Sequence record: NC_035464.1 | Length of the DNA: 9,780 bases | Reading direction: 5' to 3' (one strand) | Shown: positions 1 to 9,780 of the stretch, in pieces | How the letters are laid out: every line of letters starts with the position of its first letter | How positions within the stretch are numbered: the first letter of the stretch is position 1 | The notes under the pieces: model-generated | Told to the model about the DNA's origin: nothing | Seen by the model: only the letters and a program-made list of their open reading frames with translations | Databases searched by the model: none | Program-made: the position numbers and the translations under genes

Positions 1-318
1 CCCCCCCCCCCCATGCTGAAAGGGAGGGCGAGACCTAGCCTACCCCCCCCAGAGCAGGGGGTTTAAAAGCCACGTCAGTTTGACGGATCACCACGCAAGT
101 TGAACGCGGGGAGGGTTTAAATACCCCCCCTAGCATGAAAGCTTATTAACCCCAGGGGTTTTTGTCCTAATGCGAATGAGCAAATTACAGCCCATAATAC
201 GCCCTGCCCCGCCCTGCAAGTACACTTTACGACACAAACCGAAAGTAAACCTCAGAGTGAAGGGTTCTCTCCAACAGGGCAAAAAGCATTTTAACCCCCC
301 CATCACGACCTTCCGCAA
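1..318 (+). repeat. Left inverted terminal repeat (318 bp)
   Basis: Compared base by base with the reverse complement of 9463-9780: identical except at 17/9764 (T vs C) and 228/9553 (T vs A). Identity ends after TTCCGCAA at 318. Confidence 0.99.
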
Positions 319-410
319 AATAATTGGTCAGTCGTGGCTAAATTAAGTGAAGACTTTGTTTAGGTAGTTTCGGTGGAGGGTGTGGCTAATAAGGGACAGT
401 AAAGGTCACC

Positions 411-767
411 ATGTCGTCAAACCAGTCTAACCCAAAAAAGGAGGTCTCCCTGGAGGAGTTTTTTGAGGCCGTGAAGGACGAGGTGATCCCCCTGAGAATG
501 ATAGCGGGGGATTACGTAGTCCTAGAGGGCGTCCACATGGAGAACCTCAGGGACGGAAAGAACGGCAAGATAGTTGATGTGGTGGGCAGGATCGTCGTCA
601 CGAACATGGGCCTACCTGAGGGCCAGAAAGTCAGGTTCACGTTAGGCCTCTCGAACGCCATGGAAGTCGCCCATCATATAAAGGACGGCATAAAGTACAC
701 CATGATCAAGAAGGGGGAGATGAGGATAGTTGTTAATGGGTTTAGCGAGATCCCCAAGAGACTCTAG
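411..767 (+). CDS. Hypothetical protein, 118 aa; possible OB-fold ssDNA-binding protein
   Basis: ATG start and first gene after the left ITR. By eye the pattern is beta-beta-beta-alpha-beta-beta (YVVLEGV / IVDVVGRIVV / KVRFTL / SNAMEVAHHIKDG / YTMIKK / MRIVVN). The fold call is inference (about 0.3). Confidence 0.85.
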   Translation: MSSNQSNPKKEVSLEEFFEAVKDEVIPLRMIAGDYVVLEGVHMENLRDGKNGKIVDVVGRIVVTNMGLPEGQKVRFTLGLSNAMEVAHHIKDGIKYTMIKKGEMRIVVNGFSEIPKRL

Positions 768-1083
768 AGACGCTGAGGTATACCTAGTCAGGCCCCTGAA
801 GGGCGTTTTTTCCCTCCAAGACCACGCTTTTCTCGTCACGGTACGTGGCGTCTTCCCACGGAAGGGCGAGTTCACTCGAAAGAGCCACTGGGGCCTCATG
901 GTGGACGTGGACGTGGACGGCCTGTCCCTAAGGTTTAGGTCTAAACTCTACTTCACGTGGCAAGTGGAGATGGGCGGTAGGCCGTGGGCTTTCGTGCCCG
1001 TGTACGGCTGTGCCGATATAATCCAGGAGTACGGATACCAGAGAGGTGTGGCCATATGTCAAAAATTGAAGTTGAGCAGGTAG
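736..1083 (+). CDS. Hypothetical protein, about 115 aa
   Basis: The ORF track starts at TTG 730. ATG 736, downstream of GAGGA (722-726), is preferred. Overlaps the preceding gene; aromatic and beta-rich; no recognisable motif. Confidence 0.75.
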   Translation: MGLARSPRDSRDAEVYLVRPLKGVFSLQDHAFLVTVRGVFPRKGEFTRKSHWGLMVDVDVDGLSLRFRSKLYFTWQVEMGGRPWAFVPVYGCADIIQEYGYQRGVAICQKLKLSR

Positions 1084-1460
1084 TCAAGTACATATTGGAC
1101 CATCCTAGTACCTTCCTATGGTACAGGTGGTACCTGAGACAGAGGCACCACTTACCGTTCTTCTCGCTCACGTACAGTGAGGACTTACGACAGAAGGGGG
1201 TGCCAGTGGACATGACCAGGGATAAGGAGGTAGTCGTGTTGGTGCCTATATACACCCCATACGGCGTAGGCGGTGCTGAGGTCTTGTTGTCTACCCCAGA
1301 TAAGGTTATGTGGAGTGACGACGACTTCGCCTTCTTCGGCAACTGGAAGTTTTACGGGAAGTTCGCGTGGATGGTCTCGCTGAACCGAAAACACCCCCTG
1401 AGGCGGTACGCCCTGAACGAGATGAGGAAGGAGGCGAGGATGTATGCAGGCAAGTCCTGA
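1056..1460 (+). CDS. Hypothetical protein, 134 aa (aromatic- and Arg-rich)
   Basis: Start moved from 984 to ATG 1056, which follows the RBS GAGGTG (1043-1048) and gives only a short overlap with the previous gene. Confidence 0.85.
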   Translation: MSKIEVEQVVKYILDHPSTFLWYRWYLRQRHHLPFFSLTYSEDLRQKGVPVDMTRDKEVVVLVPIYTPYGVGGAEVLLSTPDKVMWSDDDFAFFGNWKFYGKFAWMVSLNRKHPLRRYALNEMRKEARMYAGKS

Positions 1461-2010
1461 CATGGGGGCATTAACCCGCGCAGGGTATAGAGTGACGGCC
1501 CGTTGGACGTGGAACGACGTCACTAGGGCCATGTATTGTTTTGAGACATCTAGGACAGCTAACGACTTCGTGGGGTGCGTCAAAAAGCGTAGGACTGACG
1601 CCCTCGCTGTCTACCGATACCTACGAGACGTCCAGTCCCATCAGGGACTGATATATGAGGTACTCCCGCCCGCATTCCAGGGCAACCCAGAGGAAGAGGA
1701 GGGGGAGGGGGAAGAGACTTGTATCACCTTCGTGGTCTACGACACGGGGTACTTCTTCCTCTGGGTAGACCCTAACCAGATCCTTCAAGACGCCTTAGAC
1801 GCTAACGCGACCATGAGGATCAAGTACCCTGGGGCCTACCGTGTCATCACCACGCCGTATGACCTAGATTTCTCTCAAATAGCGTGGAGGCCCATAGTGC
1901 CGTCGGGCGAGGACTACGTGATATGTAGTAACATGGACCGTGTGGACTTCAGTGACGCGATAGACAGGTACGTCAGACAGCTGAAGGCGATAATGGGGGC
2001 GATATCATGA
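1444..2010 (+). CDS. Hypothetical protein, 188 aa, with an acidic linker (PEEEEGEGEE)
   Basis: ATG 1444 (alternative ATG 1462 just after the upstream stop). Its TGA overlaps the next ATG (ATGA 2007-2010). Confidence 0.88.
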   Translation: MQASPDMGALTRAGYRVTARWTWNDVTRAMYCFETSRTANDFVGCVKKRRTDALAVYRYLRDVQSHQGLIYEVLPPAFQGNPEEEEGEGEETCITFVVYDTGYFFLWVDPNQILQDALDANATMRIKYPGAYRVITTPYDLDFSQIAWRPIVPSGEDYVICSNMDRVDFSDAIDRYVRQLKAIMGAIS

Positions 2011-2336
2011 TCACGTTAGACCACGATGTACCATATGACGGGTATAGACATTCGGCGAAAGGGAAACTCGTCGTTGAGTTTTGCAAGTCGTTCGAACTGA
2101 GGTGTTGGTATAGGCGTTCGTCTACTGGGAACGTCCACGTGGCTATCGACGTGGACGTGGACTTCCTCAGAGAGTTGGAAATCAGGGCCGTCTTACTCGA
2201 CGACCCCATGAGGATATTGAACGACTTGCGTCGGCACGCATTCCACATGCCTACTGGACGGCTCTGGGACGTGAAGGTGGATAGGGAAGGCAAAAGGCAG
2301 GCGGGCCAGTGGGAGGTCTTGTTCTCCCCTGAGTAG
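2007..2336 (+). CDS. Putative minimal AEP-superfamily primase/polymerase-like protein, 109 aa
   Basis: ATGA-coupled start. Motifs occur in AEP order: ITLDHD (hhhDxD; D5, D7), WYRRSSTGNVHV (SxxGxH; H44), LLDDP (D65/D66). The CDS is well supported; the function is inferred (about 0.5). Confidence 0.88.
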   Translation: MITLDHDVPYDGYRHSAKGKLVVEFCKSFELRCWYRRSSTGNVHVAIDVDVDFLRELEIRAVLLDDPMRILNDLRRHAFHMPTGRLWDVKVDREGKRQAGQWEVLFSPE

Positions 2337-2338
2337 GG

Positions 2339-2345
2339 TTTTTTA
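2339..2345 (+). terminator. T6 tract ending the first operon; may also serve as the TATA-like element of the next gene
   Basis: TTTTTTA lies 2 nt after the TAG at 2336 and 31 nt before ATG 2370. Oligo-T tracts are established archaeal intrinsic terminators. Confidence 0.6.
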
Positions 2346-2369
2346 CTCCACATATCCTACTTGTATCGT

Positions 2370-2747
2370 ATGAGTCAAAGTCAGCCTACTCAGGAACAAA
2401 CCCCCCCACAAGAGGAGGGGAAGGACGAGAGCCAGTGGACGGAATGTGAAGTCTGTGGGAAGAAAGTGCGGATGAACATGTACAAACGTCATATGTCTGC
2501 GGTGCATGGGTTCATTACGAAAGAGGAGTACCAGAGGCTCAAAGAGGAGGTGGAGAAGACTATACAATCTACGATACACAGTGCACTCCAGGAGCACTGG
2601 AAGGGGCACTACAAAAGCTTAAGCGAACTTCTTGAGGAAGGGGAAAAACATGCCGAGACGTGTCCTACATGCCAAAAGGAGTTGGAGGAGTGGCTCAAGA
2701 AAAAACGGAACGAGAAATACAAACCCGCTAATAGGAAGTGGCTCTAA
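2370..2747 (+). CDS. C2H2 zinc-finger protein, 125 aa (putative transcription regulator)
   Basis: CEVC-x11-H-x4-H at 2445-2507, a second HxxxCPTC cluster and a basic C-terminus. ATG 2370 is preferred over TTG 2361. C2H2 proteins are common in crenarchaeal viruses. Confidence 0.88.
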   Translation: MSQSQPTQEQTPPQEEGKDESQWTECEVCGKKVRMNMYKRHMSAVHGFITKEEYQRLKEEVEKTIQSTIHSALQEHWKGHYKSLSELLEEGEKHAETCPTCQKELEEWLKKKRNEKYKPANRKWL

Positions 2748-3209
2748 ATGACCAAGAAGAAGAAGGAGGAACAGGAGGCCCCTAAGGAGGAGGGGCAGGC
2801 CACTCCCGAAACCCCAAGTCCTGAAACCCCTCAGGAGCCTCAGAAGGAAGACCCCGTTCAGGTCATCATGAGGCTGACGACCGTAATACAGGAACAGCAG
2901 AAACGTATAGACCAGTTGGAAGCAAACCTCAACAGCGTGATGGAATTCCTGAAGGCACAATCCCAGGCACCCCAAGGTCAGGGAGGAGGAGGGGGTCTAG
3001 TGGAGGCACTAGTACCCCTCTTAGGGAAGTTGATGGAGCCTTCGAAAGACCCCCTACGGGATATCGCCCTAGAACTAATGATCGACAGCATGAAATCGAA
3101 CGTTGAGCTCTCGAAGGCCATAACACAGAAGATCATCCAAGGGGTGCAAGACCGAGTCGCGAGGAACGTCGTGGAGACTGTCGCCACGGGGGTGATTACA
3201 CACGAATGA
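2748..3209 (+). CDS. Coiled-coil protein, 153 aa, with a disordered E/P/Q-rich N-terminus
   Basis: TAA-ATG junction with the upstream gene; heptad-like segment IQEQQKRIDQLEANLNSVMEFL; Gly5 linker. Confidence 0.9.
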   Translation: MTKKKKEEQEAPKEEGQATPETPSPETPQEPQKEDPVQVIMRLTTVIQEQQKRIDQLEANLNSVMEFLKAQSQAPQGQGGGGGLVEALVPLLGKLMEPSKDPLRDIALELMIDSMKSNVELSKAITQKIIQGVQDRVARNVVETVATGVITHE

Positions 3210-3243
3210 GCGTATTAGAATTATCAACTTAACAAGGAAGTTA

Positions 3244-3366
3244 ATGATTGAACTGGGGGTGGGTACGTACTACCCCATGGTACAATACCGTCTTACCAGT
3301 CTCCCAGAGGAACAGATAAAGAGGGCGTATAAAATCATAAGGGATGAGGTGAAAACGTGGCCATAG
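3244..3366 (+). CDS. Small hypothetical protein, 40 aa (MIELGVGTYYPMVQYRLTSLPEEQIKRAYKIIRDEVKTWP); not in the ORF track
   Basis: Translated by hand. It fills the gap between two genes, looks helical and amphipathic, overlaps the next GTG start and contains that gene's RBS. The true start may lie upstream (see findings). Confidence 0.7.
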   Translation: MIELGVGTYYPMVQYRLTSLPEEQIKRAYKIIRDEVKTWP

Positions 3367-3674
3367 TCCATGAGGAGGTAACGTTTCATACTGAAGTGGA
3401 TGATGAGAGCGTAGAGGCAATCAGGAGGATCATAAGGGACCAGTGTGGAGAAAACCCAAAGCCTGAATGTTGGGGCCCGTTGGTGTGGTCCATGTTCGAC
3501 AGCGTGGCCCGTGCCATCCCGTGCCCAAAGTGCCGAGGGGAGGCACTGGAATTCCTGACCTTTTTGCATGATTTAATTAACATACAGAAGGGTAGTGCTA
3601 TATACAATACCCCGCAATTCCTTAGGAAGAAAAAGGAAGAGATACTGAGCCTACTCAGGACCCGAGGGATATAA
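3357..3674 (+). CDS. Miniature Erv1/Alr-like (poxvirus E10-type) sulfhydryl oxidase, 105 aa
   Basis: GTG start after GAGGTGA (3346-3352). Motifs NPKPECWGPLVW, IPCPKCR and FLHDLINIQKG match the Erv signature WGxxxW...PCxxC...HNxVNxxxG. The CDS is well supported; the function is inferred (about 0.65). Confidence 0.9.
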   Translation: MAIVHEEVTFHTEVDDESVEAIRRIIRDQCGENPKPECWGPLVWSMFDSVARAIPCPKCRGEALEFLTFLHDLINIQKGSAIYNTPQFLRKKKEEILSLLRTRGI

Positions 3675-3682
3675 TATAAATA
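3670..3682 (+). promoter_or_regulatory. TATA box of the structural-gene operon
   Basis: TATAATATAAATA in an otherwise GC-rich genome, with TATAAA at 3675-3680, 38 nt before ATG 3713. Confidence 0.65.
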
Positions 3683-3712
3683 GGAGAACTGATGTAACTA
3701 TGGTAGAGAGCC

Positions 3713-3979
3713 ATGGTGTCCAATAGAGAACTCGCCAAAAGGCTCAGCCAGTCGGCCAGGGAGGCGTGGAATTCAGAGGAGGGCATGAGGATCAGAGAGG
3801 AGCTAAGTGCAGACTCTGCCTCCTATGGGGCGTGTCTGAGGAGAGTCATGGAAAGTGGAGGAGGCAGTCGTGGTTACAAGGATTGCGCGAGGAGGTCAGG
3901 AATAGGTACGGCGTTTGCCAGTGTCTGGGGGTCTACAAAGGCCTATGGTAGGCCGATGGTGGAAGTAGTAGCGAGGTGA
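3713..3979 (+). CDS. Basic, helical 88-aa protein; candidate genome-coating nucleoprotein
   Basis: ATG start; first gene behind a strong TATA box; Arg/Ser/Gly-rich with two Cys. The function is inferred from position and charge. Confidence 0.88.
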   Translation: MVSNRELAKRLSQSAREAWNSEEGMRIREELSADSASYGACLRRVMESGGGSRGYKDCARRSGIGTAFASVWGSTKAYGRPMVEVVAR

Positions 3980-3984
3980 CCTAG

Positions 3985-4314
3985 GTGGACTTCTCCAGAC
4001 AAACGTGGGAGGGGCCAGTGGCTGTTGGCGTCGGCGGGTACGTGTGGAACAAGGTAAAGGGGAACACGCAAGTTCAGACGTTCGTGAGCAAGGTAGGTGG
4101 CAAGACGAATGCAGGGCTCATCTTAGTGGCCCTAGGCGTAGTCGCTAAGGCATACAAACCCGAGTCAGAAGCCATGAATATACTGGGGTACCTGTTGGCG
4201 GGACTCGGTGCGGGGGCACTCGGTGACGACTTGCCCGCCACTGGGTCACAGGCGACGTTTACGAATAAAAGCCCAGAGTACCCTAGTCCAGTTAGTGGGG
4301 TGAACGTGCTGTGA
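3985..4314 (+). CDS. Membrane protein, 109 aa (candidate virion internal-membrane protein)
   Basis: GTG after RBS GAGGTGA (3973-3979); hydrophobic GxxxG-rich segments (AGLILVALGVVA; ILGYLLAGLGAGALG). Confidence 0.88.
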   Translation: MDFSRQTWEGPVAVGVGGYVWNKVKGNTQVQTFVSKVGGKTNAGLILVALGVVAKAYKPESEAMNILGYLLAGLGAGALGDDLPATGSQATFTNKSPEYPSPVSGVNVL

Positions 4315-4724
4315 AACTCTACATGAAAACGATTGAGATCCAATATTCCATCCCTGCGAGTGCACCATCCGAGTCACAGGTGCCTGGAGTGTTCATAGAC
4401 CTCTCCAGTGGCACTAGCCAAGGCCAACTCCAAGTCCCCGTGAACCAAGAGTGGGTCATCATAGACGTCTACAACAGGGGGTCTCAGGACGTCGGCGTAG
4501 ATGCCGTGGCGACGTTCACTAAGAACAGCGTCTCCAACGTCCTCACTACGGACCCAGTCTCATCCCTGAACATCTCGAACCCATCCAGACCAACCTACCC
4601 GCCAATACAGATGGCCCCAGGGACGATATTGACCTCCAAAGTCACTACGCTCACGTCCAACGGCACTAGTGCGGCCGTGGATAACCTATTCATAAAGGTC
4701 AAGATCATAGACTACTCGCAGTAA
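4311..4724 (+). CDS. Beta-rich 137-aa protein; candidate single jelly-roll major capsid protein
   Basis: GTGA-coupled start after GGGGTGA (4297-4303); alternative ATG 4323. Alternating hydrophobic beta patterns throughout (TIEIQYSI, EWVIIDVYN, DAVATFTK, TILTSKVTT, LFIKVKII), no TM segment, last gene of a strongly promoted operon. The MCP call is inference (about 0.5). Confidence 0.9.
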   Translation: MKLYMKTIEIQYSIPASAPSESQVPGVFIDLSSGTSQGQLQVPVNQEWVIIDVYNRGSQDVGVDAVATFTKNSVSNVLTTDPVSSLNISNPSRPTYPPIQMAPGTILTSKVTTLTSNGTSAAVDNLFIKVKIIDYSQ

Positions 4725-4743
4725 ACACGCGTAAGACATCTCC

Positions 4744-4750
4744 TTTTTTA
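4744..4750 (+). terminator. T6 tract ending the core structural operon; possible promoter element for 4773
   Basis: TTTTTTA lies 19 nt after the TAA at 4724 and 29 nt before ATG 4773. Confidence 0.6.
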
Positions 4751-4772
4751 GTAGTATTTCCTTCTTTATAGT

Positions 4773-5450
4773 ATGGCATGCCAGACTATACAAGACCTAT
4801 CGATAGGCCCGTACACCATAGAATCGGGTCAGGTCTGTGTGGAGGGCACTACCTCAGGGACGGCTAGCCTGACTATGAAAGTGGGGCCGTTCACGTACAC
4901 CAAGACTATCCCATGGGGGGCGGTAAACCCCCAACAGACGTTGGGTACGTCCTCAGGGAGGGTCTACCTTATCGGGACGAACCCCCTGTCGTCACTCCTA
5001 GTGGACGACGTCCTAACGGTGGCTGAGTATGCACAGAAAGTGGCGTCGTACTTAGGGTACAGCGGTTCGTTTTCCATAGTGAACGTGGGTTTGACGAATG
5101 GCTCAGACTGCAACGACTGTGTAGTTTACGTGGACTACGTCGCCTCTTCTCCTCCTCTTGCGGTAGCCCTAGTGATCGCTCTCGTGATCGTTTTCGTCAT
5201 AGCTATCGTATTGGGTATCTATTTCATTTCGGCCGCGATAGAGAGTTTTCAGCCCGCACCTCCCACGCCCCCTCCTCCAGGGAGTCCCCCGTCCCTGTAC
5301 CAACAGTACTACCAGGAGTACGCCCAGTATTTGAAGGAGAAACAAACGGCCTCAATCACGGGAGGGGTATTCGGCACGTCCACGGCCCTAGTGGCGTTAG
5401 GGATAGCCATTTTAGCCTTCTTGGCGTTTACTGACCATGGTGGGAAGTGA
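4773..5450 (+). CDS. Membrane-anchored virion protein, 225 aa (beta-rich N-domain, two TM helices, poly-Pro linker)
   Basis: ATG start; TMs LAVALVIALVIVFVIAIVLGIYFI and TALVALGIAILAFLAF; PAPPTPPPPGSPP linker; four Cys including CNDC. Confidence 0.92.
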   Translation: MACQTIQDLSIGPYTIESGQVCVEGTTSGTASLTMKVGPFTYTKTIPWGAVNPQQTLGTSSGRVYLIGTNPLSSLLVDDVLTVAEYAQKVASYLGYSGSFSIVNVGLTNGSDCNDCVVYVDYVASSPPLAVALVIALVIVFVIAIVLGIYFISAAIESFQPAPPTPPPPGSPPSLYQQYYQEYAQYLKEKQTASITGGVFGTSTALVALGIAILAFLAFTDHGGK

Positions 5451-5734
5451 TGGTGTACCAGATATACGACGGGCAATACACGGTTTACCCCGTGGGAAAC
5501 CCCCAGGTCACGCTCATCAGGGTAGACGTAGCGGGGAGAGTGAAAATCATGATCCTCCCCACGGTGTCAGAGGCCCTTCAACTGACCCTGAACGGAAACT
5601 CAGGTTACCTGAACCAGGGAAACGTCCTCTCGGCGGGAAATTGGTACGAGTTCGAATACGTGAGTTGTGGGAAAGACATCATAAGCATAAATGGGACACA
5701 GCAAGGAGTTTACCTTAGGGTGATAGTGTATTGA
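5447..5734 (+). CDS. Small beta-rich protein, about 95 aa; candidate penton/vertex protein
   Basis: GTGA-coupled start (or ATG 5450); all-beta pattern (TLIRVDV, VKIMIL, LQLTLN, WYEFEYV, IISIN, VYLRVIVY); lies directly upstream of the spike candidate. Confidence 0.85.
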   Translation: MMVYQIYDGQYTVYPVGNPQVTLIRVDVAGRVKIMILPTVSEALQLTLNGNSGYLNQGNVLSAGNWYEFEYVSCGKDIISINGTQQGVYLRVIVY

Positions 5735-6750
5735 TTAGAGGTCAGATACACAAACTCTCCAAGTGGGAGTTAAGGGACTACGCTAGGACACTAGTCCCCG
5801 TCTTTGAATCCCACGAGGTGGACGGCACTAGGGACATGAAAATCGTGGACGCCGTGATATCGTACGCCATGAAAGGGACGAAACCCTGGCTGAGGAGGGG
5901 GTCAGCCCTCCAGGGCTTTATAGGGCCTAGGATGTCTGTCCTCGAGGGTTACCTCATCTTCCCCACGTCAGGTATTGAGCCCGTGACCATCCAGTCCACT
6001 ACCCTAGAGAACTCCTACCTAGTCCTAGATATCGTGGGGGCAGGTGGAGGAGGTGGTGGTGGAGGTGGTGGGAACACCACGGCCACTACCCCGTTCGCCC
6101 AGGGTGGTGGAGGTGGGGGAGACGGTGGCCGTCTCATTATCAGGACCCAGGGGCCACTAGTCTCTGGGACCCAGTTCACAGCCCAACTGGGAGGGCCAGG
6201 TGGGACAGGTGGAGGGACAGGTGCCACAGGGACACCAGGTTCAGCACCAAACGGGGCGACTCAGGTAGTCCTAGGGAACGGCACACTCACGCTCAGTGTG
6301 TCAGGTGCGTCAGCCCCTACCATGCCCCCGACAGCAGGAGGACAGGAGGCAGGAGGGTCAGGAGGTGCAGGAGGGTCAGCAGTGTTCACGTACTTGCCAA
6401 CGACGCCCATATTCTCGGCCATACAGTTGAACCCAAGGACGTCCTTCCTCTCGAATTACTCGGGCGTACTGGACCAGGGTATTGGTGGAGACGGCGTTGG
6501 GTCTGAGTACTTCACCCTGTCCAACGCCACGCCTATATTCGTCTCGACGCCACAAGGAACGAGGGTCACTGGGGGAAGCCCAGGGGGCACAGGCACCTCA
6601 GCCACGGCGAACGTCCCCTCTGGGGCAATCCCGCTCAGGGGGTCAGGTGCAGGAGGAGGAGGGGGACAGAACTCCTCTTCCGCCCCAACAGCGGGAGGGA
6701 ACGGCGGGTCTGGAGGGCCTGGACCTATCATTATCTTGGTGATAGGATGA
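5731..6750 (+). CDS. Glycine-rich spike/turret (receptor-binding) protein, 339 aa
   Basis: TTGA-coupled TTG start after GGGTGA (5718-5723). The pattern hDhVGAGGGGG...GGGGGxGG...GGxGGxGG...GSGAGGGGG...GGNGGSG resembles the glycine-rich domains of phage tail and spike proteins. Confidence 0.9.
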   Translation: MIRGQIHKLSKWELRDYARTLVPVFESHEVDGTRDMKIVDAVISYAMKGTKPWLRRGSALQGFIGPRMSVLEGYLIFPTSGIEPVTIQSTTLENSYLVLDIVGAGGGGGGGGGGNTTATTPFAQGGGGGGDGGRLIIRTQGPLVSGTQFTAQLGGPGGTGGGTGATGTPGSAPNGATQVVLGNGTLTLSVSGASAPTMPPTAGGQEAGGSGGAGGSAVFTYLPTTPIFSAIQLNPRTSFLSNYSGVLDQGIGGDGVGSEYFTLSNATPIFVSTPQGTRVTGGSPGGTGTSATANVPSGAIPLRGSGAGGGGGQNSSSAPTAGGNGGSGGPGPIIILVIG

Positions 6751-6965
6751 CAGACTTGGTCACCGTGGCAGTGTTAGGGGTACAGACGGCCGTTTTCATC
6801 TACGCTAGTGCCAAACTGAGGAAGATGAGCGAGATGGCCGACAAGTTGGCGTCAGCCCTGTCCAACATAGCAAAGGAGATAGAGACGGCGTCCATGGACA
6901 TGAAAAGCATACAAAGGGAGATGACAGAACTGGAAGACTTAATTCGGACAGCACTGAGGGAATAG
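6747..6965 (+). CDS. 72-aa protein with an N-terminal TM helix and a coiled coil
   Basis: ATGA-coupled, RBS GGTGA (6738-6742); hydrophobic LVTVAVLGVQTAVFIYA followed by heptads. Confidence 0.88.
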   Translation: MTDLVTVAVLGVQTAVFIYASAKLRKMSEMADKLASALSNIAKEIETASMDMKSIQREMTELEDLIRTALRE

Positions 6966-6967
6966 GT

Positions 6968-7378
6968 ATGAGCTGTCAGACATGTGGTCAGCAGGGCGTG
7001 TGTTACGTCCTGGAACACGTGGGTACTGAGCCCATCTATATAAACGGGCAACAGTACGGCCAGGGCGACTTTTGTTTCTCCTCCCCTGAGCTCACGATAG
7101 AATACCAGGGCGTACAGTACCAGATCGACATGTCCTACGCCCCCACAGTGCAGAACATATACGGGTGTTGTCCCTCAGGTACCACAGCCAAACTCACGAC
7201 GGTGACTACGATACAGGGACAGAACACTCCCATATTCGTCCCGTATGCCGTCCTAGTGTCTCAAGGTACCACGTCCACTAGTAGTACCACGCCTAGTGTC
7301 CTAAGTAAGGTACCGTGGTGGCTCATCATACTACTCGTCATACTGGGGGCTATACTCCTAGGAGGAGGAAACCCATGA
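6968..7378 (+). CDS. Cys-rich tail-anchored virion protein, 136 aa
   Basis: ATG 2 nt after the upstream stop; six Cys; Thr/Ser stalk; C-terminal TM WWLIILLVILGAILL. Confidence 0.9.
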   Translation: MSCQTCGQQGVCYVLEHVGTEPIYINGQQYGQGDFCFSSPELTIEYQGVQYQIDMSYAPTVQNIYGCCPSGTTAKLTTVTTIQGQNTPIFVPYAVLVSQGTTSTSSTTPSVLSKVPWWLIILLVILGAILLGGGNP

Positions 7379-8481
7379 ATTACACTTGGTACGTGCAGAA
7401 CCAAGACCCCTCGACGATCCAGTTCTGTGTCATGCAGTCTGGAGGGTATAACAACTGCACCTCAATACCAGGGAACAGCACAGAGCCGTTCACGATACCA
7501 GACATGGACGTGCAGATATATGGCACCCCCACGGGGTACTACGTGTACTACTCTAGCGTTGGGGTGAAGACTAGTACCAAGTCCCTCCCGTCATCAGGAT
7601 CAACGATCACGGTGCCCCCATACACGGGATGTGACCCCCTACTCACGCAAGGACAGGGGTACCCCCCACTCGTGCCGTGTTCGTCCCCGTTGATCTTCCT
7701 GAAGAGCGAGAGCACCCCTGCCATGTTTATCGAGAACTGGGGGGCAGAGACGTCAGGGTTTTCATACGGGTACGGGATAGCGGGGAGCCAATTGGCCATA
7801 GCGACAGGGCCAAACTGGGTATACTACCGACAGTACCCCCAGGCACAGGTATACCTTATCGGAAACTGGAAGGTGGTGAACGGAAACTACGTAGACATGG
7901 ACTCGGGGAAAACGTTCTGTGGGTGCCAGGGGAAGAGCGTGTACGTCATACCCACGTCTGACCTACCTGGGCCGTCCTCAGGGACTACGTCCACAGGGAC
8001 TAGTACCACGGGGACTTCCACGAGTACAACAGGGACTCCCACAGGGACGTCCACTCAGCAGACGACACAGCCCACGACAGGTATCCTGAACGTGGCTAAC
8101 CAGTGTTCGACGGGGGTAGTCGTGTACGCGGGAGGGAAAACGGCATACGCACCCCCATACCATTCCATCAGCCTAGAAGTACCCATCCCCACGGGGTATA
8201 CGCTTATTAGCCAGGGTCAGACAGTTGGTAAGGGGACGGTGTACCAGAGCGGGGAGTACGTGTCCCCAAGTTCTTGTCCCTCTGTTAGCCCTACACCCAG
8301 CCCTACCCCGACACCGTCCCCAACTGGGGGACAGACCACTTCCACGACTACGACTACCACGACTACCCAGACCACTTCAACACAGACTACCCAGAACACA
8401 CAGCCCCCAACGACGCCTAGCATGTCGTGGGGTCTTATCCTACTCTTGGTAATCCTGGGGGCACTAGCCCTCTCAAGTTAA
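7375..8481 (+). CDS. Multi-domain tail-anchored virion/adhesin-like protein, 368 aa
   Basis: Start moved from 7315 to the ATGA-coupled ATG 7375 after GGAGGAGG (7361-7368). Beta-rich domains separated by Thr/Ser/Pro stalks; eight Cys; C-terminal TM WGLILLLVILGALAL. Confidence 0.92.
   Translation: MNYTWYVQNQDPSTIQFCVMQSGGYNNCTSIPGNSTEPFTIPDMDVQIYGTPTGYYVYYSSVGVKTSTKSLPSSGSTITVPPYTGCDPLLTQGQGYPPLVPCSSPLIFLKSESTPAMFIENWGAETSGFSYGYGIAGSQLAIATGPNWVYYRQYPQAQVYLIGNWKVVNGNYVDMDSGKTFCGCQGKSVYVIPTSDLPGPSSGTTSTGTSTTGTSTSTTGTPTGTSTQQTTQPTTGILNVANQCSTGVVVYAGGKTAYAPPYHSISLEVPIPTGYTLISQGQTVGKGTVYQSGEYVSPSSCPSVSPTPSPTPTPSPTGGQTTSTTTTTTTTQTTSTQTTQNTQPPTTPSMSWGLILLLVILGALALSS
7981..8055 (+). repeat. Imperfect tandem GGGAC...CCAC repeats encoding GT(T/S)(S/T)T units
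   Basis: gggactacgtccaca / gggactagtaccacg / gggacttccacg / gggactcccaca / gggacgtccact. Confidence 0.75.
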
Positions 8482-8483
8482 GC

Positions 8484-8490
8484 TTTTTTA
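8484..8490 (+). terminator. T6 tract ending the second structural operon
   Basis: TTTTTTA 2 nt after the TAA at 8481. Confidence 0.65.
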
Positions 8491-8605
8491 GTCCAGGTCT
8501 CCCATTATACCTGAGCGGTGCGAGGTGGATGTGACGGGAGGCTCTGGGAATGTCCGAGAGACGGAGGCGTACCCGTCCTCCACTGCACCGCACTAGGTGA
8601 GTCAC

Positions 8606-8836
8606 ATGAGCCAAGTCCCAAAGAAGAGACTCGGGGCAAGGGTCATCAGAGCGGTTTTCAACGGGGTCTCCTTAGGCATCCTAGGAGGGGCAGGAGTGTA
8701 CGTCCTAGCCCAGGGGGTGAACACGTTATCAGGCACCACTACTTTGAACCCTACGGCGTTTCTCCTGTTGGTCTTGGGGGCGTCCATCACGGCCAGTGTG
8801 GGGATAGAACTCTCCAAGGACCTAAGCGGTGAGTAG
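8606..8836 (+). CDS. Small two-TM membrane protein, 76 aa
   Basis: ATG 8606 follows RBS AGGTGA (8595-8600); GTG 8597 is an alternative. Basic N-terminus and two hydrophobic helices (GVSLGILGGAGVYVLA; AFLLLVLGASITASVGI). Confidence 0.85.
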   Translation: MSQVPKKRLGARVIRAVFNGVSLGILGGAGVYVLAQGVNTLSGTTTLNPTAFLLLVLGASITASVGIELSKDLSGE

Positions 8837-8852
8837 TCTCAGTCAAGTCTCC

Positions 8853-8861
8853 TTTATTTTA
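8853..8861 (+). promoter_or_regulatory. TATA-like box for the apparently leaderless gene at 8885
   Basis: TTTATTTTA starts 32 nt before ATG 8885, the same spacing as the promoter at 9462/9430. It may also terminate the 8606 gene. Confidence 0.55.
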
Positions 8862-8884
8862 CCCCCTGAACCAATAGACCCAAA

Positions 8885-9124
8885 ATGGATGTCCAAACCC
8901 AACTCAAAGAATGGATTTCCCTGTTGGACGACAGGCTGTCGTCCATAGAAATGAGCCTCAAGTCCCTCCAAAAGAGACTTGAGCAGGCAGAAAAGCGACA
9001 AGAAGAACTTGAGGAGGCGTTCGACCAGCTGAAAGAAGAAATAGACGACTGTGTGGCTGACACGACCTACCTCCACGACGTACTGGAGGAGGTCCAAGAC
9101 GACATAGACGACCTAAGGAAGTGA
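8885..9124 (+). CDS. Acidic coiled-coil protein, 79 aa
   Basis: Continuous heptads (LSSIEMSLKSLQKRLEQAEKRQEELEEAFDQLKEEI); GTGA overlap with the next gene. Confidence 0.88.
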   Translation: MDVQTQLKEWISLLDDRLSSIEMSLKSLQKRLEQAEKRQEELEEAFDQLKEEIDDCVADTTYLHDVLEEVQDDIDDLRK

Positions 9125-9342
9125 GCCCCGTGGAGTTCGTATACAAGATCAACGACGACACGGTCACAGTGTGGGTCACTGACGAGAAGACGGGGAAGAA
9201 AGTGGCGTCCCTACAAATGCCGAAGAAGGACGTGGACTACGTCGCGAGACGTGCAATACAAGAACTCGACATAGCCCCAGATGAGGCATACGACTTAGCG
9301 GTCTACTTCACCTACGTTAAGGTCACCTGGGGCCTCCTCTGA
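9121..9342 (+). CDS. Hypothetical protein, 73 aa (beta-hairpin plus helices)
   Basis: GTGA-coupled start; typical codon usage; followed by a T6 tract. Confidence 0.85.
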   Translation: MSPVEFVYKINDDTVTVWVTDEKTGKKVASLQMPKKDVDYVARRAIQELDIAPDEAYDLAVYFTYVKVTWGLL

Positions 9343-9430
9343 ACCTCTTTTTTCTCTCGTACTTACCCCTGACCCTACGGTCAGGCTCTACTTCTCTCAC
9401 GAACCTGACTCCCCCATCCTCATCAAACAT
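9323..9430 (-). CDS. Small Arg/Lys-rich protein, 35 aa (MFDEDGGVRFVREVEPDRRVRGKYERKKRFRGGPR); not in the ORF track
   Basis: Translated by hand. The ATG lies 32 nt from the start of a perfect TATA box; codons (AGG/AGA, GAG, AAG, GTC) match the real genes; convergent 20-nt overlap with the 9121 gene. Confidence 0.65.
   Translation of the reverse strand: MFDEDGGVRFVREVEPDRRVRGKYERKKRFRGGPR
9348..9353 (+). terminator. T6 tract after the last + strand gene
   Basis: TTTTTT in a pyrimidine-rich context, 5 nt after the TGA at 9342. Confidence 0.6.
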
Positions 9431-9452
9431 ATGATTTATTTCACAGCAGGGC

Positions 9453-9462
9453 TTTATATAAA
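9453..9462 (-). promoter_or_regulatory. Palindromic TATA box TTTATATAAA abutting the right ITR
   Basis: On the - strand the sequence reads ttccgcaa-TTTATATAAA-gccctgctgtg-aaataaatcat-ATG: a canonical TATA, an AT-rich -10 region and near-leaderless spacing typical of Sulfolobales promoters. Confidence 0.75.
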
Positions 9463-9780
9463 TTGCGGAAGGTCGTGATGGGGGGGTTAAAATGCTTTTT
9501 GCCCTGTTGGAGAGAACCCTTCACTCTGAGGTTTACTTTCGGTTTGTGTCGTTAAGTGTACTTGCAGGGCGGGGCAGGGCGTATTATGGGCTGTAATTTG
9601 CTCATTCGCATTAGGACAAAAACCCCTGGGGTTAATAAGCTTTCATGCTAGGGGGGGTATTTAAACCCTCCCCGCGTTCAACTTGCGTGGTGATCCGTCA
9701 AACTGACGTGGCTTTTAAACCCCCTGCTCTGGGGGGGGTAGGCTAGGTCTCGCCCTCCCTTTCGGCATGGGGGGGGGGGG
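9463..9780 (-). repeat. Right inverted terminal repeat (318 bp)
   Basis: Reverse complement of 1-318 with two mismatches; ends in G12. Confidence 0.99.

Follow-up and report, generated by a model that had tools for sequence, protein, structure and literature searches.

The question raised by this locus is how a linear DNA bounded by inverted terminal repeats (ITRs) is copied to its very ends, and enclosed in a virion, when it carries no gene recognizable as a replicase or a packaging motor. The window, the whole stretch of 9,780 nucleotides that was analyzed, is 100% identical across all 9,780 bases to MTIV1 (Metallosphaera turreted icosahedral virus; MF443783 / NC_035464), bearing out the suspicion of MTIV identity voiced in an earlier, sequence-only reading, and is the entire linear double-stranded DNA genome of this already published archaeal hot-spring virus. 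The strain record is said to be that of Wagner et al., from 2017, and its annotation places 21 genes on a single strand. A 2018 review left the priming of MTIV undecided between a protein primer and self-priming (PMC5867849), in line with the apparently uncharacterized end-replication strategy of the sequence-only reading.

Results

The 318-nt ITRs claimed for this genome are real (Table 1); compared end to end, the arms show two mismatches, at positions 17 and 228. Independently recovered, ITR-bounded assemblies exist for MTIV2 (354 nt) and MTIV3 (at least 162 nt) and from metagenomes (319 nt in L006 and 387 nt in L045), and ITRs are also borne by MTIV4, which was grown in a sequencing-checked host-virus coculture and has functions given to just 5 of its 30 genes (preprint 10.64898/2026.06.04.730037). 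The 5' oligo(dC)12 of one strand places an oligo(dG)12 at the 3' end of the opposite strand. Conservation of this terminal run, which we add to the description of these viruses, extends from C12 in MTIV1 to C11 and C12 in MTIV2 and G11 in MTIV4 (preprint 10.64898/2026.06.04.730037), and internal repeat copies of the run and its neighboring sequence are present. The G-run/TTTAAA motif gave 10 overlapping matches against 0.46 expected, with three sites per ITR and none outside, a restriction reported here; the GGGTTTAAA elements are also confined to the ITRs, and C7 runs occur four times per ITR and once in the rest of the genome. Direct copies of the motif are found in MTIV1-type lineages and are missing in MTIV2-type lineages. 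In alignments, the inner ITR block is kept across lineages despite diverged outer ITRs (92% identity between MTIV1 and MTIV2 by blastn), and it carries a third, inverted element of the G-run/TTAAAA form.

Table 1. Coordinates of the terminal elements and genes discussed in the text
Feature	Position	Strand	Description
Left ITR	1..318	.	318 nt, 99% complementary to right arm
Right ITR	9463..9780	.	318 nt, partner of 1-318
Terminal oligo(dC)12	1..12	+	Mirrored at 9769-9780
C-runs in left ITR	43-50 and 124-130	+	
Two direct G-run/TTTAAA elements	56..130	+	GGGGGTTTAAAAG at 56-68, GGGAGGGTTTAAATACCCCCCC at 110-130
Inner ITR block	264..316	+	TTCTCTCCAACAGGGCAAAA..TTTTAACCCCCCCATCACGACCTTCCG; mirrored at ~9465-9517
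gp01 (c118)	411..767	+	First left-operon gene; seen only in MTIV1/2-like genomes
gp02 (a115)	736..1083	+	Basic, pI 9.8
gp03 (c134)	1056..1460	+	Basic, pI 9.4; C-terminal AGKS nonconserved
gp04 (a188)	1444..2010	+	Core gene
gp05 (c109)	2007..2336	+	Core gene; 4-nt overlap with gp04
gp06 (c125)	2370..2747	+	C-x2-C-x12-H-x4-H zinc finger, C-terminal CxxC
gp09 (c105)	3357..3674	+	Virion protein; Erv1/ALR-like sulfhydryl oxidase signature
gp10 (b88)	3713..3979	+	Virion protein, basic, pI 9.8
gp12 (c137)	4311..4724	+	Major capsid protein
gp15 (a339)	5731..6750	+	Virion protein, glycine-rich domain; among two longest ORFs
gp18 (a368)	7375..8481	+	Longest ORF; Thr/Ser/Pro-rich tracts, hydrophobic C terminus
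Unannotated 35-aa basic ORF	9326..9430	-	Conserved; just inside right ITR, behind TTTATATA box

The sequences of MTIV1 and MTIV2 agree fully (100%) over 2328-9427 but show just 35 to 65% identity across 1-2000 and the outer right ITR. Both ITR copies, in their outer parts, have thus changed jointly with gp01-gp04 in the left 2 kb, a linked variation to which we draw attention. It could reflect mere physical linkage; across lineages, covariation of the ITRs with gp01-gp04 was weak (Spearman coefficient of 0.41, a crude measure over nonindependent pairs).

MTIV1 encodes no recognizable DNA polymerase, primase, helicase, or packaging ATPase. The longest ORFs (388 or 368 aa, 7315/7375-8481; 339 aa, 5731-6750) fall far below the size of a protein-primed family B polymerase (PolB), and the longest annotated proteins have 368 and 339 aa. 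Both had been judged to be of structural type. The virion protein gp15 is structural, and its glycine-rich domain (PF21722) is also present in the MTIV3 and SPV3 homologues; gp18 is probably a surface or turret protein rather than an enzyme. Patterns for PolB motifs A, B, and C, HUH, and Walker B were absent from every real ORF. The statement that there is no Walker A motif anywhere was correct in substance but not to the letter, because the pattern [AG]x4GK[ST], sought in all six frames, had two matches, neither of them credible: ARMYAGKS (1434-1457) forms the final 8 residues of gp03, a tail that is missing or different in most gp03 homologues, and the other match lies in a minus-strand frame full of stops. 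No polymerase, primase, helicase, Rep, integrase, resolvase, or ATPase was found by Pfam among the 21 annotated proteins and the long alternative and minus-strand ORFs, by PHROGs among 10 proteins (gp01-gp07, gp09, gp10, and gp21), by NCBIfam among 10 (gp01-gp07, gp15, gp18, and gp21), or by sequence, profile, and fold searches of the PDB with gp01-gp05; Foldseek returned no polymerase, primase, helicase, Rep, resolvase, or ATPase, and the larger ORFs of MTIV3, "SPV3," and a distant metagenomic contig (L067) contained no replicase or ATPase either. Motif, Pfam, and ORF-size evidence thus agree that no ORF has PolB motifs or PolB size, and the profile and fold searches, by which a conventional replicase or packaging ATPase might have come to light, found neither.

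Within the left operon, gp01-gp03 are hypervariable and confined to the MTIV1/2 clade, gp02 being the gene that diverges most between lineages (29 to 81% identity), and gp04 and gp05 are core genes that MTIV1 shares with MTIV3 and "SPV3." In the gp04 protein, which may be an ITR- or DNA-binding factor, an acidic linker joins a conserved helical N-terminal domain (approximately residues 8 to 64) to a C-terminal domain. For gp05, an alpha/beta ferredoxin-like fold is predicted in the order beta-alpha-beta-beta-alpha, with low model confidence across residues 60 to 88. This protein, as we report here, founds a large family without known relatives, whose members are all small; judged from its sequence, it is enzyme-like, with residues D5, R36, S38, R60, D66, R69, and W102 invariant across the family, and it has no conserved tyrosine. 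The zinc-finger matches of gp06 to Pfam are weak (DUF7576 at 7.5e-5, and zf-Di19), and the protein is a probable DNA-binding regulator. The 35-aa ORF is the sole minus-strand gene candidate.

Among the virion proteins, gp12 is remotely homologous to a single jelly-roll protein, VP4, of SPV1 (Sulfolobus polyhedral virus 1): Pfam PF25646 was matched by five of five members of the gp12 family (best E value of 8.1e-7), and the gp12 profile matched PDB entry 6oj0 (VP4) with an E value of 1.7e-7. SPV1 infects a Sulfolobales host, has an internal membrane, and carries a circular genome of approximately 20 kb. The capsid homology, added here, connects MTIV to a virus that itself lacks a packaging ATPase (PMC8812541); capsid aside, tblastn detected no protein similarity between the two.

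Discussion

The sequence-only reading assumed that linear viruses with ITRs encode a PolB or have hairpin ends with an HUH Rep, a premise that is overstated, since PH1, SH1, and HHIV-2, which combine long ITRs with terminal proteins and lack a gene for a polymerase, form a third class; proposals for them invoke a host polymerase, with terminal-protein priming or Streptomyces-like patching of the ends (PMC3622292). That reading stands in part, in its identification of the virus, the missing replicase and ATPase, and the unsettled ends, and goes too far in its division into two classes. Both the missing polymerase and the missing ATPase have precedents, so MTIV presents a known open problem rather than a new anomaly. 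Like MTIV, the halosphaeroviruses SH1, PH1, and HHIV-2 (Sphaerolipoviridae) and the linear replicons of Streptomyces are linear double-stranded DNAs with long ITRs (approximately 300 bp) and no polymerase gene (PMC3622292). The three viruses differ in having genomes three times larger, demonstrated terminal proteins, and an encoded packaging ATPase. SPV1, of the Portogloboviridae, shares the capsid protein and the lack of a packaging ATPase, whereas MTIV is linear, with 9.8 kb and ITRs. The PolB viruses (Tectiviridae, phi29-like phages, Ampullaviridae, and His1) are linear with ITRs, and their reiterated terminal nucleotide, shared with MTIV, would permit sliding-back, but MTIV has no family B polymerase or ORF long enough for one.

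We consider it most likely, with a probability of roughly 0.45, that the genome is copied by the host replisome, that its ends are kept by viral factors, and that encapsidation is motor free; the earlier suggestion of replication by the left operon together with host enzymes is plausible. The Metallosphaera replisome would perform bulk DNA synthesis, and the viral share would be limited to small proteins of novel fold encoded in the left-end operon, with gp04 and gp05 as their conserved core and gp01-gp03 and the zinc-finger protein gp06 as lineage-specific DNA-recognition or regulatory factors. Their cis targets would lie in the ITRs, in the inner block kept across lineages, the G-run/TTTAAA elements, and the terminal oligo(dC)/(dG) run. 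At the ends, following the scheme of the polymerase-less haloviruses or of Streptomyces, a 5'-linked protein may prime or patch the strand made against the 3' oligo(dG) run, with slippage permitted by the homopolymer and with the ITR copies correcting one another. As a counterpoint, no MTIV protein is recognizable by sequence as a terminal protein, and we know of no Sulfolobales polymerase that uses a protein primer. The enzyme-like invariant residues of gp05 mean that a viral catalytic activity may be central, which weakens a reading in which the host does everything.

The form that such an activity might take bears on two other explanations. In one, an orphan protein, with gp05 alone or together with gp04 as the best candidate, would initiate DNA synthesis at the oligo(dG) ends as a minimal primase, or nucleotidyl transferase, of a new kind. 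The gp05 motifs hhhDxD, RxSxxGxxH, and DD resemble motifs I to III of the archaeo-eukaryotic primase (AEP) superfamily in order and spacing, the predicted fold and the large family of small proteins speak for this proposal, LigD polymerase domains recur among weak Foldseek matches, and in the top-ranked hhalign path to Prim-Pol domains of the pRN1 type, motif I falls on I and II on II. All of these similarities are statistically insignificant, however (Foldseek E values of 0.49 or more; hhalign probability of 0.5%, E value of 0.13); no member among 94 had a Prim-Pol Pfam match reaching an E value of 0.01, and a permissive threshold yielded only one, to LigD_Prim-Pol at 0.15. With 109 aa, gp05 also reaches only about half the size of the most compact AEP catalytic core known, and its model has low confidence over residues 60 to 88; we regard a hidden replicase as quite improbable. 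The same protein could instead be the unrecognized nuclease that resolves head-to-head and tail-to-tail concatemers of a genome with covalently closed hairpin ends, as in rudiviruses and poxviruses, an arrangement that we think unlikely. Rudiviruses are, like MTIV, linear crenarchaeal viruses, and they typically combine long ITRs with the lack of a polymerase; gp05 is small and conserved, its invariant residues include acidic and basic ones and histidine and form a D...D-x-K-like pattern (D65/D66, D88, and K90), and both ITR copies changed in concert. Unlike the rod-shaped rudiviruses, icosahedral MTIV yielded no HUH Rep, Hjc, or other Holliday junction resolvase match, and gp05 offers no conserved tyrosine. 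Self-folding of the ITR strand is ordinary (z = -0.75), and assemblies from several sources end at the same homopolymer run, none reading round a loop, as do the nanopore ends of MTIV4 (preprint 10.64898/2026.06.04.730037).

Recombination or annealing of the ITRs in the cell could also give circles or concatemers that the host copies from an internal origin, with unit-length linears remade at packaging. The circular genome reported for SPV1 and the homogenized ITR copies speak for this route, the conserved inner block could be a recombination site, and the halovirus group with related capsids mixes linear (SH1 and PH1) and circular (SNJ1) genomes (PMC3622292). It is nonetheless a doubtful proposition, as no recombinase, integrase, or terminase is recognizable in MTIV1 and precise, conserved homopolymer termini are not expected from terminase-free cutting of concatemers. 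A nonautonomous MTIV, replicated with the aid of a helper virus or derived as a piece of a larger replicon that bears the polymerase, has the absence of replication genes as its sole point in favor and is very improbable: a complete, ITR-bounded genome recurs in several independent isolates and assemblies, MTIV has been isolated, and MTIV4 grows in its checked coculture (preprint 10.64898/2026.06.04.730037). The cellular genomes searched held no relatives, neither of the capsid protein nor of gp05, among 185,579 species representatives.

Under host-replisome copying with virally maintained ends, enclosure of the genome would need no motor, with capsid and membrane forming around condensed DNA as proposed for SPV1. 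We infer motor-free packaging from the absence of an ATPase and by analogy with a remote capsid relative whose genome is circular, and the basic virion protein gp10 is a candidate for the protein that condenses the genome.

Identity of the genome and the missing replicase

Searched by megablast against records of phages and archaeal viruses, the window matched MF443783.1/NC_035464.1 at 100% identity over 9780 of 9780 bases. That entry is the genome of Metallosphaera turreted icosahedral virus strain MTIV1, whose source was an acidic Yellowstone hot spring (pH 2.1, 80 °C); the sequence-only reading was thus correct in suspecting an MTIV. The record lists 21 genes, every one of them on the plus strand, and five proteins (c105, b88, a109, c137, and a339) carry a virion structural annotation. 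Because all genes lie on one strand, no origin was inferred from the GC skew of the window, which climbs continuously as far as about position 4500 and then levels off. Rfam and tRNA scans revealed no RNA genes in the window, and the promoter and terminator scan, being of the bacterial type, was uninformative for an archaeal virus.

Positions of the terminal repeats and of selected open reading frames in the MTIV1 genome
Feature	Position (nt)	Strand	Description
Left ITR	1-318		318 nt, arms 99% complementary
gp06	2370-2747	+	Classical C-x2-C-x12-H-x4-H zinc finger and C-terminal CxxC
gp09	3357-3674	+	Virion protein c105
gp15 (a339), second-longest ORF	5731-6750	+	339 aa; glycine-rich, structural by annotation
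gp18, longest ORF	7315/7375-8481	+	388/368 aa; Thr/Ser/Pro-rich, hydrophobic end
Unannotated ORF	9326-9430	-	35 aa, basic (MFDEDGGVRFVREVEPDRRVRGKYERKKRFRGGPR)
Right ITR	9463-9780		Pairs with 1-318

[quoted passage not shown] Pfam searches of all 21 proteins and of long alternative and minus-strand ORFs, PHROGs searches of 10 proteins, and NCBIfam searches of 10 were negative for polymerases, primases, helicases, Rep proteins, integrases, resolvases, terminases, and ATPases, the PHROGs matches being exclusively to MTIV-only families. No real ORF of the window contains PolB motifs A/B/C, HUH, or Walker B patterns. The claim that no Walker A motif occurs anywhere needs one gloss: a six-frame scan of the window for [AG]x4GK[ST] gave two matches, yet one lies in a stop-ridden minus frame, and the other, ARMYAGKS, constitutes the last eight residues of gp03, a tail that is absent or different in most gp03 homologues and was therefore rejected as a hidden P-loop.

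These properties extend beyond MTIV1. A core of gp04, gp05, and gp09-gp14 is common to MTIV1, MTIV2 (9895 nt), MTIV3 (12.7 kb), and the "SPV3" record (18 kb), at 29-59% protein identity and with the capsid protein c137 best conserved. A scan of JGI metagenomes with the capsid alignment yielded 65 loci, including near-complete genomes of 9-10 kb (L012, L045, L047, and L050) and a distant contig of 13.8 kb, L067, with a capsid protein 41% identical; IMG/VR contributed L006, a genome of 9591 nt. ITRs measure 354 nt in MTIV2, at least 162 nt in MTIV3, 319 nt in L006, and 387 nt in L045, and MTIV4 is linear (13.9 kb) with 109-bp ITRs and has functions for only 5 of its 30 genes (2026 preprint, 10.64898/2026.06.04.730037). 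The larger ORFs (up to 587 aa) of MTIV3, SPV3, and L067 contain no replicase or ATPase domain. Given these ITR-bounded and replicase-free relatives, a linear form bounded by ITRs and devoid of a recognizable replicase characterizes the MTIV group as a whole.

The "SPV3" entry (L004; OQ473816, "Sulfolobus polyhedral virus 3," 1-18040) carries the MTIV core module twice, at about 1400-5300 and 12100-16300, and an inverted repeat pairs 8865-8941 with its right end at 17964-18040. With this duplicated core and repeat, the second half has the look of an entire linear genome, about 9.2 kb long, and the entry as a whole that of two related genomes joined.

Structure of the genome ends

With both ends read, the two ITRs of MTIV1 differ at only two positions, 17 and 228. 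Each 5' end begins with C12, so that the 3' ends are G12; the MTIV2 termini have 11 and 12 C, and the terminal motif of MTIV4 ends in G11 in nanopore reads (2026 preprint, 10.64898/2026.06.04.730037). Recurrence of these runs in three viruses marks the terminal homopolymer as a conserved feature of slightly variable length, not a tailing artefact. The MTIV3 record (L003, OQ473814) ends, at 1-60, in tandem 13-mers (GCGTCTCGCGGCA), in contrast to the homopolymers that terminate MTIV1, MTIV2, and MTIV4.

Each ITR contains four C-runs of at least 7, every one on the 5'-ended strand, and the rest of the genome has a single such run. Elements of the GGGTTTAAA type are confined to the ITRs, each of which has two in direct and one in inverted orientation (10 overlapping pattern matches observed against 0.46 expected), and the stretch at 5-22, which runs from the terminal C-run into the sequence next to it, recurs at 124-141. 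The outer ITR diverges fast among lineages; positions 264-316, an inner block of about 55 nt, retain 92% identity in the MTIV1/MTIV2 comparison and are conserved in L006 as well.

The unannotated 35-aa minus-strand ORF is located immediately internal to the right ITR and is preceded by a TTTATATAAAG box. It is intact in five comparison genomes (L006, L045, L047, L055, and L012), with in-frame indels and 67-77% identity, and is partially matched in L026 (26/35 residues). It would be the sole minus-strand gene, a mirror of the left operon.

Exchange of the left end together with the ITRs

Between 2328 and 9427, MTIV1 and MTIV2 have the same sequence (100% identity), but over 1-2000 they are only 35-65% identical; identity climbs across gp05 (2028-2327) and drops to about 40% in the outer right ITR (9528-9780). 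From this profile, the left 2 kb, comprising the left ITR and gp01-gp04, and the outer right ITR differ as a unit. As far as the comparison of two genomes reaches, the swap shows directly that some correction process keeps both ITR copies alike. We infer that gp01-gp04 recognize their own ITR; physical linkage could be what moved the left end and the ITR together. Direct G4TTTAAA copies are present in the genomes with MTIV1-type gp01-gp04 (the window, L006, L027, and L038) and absent from those with MTIV2-type gp01-gp04 (L002, L045, L047, and L031). The gp01-gp04 proteins of the metagenomic genomes form discrete, well-separated types, with about 75-95%, about 62%, or 30-55% identity to MTIV1, and gp05-gp14 spread over roughly 50-95%, mostly 70-90%. 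The numerical association between ITRs and gp01-gp04 is weak (Spearman 0.41 for ten lineages, with a crude identity measure and nonindependent pairs), and because the identity of divergent noncoding sequence saturates near 0.7, this co-variation test is itself a weak one.

Proteins of the left operon

The genes for gp01-gp03 are confined to MTIV1/2-like genomes, and lineage-wide profiles of the three proteins found no relatives in the PDB; a large-database search likewise returned no gp03 outside MTIV-like contigs. Both gp02 and gp03 are basic. A paralogous relationship of gp02 to gp05, which share DVDVD, was rejected by hhalign. In gp04, an acidic linker joins a conserved helical N-terminal domain to the C-terminal domain; the predicted structure of the protein is poor (pLDDT 52), and a fold search with the model was uninformative. 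The gene for gp06 separates the left operon from the structural genes; by its zinc finger, the protein is probably a DNA-binding regulator.

The gp05 family comprises 119 clusters at E values up to 0.001 (HMMER, 1.84 billion representative proteins), nearly all of them stand-alone proteins of 100-170 aa. Seven residues are invariant (D5, R36, S38, R60, D66, R69, and W102) and seven more are nearly so (D7, H44, D65, D73, R76, K90, and G100); the AlphaFold model (pLDDT 75.6) shows a beta-alpha-beta-beta-alpha fold and, after it, a small sheet. On this pattern of conservation, gp05 is an enzyme-like protein. Its D-x-D, R-x-S-x2-G-x2-H, and DD motifs are invariant look-alikes of motifs I-III of the archaeo-eukaryotic primases (AEPs), without statistical support: the best hhalign path to pRN1-type Prim-Pol pairs motif I with I and II with II, but at a probability of 0.5%, which is chance level; LigD-Pol domains recur among the weak Foldseek matches (E values of 0.8-2, TM about 0.37), with all Foldseek scores for AEP likeness at chance level (E of at least 0.49); and among 94 family members, no Prim-Pol Pfam match was obtained at an E value of 0.01, a single member matching LigD_Prim-Pol at 0.15 under a permissive threshold of 10. 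With AEP scores at chance level, gp05 was filed under no known family. Other enzyme assignments were rejected as well: PDB sequence and profile searches gave chance-level matches only (e.g., the Spt6 SH2 domain, E values of 0.1-1), Foldseek against PDB and BFVD was significant only for MTIV relatives and one 116-aa viral protein, and Pfam searches of the 94 members produced nothing recurrent.

Distant gp05 homologues lie on small orphan-gene contigs (L072-L075, from Logan ERR14373512, SRR31012007, ERR14373516, and SRR13205815) on which no MTIV-type capsid gene was detectable; in L075, the homologue comes directly after a 180-aa ORF that it overlaps by 4 nt, the arrangement that gp04 and gp05 show in MTIV. 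The family may reach beyond MTIV-like viruses.

Capsid and packaging

The capsid profile of the MTIV group matches VP4 of Sulfolobus polyhedral virus 1 (SPV1; PDB 6oj0) over about 100 residues at an E value of 1.7e-7. All five aligned capsid homologues match Pfam PF25646 (best E value, 8.1e-7), although the MTIV1 protein itself scores 22.9 bits, under the curated cut-off of 27. No P-loop or packaging ATPase was found in the window by the Walker A scan or Pfam, and SPV1, which likewise has no ATPase for genome packaging, is regarded as an early step in the evolution of single jelly-roll viruses (PMC8812541). The VP4-like capsid and the ATPase-free state of SPV1 together group MTIV with the motor-less single jelly-roll viruses, a placement that bears on origin models for icosahedral dsDNA viruses, and the missing ATPase is expected rather than anomalous. 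Shell and membrane probably assemble around a genome that small, basic virion proteins, gp10 for instance, have condensed. The Portogloboviridae share with MTIV the VP4-type single jelly-roll capsid and the lack of a packaging ATPase, whereas their genome is circular dsDNA and that of MTIV is linear with ITRs.

How the ends may be replicated

For MTIV1 itself, our finding repeats published knowledge on the same virus: a 2018 review by the MTIV laboratory considered that the ITRs probably act in replication, with the choice between protein-primed and self-primed modes still to be determined (PMC5867849). The sequence-only reading had proposed that replication depends on the left operon and host enzymes, and this interpretation is supported in part; its premise that such genomes have either a protein-primed PolB or hairpin ends with an HUH Rep is incomplete, since the haloviruses PH1, SH1, and HHIV-2 have long ITRs and terminal proteins but no polymerase gene (PMC3622292), and MTIV1 is thus a member of a known, unsolved class. 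For these haloviruses, Streptomyces-like end patching by a host polymerase has been proposed, and SNJ1 is a circular relative (PMC3622292). Compared from its genome sequence, MTIV shares with them long ITRs without a polymerase gene. The genome of SPV1 is circular, and linear MTIV versus circular SPV1 mirrors linear PH1, SH1, and HHIV-2 versus circular SNJ1.

The best-supported reading, to which we give a probability of about 45%, is replication by the host with viral help at the termini: the host replisome would copy MTIV DNA, virus-supplied factors of novel fold would act at the genome ends, and encapsidation would be motor-free. In the preferred form of the end step, a 5'-linked protein would prime or patch at the oligo(dG) run. 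Protein-primed PolB replicons share with MTIV a linear ITR genome and reiterated terminal nucleotides (sliding-back) but carry a family B DNA polymerase, which was not found in the window by Pfam, PHROGs, NCBIfam, or motif patterns, the longest ORF being of 388 aa. Hairpin ends with an unrecognised resolvase are unlikely: rudivirus-type hairpin replicons have an HUH Rep and a Holliday-junction resolvase, neither of which was found in the window (no HUH pattern in a real ORF, no Rep family by Pfam or PHROGs, and no Hjc or other such resolvase by Pfam, PHROGs, or NCBIfam), and parvovirus-like self-priming hairpins are not indicated, as the ITR strand folds no better than shuffled controls (z = -0.75). 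We think no better of a circular or concatemeric intermediate, the circular genomes of SPV1 and SNJ1 notwithstanding.

A novel viral primase or polymerase hidden among the orphan proteins is less probable still; gp05 offers AEP-like motifs, at chance-level scores. Similarly a long shot is that the gp04-gp05 pair forms the catalytic heart of a new mode of linear-end replication in which gp05 (109 aa, ferredoxin-like) would be key, either as a miniature primase or nucleotidyl transferase starting on the 3' oligo(dG) or by linking dCMP to a protein primer for the host polymerase. Dependence on a helper virus or a larger replicon is highly improbable: searches of 185,579 prokaryotic species (one genome each) turned up no relative of the capsid protein or of gp05, and MTIV4 is kept in host-virus co-culture (2026 preprint, 10.64898/2026.06.04.730037), which together argue against a provirus, a larger replicon, and a helper.

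The copying and protection of genome ends is a problem posed by several families of polymerase-less linear archaeal viruses, and MTIV is well suited to its study, being culturable and having one of the smallest such genomes (9.8 kb, 21 genes), with only five or six candidate nonstructural proteins. The field is narrowed by the comparative data: the distinction of a gp04/gp05 core from the variable gp01-gp03, the motifs restricted to the ITRs, the conserved homopolymer ends, and the natural swap that took in the left end and both ITRs.

Additional virion proteins

The glycine-rich gp15 and its homologues in MTIV3 and SPV3 match Pfam Gly_rich_2 at or near the curated cut-off, and gp15 is possibly a turret or vertex protein. 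In gp09, WGPxxW, PCPxC, and HDxxNxxxG are invariant across the family and form the signature of Erv1/ALR FAD-linked sulfhydryl oxidases; 8 of 11 members give weak Pox_E10 matches, and the top eight matches of the profile in the PDB are all sulfhydryl oxidases, at E values of only 0.06-0.8. For an archaeal virus, a thiol oxidase carried in the particle would be unusual.

Follow-up and report, generated by a model that had tools for sequence, protein, structure and literature searches.

A small archaeal virus protein with an AEP-like active-site signature as a candidate initiator of replication at inverted terminal repeats

In the AEP-type Prim-Pol of pRN1 ORF904 (PF09250; 1RNI/3M1M) a strand bearing the hhhDxD/E signature (motif I) is followed by a helix, a further strand, a turn of small residues and glycine, and a strand that carries a histidine (motif II), with motif III (D171) on the strand right after motif II. 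Motif I of ORF904 is preceded by an (alpha-beta)2 unit of ~70 residues, and the protein also contains a zinc stem and a fused helicase. The LigD polymerase domain, Prim-PolC, ASFV PrimPol and archaeal PriS are likewise two-module proteins, of 280-330 residues, and all the primase-proficient Prim-Pols studied so far depend on accessory domains (PMC10345425). A different solution is adopted by the protein-primed systems of phi29, PRD1 and adenovirus, which employ a terminal protein and a pPolB, and by Streptomyces, in which Tpg serves in end patching; these act on linear genomes that, similar to those of the Metallosphaera turreted icosahedral viruses (MTIV), have inverted terminal repeats (ITRs) and short homopolymeric ends. 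Rudiviruses, which are linear, polymerase-less archaeal viruses, use a dimeric HUH-type initiator of ~110-120 residues (Rep; SIRV1 ORF119c) that acts at the genome ends. No polymerase, primase or Rep is recognisable in several other groups of linear double-stranded DNA archaeal viruses with ITRs, comprising the MTIV group, SPV3-type viruses, lipothrixviruses, and SH1, PH1, HHIV-2 and HCIV-1. With respect to MTIV, PMC5867849 shows no terminal protein and leaves the mode of priming undecided, while a preprint of 2026 on MTIV4 assigns no replication function (10.64898/2026.06.04.730037). In the halophilic alphasphaerolipoviruses (HHIV-2, SH1, PH1 and HCIV-1) the presence of terminal proteins without a polymerase is a stated puzzle (PMC3622292; PMC4958249), acknowledged since at least 2013, and the terminal proteins are of unassigned identity (PMC3622292).

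The window analysed here, 9,780 bp from NC_035464.1, is the complete genome of MTIV1, an archaeal virus of hot springs (100% identical to NC_035464/MF443783). A preliminary description had proposed that an open reading frame at positions 2007..2336 of the plus strand encodes a stand-alone AEP with three catalytic motifs. The frame is indeed genuine, and corresponds to gp05, an annotated CDS ('hypothetical protein c109') whose 109-residue product begins MITLDHDV and comprises a single predicted RRM/palm-like domain. The gene also closes the first, or early, operon, as had been suggested; c118, a115, c134, a188 and c109 overlap one another (411..2336, plus strand), and are followed by the first intergenic gap, 33 nt in length, which opens with a run of six T residues. 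This T6 run (2340..2345, plus strand), read from the sequence just past the c109 stop codon, is likely to be an archaeal terminator and/or a TATA-like element for the leaderless c125 (2370..2747, plus strand), the conserved 3' neighbour of c109, which encodes a zinc-finger/zinc-ribbon protein. The gene on the 5' side, a188 (1444..2010, plus strand), shares an ATGA overlap with c109 that points to translational coupling. It is also a conserved neighbour and a candidate partner, as in MTIV3 and SPV3 the c109 homologue is immediately preceded by a homologue of a188; these proteins share a conserved N-terminal block (GYRIT..RRTDALA..RYL) and four conserved Cys residues. It could be argued that a frameshift fusion between a188 and c109 supplies an N-terminal module to the smaller protein. 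The shift, however, would be from frame a to c in MTIV1 and from b to c in MTIV2, and because these offsets differ a fusion is excluded; the two genes merely overlap or abut. A comparison of a188 with the N-terminal unit of Prim-Pol by hhalign (P=0.43) also led us to reject the protein as the missing (alpha-beta)2 unit of an AEP. A check of the whole MTIV1 genome found no enzyme signature in any other gene, which agrees with the earlier view that c109 alone has plausible nucleotidyl-transfer motifs, and identified neither a family B polymerase nor a recognisable terminal protein; this distinguishes MTIV from the protein-primed systems. SH1, PH1 and HHIV-2, relatives that carry c109 homologues, do have terminal proteins. 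The c109 protein is absent from the virion proteins annotated in the genome records.

The ITRs of MTIV1 occupy positions 1..318, where the repeat starts with C12 and contains a second C8-AGAGCA at 47-60, and 9463..9780, where it terminates in G12. MTIV1 and MTIV2 are 100% identical over positions 2401-9450, but their identity falls to 40-66% in the two ITRs and in the first operon, including the 5' part of c109. The five genes thus diverge as a single block, and the recombination breakpoint is located at the gap behind c109. The ITRs and the early operon, c109 included, are a module that MTIV1 and MTIV2 have exchanged as a whole, and their joint divergence indicates that the operon is tied to the ITRs.

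Short motifs are common by chance, and conservation is therefore the real test of those in c109. We identified a c109 family of 119 clusters at 50% identity (E<=1e-3), the members of which are nearly all stand-alone proteins of 105-150 residues. Conservation was counted over the 119 representatives, which are 25-40% identical to c109 and have a mean column identity of 11%. Thirteen positions are near-invariant (D5, D7, R36, S38, H44, R60, D65, D66, R69, D73, R76, K90 and W102), and the composition of this set, five Asp, four Arg and one each of Lys, His, Ser and Trp, indicates an active-site pattern rather than core packing. All three motifs of the preliminary description are present where it had placed them (DHD at residues 5-7, SSTGNVH44 and LLD65D66PxR), and the residues it singled out are among the positions that hardly vary across this large family, as would be expected for an active site. 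The first, D5-H6-D7 (2019..2027, plus strand), is found where strand 1 ends, and fits motif I of the AEPs, D5 being retained in 117/117 and D7 in 116/117 sequences. The second, R36-R-S38-S-T-G41-N-V-H44 (2112..2138, plus strand, with S38 to H44 at 2118-2138), forms the hairpin between strands 2 and 3 and resembles AEP motif II (sxH); R36 and S38 occur in all 119 representatives, H44 in 117/119 and G41 in 98/119. A family-specific acidic and basic cap with helix 3, D65-D66-P-x-R69-x-x-x-D73-x-x-R76 (2199..2234, plus strand; the L63-L-D65-D66-P-M-R69 string begins at 2193), is similarly conserved (D65 116/119, D66 119/119, R69 and D73 118/119, R76 115/119). Finally, at the start of strand 4, R85-L-W87-D88-V-K90 (2259..2276, plus strand) includes R85 in 93/119, Phe or Trp at position 87 in 117/119, D88 in 96/119 and K90 in 116/119 representatives. 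Six basic residues are conserved across the family.

Homologues of c109 are found in SPV3, MTIV3, AFV1, AFV2, SBFV3 and all four alphasphaerolipoviruses (HHIV-2, SH1, where it is ORF41, PH1 and HCIV-1), and the conserved residues are also kept in AFV1 ORF144, AFV2 ORF116 and HHIV-2 ORF30, although S38 is replaced by Thr in AFV2. A few to about 25 residues at most precede the DxD in these proteins. Fused variants within the family consist of one active and one degenerate copy, which suggests that c109 is a dimer. A scan for cellular or proviral copies with patterns derived from close relatives, which covered representative genomes of 185,579 bacterial and archaeal species, found none. The c109 protein is the prototype, and founding member, of a large, hitherto unannotated, virus-only protein family.

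An AlphaFold2 model of c109 built from a 124-sequence alignment (pLDDT 96.8, pTM 0.87) superseded an earlier, mediocre model (pLDDT 75.6) that had been based on 20 close homologues. The protein is predicted to consist of a strand (residues 2-6), helices (10-28), a strand (33-37), a loop (38-42), a strand (43-47) and a helix (53-62), followed by a loop (63-66), a helix (67-78) and short strands at 89-92, 95-98 and 103-106. The secondary structure that had been guessed around the motifs was borne out, with the DxD on strand 1 and H44 at the start of strand 3. The proposed motif III residues D65 and D66, however, occupy the loop between two helices in the model, off any strand. Strand 4 may instead supply the structural counterpart of motif III, in the form of F/W87-D88 at its start, which fits the 'hD' pattern, although D88 is kept in just 96/119 representatives. 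The model opens with the DxD strand, and the N-terminal (alpha-beta)2 module typical of AEPs is absent.

How far these features make c109 an AEP was explored by comparing profiles and structures. Motif I is present as I2-T-L-D5-H-D7 on strand 2-6, and motif II as N42-V-H44 with S38 and G41 upstream, similar to the SGxxGxH of PriS-type enzymes, although the family has N, R or H at the 's' position, which is thus only partly 'small'. The order of elements up to the His strand is shared with ORF904, where the distance from D111/E113 to H145 is 34 residues, compared with 39 between D5 and H44 of c109, and both proteins derive from mobile elements of Sulfolobales. In contrast, c109 lacks the N-terminal unit, zinc stem and helicase of ORF904, and in place of the motif III strand it has a helical hairpin with the DDxxR..D..R residues. 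When the family was aligned with a Prim-Pol alignment using hhalign, motifs I and II were each paired with their counterparts, in order, with a score of 20.3 (P=0.0069). This is ~5 SD above the value for 150 block-shuffled controls (11.5 +/- 1.6, maximum 16.5), and compares with 14.1 for a reversed template and 11.9 for the unrelated a188 alignment. Other alignments gave P=0.084 and P=0.1, the latter pairing motif II alone. H44 was matched to H145 of ORF904 in every run, and D5/D7 to D111/E113 in the better ones, a similarity that is not significant (P 0.007-0.1); the pairing of D171 with D73, which lies inside a helix, is structurally doubtful. Searches of Pfam, NCBIfam and PDB sequences with c109 returned no AEP match, and a Pfam scan of 124 family members gave no recurrent match, the two single-member hits being weak (Herpes_UL52, E 0.041; DNA_primase_S, E 0.062). 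It should be emphasized, however, that the absence of such matches says little because AEP families are also mutually undetectable by HMM; the Prim-Pol profile fails to find other AEP structures by sequence. The excised ORF904 domain, used as a query, retrieved just three homologues.

Foldseek similarly returned no significant AEP match in the PDB (best E 0.44, TM <=0.39). Within this non-significant list AEPs were nevertheless the commonest class, accounting for 15 of the 34 top hits, and had the highest TM-scores. The LigD polymerase domain, Prim-PolC, ASFV PrimPol and PriS were the top matches across two independent models, at E>=0.44, query-normalised TM of 0.35-0.39, ~60-90 aligned columns and 5-10 A rmsd, and LigD had already recurred among the hits of the earlier, poorer model; each of these enzymes is a two-module protein, whereas c109 is a single module of 109 residues. 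KH, acylphosphatase and HPr folds, together with AAV Rep68, are also among the weak hits. The proposal of a stand-alone AEP is thus partly supported, by conservation, motif order and spacing, by the prevalence of AEPs among the weak structural hits and by the pairing of motifs in the better profile alignment, but no comparison is significant and the complete two-module architecture is absent. The c109 family may be homologous to the AEPs.

Several other known classes were considered and rejected. An HUH rolling-circle Rep endonuclease does not fit, as strand 3 has a single His (V-H44-V-A) and helices 53-78 contain no conserved Tyr. In a minimal nucleotidyltransferase of the Pol-beta type (hG[GS]x9-13Dh[DE]h) the motifs would be in the opposite order to those of c109, in which the DxD at 5-7 precedes the SxxG at 38-41, and this fold was unmatched by Foldseek. 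The D66 and D88-x-K90 string reminiscent of PD-(D/E)xK nucleases is split by a helix, with no nuclease fold matched. The only PDB profile hits, to the SH2 domain of SPT6 (E 0.34-0.7), reflect a local string and were treated as chance, rather than as evidence for an SH2-like phosphate binder. HAD phosphatases, Cas2-like and serine-recombinase-like proteins were unsuitable in motif order or fold and were absent from the Foldseek lists, and a PADLOC search for defence-system components gave no match.

Our preferred explanation, advanced tentatively and with less than even confidence, is that c109 is a single-module, AEP-like putative nucleotidyltransferase with an RRM/palm-like fold that functions in the initiation of replication at the ITR ends. 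Its active site would follow the plan of the catalytic, RRM-like half of AEPs, with the DDxxR...DxxR helix cap and the (F/W)-D-x-K strand replacing the usual motif III strand. We infer metal binding, nucleotide binding and a role in replication, such that the carboxylates of D5, D7 and either D65/D66 or D88 would hold two Mg2+ or Mn2+ ions, while S38, H44 and the conserved Arg and Lys residues would hold the incoming (d)NTP. The enzyme would initiate DNA synthesis at the homopolymeric ends and leave elongation to a host polymerase. Initiation could take the form of short-primer synthesis, of nucleotide transfer onto a protein primer or of 3'-end tailing. The active form is probably a dimer that works together with a188, to which c109 is translationally coupled. 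A broader proposal, which we consider possible but doubtful, is that polymerase-less linear archaeal viruses have in common a single-module, AEP-like enzyme of ~110 residues, a nucleotidyltransferase that initiates their replication. In MTIV-like and SPV3-type viruses, lipothrixviruses, ungulaviruses and alphasphaerolipoviruses this enzyme could supply a terminal protein with its first nucleotide, or else prime or tail homopolymeric ITR ends for the host polymerase.

It could be argued that c109 is a nuclease or nickase, a metal-dependent, RRM-like relative of rolling-circle Rep endonucleases without the catalytic Tyr, which cuts or resolves ITR intermediates, for example to provide a 3'-OH for the host polymerase or to process concatemer junctions, as does the dimeric rudivirus Rep. 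Invariant carboxylates accompanied by His, Lys and Arg suit hydrolysis as well as nucleotidyl transfer, the family is small, probably dimeric and co-inherited with the ITRs, and AEPs and HUH endonucleases have the RRM-like fold in common (PMC4538821), with AAV Rep68 appearing in the hit list. The resemblance to rudivirus Rep in size, probable dimerization and RRM-like fold is, however, a functional analogy only; Rep is missing from the Foldseek list, and c109 has neither the HUH pair nor a conserved Tyr (position 77 is L, Y, F or H). As AEP polymerases, and not nuclease folds, dominate that list, and the RxSxxGxxH hairpin is similar to motif II, which binds nucleotide in AEPs, we view a nuclease as unlikely. 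The idea that c109 binds DNA ends or origins without catalysis, or is itself a terminal protein whose S38 hydroxyl is linked to the 5' nucleotide by another enzyme of the host or virus, draws on the invariance of S38 (or Thr in AFV2), the six conserved basic residues, the unassigned terminal proteins of the alphasphaerolipoviruses, and the RRM-like, AEP-related origin-binding domains of papovaviruses (PMC4538821). DNA binding alone does not readily account for five invariant Asp residues, and the annotated virion proteins do not include c109. To our knowledge no terminal protein carries such an Asp signature, and this explanation appears very unlikely.

A role outside replication, for instance as an anti-defence or host-takeover enzyme that acts on a nucleotide or signalling molecule, must also be considered. 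Terminal regions of archaeal viruses that carry anti-CRISPR genes are often hypervariable, and AcrIII-1 provides a precedent for a small, widely conserved viral enzyme with an anti-defence role. Hypervariability of this kind is seen in the left arm when MTIV1 is compared with MTIV2, and the position of c109 in a variable early operon near a terminus would then be typical of a counter-defence gene. The invariant residues are, however, kept from Sulfolobales to haloarchaeal viruses, which face different defence repertoires, and the ITRs were exchanged along with the operon. Together with the lack of a PADLOC match or of structural similarity to a known ring nuclease or phosphodiesterase, and with weak structural affinities that point to polymerases, these observations make such a role distinctly unlikely. 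Much the same likelihood attaches to the view that c109 is a generic ferredoxin-like domain of unrelated chemistry, in which the AEP-like order of motifs is meaningless. Every AEP comparison is below significance, KH, acylphosphatase and HPr folds occur in the same hit lists, and the local match of the SPT6 SH2 domain ('IRxSSxGxxH') shows that such strings recur. Against chance or convergence, AEPs outnumber and out-score the generic folds, the profile score lies far beyond that of shuffled controls, and the correspondence in the order and spacing of the motifs, and in their secondary-structure context, is a specific one.

The c109 family connects groups of polymerase-less viruses through an active-site-like signature that is inherited with the ITRs, and as the protein is small and stable enough for easy purification, the replication question becomes a direct bench test. 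Were c109 active as a nucleotidyltransferase, it would lower the minimum size known for primase/polymerase-type catalysis and would bear on the origin of AEPs from a simple RRM-like domain. Should the broader proposal of a shared initiator be true, proteins of the c109 type would be the smallest known polymerase-type enzymes, and might represent the RRM-like building block of the AEPs in free-standing form.

The genome ends themselves display further features. Poly-C/G termini are common to MTIV1, MTIV2, one distant relative and MTIV4. AEP primases favour purine starts, whereas the 3'-G12 template would need CTP or dCTP, an observation that runs against an AEP-primase reading. Self-priming by 3' fold-back was rejected, as the terminal hairpin of MTIV1 does not surpass shuffled sequence (z 0.35) and none is present in MTIV2; no conserved fold-back able to self-prime was found at the ends of MTIV1, MTIV2 and the distant L009-type virus. 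The last of these is the only one with a strong terminal hairpin, which is 12 bp in length and adjoins its G8 tail.

The sequence is 100% identical, over all 9,780 bases, to the genome of Metallosphaera turreted icosahedral virus 1 (MTIV1; MF443783 / NC_035464), a linear dsDNA virus from Yellowstone whose host is a thermoacidophilic archaeon and whose 318-nt inverted terminal repeats (ITRs) place C12 at the start and G12 at the end of the genome. Positions 2007-2336 (+) are annotated as the CDS 'hypothetical protein c109' (gp05), and every record lists the gene as 'hypothetical'. As proposed in the preliminary description, c109 closes the first operon, in which five genes overlap in the order c118, a115, c134, a188, c109. 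Its start codon shares the sequence ATGA with the stop codon of a188, and a T6 run 3' of its own stop codon leads into the genome's first intergenic gap.

The preliminary description had assigned to c109 the three motifs of an archaeo-eukaryotic primase-polymerase (AEP), namely D5/D7 as motif I (DxD), SSTGNVH44 as motif II (SxxGxH) and D65/D66 as motif III (hD), and the translation, MITLDHDV...RRSSTGNVHVAID...AVLLDDPMRILNDLRR, matches these strings exactly. Conservation was tested because such short motifs often arise by chance. None of these residues is lost in 20 close relatives of c109 (109-112 aa, 72-100% identity), but half of the protein is conserved there as well. When 1.84 billion cluster representatives were searched with a profile, 119 proteins passed E<=1e-3; almost all measure 105-150 aa, and their identity to c109 is just 25-40%. 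Near-invariant in this set are D5 (117/117), D7 (116/117), R36 and S38 (both 119/119), H44 (117/119), R60 (118/119), D65 (116/119), D66 (119/119), R69 (118/119), D73 (118/119), R76 (115/119), K90 (116/119) and W102 (118/119), and conservation is also strong at G41, R85, F/W87, D88, A99 and G100. Of the 13 near-invariant positions 12 are charged or polar, a pattern that marks an active site. The originally named D5, D7, H44 and D65/66 are thus each kept by 116-119 of 117-119 homologues and make up the conserved core of a genuine family.

A very confident AlphaFold2 model of c109 built on a 124-sequence alignment (pLDDT 96.8, pTM 0.87) contains strands at residues 2-6, 33-37, 43-47, 89-92, 95-98 and 103-106 and helices at 10-15, 17-28, 53-62 and 67-78. 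The DxD lies at the end of strand 1 and H44 at the start of strand 3, the intervening hairpin turn being R36-x-S38-x-x-G41; R69, D73 and R76 are arrayed along helix 3, and strand 4 begins with F/W87-D88-x-K90. If the strand order is the usual one of an RRM, the topology would bring the named conserved positions together on one edge of the sheet.

Between motifs I and II both c109 and pRN1 ORF904 follow the order strand, helix, strand, turn, strand, with a spacing of 39 residues in the former and 34 in the latter. In contrast, ORF904 carries about 70 residues, forming two helix-strand pairs, ahead of motif I, for which c109 has no room; reviews describe this (alpha-beta)2 unit as a defining half of the AEP core (PMC4538821; PMC10345425). 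Beyond motif II, ORF904 leads directly into the motif III strand, whereas c109 enters a helical hairpin with an invariant DDxxR...D..R. D65/D66, which occupy the loop between helices 2 and 3 in the model, are doubtful as motif III.

Pfam, NCBIfam and PADLOC contained no match to c109, and PHROGs returned only its own function-unknown family. No PDB sequence matched c109, while the family profile found in the PDB only the SPT6 SH2 string IRxSSxGxxH, at chance level. A Pfam scan of all 124 members gave no recurring match; the AEP families Herpes_UL52 and DNA_primase_S were each hit weakly by a single, different member, at E values of about 0.04-0.06 amid noise. The lack of sequence-level matches says little, however, because a Prim-Pol profile searched against the PDB itself matched no AEP structure except ORF904. 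Foldseek comparison of the c109 model with the PDB gave nothing significant (best E 0.44), but AEP catalytic domains (LigD PolDom, Prim-PolC, ASFV PrimPol and S. solfataricus PriS) made up 15 of the top 34 matches and, at 0.35-0.39, led these by TM-score; an earlier, poorer model had likewise matched LigD PolDom repeatedly. When the family was aligned by hhalign with a Prim-Pol template comprising ORF904 relatives and six phage Prim-Pols, 62 columns were paired in order (score 20.3, P=0.0069), I2-D7 falling on ORF904 108-113 (D111/E113), S38-H44 on the H145 hairpin and D73 on D171. By comparison, 150 block-shuffled templates scored 11.5 +/- 1.6 (maximum 16.5), the reversed template 14.1, and an unrelated a188 alignment 11.9 on the same Prim-Pol template. 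The result is alignment-dependent, as a shallower template recovered motif II alone (P=0.084) and a gappier alignment, A2, motif II to D73 (P=0.1). The view of c109 as a small stand-alone AEP is supported in part, by the ORF904-like order and spacing of motifs I and II, but not by the absent (alpha-beta)2 unit or the doubtful motif III, and no match to an AEP in the database searches was significant. We conclude that c109 is not a canonical AEP member; it putatively works like the RRM-like half of an AEP, from which it may descend.

The most likely reading, which we hold tentatively, is that c109 is a two-metal nucleotidyltransferase. The metal ligands would be D5, D7 and either D65/D66 or D88, and S38, H44, R36, R60, R69, R76 and K90 would bind the triphosphate and DNA. 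Synthesis would begin at the G-run 3' ends with a primer, a tail or a first nucleotide attached to protein, and elongation would fall to a host polymerase. a188 may provide recognition of the template or terminus, as accessory domains do in other Prim-Pols. It is unlikely, but the foremost of the alternatives, that c109 is instead an RRM-like nuclease that nicks or resolves the ITRs. Somewhat less probable is a non-replicative enzyme, acting for example in anti-defence, and we give the same low weight to the proposal that c109 has simply converged on a generic fold. Least probable of these appears a protein without catalytic activity, either binding the DNA ends or serving as the terminal protein, that relies on the invariant S38. 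We rate c109 as a putative AEP-like palm enzyme cut down to one module, which founds a broad virus-specific family. No paper in the searchable literature links MTIV to a primase, although the original MTIV description may contain such a remark, and a mid-2026 preprint using structure-based annotation gave functions for only five MTIV4 genes, none in replication (10.64898/2026.06.04.730037).

Against predicted viral structures, the significant Foldseek matches of c109 were solely uncharacterized archaeal-virus proteins, from MTIV2, AFV2 (ORF116), AFV3, AFV1 (ORF144), HHIV-2, SBFV3 and SBFV1 together with a 116-aa protein, and more weakly PSV; no replication enzyme is recognized in any of these viruses. 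For the halophilic group, in which terminal proteins are present and no polymerase gene could be found, a mechanism unlike that of phi29 has been argued (PMC3622292; PMC4958249). Patterns from the close relatives detected no c109 copy when representative genomes for 185,579 species of bacteria and archaea were scanned. IMG/VR contains three further MTIV-like genomes, 9.6-10 kb long, in which the gene is placed some 2.0-2.2 kb in from the left end. Two members of about 215 aa, P0051 (163-828 of L011) and P0090, join a normal domain to a second, degenerate one in which the DxD, RxS..H and DD are gone; such pseudo-dimers suggest that the single-domain proteins act as dimers. The SPV3 record (OQ473816) contains two family copies.

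In MTIV3 and SPV3 an a188 homologue immediately precedes the c109 homologue, and homologues of c125 and c153 lie downstream. SPV3 has a run of unknown bases in the reading frame 5' of ORF13, so its a188 homologue is probably mis-annotated as the shorter ORF14. a188 (1444-2010) matched nothing in any library searched; features common to it and its homologues are four conserved Cys, a linker rich in acidic residues and, at the N-terminus, a basic block (GYRIT..W..D...C...N.F..C..RRTDALA..RYL). It may partner c109 and bind DNA or zinc. c125 (2370-2747) has a C2H2-like finger close to its N-terminus and a zinc-ribbon-like CxxC motif close to its C-terminus, with weak Pfam matches to DUF7576, zf-Di19 and DUF7575; in SPV3_1 and MTIV3, too, a c125-like gene comes after the c109 homologue.

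From 2401 to 9450 the MTIV1 and MTIV2 sequences agree at 100.0%, whereas identity drops to 40-66% over 1-2100 and in the right ITR; the segments outside the identical block, 1-2400 and 9451-9780, contain both ITRs and the whole first operon. Identity rises through the 3' part of c109, with one breakpoint inside its 3' end. This pattern indicates that the ITRs and first operon were swapped as a unit, as expected if first-operon proteins recognize the ITRs. Four independent contigs encode a distant homologue, P0023, 1.6 kb in from their left end, and in one of them the sequencing adapter directly adjoins a terminal C8. This terminus reads CCCCCCCCAGAGCA, a string also present in the MTIV1 ITR at 47-60. 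The C/G runs and this string lie at 1-12, 47-60 and 9769-9780 of MTIV1, 1-11 of MTIV2, 17-30 of L006 and 1-14 of the distant relative L009. With C12 in MTIV1, C11 at the start of MTIV2, C8 in the distant 15-kb relative and a terminal G11 reported for MTIV4 in the preprint, homopolymeric ends are a hallmark of the group. No self-priming 3' fold-back is conserved across it; L009 has at 1-60 (minus strand) a perfect 12-bp hairpin (z -5.2 versus shuffles) directly beside its terminal G8 tail, and nothing comparable occurs at the ends of MTIV1 or MTIV2.

Elsewhere in the MTIV1 genome, across which no packaging ATPase is recognizable, the virion protein a339 (5731-6750) resembles the Pfam glycine-rich domain PF21722 at exactly the cut-off (24.3 bits). 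The structural protein c137 (4311-4724) resembles PF25646, the Pfam entry for VP4, which is the major capsid protein in Sulfolobus polyhedral virus 1 (E 7.3e-5; 22.9 bits, under the 27-bit cut-off), which hints at a capsid protein lineage common to MTIV and the portogloboviruses.

Follow-up and report, generated by a model that had tools for sequence, protein, structure and literature searches.

A virus of hot-spring archaea is predicted to encode a shortened homolog of Erv/ALR oxidases that may catalyze disulfide formation

Introduction

Sulfhydryl oxidases of the Erv/ALR family (PF04777; ALR, 1OQC; Erv2p, 1JR8; Erv1, 4E0H) are viewed as proteins of eukaryotes and of large DNA viruses (PMC3509050, PMC10598087). 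Erv enzymes have the same fold "by definition" (PMC3509050), that is, a bundle of four helices, α1 to α4, accompanied by a perpendicular helix α5 (PMC3616962). In this fold, FAD is contacted by a Trp and a His on one face of α1, by a His and two Asn residues of α4, which face the adenine, and by KxxF/Y in the linker between α4 and α5, which reaches the phosphates and the adenine (PMC3616962). Many compact viral Ervs possess only the flavin-proximal disulfide, without a shuttle disulfide, and ASFV pB119L (PDB 3GWL) is of this compact kind (PMC3509050). The fold of pB119L is the complete five-helix one.

In poxviruses, the thiol oxidase E10 keeps the full-length Erv spacing and has an N-terminal hydrophobic helix. 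Disulfides are relayed from E10 by A2.5, a small helical viral protein with one redox-active Cys pair (CxxxC) that takes part in the oxidation of virion proteins. E10 itself (PF04805) is small (~95 aa) and is both an enzyme and associated with the virion (PMC10598087).

Intracellular disulfides abound in the proteins of hyperthermophilic Crenarchaeota and of the viruses that infect them, and the responsible catalyst has not yet been identified; for the viral proteins, a sulfhydryl oxidase of unknown origin is considered to be needed (PMC6842933). Our literature search found no description of an Erv enzyme in an archaeal virus, nor of a shortened form of such an enzyme. Here, we analyze a small protein of an archaeal virus, c105, which is predicted to be all-helical like the Erv/ALR enzymes and whose family shares with them the order of the sequence motifs. 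The carriers of this family are viruses of archaea and mobile elements of prokaryotes, in place of eukaryotes and their large DNA viruses.

Results

The c105 gene

The analyzed window, a stretch of 9,780 bp, is the complete genome of Metallosphaera turreted icosahedral virus (MTIV1), a virus of hot-spring archaea (100% identity to MF443783/NC_035464), and all coordinates given here refer to its plus strand. The gene c105 (3357..3674) is the first of the MTIV structural module and encodes a protein of 105 aa, deposited in GenBank as "structural protein c105" (ASO67390; YP_009408155), the annotation from which the virion location is taken. The called GTG start overlaps the end of ORF a40 and is supported by the conservation of the N-terminal residues in 23 close relatives sharing 75-100% identity, hereafter the MTIV clade. 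Within the clade, residues I3, H5, E6, F10, H11, E13, and D15 of the N-terminal tail (residues 1-15; 3357..3401) are invariant; the tail is modeled with low confidence and is missing from the wider family described below.

A preliminary description, made from the DNA letters without database searches, had interpreted c105 as a miniature sulfhydryl oxidase on the basis of several short motifs. Translation and codon positions bear out their placement, with W39-G-P-L-V-W44 at 3471..3488, P55-C56-P-K-C59-R60 at 3519..3536, H71-D72-L-I-N75 at 3567..3581, K78-G79 at 3588..3593, and the additional cysteines C30 and C38 at 3444..3446 and 3468..3470, respectively. The spacings singled out there as unusually short are correct as well, W44 being followed by 10 residues before P55 and C59 by 11 before H71. 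The motif residues are without exception invariant across the 23 close relatives.

The wider family of c105 relatives

An exhaustive profile search (E<=1e-3) yielded 91 diverse representatives that have in common an ungapped core of 57 residues, corresponding to residues 36-92 of c105 (3462..3632), with the consensus WGPxxWxxxH-x5-IPCxxCR-x10-HDxVNxKLGKPxYD and an identity of ~25% within the family. The carriers differ widely and include archaeal viruses and a phage-like contig of 208 kb, and there are also fusions to a DNA methylase; the family occurs across viruses of archaea and of bacteria and in prokaryotic mobile elements. It is unnamed in Pfam, PHROG, NCBIfam, and the source annotations, and a search of PHROGs with c105 matched solely the family built on c105 itself. 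An N-terminal hydrophobic helix is present in 21 of 89 family members, and c105 is without a membrane helix.

A degenerate DNA pattern for HDxVNxKLGKP was used to find further metagenomic and genomic loci. Two loci from the genome scan were set aside, one as a chance match to the DNA pattern (L012) and the other as a degenerate fragment (L013), and a profile-guided scan of viral contigs with one diverse alignment gave 151 pattern matches and 0 confirmed relatives.

Sequence relation to Erv/ALR oxidases

On its own, c105 is not significantly similar to any annotated protein. When compared with Pfam, it has its only match to Pox_E10, at E=0.16 and 12.3 bits (cutoff, 27), and none to Evr1_Alr, and a profile of the MTIV clade aligns with ALR at an hhalign probability of 2%. 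The matches of this clade profile to the RNA polymerase alpha C-terminal domain in the PDB (E 0.6-1.5) are not significant and do not recur with wider profiles, and the "PCPxC" matches of c105 to APOBEC3 proteins in a phmmer search of the PDB (E ~0.6-1) were discarded as motif noise.

With the core profile of the family searched against the whole PDB (177,635 sequences), the best 14 matches are all Erv-family oxidases, with E-values from 2.8e-5 to 6e-3. The best of them is pB119L (2.8e-5), the first block of which differs little from the consensus of the family, and it is accompanied by plant Erv1 (6.4e-5), ALR (9.1e-5), yeast Erv1 (1.1e-4), and Erv2 (2.2e-4). Each Erv match consists of three collinear blocks, and the motif order common to the Erv/ALR and c105 families is G-x-x-x-W-x-x-x-H, (I/Y)-P-C-x-x-C, and H-(N/D)-x-V-N-x-x-L-G-K-P-x-(F/Y)-D. 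In the profile alignments of the wider family, the WGxxxW, PCxxC, and H-x-x-x-N elements of the preliminary description are indeed genuine Erv/ALR motifs in the correct order. The resemblance of c105 to Erv, as judged by sequence comparison, exceeds chance solely via this wider family.

Profile-profile comparison gave the same picture. The family aligns with ALR at an hhalign probability of 96.2% (E=2.4e-9), with gaps of 23 and 17 residues, and with two full-length metagenomic Evr1_Alr proteins at 97.9-98.0% (E ~1e-13); the gaps are of 23 and 22 residues against the one that scores 57 bits on Pfam Evr1_Alr and of 16 and 15 residues against the other, which scores 27.5 bits. The loss of two stretches relative to canonical Erv domains, suspected previously from the spacings, is thus recovered as gaps at two sites against three targets at 96-98% probability. 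The core measures 57 residues in c105 compared with ~93 in Erv/ALR, helix α2 and the α3-α4 hairpin being absent, and residues 18-40 and 59-73 of pB119L are without counterpart in c105. Homology of the c105 core with the Erv/ALR FAD-binding domain, minus two internal stretches, is well supported by these profile comparisons.

None of the 91 family members attains a Pfam gathering score, which is 27.6 bits for PF04777 (Evr1_Alr) and 27 bits for PF04805 (Pox_E10). Matches below these thresholds are found to Evr1_Alr in 33 of the 91 (best E=9.7e-4) and to Pox_E10 in 22 of the 91 (best E=4.2e-4), the weak resemblance to E10 being located around the PCxxC helix. The closest full-length relatives of the family are likely the "HD-type" Evr1_Alr proteins from metagenomes (L011, L019, L023, and L026), which contain identical WGPxxW, IPCxxCR, and HDxVNxKLGKP motifs and align with the family at an hhalign probability of 98%. 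Where the two deletions lie, these proteins are longer by 16-23 and 15-22 residues, and their scores against Pfam Evr1_Alr are 27.5-59 bits.

Predicted structure of c105

The AlphaFold2 model of c105 built from a deep alignment (pLDDT 91.2, pTM 0.73) contains four helices spanning residues 16-30, 36-53, 57-77, and 85-102; it replaced an earlier model from a shallow alignment, which had a pTM of 0.59 and no significant Foldseek match. Helix 1 (residues 16-30; 3402..3446), which ends in C30, is specific to the clade and has no Erv counterpart. Helix 2 (residues 36-53; 3462..3515) corresponds to Erv α1 and holds W39-G40-P41, the invariant W44 in the position of the α1 Trp, and Asp48. Helix 3 (residues 57-77; 3525..3587) is predicted as one long helix, with the α3-type CxxC at its start and the α4-type H71-D72-x-x-N75 at its end; both the model and the hhalign alignments indicate that the α3/α4 hairpin loop of Erv is deleted in it. 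The C-terminal helix 4 (residues 85-102; 3609..3662) completes the predicted four-helix bundle.

The model is not superposable on Erv structures in Foldseek comparisons (TM 0.23-0.42; rmsd 4-14 Å, mostly >9 Å; TM 0.31-0.34 for pB119L), and the E-values of the Erv matches are at least 0.23 against the PDB and at least 0.08 against BFVD. In both libraries, the ranks next after the self-match are occupied mostly by Erv oxidases. Of the two kinds of match to Erv that the preliminary description had named as a check, the profile match is obtained, via the wider family, and the structural match is not, nor are the Pfam thresholds reached.

In the model, C56-P-K-C59 is situated at the N terminus of a helix, as is the active-site CxxC of Erv. 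Along helix 57-77, the separation of the CxxC from H71 and N75 would amount to ~18-27 Å, so that the canonical Erv flavin pocket would not be reproducible within one chain.

Conservation of the flavin-contact residues

The residues that contact FAD in Erv coincide with the most conserved columns of the c105 family, as assessed over 86 sequences. W44 and both cysteines of the CxxC, the counterpart of the α3 active-site disulfide, are conserved in all 86, and within the counterpart of the α4 H-N-x-x-N adenine-contact motif, H71 is found in 83, D72 in 86, and N75 in 85. The first α4 Asn of Erv is accordingly an Asp (Asp72) in the entire set. The same H-D variant is present in full-length proteins whose scores of 38-59 bits exceed the Pfam Evr1_Alr threshold, and Asp72 is therefore compatible with Erv membership.

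The KxxF/Y linker of Erv, also among these conserved columns, has its counterpart in a family consensus G-K-P-x-Y (K in 72 and Y/F in 62 of 86); in c105 (K78-G79-S80-A-I-Y83; 3588..3605), Tyr83 is kept, Ser80 occupies the Lys position, and Lys78 lies two residues before it. The position of the α1 His is occupied by His in 47, Glu in 22, Asp in 8, and Asn in 4 of the 86 sequences, being His in the more canonical homologs SPV3 ORF36 and MTIV3 ORF18 and Asp48 in c105. Hence, c105 and its close clade deviate at two flavin-contact positions, with His replaced by Asp48 and Lys by Ser80.

The C30/C38 pair and zinc

C30 and C38 (C30-x7-C38; 3444..3470) bracket the short loop between helices 1 and 2, both of which are well ordered (pLDDT >90). 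The pair never varies within the MTIV clade and also occurs in the MTIV3 and SPV3 homologs; it is found in 11 of 89 family members overall. By helix topology, C56/C59 would lie at one end of the helical hairpin and this pair at the other. A role as shuttle disulfide had been proposed for C30/C38; their occurrence in 11 of 89 members and their predicted location at the opposite end of the hairpin leave the proposal weak. Given its restriction to 11 of 89 relatives, the pair looks like a clade-specific staple and not a general shuttle.

The same pattern of conservation bears on metal binding. A Cys4 zinc site was dropped from consideration as C30/C38 are not conserved family-wide, C56 and C59 being the only family-wide conserved cysteines, and c105 has no match to a zinc-finger family. 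Coordination of zinc by C56, C59, and H71, which had been put forward as an alternative to the oxidase, is unlikely in one chain because a single continuous helix is predicted to carry these residues, at distances of 12-15 positions.

Genomic neighborhood

Downstream of c105, the genome encodes the virion structural protein b88 (3713..3979), with 2 Cys, and the capsid protein c137 (4311..4724), which has weak similarity to SPV1 VP4. The order of c105, two small genes, and the capsid gene is kept in MTIV3, SPV3, and the metagenomic contig L003, and in MTIV-like viruses c105 is a conserved core gene that heads the block of structural genes. Farther along are c225 (4773..5450), which has 4 Cys and is hydrophobic in a C-terminal segment; b136 (6968..7378), with 6 Cys; and a368 (7375..8481), which has 8 Cys plus a region rich in Thr. 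Together with b88, these three proteins are candidate substrates of c105. The Cys count is even in 9 of the 11 Cys-containing MTIV proteins (binomial p=0.033).

Discussion

By its sequence, the c105 family is a compact and hitherto unnamed variant of Erv/ALR. The explanation that we favor, with a probability of roughly 0.55, is that c105 is a radically shortened Erv/ALR homolog that probably catalyzes disulfide formation in virion proteins rich in cysteine. The protein has retained the Trp-bearing α1 helix, the CxxC with which a helix begins, the His/Asn motif of α4, and the aromatic residue of the linker, and has lost helix α2 (~23 residues) and the α3-α4 hairpin (~17 residues). As a consequence, one long helix of a new four-helix bundle is predicted to start with the CxxC and to finish with the H-D-x-x-N motif. 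With C56 and C59 as the redox-active pair, c105 would most likely introduce disulfides into b88, c225, b136, and a368, or relay disulfides to them, within the cytoplasm of its aerobic host, which grows at 80 °C. A bound flavin would probably accept the electrons and hand them on to O2, in the manner of poxvirus E10 or ASFV pB119L. The components of this explanation differ in strength: redox activity of c105 appears fairly probable, FAD binding falls somewhat short of even odds, and completion of the active site across an antiparallel dimer is doubtful.

A stronger proposal, which we consider less likely than not, sees in the 57-residue core a minimal sulfhydryl oxidase, hitherto unrecognized, that binds flavin and is sufficient by itself. 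Two helices would have been fused into one when the α3-α4 hairpin was lost, and the site might be rebuilt through an antiparallel homodimer, with the CxxC of one chain placed beside W44, H71, D72, and N75 of the other in a domain-swap-like manner, or through an extended FAD lying along the groove of the hairpin. Jumbo-phage-like genomes would have taken up the same minimal enzyme, as would polyvalent proteins encoded by mobile elements of bacteria.

The loss of ~40% of the Erv domain without recovery of the canonical fold, along with Asp48 and Ser80 at two flavin-contact positions, would suit a descendant of Erv that has given up both cofactor and catalysis and persists as a small helical part of the virion, for example, beneath the capsid or on an internal membrane, with its cysteines forming stabilizing disulfides. 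The GenBank label of c105 as a structural protein fits such a purely structural role equally well, and the C30-x7-C38 pair resembles a staple of a helix-loop-helix. However, the residues that are invariant at ~25% identity (W, H, D, N, and CxxC) are the polar ligand contacts of Erv and not core-packing positions, and the diversity of the carriers, from archaeal viruses to a phage-like contig of 208 kb and DNA methylase fusions, makes a common role in virion architecture unlikely. Association with the virion is, moreover, compatible with catalysis, since the virion-associated E10 is also an enzyme (PMC10598087). We regard such an exaptation as rather unlikely.

Somewhat less probable still is a flavin-free thiol-disulfide relay or isomerase, in which the CxxC would swap disulfides with virion proteins and a host system would carry out the oxidation, in a manner comparable to A2.5. 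The invariant CxxC at a helix N terminus, the variability of the α1 His position (H in 47, E in 22, and D in 8 of 86), and the modeled geometry, which would preclude the canonical flavin pocket in one chain, are all in line with such a relay. It leaves unexplained, however, the strict conservation of H71, D72, N75, and G-K-P-x-Y, the counterparts of FAD contacts in Erv. The Erv flavin-contact motifs kept in c105 are missing from A2.5, and the likeness drawn here between the two proteins concerns their small size, their helical character, and the Cys pair.

A metal-binding protein devoid of redox function, in which C56 and C59 would hold zinc together with a His, either H71 of a partner chain or H5 or H11 of the tail, is very unlikely. 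The CPxC does adjoin conserved His residues, the MTIV clade shows no variation at H5 and H11, and the disordered tail could, by topology, reach the CxxC end of the bundle; however, only two cysteines are conserved family-wide, C30/C38 and H5/H11 being clade-specific, C56/C59 and H71 are 12-15 residues apart along one helix, and the significant database relatives are all flavoenzymes, with zinc proteins numbering 0. Finally, a chance resemblance of three short motifs in a helical protein unrelated to Erv, as might be suspected from c105 alone (E=0.16 to Pox_E10, APOBEC3 PCxxC noise as the sole single-sequence PDB matches, and 2% for the clade profile against ALR), appears effectively refuted by the family profile, whose best 14 of 177,635 PDB sequences are all Erv, by three independent Erv targets, which hhalign aligns at probabilities of 96-98% and with block boundaries that agree, and by the membership in Pfam Evr1_Alr of full-length proteins with identical motifs.

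If c105 is inactive, it would represent a clear example of an enzyme scaffold exapted into a virion component. If it is active, c105 and its relatives would provide a candidate, open to direct testing, for oxidative folding driven by a virus at 80 °C and the smallest Erv-type catalytic unit, revealing which parts of the fold are dispensable, and might serve as a thermostable helper for the production of disulfide-bonded proteins in the bacterial cytoplasm. Should the core prove to be a minimal oxidase, MTIV-like viruses would bring their own catalyst for cytoplasmic disulfides at 80 °C, and the reach of Erv enzymes would extend beyond eukaryotes and large DNA viruses to the viruses of archaea and bacteria.

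A compact protein family related to Erv/ALR sulfhydryl oxidases

The virion protein c105 of Metallosphaera turreted icosahedral virus MTIV1 (105 aa; 3357-3674, + strand) had been proposed in the preliminary description to be a miniature Erv1/Alr-type sulfhydryl oxidase. All of the residues named in support of this proposal, C30, C38, W39-G-P-L-V-W44, P55-C56-P-K-C59-R60, H71-D-L-I-N75, and K78-G79, were confirmed by translation and codon positions. So were the short spacings, W44 being separated from P55 by 10 residues and C59 from H71 by 11. None of the named residues varies among 23 metagenomic relatives with 75-100% identity. With c105 alone, Pfam returned only Pox_E10 (residues 50-67; E = 0.16; 12.3 bits versus a cutoff of 27), PHROGs contained nothing beyond the family built from c105 itself, and the sole PDB matches in a phmmer search were to the "PCPxC" of APOBEC3, which we regard as noise. 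The profile of the c105 clade produced insignificant matches to the RNA polymerase alpha-CTD and, in hhalign, a probability of 2% against ALR, yet with the same block alignment as that obtained with the wider family. Judged from c105 alone, the connection to Erv would remain an unproven motif resemblance.

An exhaustive HMM search with the c105-clade profile against 1.84 billion representative proteins identified 91 representatives at E ≤ 1e-3 (hereafter, the mini family), with ~25-45% identity over a 57-residue core that is gap-free in nearly all members: [W/F]-G-P-x-x-W-x-x-x-H-x5-I-P-C-x-x-C-R-x10-H-D-x-V-N-x-K-L-G-K-P-x-Y-D-x-x-N-F. Within this core (c105 residues 36-92), G40, W44, C56, C59, and D72 are invariant, and P55, H71, and N75 are at least 90% conserved. 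Because the core is ungapped in nearly all members, the short spacing is a fixed, defining feature of the family rather than an accident of a single gene. Pfam, PHROG, NCBIfam, and the source annotations provide no label for the members except "hypothetical" or "structural," and the search has uncovered a family without annotation that is spread across prokaryotic viruses.

When the 57-column core profile was searched against all 177,635 distinct PDB sequences, the top 14 matches were all Erv-family sulfhydryl oxidases, including ASFV pB119L (E = 2.8e-5), Arabidopsis Erv1 (E = 6.4e-5), rat and human ALR (E = 9e-5 to 2e-4), yeast Erv1 (E = 1.1e-4), and Erv2p (E = 2.2e-4). Every Erv match involved the same three collinear blocks, and the full-length profile gave the same picture. 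Against a profile of 18 ALR proteins from vertebrates, profile-profile alignment yielded a probability of 96.2% (E = 2.4e-9; 50 columns), with two gaps of 23 and 17 residues. Searching for HDxVNxKLGKP with a degenerate DNA pattern recovered full-length relatives in metagenomes, in a viral contig of 76 kb, and in a Verrucomicrobia MAG, which share the WGPxxW, IPCxxCR, and HDxVN motifs with the mini family but have normal Erv spacing; four of these relatives exceed the Pfam Evr1_Alr cutoff (38-59 bits), and a fifth, L026, scores just below it (27.5 versus 27.6 bits). The mini-family profile matches them with 97.9-98.0% probability (E ~1e-13), the two deletions spanning 16-23 and 15-22 residues. 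Furthermore, sub-threshold matches to Evr1_Alr and Pox_E10 were detected in 33 and 22 of the 91 members, respectively. Considering the top PDB matches, the profile-profile comparisons, the full-length relatives, and the sub-threshold Pfam matches together, we regard homology to Erv/ALR as established and put the probability that the mini family, including c105, descends from Erv proteins at roughly 0.9. The early suggestion that an Erv-like motif set persists with two stretches of the helical bundle missing is therefore upheld by the profile evidence: the first missing segment corresponds to the end of alpha1 together with helix alpha2, and the second runs from the C-terminal half of alpha3 through the hairpin loop into the beginning of alpha4.

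One full-length Pfam Evr1_Alr protein, encoded in a Verrucomicrobiaceae MAG (L014, 3704-4081, − strand; 37.9 bits), has N-C-P-C in place of the active-site CxxC and would be a bacterial Erv whose active site is either atypical or no longer functional.

Predicted structure and putative flavin site

The confident AlphaFold2 model of c105 obtained with a deep alignment (pLDDT 91.2, pTM 0.73) consists of four helices (residues 16-30, 36-53, 57-77, and 85-102), with the CxxC capping helix 3 at its N-terminus, as it does in other redox CxxC proteins, Erv included. After the self-hit, Erv oxidases lead both libraries searched with Foldseek, accounting for 20 of the best 24 matches in PDB and, as NCLDV "sulfhydryl oxidase," for six of ranks 2-8 in the viral BFVD. 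The anticipated structural match was borne out in this ranking but not in global superposition, which is poor (E = 0.08-5; TM-score 0.23-0.42; rmsd mostly >9 Å). Thus, the model suggests that c105 is Erv-like in local structure and sequence order but not in global packing, as might be expected from two deletions.

Removal of the alpha3/alpha4 hairpin would place the CxxC and H-D-x-x-N at opposite ends of one ~30-Å helix, and removal of alpha2 would allow the alpha1-like helix to pair directly, in antiparallel orientation, with this long helix. In the resulting hairpin, W39/G40, H71/N75, and the C30/C38 loop would lie at one end and the CxxC at the other, so that the canonical pocket could not form within one chain. 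Deletion of a hinge loop is a classic route to domain swaps, and the active site could be completed in an antiparallel dimer, where the CxxC of one chain would meet the Trp/His/Asn cluster of the other, an arrangement that we consider rather unlikely; alternatively, binding of extended FAD along the conserved groove is conceivable.

The hallmarks of the Erv flavin site are a Trp and a His on one face of alpha1, the alpha3 CxxC adjoining the isoalloxazine, a His and two Asn of alpha4 on the adenine, and a linker, KxxF/Y, that lies close to the phosphates and to the adenine (PMC3616962). Across 86 mini-family sequences, the alpha1 Trp (W44 in c105) and the CxxC (C56, C59) are universal, the alpha4 His (H71) is found in 83 and the second alpha4 Asn (N75) in 85, and the first Asn position is occupied by Asp in all 86 (D72), a residue also present at this position in full-length Pfam Evr1_Alr members. 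The alpha1 His position is more variable (H in 47, E in 22, D in 8, and N in 4; Asp48 in c105); the linker Lys is retained in 72 of the 86 sequences (Ser80 in c105, with Lys78 two residues earlier), and the linker aromatic is Y or F in 62 (Y83). SPV3 ORF36 and MTIV3 ORF18, from cultivated viruses, have the canonical His, Lys, and Tyr, and, by this comparison, the c105 clade departs furthest from the canonical pattern among the three lineages of cultivated archaeal viruses. The best-conserved columns of this highly divergent family are the very polar residues by which Erv enzymes hold FAD, which argues for retention of a ligand site.

A shuttle disulfide had also been proposed for C30/C38. The pair is present and invariant in the MTIV clade and appears as Cx6-7C in MTIV3 and SPV3, but such a pair occurs in just 11 of 89 family members and, in the monomer model, flanks a loop of five residues that joins two well-ordered helices and is distant from the CxxC, and a shuttle role does not hold as a family feature. 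A structural staple typical of hyperthermophile proteins would be the simpler reading, with a shuttle role, especially in a dimer, being conceivable; many compact viral Ervs lack a shuttle (PMC3509050).

The mini domain in other carriers

The mini domain is accompanied by an N-terminal hydrophobic helix in 21 of 89 members. Two members, one encoded on a 208-kb phage-like contig with dense small genes on one strand, an Amidase_2 gene, and glycosyltransferases (L048, 10001-10417) and the other at locus L049 (908-1309), each lie directly downstream of a PP-binding (acyl-carrier-like) gene. In the members P0027, P0050, and P0062, a C-terminal Cys-rich extension, absent from c105, ends with the conserved motif G-V-N-P-(Y/F/W)-A-(V/I)-C-x-A and could be a second redox module. 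In a 608-aa protein (L018, 5276-7099, − strand, and L031), a mini-Erv-like domain at the N-terminus, whose CxxC is replaced by C-G-C, is joined to a D12-class N6-adenine DNA methyltransferase, and an AAA_5 ATPase gene is located nearby.

The domain was also found beside or inside polyvalent-protein-type genes (SNF2 + ddrB-ParB + JAB). In a 27.8-kb groundwater contig (L038), a mini-Erv-like gene lies near that for a 1,347-aa SNF2 + ddrB-ParB + JAB polyvalent-type protein, in L009/L010 a Prok-JAB gene immediately follows the mini-Erv gene, and L021 encodes a 905-aa fusion; these arrangements suggest that conflict systems of mobile elements have recruited the domain. Such a mini domain is not mentioned in the key publication about polyvalent proteins.

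In an SPV3 isolate fragment (OP999019; L047, 180-368), a further c105-like match (residues 16-79, 42% identity) falls in a region whose only annotated ORF encodes 41 aa on the opposite strand, and is probably an unannotated paralog or fragment.

Genomic setting and candidate substrates

The sequence is 100% identical to MF443783/NC_035464, the complete genome of MTIV1, a virus that originates from a Yellowstone spring (80 °C, pH 2.1). Its 21 annotated genes, all on the + strand, are flanked by 318-nt inverted terminal repeats (1-318 and 9463-9780; 99% complementary), in agreement with the published account, in which the MTIV genome is linear and carries ITRs. Annotated in RefSeq as "virion structural protein" and originally in GenBank as "structural protein c105," c105 heads a series of consecutive genes with structural annotations (c105, b88, a109, and c137). 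Its GTG start region (3357-3366) shares 10 nt with the 3' end of ORF a40; this start is supported by relatives, in which residues 1-15 are conserved and which in some cases likewise begin with a GTG (Val) codon. The order of c105, two small genes, and the capsid gene is kept in MTIV, MTIV3, SPV3, and an 8.9-kb MTIV-like metagenomic contig, indicating that c105 is a core gene of the MTIV-like virus group.

The c137 product (4311-4724) shows a sub-threshold match to the SPV1 VP4 capsid/major capsid protein family (PF25646; E = 7.3e-5; 22.9 bits versus 27), a weak similarity that links MTIV capsids to Portogloboviridae-type capsid proteins; the same weak capsid-family match occurs in contig L003, three genes downstream of the c105 homolog. 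Elsewhere in the genome, c125 (2370-2747), with CxxC pairs at C26/C29 and C98/C101, shows a C2H2-like zinc-finger pattern, as H-x4-H follows the C26/C29 pair, and weakly matches DUF7576 below the cutoff (E = 7.5e-5), and the structural protein a339 (5731-6750) has long Gly runs and matches Pfam Gly_rich_2 exactly at the cutoff (24.3 bits).

Ten of the 21 MTIV proteins are devoid of cysteine, nine contain an even number (2, 2, 2, 4, 4, 4, 4, 6, and 8), and two have one. The even counts in 9 of the 11 Cys-containing proteins (binomial p = 0.033) suggest pervasive disulfide bonding; hyperthermophile proteomes rich in disulfides are known for this bias. Among the Cys-rich proteins are b88, a structural protein, and c225, b136, and a368, which are probable surface or membrane proteins, and all four are plausible candidate substrates. 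Given that the MTIV host is aerobic, O2 would be available as the electron acceptor.

Classification and implications

The profile relationship and the CxxC connect c105 to the Erv family, but the curated Pfam thresholds are not reached, the defining fold is not reproduced, and three residue hallmarks are only partly retained. Hence, we do not assign c105 to the Erv enzymes but consider it a truncated Erv homolog that would define a new compact variant. In its working, it may come closest to the compact viral Erv oxidases ASFV pB119L and poxvirus E10, which, like c105, are small, with a single CxxC, and which act on virion morphogenesis. The CxxC of c105 is probably redox-active, and a role as an FAD-dependent oxidase is a more tentative proposal.

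A review (PMC6842933) explicitly leaves open the identity of the sulfhydryl oxidase responsible for disulfide bonds in proteins of crenarchaeal viruses. In the literature searched, the original MTIV paper excluded, neither an Erv-like protein of an archaeal virus nor a family of truncated Erv proteins was described, and the present finding comes as a surprise both in archaeal virology and in work on Erv enzymes.

Follow-up and report, generated by a model that had tools for sequence, protein, structure and literature searches.

The virion module of MTIV1

The window comprises 9,780 nucleotides of record NC_035464.1 and is the complete MTIV1 genome. The genes considered here are as follows.

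3357..3674, + strand: c105, half-Erv protein, by sequence and model likely a homodimeric FAD sulfhydryl oxidase; structural in GenBank
3713..3979, + strand: b88, soluble structural protein with Cys41 and Cys58; the candidate substrate with the best conservation
3985..4314, + strand: a109, Cys-free structural protein with apolar stretches rich in glycine
4311..4724, + strand: c137, capsid candidate, 0 Cys; Pfam SPV1_VP4 at E 7.3e-5, under the cut-off
4773..5450, + strand: c225, a membrane protein carrying two hydrophobic segments toward its C-terminus; Cys pairs Cys3/Cys22 and Cys113/Cys116
5450..5734, + strand: b94, odd-count protein with a single, unconserved Cys
5731..6750, + strand: a339, glycine-rich structural protein, 0 Cys; Pfam Gly_rich_2 at the cut-off
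6968..7378, + strand: b136, tail-anchored protein with 6 Cys, two of them in a CxxC at the N-terminus
7375..8481, + strand: a368, tail-anchored, 8 Cys, with a Thr/Ser/Pro-rich stalk

GenBank labels c105, b88, a109, c137 and a339 as structural, and c225, b136 and a368 as hypothetical. The first-pass annotation of 3713-8481 proposed that an Erv-like oxidase oxidises tail-anchored proteins with even Cys counts. Recounting confirms 2, 4, 6 and 8 Cys in b88, c225, b136 and a368, the motifs CNDC (c225 113-116) and CQTC (b136 3-6), and the Cys-free capsid and spike candidates; b94, with its one Cys, had been left out of that list. Hydropathy (Kyte-Doolittle, 19-residue window) places the hydrophobic segments of c225 at 138-156 and 199-217, with a weaker one at 117-135, that of b136 at 115-133 and that of a368 at 349-367. 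As had been claimed, the three proteins have no N-terminal hydrophobic segment. Every Cys precedes the first segment, and the topology is compatible with C-terminal anchoring of a preceding Cys-bearing part. No membrane segment is found in b88 by the same scale.

In a length-matched binomial test the four proteins singled out earlier give 4/4 even counts (p=0.034), all Cys-bearing proteins in 3713-8481 give 4/5 (p=0.099), the whole genome gives 9/11 (p=0.006) and the genes outside the module give 4/5 (p=0.080). Hence, the excess of even counts is real genome-wide, non-virion genes included, and is not peculiar to anchored proteins. In STIV, 12 of 15 proteins have even counts, and neither of the two profiles searched finds a match there, i.e. 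no such gene was found. The host is thus capable of making such bonds, and even counts, being both genome-wide and present in STIV, do not demonstrate a viral pathway, as they had been taken to do.

These counts are what would be expected if the cytoplasmic machinery of the host (PDO-type) made the MTIV1 disulfides, with c105, active or once active, serving a narrow step or being dispensable, and with the tail-anchored proteins as no special targets. According to PMC3177088, thermophilic archaea show an excess of even Cys counts, and Sulfolobus viruses are rich in disulfides. Relatives of b136 and a368 are found solely in three close genomes, which agrees with this explanation and does not support either protein as a core partner. 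The gene context of c105 points the other way, and in view of it we consider this explanation unlikely.

c105, an Erv/E10 homologue lacking two blocks

The Erv-like gene is c105; it lies upstream of the module as had been stated, at 3357-3674 and hence outside the range 3713-8481 given for the system. Aligned to the giant-virus Erv alignment of PF04777, the c105 family gives an HHalign probability of 97.7% (E 1.5e-12, 59 columns) with gaps of 23 and 18. In the PDB search with the family profile ALR, Erv1, Erv2 and pB119L occupy ranks 1-15 of 22 (best E 1.9e-4), and the Erv matches come as separate collinear pieces. Judged by its profile, c105 is a true Erv/E10 homologue, and the earlier identification of the gene stands. 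The description of the system as a "convergent" version of that of poxviruses is unsupported, because c105 is homologous to E10.

By itself c105 has no PF04777 match in the Pfam scan, Pox_E10 (PF04805) is matched only at E 0.16, and the narrow profile A1 retrieves no Erv from the PDB. None of the 89 family members scanned reaches the Pfam gathering cut-off, and 31 of them match PF04777 or PF04805 weakly (E<=0.05). The family is unnamed in Pfam and NCBIfam, the latter giving nothing relevant among 78 members. Each of the 78 aligned sequences also matches PHROG 32547, which is labelled "virion structural protein" and is not annotated as an oxidase.

The motifs of c105 are Gly40/Trp44, Pro55-Cys56-x-x-Cys59 and His71-Asp72-x-x-Asn75, with an extra pair, Cys30/Cys38. 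The redox CxxC is preceded by Pro and stands at a helix start (57-78 in the model below). Trp44, Cys56, Cys59 and Asp72 are invariant across the 78 aligned sequences. The family comprises 91 clusters, and in 89 of the 91 the Trp-to-Cys and Cys-to-His spacings are 12/12. Canonical viral Ervs have 35/30 (118 of 120), and the profile-PDB alignments give 35/29 for ALR and pB119L. The residues missing relative to Erv form blocks of 23 and 18, in total 41, between the motifs. The family tree, made by a quick method, leaves 54 of 89 inner branches open and carries no conclusion.

The c105 gene is directly 5' of b88 in 7/7 MTIV-like modules, down to about 33-40% identity, and among isolated phages the five records at the top of the c105 search are also those retrieved with the capsid and with b88. 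A c105-family gene also adjoins tail-anchored proteins with even Cys counts in virus-like contigs whose hosts are likely bacterial. The place next to b88 and these contigs argue against the host-only explanation. In five such virus-like contigs even counts are seen in 13/16 membrane proteins (p about 1e-4) and 9/17 soluble ones (p=0.17), for ORFs chosen by eye, with homologues included, in a single subfamily and without control membrane phages lacking the gene. The half-Erv design likely extends beyond archaeal viruses, some carriers being probably bacterial viruses. The first-pass annotation had missed this wider spread, and also that c105 covers just half of an Erv domain.

For four more subfamilies, context searches yielded either nothing or false matches (L020 and L022); L009 was a false match too. 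The alignments A3 and A6 proved too heterogeneous to serve as scan seeds. The capsid candidates of L013/L016 and L015 have no Pfam or PHROG family and no PDB match, with a model pLDDT of 31.

Predicted homodimer and flavin site

AlphaFold2 models the single c105 chain as two continuous helices (36-53 and 57-78; mean pLDDT 83.9). The chain is predicted to be a hairpin that has the CxxC in its turn and Trp44, His71 and Asn75 at the opposite end, so that one chain would be unable to build and close the FAD site. A four-helix bundle inside one chain is absent, as 23 + 18 residues are missing and the model has two helices. The single-chain model fails to superpose on Erv (TM 0.22-0.31); Foldseek against the PDB gives TM 0.22-0.28 to solved Ervs and nothing at E<=0.001, and the sole match in a viral structure library is c105 itself. 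In the VIA wide search the best Z is 6.0 (rmsd 6.5, 76 aligned), a generic helical match, with no Erv among the best 50 matches listed, which leaves the family still possible. The ESM Atlas offers no usable match, either to c105 or to the capsid candidate of L016.

Folded as a homodimer with two FAD, c105 scores 0.92, the best of 3 controls scoring 0.00; the score is one of chain pairing, and the two FAD, present in the run, lie outside it. The dimer mark is reached by 20/30 solved pairs versus 1/23 single chains and is only roughly valid for c105. The runs share at least 72% of contacts with pLDDT of at least 83, and the contacts 43-54', 39-54' and 47-50' are antiparallel. The model thus predicts head-to-tail pairing, which may reflect likeness to already solved Erv structures. 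Covariation in helix A falls on the antiparallel diagonal (7/25 pairs in the top 5% versus 2/50 off-diagonal, p=0.005; highest pair 39-55), a diagonal picked after the model was known and on sequences largely the same as those used for the fold. Helix B gives no antiparallel signal (1/22 versus 2/58, p=0.62). Invariant columns were removed, since they dominated a run including them.

The flavin site of Erv is lined by Gly, Trp, His and Asn and then Gly-Lys positions. These are the best-kept positions among the 91 sequences (roughly 20-35% identity). In c105 Trp44, His71 and Asn75 are kept, the helix-1 His is replaced by Asp48 and an Asn by Asp72. At position 48 the family (n=91) has 50 His, 22 Glu and 9 Asp, and Asp follows the second His, at Erv's Asn position, in 91/91 members. 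The Asp of MTIV1 at the helix-1 His position would suit an Erv-derived dimer that has lost FAD binding, its CxxC and His/Asp forming a metal site or a structural virion disulfide. The annotation of c105 as a structural protein, the failure of the single chain to superpose on Erv and the place of FAD outside the dimer score are in line with such a loss. A metal site would have no need for flavin-lining residues, and their conservation speaks against it; we regard this alternative as improbable, more so than the host-only one.

Proposed disulfide pathway and comparison with known systems

We favor, as the probable reading, that c105 is a shortened Erv/E10 homologue which pairs head-to-tail, holds FAD between its chains and writes disulfides directly into virion proteins (for example b88 and c225) during cytoplasmic assembly. 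Two antiparallel chains would make up a four-helix bundle containing two sites, and at either site the CxxC of one chain would meet Trp/His/Asn of the partner. Electrons would pass from substrate thiols to Cys56-Cys59, FAD and oxygen. In the model Cys30-Cys38 adjoins the active end of the partner and may serve as a built-in shuttle replacing A2.5/G4. In the Metallosphaera host c105 probably supplements, rather than supplants, the cytoplasmic disulfide machinery.

Among the candidate substrates, b88 keeps its Cys pair in 8/8 matches. In c225 Cys3/Cys22 are conserved, and Cys113/Cys116 are confined to close relatives. By position alone, b88 is also a candidate for a small A2.5-like partner.

A route from c105 through a CxxC relay (c225 or b136) to the other anchored proteins, as in E10-A2.5-G4, appears very unlikely to us. 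CNDC is gone from the MTIV3 and SPV3 homologues of c225 while Cys3/Cys22 stay, which leaves c225 unsupported as a relay. The N-terminal CxxC of b136 is kept in 3/3 close relatives, and MTIV3 has an 87-residue protein with a CxxC and a hydrophobic C-terminus, for which homology to b136 was not detected; both would suit a relay. Against it, the b136 match in one of the three close genomes (L003) spans just 69 residues and lacks the anchor, and no thioredoxin-family Pfam match occurs in the 20 of 21 annotated MTIV1 proteins scanned (the remaining a40 has 40 residues and is Cys-free) or in the scanned relatives.

A catalytic core of roughly 50 residues that works only as two chains would be an architecture new to the Erv family. 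It would also assign a function to a so far unnamed protein from a thermophilic virus in culture, and would suggest a concrete way in which the Erv fold arose. We suggest tentatively, as a possibility we rate well below even chances, that a half-Erv enzyme is widespread in membrane-containing, tailless viruses infecting archaea and bacteria, its two hairpins making a two-FAD oxidase, and keeps the ancestral state of the fold. One hairpin copy set into the CxxC turn of a second would yield exactly the order of helices in E10, pB119L and ALR. On this reading, the cytoplasmic disulfide bonding that viruses carry out on tail-anchored virion proteins would be older than poxviruses and giant viruses. 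Provided that the cases with bacterial hosts hold up, small phages would form disulfides in the reducing cytoplasm with an enzyme of their own. PMC11654684 describes Erv oxidases encoded by large DNA viruses of eukaryotes. Our literature search found no report of them in archaeal or bacterial viruses; its scope stopped short of the original MTIV description and the PMC10101205 supplement (ORF homologies), which may hold a prior annotation of c105.

Compared with Erv/ALR (PF04777; ASFV pB119L 3gwl, yeast Erv2 1jr8, ALR), c105 has Gly-x3-Trp, Pro-CxxC and His-x3-Asn followed by Gly-Lys in the same order. However, it is 41 residues shorter between motifs, carries Asp for Asn after the His, and belongs to a family with 0/89 members at the Pfam cut-off. 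Erv/ALR form a four-helix bundle per chain, whereas the c105 chain is modeled as a hairpin with the site predicted between two chains.

The vaccinia E10-A2.5-G4 pathway (PF04805; PMC1318495) likewise has a viral Erv-type oxidase homologue beside C-terminally anchored Cys-rich proteins, and the structural annotation of c105 is a further likeness. Unlike in vaccinia, no thioredoxin-like G4 is found among the 20 MTIV1 proteins scanned, and no A2.5 was identified. E10 is one full Erv domain fold according to PMC11654684, and c105 is in contrast a half-sized homologue.

Last, cytoplasmic disulfides made by the host (PDO) in thermophilic archaea and in the viruses that infect them (PMC3177088) share with MTIV1 the even Cys counts throughout the genome of the virus. 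The PDO route requires no viral enzyme, which fits STIV; MTIV adds c105.

A half-sized family related to Erv oxidases

The window is identical to MTIV1 (Metallosphaera turreted icosahedral virus, MF443783.1) over 9780/9780 bases (100% identity). GenBank annotates 21 genes, of which c105, b88, a109, c137 and a339 are structural and the others hypothetical. PMC5867849 and PMC10101205 describe for MTIV an inner membrane and a linear genome bounded by inverted terminal repeats, with MTIV3 and STIV3/SPV3 as relatives. The repeats are long (window 1-about 300 and about 9480-9780), and the ends are homopolymer C and G runs.

As a single query, c105 (3357-3674) matches only Pox_E10 in Pfam, at E 0.16. 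A search of 1.84 billion proteins with a profile built from 23 close homologues gives 91 cluster representatives at E<=0.001. The conserved Trp is followed by the CxxC after 12 residues, and the CxxC by the His position after another 12, in 89/91 members; one exception has a 3-residue insertion and the other is a truncated piece. The family alignment joins 76/91 members to c105 and one close homologue, with 15 members omitted as long, fused or truncated; Trp44, Cys56, Cys59 and Asp72 are invariant in it. Its profile finds ALR, Erv1, Erv2 and ASFV pB119L as the first 15/22 PDB matches (best E 1.9e-4), aligned in separate collinear pieces. With HHalign it matches 24 PF04777-positive giant-virus Ervs at 97.7% probability (E 1.5e-12), with gaps of 23 and 18 residues; homology to Ervs, with these two blocks missing, is thereby shown. 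Canonical viral Ervs have the spacing 35/30 in 118/120 sequences, which are close relatives of one another; the spacing of ALR and pB119L is 35/29.

Of 89 members scanned with Pfam, none passes a cut-off and 31 give weak PF04777 or PF04805 matches; NCBIfam contains no fitting family. PHROG 32547, labelled 'virion structural protein', matches all 78 aligned sequences. A membrane anchor is predicted in 34/92 family members and is absent from c105. In the members P0054, P0059 and L015:112-816 a C-terminal glycine-rich apolar domain is fused to the c105-like part and resembles, by eye, a109-type membrane proteins; in contig L015 two paralogous 193-residue-type capsid candidates follow the fused gene.

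Cysteine parity and candidate substrates

The first-pass annotation proposed a poxvirus-like viral disulfide system from even Cys counts and CxxC motifs. Our analysis confirms its Cys counts, both CxxC motifs and the hydrophobic segments near the C-termini; b88 has no anchor, and b94, in the same range with 1 Cys, had been left out. Under a length-matched binomial null, even parity gives p=0.034 for the four proteins picked, p=0.099 for all five Cys-bearing proteins of 3713-8481, p=0.080 for genes outside the module (4/5) and p=0.006 genome-wide (9/11). STIV, counted over 35/36 genes with the incomplete first gene omitted, has even Cys in 12/15 Cys-bearing genes, and neither the c105-family nor the canonical Erv profile matches it. 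In PMC3177088 the pattern is reported for thermophilic archaea and their viruses, with PDO as the presumed host catalyst. Being genome-wide and also found in STIV, even parity thus signals a disulfide-rich host, not a viral pathway. c125 (2370-2747) has two CxxC motifs with weak zinc-finger Pfam matches, also kept in MTIV3; zinc binding is the likelier reason for its even count. Outside the virion module, a188 (1444-2010) has four Cys, all retained in five relatives with identity as low as 30%.

A c105 homologue lies directly upstream of a b88 homologue in 7/7 modules: the window, three IMG/VR genomes (L002-L004, found via c105), MTIV3 (L006) and two SPV3 modules (L007 and L008, both also contained in L005). 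Independent c137 and b88 searches of isolated phages return the same five c105-carrying records. Both b88 Cys are kept in 8/8 matches. In c225, Cys3/Cys22 are kept in 6/6 matches, whereas just the 3 close matches retain Cys113/Cys116; b136 and a368 relatives are found only in L002-L004, the MTIV3 and L008 records being partial. Hence, b88 and the N-terminal pair of c225 rank first as candidate substrates. Pfam scans of 20 window proteins and of relatives gave no thioredoxin-family match. The vaccinia relay runs through E10, A2.5 and G4 (PMC1318495), whereas no G4 counterpart was detected in MTIV1. Together with the narrow conservation of Cys113/Cys116, this makes the proposed CxxC relay probably wrong; the disulfide system as a whole was right in spirit, but argued from weak evidence.

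In L003 (7074-8647) the b136 homologue is shortened to 69 residues and lacks the anchor, while the a368 homologue that follows it has a greater length, of 456 residues, with 10 Cys; this suggests that these two anchored proteins have exchanged domains. MTIV3 (L006:6633-6896) encodes a protein of 87 residues that resembles b136 in layout, having a CxxC and a hydrophobic C-terminus, but shows no detectable homology to it. The SPV3 record L005 (OQ473816.1) has two full c105/b88/a109/c137/c225 homologue sets (1-5545 and 12098-16800) separated by a run of N; they match the separate records L007 and L008, and L005 may join two different viruses.

Relatives with likely bacterial hosts

One further subfamily gave gene context on L013 (a contig with the record title Bacteroidia MAG) and on the metagenome contigs L014-L019, of which L014 and L019 are too short to read; no locus was obtained for four other subfamilies. 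L013 and L016 encode murein hydrolases (PF01832, E 2.9e-34; SLT, E 1.2e-3), many small membrane proteins, an ATPase candidate recognised by eye, and a common Cys-bearing capsid candidate (25% identity), for which Pfam, PHROG, PDB and ESM Atlas gave no usable match and a structure model had pLDDT 31. We infer that both are tailless membrane viruses. In both contigs the capsid candidate (L013:5521-6285, minus strand; L016:3556-4281) contains 6 Cys, and the two versions share one aligned CxxC; the candidate may itself be a substrate. The family profile matches none of 400 other genomes from the phylum of L013's genome, and the gene is therefore not housekeeping-like there.

In a by-eye selection of 70 ORFs on L013 and L015-L018, Cys counts are even in 13/16 Cys-bearing membrane proteins (p about 1e-4), including all 6 C-terminally anchored ones, and in 9/17 soluble ones (p=0.17); some of these ORFs are homologous, periplasm-facing proteins are also expected to be even, and the sample has no gene-free control set.

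Predicted dimer, mechanism and comparison with full Ervs

AlphaFold2 places c105 helices at 16-30, 36-53, 57-78 and 86-102 (mean pLDDT 83.9, pTM 0.59). In Ervs the bundle brings the CxxC together with the Trp, His and Asn positions. In the c105 model the 36-78 hairpin turns at the CxxC, whereas Trp44, His71 and Asn75 stand 12 to 16 residues off along continuous helices, so a single chain cannot unite them in this way. As c105 is not predicted to form the single-chain four-helix bundle of Ervs, we do not class it as an Erv member. Foldseek ranks Ervs near the top for the single-chain model, at no significance (TM 0.22-0.31).

Two copies folded with two FAD score 0.92, FAD itself being unscored, and the best of three controls 0.00; the benchmark mark, roughly valid here, is reached by 20/30 proteins solved as pairs and 1/23 solved as single chains. 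At least 72% of contacts agree between runs, with pLDDT at least 83. The best contacts (43-54', 39-54', 47-50', 43-53') set helix A antiparallel to its copy, and Ile54-Pro55-Cys56 adjoins Trp39-Trp44 of the partner. The modelling thus predicts a head-to-tail dimer, with a score that may derive from likeness to solved Ervs. In covariation over 100 ungapped cores (seven near-invariant columns dropped) pair 39-55 ranks first of 1070. The helix A antiparallel diagonal holds 7/25 pairs in the top 5% vs 2/50 off it (p=0.005), in a post hoc test that shares most of its sequences with the fold. Helix B is not enriched (1/22 vs 2/58), nor is the hairpin diagonal as a whole (6/90 vs 10/222); four hairpin pairs are within the top 14.

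We suggest that c105 most likely works like an Erv oxidase. Each of two FAD sites would combine the CxxC of one chain with the Trp, His and Asn of the other, and electrons would pass from substrate thiol to CxxC, FAD and oxygen. The extra Cys30/Cys38 pair, at the predicted interface adjoining Trp39, may be a built-in shuttle; it is kept in 23/23 close homologues, MTIV3 and one SPV3 copy, but is absent from the other. The position of the Erv helix-1 His is Asp48 in MTIV1 c105 (His in 50, Glu in 22 and Asp in 9 of 91 members), and the position after His71, usually Asn in Ervs, is Asp in 91/91; both count against oxidase activity in MTIV1 c105 itself.

The helices of a full Erv follow one another as the Trp helix, one with Pro-Cys at its end, one that begins at the CxxC and one with His-x3-Asn at its end. 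This order amounts to a hairpin nested inside the turn of a second hairpin, the same geometry as predicted for the c105 dimer. The first helix of ALR ends in Pro 11 residues past Trp, an offset identical in c105, and in HMMER the short family profile also aligns ungapped over the first two ALR helices. An origin of full Ervs from such nested halves is suggestive only and comes from one protein; a derived double deletion of a full Erv fits equally. No publication on Erv1/sulfhydryl oxidase in an archaeal virus, tailless phage, prophage or capsid context, or on MTIV C105, was found in a search outside which most subscription literature lay. According to PMC4555120, Erv1/Alr proteins occur in eukaryotes and cytoplasmic DNA viruses and, among bacteria, in some proteobacteria and cyanobacteria.

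What the first reader, a model, noticed from the sequence alone, without database searches (positions are those of the whole stretch)
3713..4724. Basic protein / membrane protein / small beta-protein triad suggests ATPase-free assembly around a nucleoprotein core
Seen: a three-gene unit bounded by a strong TATA box and a T6 tract, encoding an 88-aa basic helical protein, a 109-aa GxxxG membrane protein and a 137-aa all-beta protein; no ATPase in the genome. Established: portogloboviruses (SPV1) combine a nucleoprotein-coated genome, an internal membrane and one small single jelly-roll capsid protein, with no packaging ATPase. Inference: this virus uses a comparable architecture but with a linear ITR genome, which bears on the origin of single jelly-roll viruses.
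Basis: inference. Interest (0 to 1): 0.6.

Follow-up and report, generated by a model that had tools for sequence, protein, structure and literature searches.

The report
MTIV's capsid operon matches portoglobovirus SPV1
These three genes of a published hot-spring archaeal virus (MTIV) make its DNA-coating protein, a small greasy protein and its shell protein, and together they are an evolutionary copy of the core kit of another virus family (SPV1), tying two groups thought unrelated into one larger lineage.

Summary
The window is the complete, published genome of Metallosphaera turreted icosahedral virus 1 (100% identity). The three genes (b88, a109, c137) are already annotated as virion structural proteins.

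- The ORFs, an A/T-rich promoter-like box 30 nt upstream, and a T6 tract 20 nt downstream are all present.
- No ATPase is detectable anywhere in the genome.

The inference is supported, and by homology rather than analogy:
- **c137** is a single jelly-roll protein of the SPV1 VP4 type. The family profile hits 6OJ0 at E 6e-19. The AlphaFold model (pLDDT 95) matches VP4 at Z 17.6, rmsd 1.9 Å, with the next hit at Z 7.7.
- **b88** is homologous (hhalign E 1.5e-11) to the 79-aa protein encoded two genes upstream of VP4-type genes in portoglobovirus-like contigs. Its best non-self viral structure match is the 78-aa SPV1 nucleocapsid protein VP1, though that score is weak (E 0.56).
- **a109** is linked, transitively and more weakly, to the gene between them.

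The order small basic two-cysteine protein, small hydrophobic protein, capsid protein, oligo-T tract recurs across a family of 88 protein clusters.

DNA binding by b88, membrane location of a109 and nucleoprotein-first assembly remain inferred. No paper I could read states the MTIV–portoglobovirus link.

The parts
3668..3683 (+). A/T-rich TATA-like box (GATATAATATAAATAG). It overlaps the stop codon of the upstream gene c105 and ends 30 nt before the b88 ATG.
   Evidence: Sequence read. Nearly identical in L004, L005 and L006. A/T-rich boxes sit about 30-40 nt upstream of the first gene in most distant relatives. Promoter function is inferred.
3713..3979 (+). b88 (gp10): 88-aa helical, moderately basic virion protein with two invariant cysteines. 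Homolog of the SPV1 VP1-type nucleocapsid protein family.
   Evidence: Annotated virion structural protein. pI 9.8, net +5, R+K+N 19%. Invariant W19, C41, L42, C58, W72. hhalign against the 79-aa proteins of L007/L008: probability 97.4%, E 1.5e-11; hmmsearch 7e-11. AF2 model has helices at 4-19, 22-48, 52-62 and 64-72. Best non-self BFVD hit is SPV1 Nucleocapsid VP1, 78 aa, E 0.56.
3975..3979 (+). GGTGA Shine-Dalgarno-like motif, 5 nt before the GTG start of a109 and overlapping the b88 stop codon.
   Evidence: Sequence read. That GGTGA is the Sulfolobales ribosome-binding motif for internal operon genes is established knowledge, not tested here.
3985..4314 (+). a109 (gp11): 109-aa virion protein with two weakly hydrophobic Gly/Ala-rich segments, an invariant GYxLAGxGAGxL motif followed by D-(x)-P, and a variable Pro/Ser/Thr/Gln-rich tail. 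Candidate membrane or subcapsomer protein.
   Evidence: Annotated virion structural protein. Kyte-Doolittle maximum 1.29. Conserved motif. Transitive link to the middle gene of the SPV-like loci: phmmer L010 to the MTIV3 homolog E 3.4e-5; a profile of the three SPV-like middle genes hits only a109 homologs (4e-4 and 7e-4) among 1396 ORFs. hhalign with the L013 intermediate: probability 89.6%, E 1.9e-6. Direct family-to-family hhalign is not significant (E 0.41).
4299..4303 (+). GGTGA Shine-Dalgarno-like motif, 7 nt before the GTG start of c137.
   Evidence: Sequence read.
4311..4724 (+). c137 (gp12): 137-aa single jelly-roll capsid protein of the SPV1 VP4 type. It is a minimal version lacking about 22 N-terminal and about 15 C-terminal residues of VP4.
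   Evidence: Pfam PF25646 E 7e-5, 22.9 bits, below the 27-bit cut-off. phmmer against the PDB returns only 6oj0 VP4, E 2e-4. The 80-sequence family profile against the PDB gives VP4 at E 5.7e-19 over residues 23-163. AF2 pLDDT 95.2. Foldseek 6oj0 E 2e-9, TM 0.75. VIA Z 17.6, rmsd 1.9 A over 134 aa, next Z 7.7. BFVD: SPV1 VP4 E 2.8e-10.
4744..4749 (+). T6 tract 20 nt after the c137 stop codon. Candidate archaeal oligo-T terminator closing the three-gene unit.
   Evidence: A T6/T7 run directly after the capsid gene is present in all ten related loci, from MTIV-like to SPV-like. Terminator function is inferred.
5450..5734 (+). b94 (gp14), outside the finding's coordinates: small beta-rich protein shared with an SPV-like contig. 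Candidate vertex or penton protein; fold not determined.
   Evidence: Family profile hits the L007 118-aa protein at E 6e-12 (alignment). No PDB sequence match for b94, the L007 protein or their joint profile.

Best explanation
Window 3713-4724 is the core virion operon of MTIV1. It is the same three-gene module that portoglobovirus-like viruses carry.

The three products:
- b88 is a VP1-type nucleocapsid protein. It is a small helical protein, stapled by a conserved cysteine pair, and most likely coats and condenses the linear 9.8-kb dsDNA.
- a109 is a small hydrophobic Gly/Ala-zipper protein. It most likely sits at or in the internal lipid layer, with a flexible tail reaching the shell.
- c137 is a minimal VP4-type single jelly-roll protein that forms the hexameric capsomers of the icosahedral shell.

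Expression: the unit is probably transcribed from a TATA-like box 30 nt upstream. The two internal genes are translated from GGTGA ribosome-binding motifs, and transcription ends at a conserved oligo-T tract.

Assembly: the genome encodes no packaging ATPase. Assembly therefore most likely proceeds as proposed for SPV1, with DNA condensed by the nucleocapsid protein and then enclosed by membrane and shell, rather than being pumped into an empty capsid.

Shown here: gene structure, virion annotation, homology and fold of c137, homology of b88 to the syntenic SPV-like family, operon-like signals and their conservation, and the absence of any recognisable ATPase.

Inferred: DNA binding by b88, the location of a109, the disulfide, and the order of assembly.
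For: Identity and annotation: the window is 100% identical to MTIV1. All three genes are annotated as virion structural proteins.

c137 equals the VP4 fold: E 5.7e-19; 35 of 80 family members hit PF25646; Z 17.6 against the next hit at 7.7.

b88: net charge +3 to +5 is conserved. R+K+N is 18-21%, against 17-22% reported for archaeal nucleocapsid proteins, SPV1 VP1 included (PMC12273771). Homology to the 79-aa proteins two genes upstream of VP4-type genes. The best non-self BFVD hit is SPV1 Nucleocapsid VP1, 78 aa. The predicted 4-5 helices compare with five helices reported for VP1.

Synteny of the three genes: seen in MTIV3 and 'SPV3', in L007 and L008, and in L010 and L011. In L010 and L011 the first protein is even more basic (net +11 and +8) and also has two cysteines.

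a109 link; 20 shuffled-query controls gave no hits.

Operon signals.

No ATPase. SPV1 lacks one as well. Lipids were detected in the related MTIV3 virions, and MTIVs are described as having an inner membrane (PMC10101205).
Against: - The direct structural match of b88 to SPV1 VP1 is not significant on its own (E 0.56, TM 0.34-0.37). I could not obtain the VP1 sequence or the SPV1 gene order, so equating the 79-aa family with VP1 rests on length, rank and synteny.
- b88 is only moderately basic.
- The b88 homodimer prediction gave no verdict.
- a109 falls below the usual hydrophobicity threshold for a transmembrane helix. Its direct profile comparison with the SPV-like middle genes is not significant.
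- No VP10 (penton) homolog was found by sequence.
- Absence of a recognisable ATPase does not exclude a novel one or use of a host enzyme.
- No transcript data could be obtained.
Confidence: 0.7

Rival explanations
1. c137 is the VP4-type capsid protein, but b88 is not the genome-coating protein. It would instead be a disulfide-stapled minor structural, scaffold or matrix protein (possibly a substrate of the neighbouring c105 thiol oxidase-like protein), and the DNA would be condensed by another viral or host protein.
For: b88 has only net +5. The direct VP1 structure match is weak. No solved DNA-binding fold matched (best Z 5.2).
Against: b88 is homologous to the syntenic 79-aa family at E 1.5e-11, and its top non-self viral hit is a protein named as a nucleocapsid protein. 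Its R+K+N content lies in the nucleocapsid range. The positional counterparts in L010 and L011 are strongly basic. No other MTIV virion protein is a better DNA-binding candidate.
Confidence: 0.17
2. The resemblance is limited to a shared capsid gene acquired by horizontal transfer. MTIV-like viruses and portogloboviruses would then be otherwise unrelated, and the adjacency of three small genes would be coincidental.
For: Only 3 of 21 MTIV protein families (b88, c137, b94) have clearly significant counterparts in the SPV-like contigs. Genome type differs: linear with ITRs and 9.8 kb, against circular and 20 kb. Capsid geometry also differs.
Against: Two to three adjacent genes are homologous and in the same order, with a conserved terminator tract, across divergent loci. 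A further structural gene, b94, is shared outside the triad. This marks a shared virion module, which is what defines virus lineages, not a single transferred gene.
Confidence: 0.06
3. The genome is packaged into a preformed shell by an unrecognised viral ATPase or a recruited host ATPase, so that 'ATPase-free assembly' is wrong even though the structural proteins are SPV1-like.
For: Absence was shown only with Pfam and a motif scan. Most early genes (c118 to c153) have no assigned function.
Against: No ORF has a P-loop with room for an ATPase fold. Only four ORFs reach 188 aa or more, and none hits an NTPase family. SPV1, which has the homologous capsid protein, is also reported to lack a packaging ATPase and to carry a nucleoprotein core.
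Confidence: 0.07

Closest known systems
Sulfolobus polyhedral virus 1 / Portogloboviridae (PDB 6OJ0; Pfam PF25646 SPV1_VP4)
   Same: Homologous single jelly-roll capsid protein (E 5.7e-19; Z 17.6, rmsd 1.9 A). A small helical two-cysteine protein of the VP1 type encoded nearby. No packaging ATPase. Icosahedral shell over a lipid layer. Sulfolobales hosts.
   Different: MTIV has a linear 9.78-kb genome with 318-nt ITRs, against a circular 20.2-kb genome. c137 is 137 aa against 181 aa for VP4, lacking both terminal extensions. The lattice is reported as T=28 with 42 turret-like projections (for the turrets; T=28 from my memory of the Wagner 2017 abstract), against T=43. No VP10 homolog was found by sequence. 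Only three protein families were clearly shared with SPV-like contigs.
MTIV2, MTIV3, MTIV4 and 'Sulfolobus polyhedral virus 3' (OQ473816, called STIV3 in PMC10101205)
   Same: The block c105-b88-a109-c137-c225-b94 is conserved in order. c137 homologs are 48-60% identical. Genomes are linear with ITRs.
   Different: The genomes are larger (12.7-18 kb) and have different accessory genes. These are the same virus group, so they add conservation evidence, not a new comparison.
Helvetiavirae / Sphaerolipoviridae (P23-77, SH1, HCIV-1, HHIV-2)
   Same: Single jelly-roll capsid proteins standing on an internal membrane. Weak fold similarity to c137 (Foldseek E 4e-3 to 8e-3; VIA Z 6.1-7.4).
   Different: Those viruses have two different jelly-roll capsid proteins and an FtsK-HerA packaging ATPase. 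MTIV has neither. The similarity sits at background level for jelly rolls.
Sulfolobus turreted icosahedral virus (Turriviridae)
   Same: Turreted icosahedral morphology, internal membrane, Sulfolobales host, and the shared name.
   Different: STIV has a double jelly-roll capsid protein and a packaging ATPase (established knowledge). c137 is a single jelly roll whose only strong match is SPV1 VP4. An STIV structural-protein entry (4ind) appears only at Z 6.8, among many other jelly rolls.

Membership tests
Portoglobovirus-type virion module (SPV1) | Major capsid protein homologous to VP4 with a single jelly-roll fold | tested here: met
   Family profile against the PDB: only 6oj0 VP4, E 5.7e-19. 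AF2 model Z 17.6, rmsd 1.9 A over 134 of 137 residues, next hit Z 7.7. Foldseek E 2e-9. BFVD VP4 E 2.8e-10.
Portoglobovirus-type virion module (SPV1) | VP1-type nucleocapsid protein | tested here: inconclusive
   b88 is homologous to the 79-aa proteins two genes upstream of VP4-type genes in SPV-like contigs (E 1.5e-11). SPV1 VP1 (78 aa) is the top non-self BFVD hit, but at E 0.56. The VP1 sequence and the SPV1 gene order could not be obtained. The evidence leans positive.
Portoglobovirus-type virion module (SPV1) | Second jelly-roll protein forming pentons (VP10) | tested here: inconclusive
   No PDB sequence match for b94, its SPV-like homolog or their joint profile.
Portoglobovirus-type virion module (SPV1) | No genome-packaging ATPase | tested here: met
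   No NTPase family in any of the 21 ORFs. No usable Walker A motif in six frames. SPV1 also lacks one.
Portoglobovirus-type virion module (SPV1) | Internal lipid membrane under the shell | not testable with these tools
   PMC10101205 reports lipids in MTIV3 virions and cites an inner membrane for MTIVs. a109 is only weakly hydrophobic.
Portoglobovirus-type virion module (SPV1) | DNA stored as an A-form nucleoprotein coil | not testable with these tools
   Needs cryo-EM or CD on virions or on b88-DNA complexes.
Family Portogloboviridae as currently defined by ICTV | Circular dsDNA genome of about 20 kb | tested here: not met
   The window is a linear 9780-bp genome with 318-nt inverted terminal repeats, 99% complementary. 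SPV1 is circular and 20,222 bp.
Pfam PF25646 (SPV1_VP4) | Score at or above the curated gathering threshold (27 bits) | tested here: not met
   c137 alone scores 22.9 bits, E 7e-5. However, 35 of 80 family members match at E<=0.01, the best at 112 bits, and most close relatives carry a precomputed hit.
Helvetiavirae (sphaerolipoviruses) | Two distinct jelly-roll capsid proteins plus an FtsK-HerA ATPase | tested here: not met
   No ATPase. Only background-level fold similarity.
Turriviridae (STIV) | [quoted passage not shown] | tested here: not met
   c137 is one eight-stranded jelly roll of 137 aa. No double jelly-roll capsid protein stands above background among the matches.

The most novel reading that the evidence does not exclude
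MTIV-like viruses and portogloboviruses are branches of one large, mostly uncultured lineage of archaeal viruses. At least 88 capsid-protein clusters at 50% identity belong to it. The lineage is defined by a conserved operon: a small basic two-cysteine nucleocapsid protein, a small Gly/Ala-zipper hydrophobic protein, a VP4-type single jelly-roll capsid protein, and an oligo-T terminator. It spans linear-ITR and circular genomes, 9.8 to 20 kb, and different triangulation numbers, all without a packaging ATPase. Nucleoprotein-first, ATPase-free assembly would then be the ancestral state of dsDNA viruses with single jelly-roll capsids, and MTIV's 137-aa protein would be close to the minimal capsid jelly roll.
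Probability: 0.55. Interest if true: 0.72.

Novelty: new member of a known kind. Interest (0 to 1): 0.55.

Why it matters
MTIV was published as the founder of a new, unrelated family and is still listed without a family. SPV1 has been treated as an isolated relic that resembles the ancestor of viruses with single jelly-roll capsids (PMC8812541).

If the two share a homologous capsid protein, a homologous nucleocapsid-type protein and the same gene order, several things follow:
- Portogloboviruses get cultured relatives with a genome half the size.
- One virion module is shown to serve both linear-ITR and circular genomes, and different capsid lattices.
- The lineage is much larger in metagenomes than its cultured members suggest.
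- MTIV becomes a compact, tractable system for asking how an icosahedral shell and membrane assemble around a protein-coated genome without a packaging motor.

Tried and rejected
Literature access: the primary MTIV paper, both SPV1 papers, the SPV2 paper and the Virus Research review are not held.

Access to SPV1 itself:
- SPV1 is not in the phage collection under KY780159.
- tblastn with the VP4-like P0129 did not find it.
- Its VP1 entry could not be fetched by UniProt accession.
- As a result, b88 was never compared directly with the VP1 sequence.

Viral-contig scans: one found only close MTIV relatives, one found nothing for P0116, and a diverse alignment was too variable to scan with.

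b88:
- No Pfam family and no PDB sequence match.
- No solved fold (best Z 5.2).
- Nothing in the ESM Atlas by features or by shape.
- The homodimer prediction returned 'no answer', score 0.00; this is not evidence either way.

b94: no PDB match, alone or as a profile. The Atlas feature hits had no family.

a109: the direct hhalign against the SPV-like middle genes was not significant (E 0.41), and jackhmmer from a109 stalled at E 0.0047. Only searches from the SPV-like side, or with the L013 intermediate added, connected them. My first per-round parse of the jackhmmer output was offset by a round; I replaced it with the direct searches.

Long multi-stretch hits to the c137 profile (P0095, P0126, P0133, P0139) are PKD/Ig-repeat or repetitive proteins matching partial stretches. 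I rejected them as cellular ancestors.

I did not pursue it by other means.

The bacterial promoter and terminator scan is not informative for an archaeal virus.
Full report
**What the window is.**
The 9780-bp window has 318-nt terminal inverted repeats that are 99% complementary. All long ORFs lie on the + strand. It is 100% identical over its whole length to Metallosphaera turreted icosahedral virus strain MTIV1 (MF443783 / NC_035464), isolated from an acidic Yellowstone hot spring. The three genes in the finding are gp10 (b88), gp11 (a109) and gp12 (c137). The record annotates all three as virion structural proteins. The primary paper (Wagner et al. 2017, J Virol, PMC5625487) is not held. 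Reviews that cite it describe a 22-Å reconstruction with a new architecture and 42 turret-like projections. The T=28 lattice is from my memory of that paper's abstract.

**Checking the observation.**
- An A/T-rich box (GATATAATATAAATAG, 3668-3683) ends 30 nt before the b88 ATG. A T6 run (4744-4749) follows the c137 stop by 20 nt.
- The + strand has six T6 runs. Four lie just after the stops of c109, c137, a368 and a73. This is the pattern expected if oligo-T tracts act as archaeal terminators dividing the genome into operons.
- Both internal genes start at GTG preceded by GGTGA at 5 and 7 nt. From established knowledge, that is the Sulfolobales ribosome-binding motif typical of internal operon genes, while first genes are usually near-leaderless behind a TATA box.
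- b88 has pI 9.8 and net charge +5. a109 reaches a maximum 19-residue Kyte-Doolittle mean of only 1.29 and has one GxxxG. 'Basic' holds moderately, and 'membrane protein' is not established.
- No ORF matches an NTPase family. The only P-loop-like string in a real gene is the last eight residues of c134.

**c137 is an SPV1 VP4-type jelly roll.**
- Alone, c137 hits Pfam PF25646 (SPV1_VP4) at E 7e-5. That is 22.9 bits, under the 27-bit cut-off. In a phmmer search of all PDB sequences it hits one chain only, VP4 of 6OJ0, at E 2e-4.
- An exhaustive profile search of 1.84 billion representatives found 88 clusters at E<=1e-3, nearly all proteins of 130-165 aa.
- A profile of 80 of these was built without any SPV1 sequence. 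It hits VP4 at E 5.7e-19 over VP4 residues 23-163, and nothing else scores above noise. Thirty-five of the 80 match PF25646, the best at 112 bits.
- The AlphaFold2 model has mean pLDDT 95.2 and eight strands.
- Foldseek finds 6OJ0 as the only hit below E 1e-3 (E 2e-9, TM 0.75), followed by the sphaerolipovirus capsid proteins of SH1 and HCIV-1 at about 5e-3.
- An aligner that does not depend on Foldseek gives Z 17.6 and rmsd 1.9 Å over 134 of 137 residues, with the next hit at Z 7.7. The lower hits (XepA, P23-77 VP17) are the same ones reported for VP4 itself.
- In the viral structure library the best non-self hit is 'Capsid protein VP4 [SPV1]' at E 2.8e-10.
- c137 is therefore a trimmed VP4: 137 aa against 181, lacking both terminal extensions.

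**b88 belongs to the family at the VP1 position.**
- b88 homologs found by word search are confined to MTIV-like sequences. They share invariant W19, C41, L42, C58 and W72, and a net charge of +3 to +5.
- I fetched contexts for the family members closest to true VP4 (P0129 and P0116, with full-length PF25646 hits). In both contigs the VP4-type gene is preceded by a 79-aa gene and a 117-124-aa gene. MTIV has the same layout: 88, 109, then 137 aa.
- The b88 family and the 79-aa pair align with hhalign probability 97.4% and E 1.5e-11, matching all the invariant residues. Independent hmmsearch gives 7e-11, and jackhmmer reaches the same two proteins.
- The b88 model (pLDDT 74) is all-helical, with helices at 4-19, 22-48, 52-62 and 64-72 and a disordered tail.
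- In the viral structure library its best non-self hit is 'Nucleocapsid VP1 [Sulfolobus polyhedral virus 1]'. That protein is 78 aa and aligns at 20% identity over 82 columns, but at E 0.56 it is not significant on its own.
- A paper on SEV1 describes SPV1 VP1 as five helices with 22% R+K+N, and gives 78 aa as the lower size bound for such nucleocapsid proteins. The b88 family has 18-21% R+K+N.
- Taken together, I put about 80% on b88 being a VP1 homolog and about 65% on it coating the DNA.
- C41 and C58 lie about seven residues either side of the loop joining two antiparallel helices. An intramolecular disulfide is therefore plausible. This is inference from the secondary structure only.

**a109 and the middle gene.**
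- Direct family-to-family comparison is not significant (E 0.41).
- Further contexts supplied intermediates. The L010 108-aa protein is clearly related to the SPV-like middle genes (E 1.5e-16) and hits the MTIV3 homolog of a109 at E 3.4e-5 by single-sequence phmmer.
- A profile of the three SPV-like middle genes hits only the a109 homologs of 'SPV3' and MTIV3 (3.6e-4 and 6.9e-4) among 1396 six-frame ORFs. Nothing else appears up to E 10.
- With the L013 intermediate added, hhalign gives probability 89.6% and E 1.9e-6. Twenty shuffled queries gave no hits.
- All these proteins share two weakly hydrophobic Gly/Ala-rich segments ending in a 'zipper plus D-P(P)' motif, followed by a variable low-complexity tail.
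- Homology is probable but rests on transitivity and synteny. A membrane or subcapsomer location is inference, guided by the ICTV description of SPV1 subcapsomer proteins between membrane and shell.

**A conserved operon.**
- The order c105-b88-a109-c137-c225-b94 is kept in MTIV3 and in 'SPV3'.
- The three-gene core recurs in L007, L008, L010 and L011. In L010 and L011 the first protein is not detectably like b88, but it is small, has two cysteines and is strongly basic (net +11 and +8). The short contigs keep at least the middle gene before the capsid gene.
- A T6/T7 run directly after the capsid gene is present in all ten relatives. An A/T-rich box lies 30-40 nt before the first gene in most of them.
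- b94 is a third clearly shared family (E 6e-12 to a 118-aa protein in L007). It has no match to any solved chain, so its candidacy as the penton protein is open.

**Mechanism.**
- SPV1 has a VP1-DNA nucleoprotein coil, an inner membrane and a VP4/VP10 shell. It has no packaging ATPase.
- MTIV shares the capsid protein and probably the nucleocapsid protein, and it also lacks any recognisable ATPase.
- The most likely mechanism is therefore co-assembly: b88 condenses the linear genome, and membrane and c137 capsomers then enclose it. This step is inferred.
- The alternatives are in the rival explanations: b88 with another structural role, transfer of the capsid gene alone, or a hidden or host ATPase.

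**Comparison and novelty.**
- MTIV fails the current definition of Portogloboviridae on genome form and size (linear ITR and 9.8 kb, against circular and 20 kb). It also differs in lattice and in the size of the capsid protein. It works like a portoglobovirus and shares its virion module, but it is not a member of the family as now defined.
- It is not a turrivirus despite the name, because c137 is a single jelly roll.
- No held paper links MTIV to SPV1 or to a jelly-roll fold. The June 2026 MTIV4 preprint does not either.
- Hints of the link do exist. GenBank names OQ473816 'Sulfolobus polyhedral virus 3', and precomputed Pfam hits tag many c137 relatives.
- The key primary papers could not be read, so prior publication cannot be excluded.
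- The genes themselves are known. What appears new is the assignment of folds and roles and the tie to portogloboviruses.

**Limits.**
- b94 and a109 were not folded.
- The b88 dimer prediction gave no verdict.

Noticed in passing
L003 (OQ473816, 'Sulfolobus polyhedral virus 3'), about 1.4-5.6 kb and 12.1-16.4 kb: This 18-kb record carries two diverged copies of the whole structural block (c109, c153, c105, b88, a109, c137, c225 and b94 homologs). It is either a real duplication or an assembly joining two related viruses. The paper calls this virus STIV3, while GenBank calls it SPV3.
   Followed up: partly
The two cysteines of b88 are invariant from MTIV to the SPV-like contigs. b88 could be a substrate of a viral disulfide system.
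   Followed up: no
window 2339, 4744, 8484, 9348: Four of the six T6 runs on the + strand lie just after the stops of c109, c137, a368 and a73. This suggests a genome divided into about five transcription units by oligo-T terminators.
   Followed up: partly
window 5450-5734 (b94); L007:5797-6153: b94 is a third structural family shared with an SPV-like contig (E 6e-12, shared motif GN-L-x-x-x-WY-x-x-E/D). It has no match among solved structures. It is a candidate vertex or penton protein that still needs folding.
   Followed up: partly
L010:1133-1381 and L011:802-996: In intermediate relatives the first gene of the triad encodes a much more basic small two-cysteine protein (net +11 over 82 aa and +8 over 64 aa). 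It is not detectably homologous to b88. This could be extreme divergence or a non-orthologous replacement at the nucleocapsid position.
   Followed up: no
window 4773-5450 (c225); L008:4326-5168; L010:2179-2700: The gene right after the capsid gene is a protein with a strong transmembrane segment (Kyte-Doolittle 3.6) in MTIV. It has weak profile hits to the gene in the same position in L008 (1e-4) and L010 (3e-3). The conserved module may extend one gene further.
   Followed up: partly
window 5731-6750 (a339): This virion protein scores exactly at the Pfam gathering threshold for the Gly_rich_2 domain (24.3 bits) and has long glycine runs. It is a possible turret or fibre component.
   Followed up: no
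P0095, P0126, P0133, P0139 (representative search hits): Long proteins (429-2328 aa) match the c137 profile in 4-8 partial stretches. They are PKD/Ig-repeat surface proteins or repetitive sequences. The matches are probably spurious and not evidence of cellular ancestors of the capsid fold.
   Followed up: partly

Follow-up and report, generated by a model that had tools for sequence, protein, structure and literature searches.

A conserved gene of 35 codons, unannotated in both MTIV1 and MTIV2, very probably occupies the minus strand at positions 9323–9430 of the genome of Metallosphaera turreted icosahedral virus 1 (MTIV1). The window analysed is this complete, linear genome of 9780 bp (100% identity to MF443783 / NC_035464), whose ITR arms of 318 bp each, at 1–318 and 9463–9780, are 99% complementary to one another. 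The repeat is imperfect, and the few differences between the arms include 17 versus 9764 and 234 versus 9547, for example T versus C in CATGCTGAAAG / CATGCCGAAAG. All 21 annotated coding sequences of MTIV1 lie on the plus strand, and no annotated feature falls under the minus-strand frame in the MTIV1 and MTIV2 records (MF443783, NC_035464 and MF443784). Such a gene is mentioned neither in the MTIV3 paper (PMC10101205) nor in the 2026 MTIV4 preprint (doi 10.64898/2026.06.04.730037).

The coding sequence of the peptide, here called P0001, was delimited by its open reading frame and translation and by comparative codon tests; it opens with an ATG at 9430–9428 and closes with a TGA at 9325–9323 in the minus-strand reading, the stop codon being included in 9323–9430. 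The first-pass annotation had proposed a hidden, sole antisense gene at this place, encoding 35 aa with an acidic N-terminus and a basic C-terminus, and an ORF of exactly this composition is present at 9430..9323. The intact frame in relatives, an omega of ~0.17, the in-frame indels and the TATA spacing all point to a real minus-strand gene, and the word "sole" holds by current annotation. Taken as a whole, a missed coding gene with its own TATA box, a short leaderless or nearly leaderless mRNA and a two-part peptide product is the likely explanation, with transcription, start site and translation predicted from the sequence. The TATA box at 9453–9462 would drive a short mRNA, leaderless or nearly so, and translation of this mRNA would give the 35-aa peptide. 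The N-terminal ~25 residues, which are under purifying selection, would dock onto a specific partner, and the Lys/Arg tract that follows this core, free to vary in sequence, would be written in codons that double as the oligo-T terminator of the converging operon.

Coding evidence for the minus-strand frame

On a T-poor minus strand, an open frame of 35 codons would be unremarkable by itself, and it is the comparative data that lift this frame above chance. MTIV2 is identical to MTIV1 over 9100–9493 and is therefore uninformative on the ORF. Relatives were collected by three routes that are independent of the peptide sequence. The capsid gene led to L003 and L004 (near-complete IMG/VR genomes, about 74% identical in this region), an ITR word led to L041, and homologues of the neighbouring b79 led to L131–L135, L137, L141 and L142. 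A 16-mer scan of metagenome contigs returned about 120 matches, almost all of them due to chance, with L041 as the only true relative; L005–L009, returned by an 18-mer scan of viral contigs, were chance matches and were discarded as relatives. Starting from the peptide itself, a profile search of 5.8 billion proteins gave 13 clusters (90% identity), and an exhaustive profile search of 1.84 billion representatives gave five matches, all of the same kind. Neither tblastn nor a profile search run over every frame of MTIV3 detected a homologue there, indicating that the gene is not universal in the group. The small minus-strand ORF30 and ORF33 of MTIV3, considered as candidate homologues, are unrelated.

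The frame is conserved wherever it could be followed. All 14 distinct nucleotide sequences (about 20 contigs) are open and share the same Met-Phe start, and every relative contig that reaches the region keeps the ORF intact with the same ATG. Amino-acid identity of the peptide among relatives is 70–77%, similar to that of other genes, and its Arg codon use (AGG/AGA) matches that of the genome. Variable sites are distributed 9/10/20 by codon position over 23 gap-free core codons. Pairwise dN/dS ranges from 0.04 to 0.4, with synonymous sites near saturation (pS 0.4–0.7), and L004 differs from L133 by 10 synonymous and 3 non-synonymous changes. A GY codon model of all sequences gave an omega of 0.17 (2dlnL about 49–50, p about 3e-12 versus omega = 1); the ten sequences fetched without the peptide gave 0.16 (p = 6e-9). 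This coding signature lies in the portion of the frame outside the overlap with the converging gene a73. We conclude that the frame encodes a protein maintained by purifying selection.

At least three events have altered the length of the ORF, some of them within an A-rich run, and all are multiples of 3. The sole 1-nt length change, in the L004 group, falls in the 32-nt interval between box and ATG, outside the ORF. Because this change also shifts the upstream frame, the coding region begins at this ATG rather than at a point deeper in the ITR. An in-frame upstream extension into the ITR was rejected, as were the N-termini called longer for P0016, P0017 and P0019, since the frame of the extension changes in the L004 group and it crosses the TATA box. 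Gene callers had already placed the peptide gene on metagenome contigs, with a length of 32–39 aa, or more in cases where they chose a start further upstream or a stop further downstream. The minus-strand genes of 70–76 aa called in L133, L134 and L136 are a separate matter and look like low-complexity antisense artefacts of a368.

Could the region instead be non-coding, composed of the terminator or 3′ region of the plus-strand operon and of ITR-adjacent cis elements for replication or packaging, with a frame that is open by chance? The minus strand is purine-rich and hence poor in stop codons, and the T6 terminator of the opposing operon lies inside the frame. Moreover, the DNA at 9344–9523 is more conserved than coding DNA, with 82.5% identity in L041 versus 67–69% in coding regions, and this unusual conservation of flanking non-coding DNA in L041 means that some nucleotide-level constraint is present. 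The ORF also contains a hairpin, CCTGACC-CTAC-GGTCAGG, at 9368–9385 (codons P-D-R-R-V-R), with a paired change in L004. However, the hairpin is lineage-specific and was rejected as a conserved element, as synonymous changes destroy it in L133, L141 and L142; its loss there means that it does not explain the conservation of the ORF. A chance frame would also sit poorly with three-periodic substitutions in exactly this frame (omega 0.16–0.17), with in-frame indels, with a peptide kept though synonymous sites are near saturation, and with retention of the gene in lineages that have no ITR beside it. The non-coding reading is strongly disfavoured, and we find it hardly credible.

The promoter-like box and the inner ITR

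A palindromic TATA box, TTTATATAAA, lies at 9453–9462 and adjoins the right ITR arm (9463–9780), its first base being exactly the first base outside the repeat, as had been described before. It is taken as the putative minus-strand promoter of the peptide gene. The left-end copy of the same ITR sequence (...CCGCAA) does run into AATAATT, in agreement with the first-pass annotation, and the A of the minus-strand ATG (9430) does stand 32 nt after the first T of the box in the minus-strand reading. The spacer from TATA box to start codon (9431–9452, minus strand) was delimited by comparing upstream sequences among relatives. The exact word TTTATATA occurs at two genome sites only, this palindrome and 7037–7044; allowing one mismatch, the genome has 10 matches versus 2.8 expected. 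The box is thus unusual but not unique, and its earlier rank as the best promoter in the genome is not decidable from sequence.

The spacing between box and gene is the more constant feature. In every lineage an A/T box starts 29–33 nt before the ATG, at −32 in MTIV1, −33 in the L004 group and −29/−30 in L144, L146, L147 and L150, and in these last four the spacing is kept despite unrelated flanks. Lineages without an adjacent ITR have the box variants ATTTAAAC, TTTTTTAG or TTTTTAAA at −29/−30, and all ITR-adjacent relatives share the first seven box bases in the minus-strand reading (TTTATAT). Since the box is found at −29/−30 also where no ITR adjoins it, the spacing belongs to the gene and not to the ITR. 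The bases at the BRE position, CCGCAA, come from the ITR and fit the consensus loosely by eye; other lineages have unrelated bases there. The ITR supplies the BRE-position bases in MTIV1, but it is not essential, as the gene in L144–L148 and L150 lies away from ITR-like sequence and has a different A/T box.

In Sulfolobales and their viruses, the TATA box is centred about 26–27 nt before the start site, and most first genes are leaderless. The peptide gene resembles such leaderless TATA/BRE units in having a box 29–33 nt upstream of the ATG, a start codon directly preceded by a pyrimidine (in all relatives), no Shine-Dalgarno sequence and the same spacing as the virus's own plus-strand genes, whose T-rich boxes in MTIV1 lie 29–32 nt before the ATG. 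It differs from them in that its BRE-position bases fit only loosely and change completely where no ITR is adjacent, and in that its start is a sequence-based prediction. We infer a transcription start at ~9430–9432, which would yield a leaderless mRNA.

Two observations concern the plus-strand genes. T-rich tracts (TTTTTTA, TTTATTTTA) are found at 2339–2345, 4744–4750, 8484–8490 and 8853–8861; those before c125, c225 and b79 lie 29–32 nt from the ATG, just past the preceding gene, and the tract at 8484 lies 122 nt before b76. Such tracts could act both as a terminator and as the next promoter. Several relatives have a b76 homologue called at 96 aa, with an alignment that begins at position 8582 of the window (8582–8836), and the annotated start is at 8606, suggesting that the start of b76 may have been placed too far downstream.

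The inner block of the right ITR (9463–9520), whose first bases occupy the BRE position, is conserved among relatives, and the rest of the ITR diverges. These innermost ~55 bp (9463–9520, mirror 261–318; TTGCGGAAGGTCGTGATG...TGTTGGAGAGAA) are near-identical in MTIV1, MTIV2, L003, L004, L041, L132 and L143. Between MTIV1 and MTIV2, the sequences are identical up to 9493, similar to 9516 and divergent beyond. As the block has no third-position pattern, it looks like a cis element for replication, packaging or factor binding.

A perfect palindrome beside a conserved block raises the question of whether the box works mainly outward, giving a plus-strand transcript into the ITR that would, for example, activate a terminal replication origin. 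A plus-strand ATG at 9492, 39 nt from the box, opens a 34-aa frame inside the ITR (9492–9596 on the plus strand, mirror 185–289 on the minus strand), and a similar frame was called in L143. However, this ATG is missing in MTIV2, L004 and L041, and the frame is for this reason probably no gene. The left end carries the same ITR without such a box, and where no ITR is adjacent, the peptide gene is nonetheless preceded by a box at −29/−30. Relatives also vary at the box end that matters for the plus reading (TTAATATAAA, ATAATATAAA), whereas the minus reading TTTATAT is constant. Mainly outward activity is highly improbable on this evidence, and we regard the box as a putative promoter of the peptide gene.

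The encoded peptide and its basic tail

The peptide has two parts. Its conserved N-terminal core of ~25 residues, with the consensus MFEDDGVKFVREVEP...RGKYE, is acidic and hydrophobic; no variation is seen at M1, F2, R12, E13, V14, E15, P16, R21 or G22, and Y24 is almost invariant. After about residue 25 follows a Lys/Arg tract of variable length and sequence, which is the least conserved part. Searches returned no Pfam family, no PDB match, no usable match in the ESM Atlas and a single chance-level match in PHROGs (E = 0.16). AlphaFold gave no confident fold (pLDDT 54), with a weak, low-confidence helix at residues 18–30. By these searches the peptide appears to represent a protein family without known relatives; a small gene missed by annotation is not in itself a new kind of thing. 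Like other small ORFs recovered by comparative genomics, it is below most annotation length cutoffs, is absent from GenBank/RefSeq and was found through frame conservation and dN/dS. Unlike the usual missed small ORF, it is the lone gene on its strand beside 21 annotated genes, and its Lys codons double as the likely terminator of the opposing operon.

Small basic nucleic-acid-binding peptides of viruses include the arginine-rich-motif peptides of lambda N and HIV Tat/Rev and the adenovirus core peptide mu. The peptide family described here is similar to these in size (32–40 aa), in a net charge of about +5, in its dense Lys/Arg tract and in its weakly predicted helix. In contrast, it has no sequence relationship to them, and its conserved part is the acidic and hydrophobic N-terminus rather than the basic tract. 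An arginine-rich motif combines a conserved basic helix with a conserved RNA hairpin target; here the tract is variable, and the only hairpin nearby, at 9368–9385, is lost in L133, L141 and L142.

The basic tail is also bound to the DNA of the opposing strand. The plus-strand operon probably terminates at a T6 tract at 9348–9353 on the plus strand, which lies six bases past the stop codon of a73 and in the minus-strand reading supplies Lys codons of the peptide. In L143, L144, L148 and L150, too, the stop codon of the converging gene is followed at 3–11 nt by the A-run in the peptide gene. The composition of the tail may thus be a by-product of the terminator or of the overlap with the converging gene. 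With the tail so closely coupled to the opposing terminator, and conserved less than the rest of the peptide, the argument for nucleic-acid binding is one of amino-acid composition. A small nucleic-acid-binding or regulatory factor, in which a polycationic tail contacts DNA or RNA and the conserved core docks onto a viral or host protein, is a tentative assignment with the balance tipped slightly against it.

The convergent operon and the place of the gene in the MTIV genome

The surroundings of the peptide gene differ among relatives. The MTIV1 layout of ITR, box and gene is common to L003 and L143. L144 and L145 carry two further genes, of 157 and 78 aa, upstream of the peptide gene and in its orientation; in L146 the genes in that position encode 397 and 63 aa. 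These extra same-strand upstream genes lie at L144:92–801 and L146:140–1521, and the 78-aa product matches phrog_28733. The lone gene on this strand in MTIV1 may therefore be what is left of a larger leftward module. In L147, L148 and L150, the peptide gene stands after a368 and b76, with which it shares a strand, and lies opposite an unrelated converging gene. This second MTIV-like layout spans L147:659–1055, L148:199–712 and L150:880–1249, with the peptide gene directly after b76; the converging 121-aa gene of L148 has no match in MTIV1, Pfam or PHROGs.

In MTIV1, the peptide gene and the converging a73 (9121–9342) share 20 nt at their 3′ ends, at 9323–9342, as seen when the ORF is set against the annotation. 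Overlaps with the converging gene measure 6–53 nt in L143, L144, L146, L148 and L150. The a73 gene has been lost in L003 and L041 and is absent in others, and the peptide gene is kept in all. Regulation of the convergent gene at 9121, which the first-pass annotation had offered as one role, cannot be the main one, as L003 and L041 lost a73 yet keep the peptide gene. At L003:9100–9140, the b79 homologue runs straight into the last a73 residues (..TWGLL), and at L041:4900–4960 about 9 a73 codons are left (a73 being 9121–9342 in MTIV1). L041 also has a plus-strand frame of ~51 codons that spans the whole peptide gene up to a TAA inside the TATA box, and this frame is not conserved elsewhere.

A broader form of the antisense idea makes the minus-strand RNA the main product and the peptide secondary; a cis-antisense transcript or head-on transcription would then control the converging late operon (a73/b79) at the level of termination or stability. 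The gene is always at a convergence point and overlaps the 3′ end of its converging gene, and its A-run is complementary to the T-tract terminator of that gene. Downstream of the peptide gene, the minus strand has no T5+ terminator before position 3630, almost 6 kb away, and a transcript could run antisense through a73 and b79. However, the amino acids of the N-terminal core, which lie outside the overlap, are under purifying selection, and the conservation seen comes with coding constraint. The converging partner also varies (a73, b79 or the unrelated 121-aa gene), and the peptide is kept with each. An antisense role as the main function is quite unlikely, and so is an additional role of the head-on transcript in terminating the main operon; the antisense reading can coexist with the coding one, and it cannot replace it.

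The coding reading itself leaves space for a more speculative arrangement, in which the peptide gene is interlocked with the terminator of the main (structural) operon as one unit. Head-on transcription, together with binding of the basic peptide to the nucleic acid made there, could then act as a switch between termination of the operon and run-on toward the genome end. We consider this unlikely. If true, it would be a very compact timing device in a 9.8-kb virus for which no regulator has been recognised on this side of the genome.

Among archaeal viruses, MTIV is the isolate with which its group was founded. Of its 21 annotated genes, to our knowledge, hardly any has been assigned a function, and we know of no replication or regulatory machinery recognised in it. 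A 22nd gene, conserved, alone on the opposite strand and with its own promoter-like box, would alter the gene map on which MTIV genetics is built. It would also be a cheap experimental handle, as no other gene overlaps its ATG and a 35-mer can readily be synthesised. In so compact a genome, the overlap of Lys codons with the opposing terminator would be a tidy case of one sequence put to two uses. The gene should be entered in the records of both MTIV1 and MTIV2.
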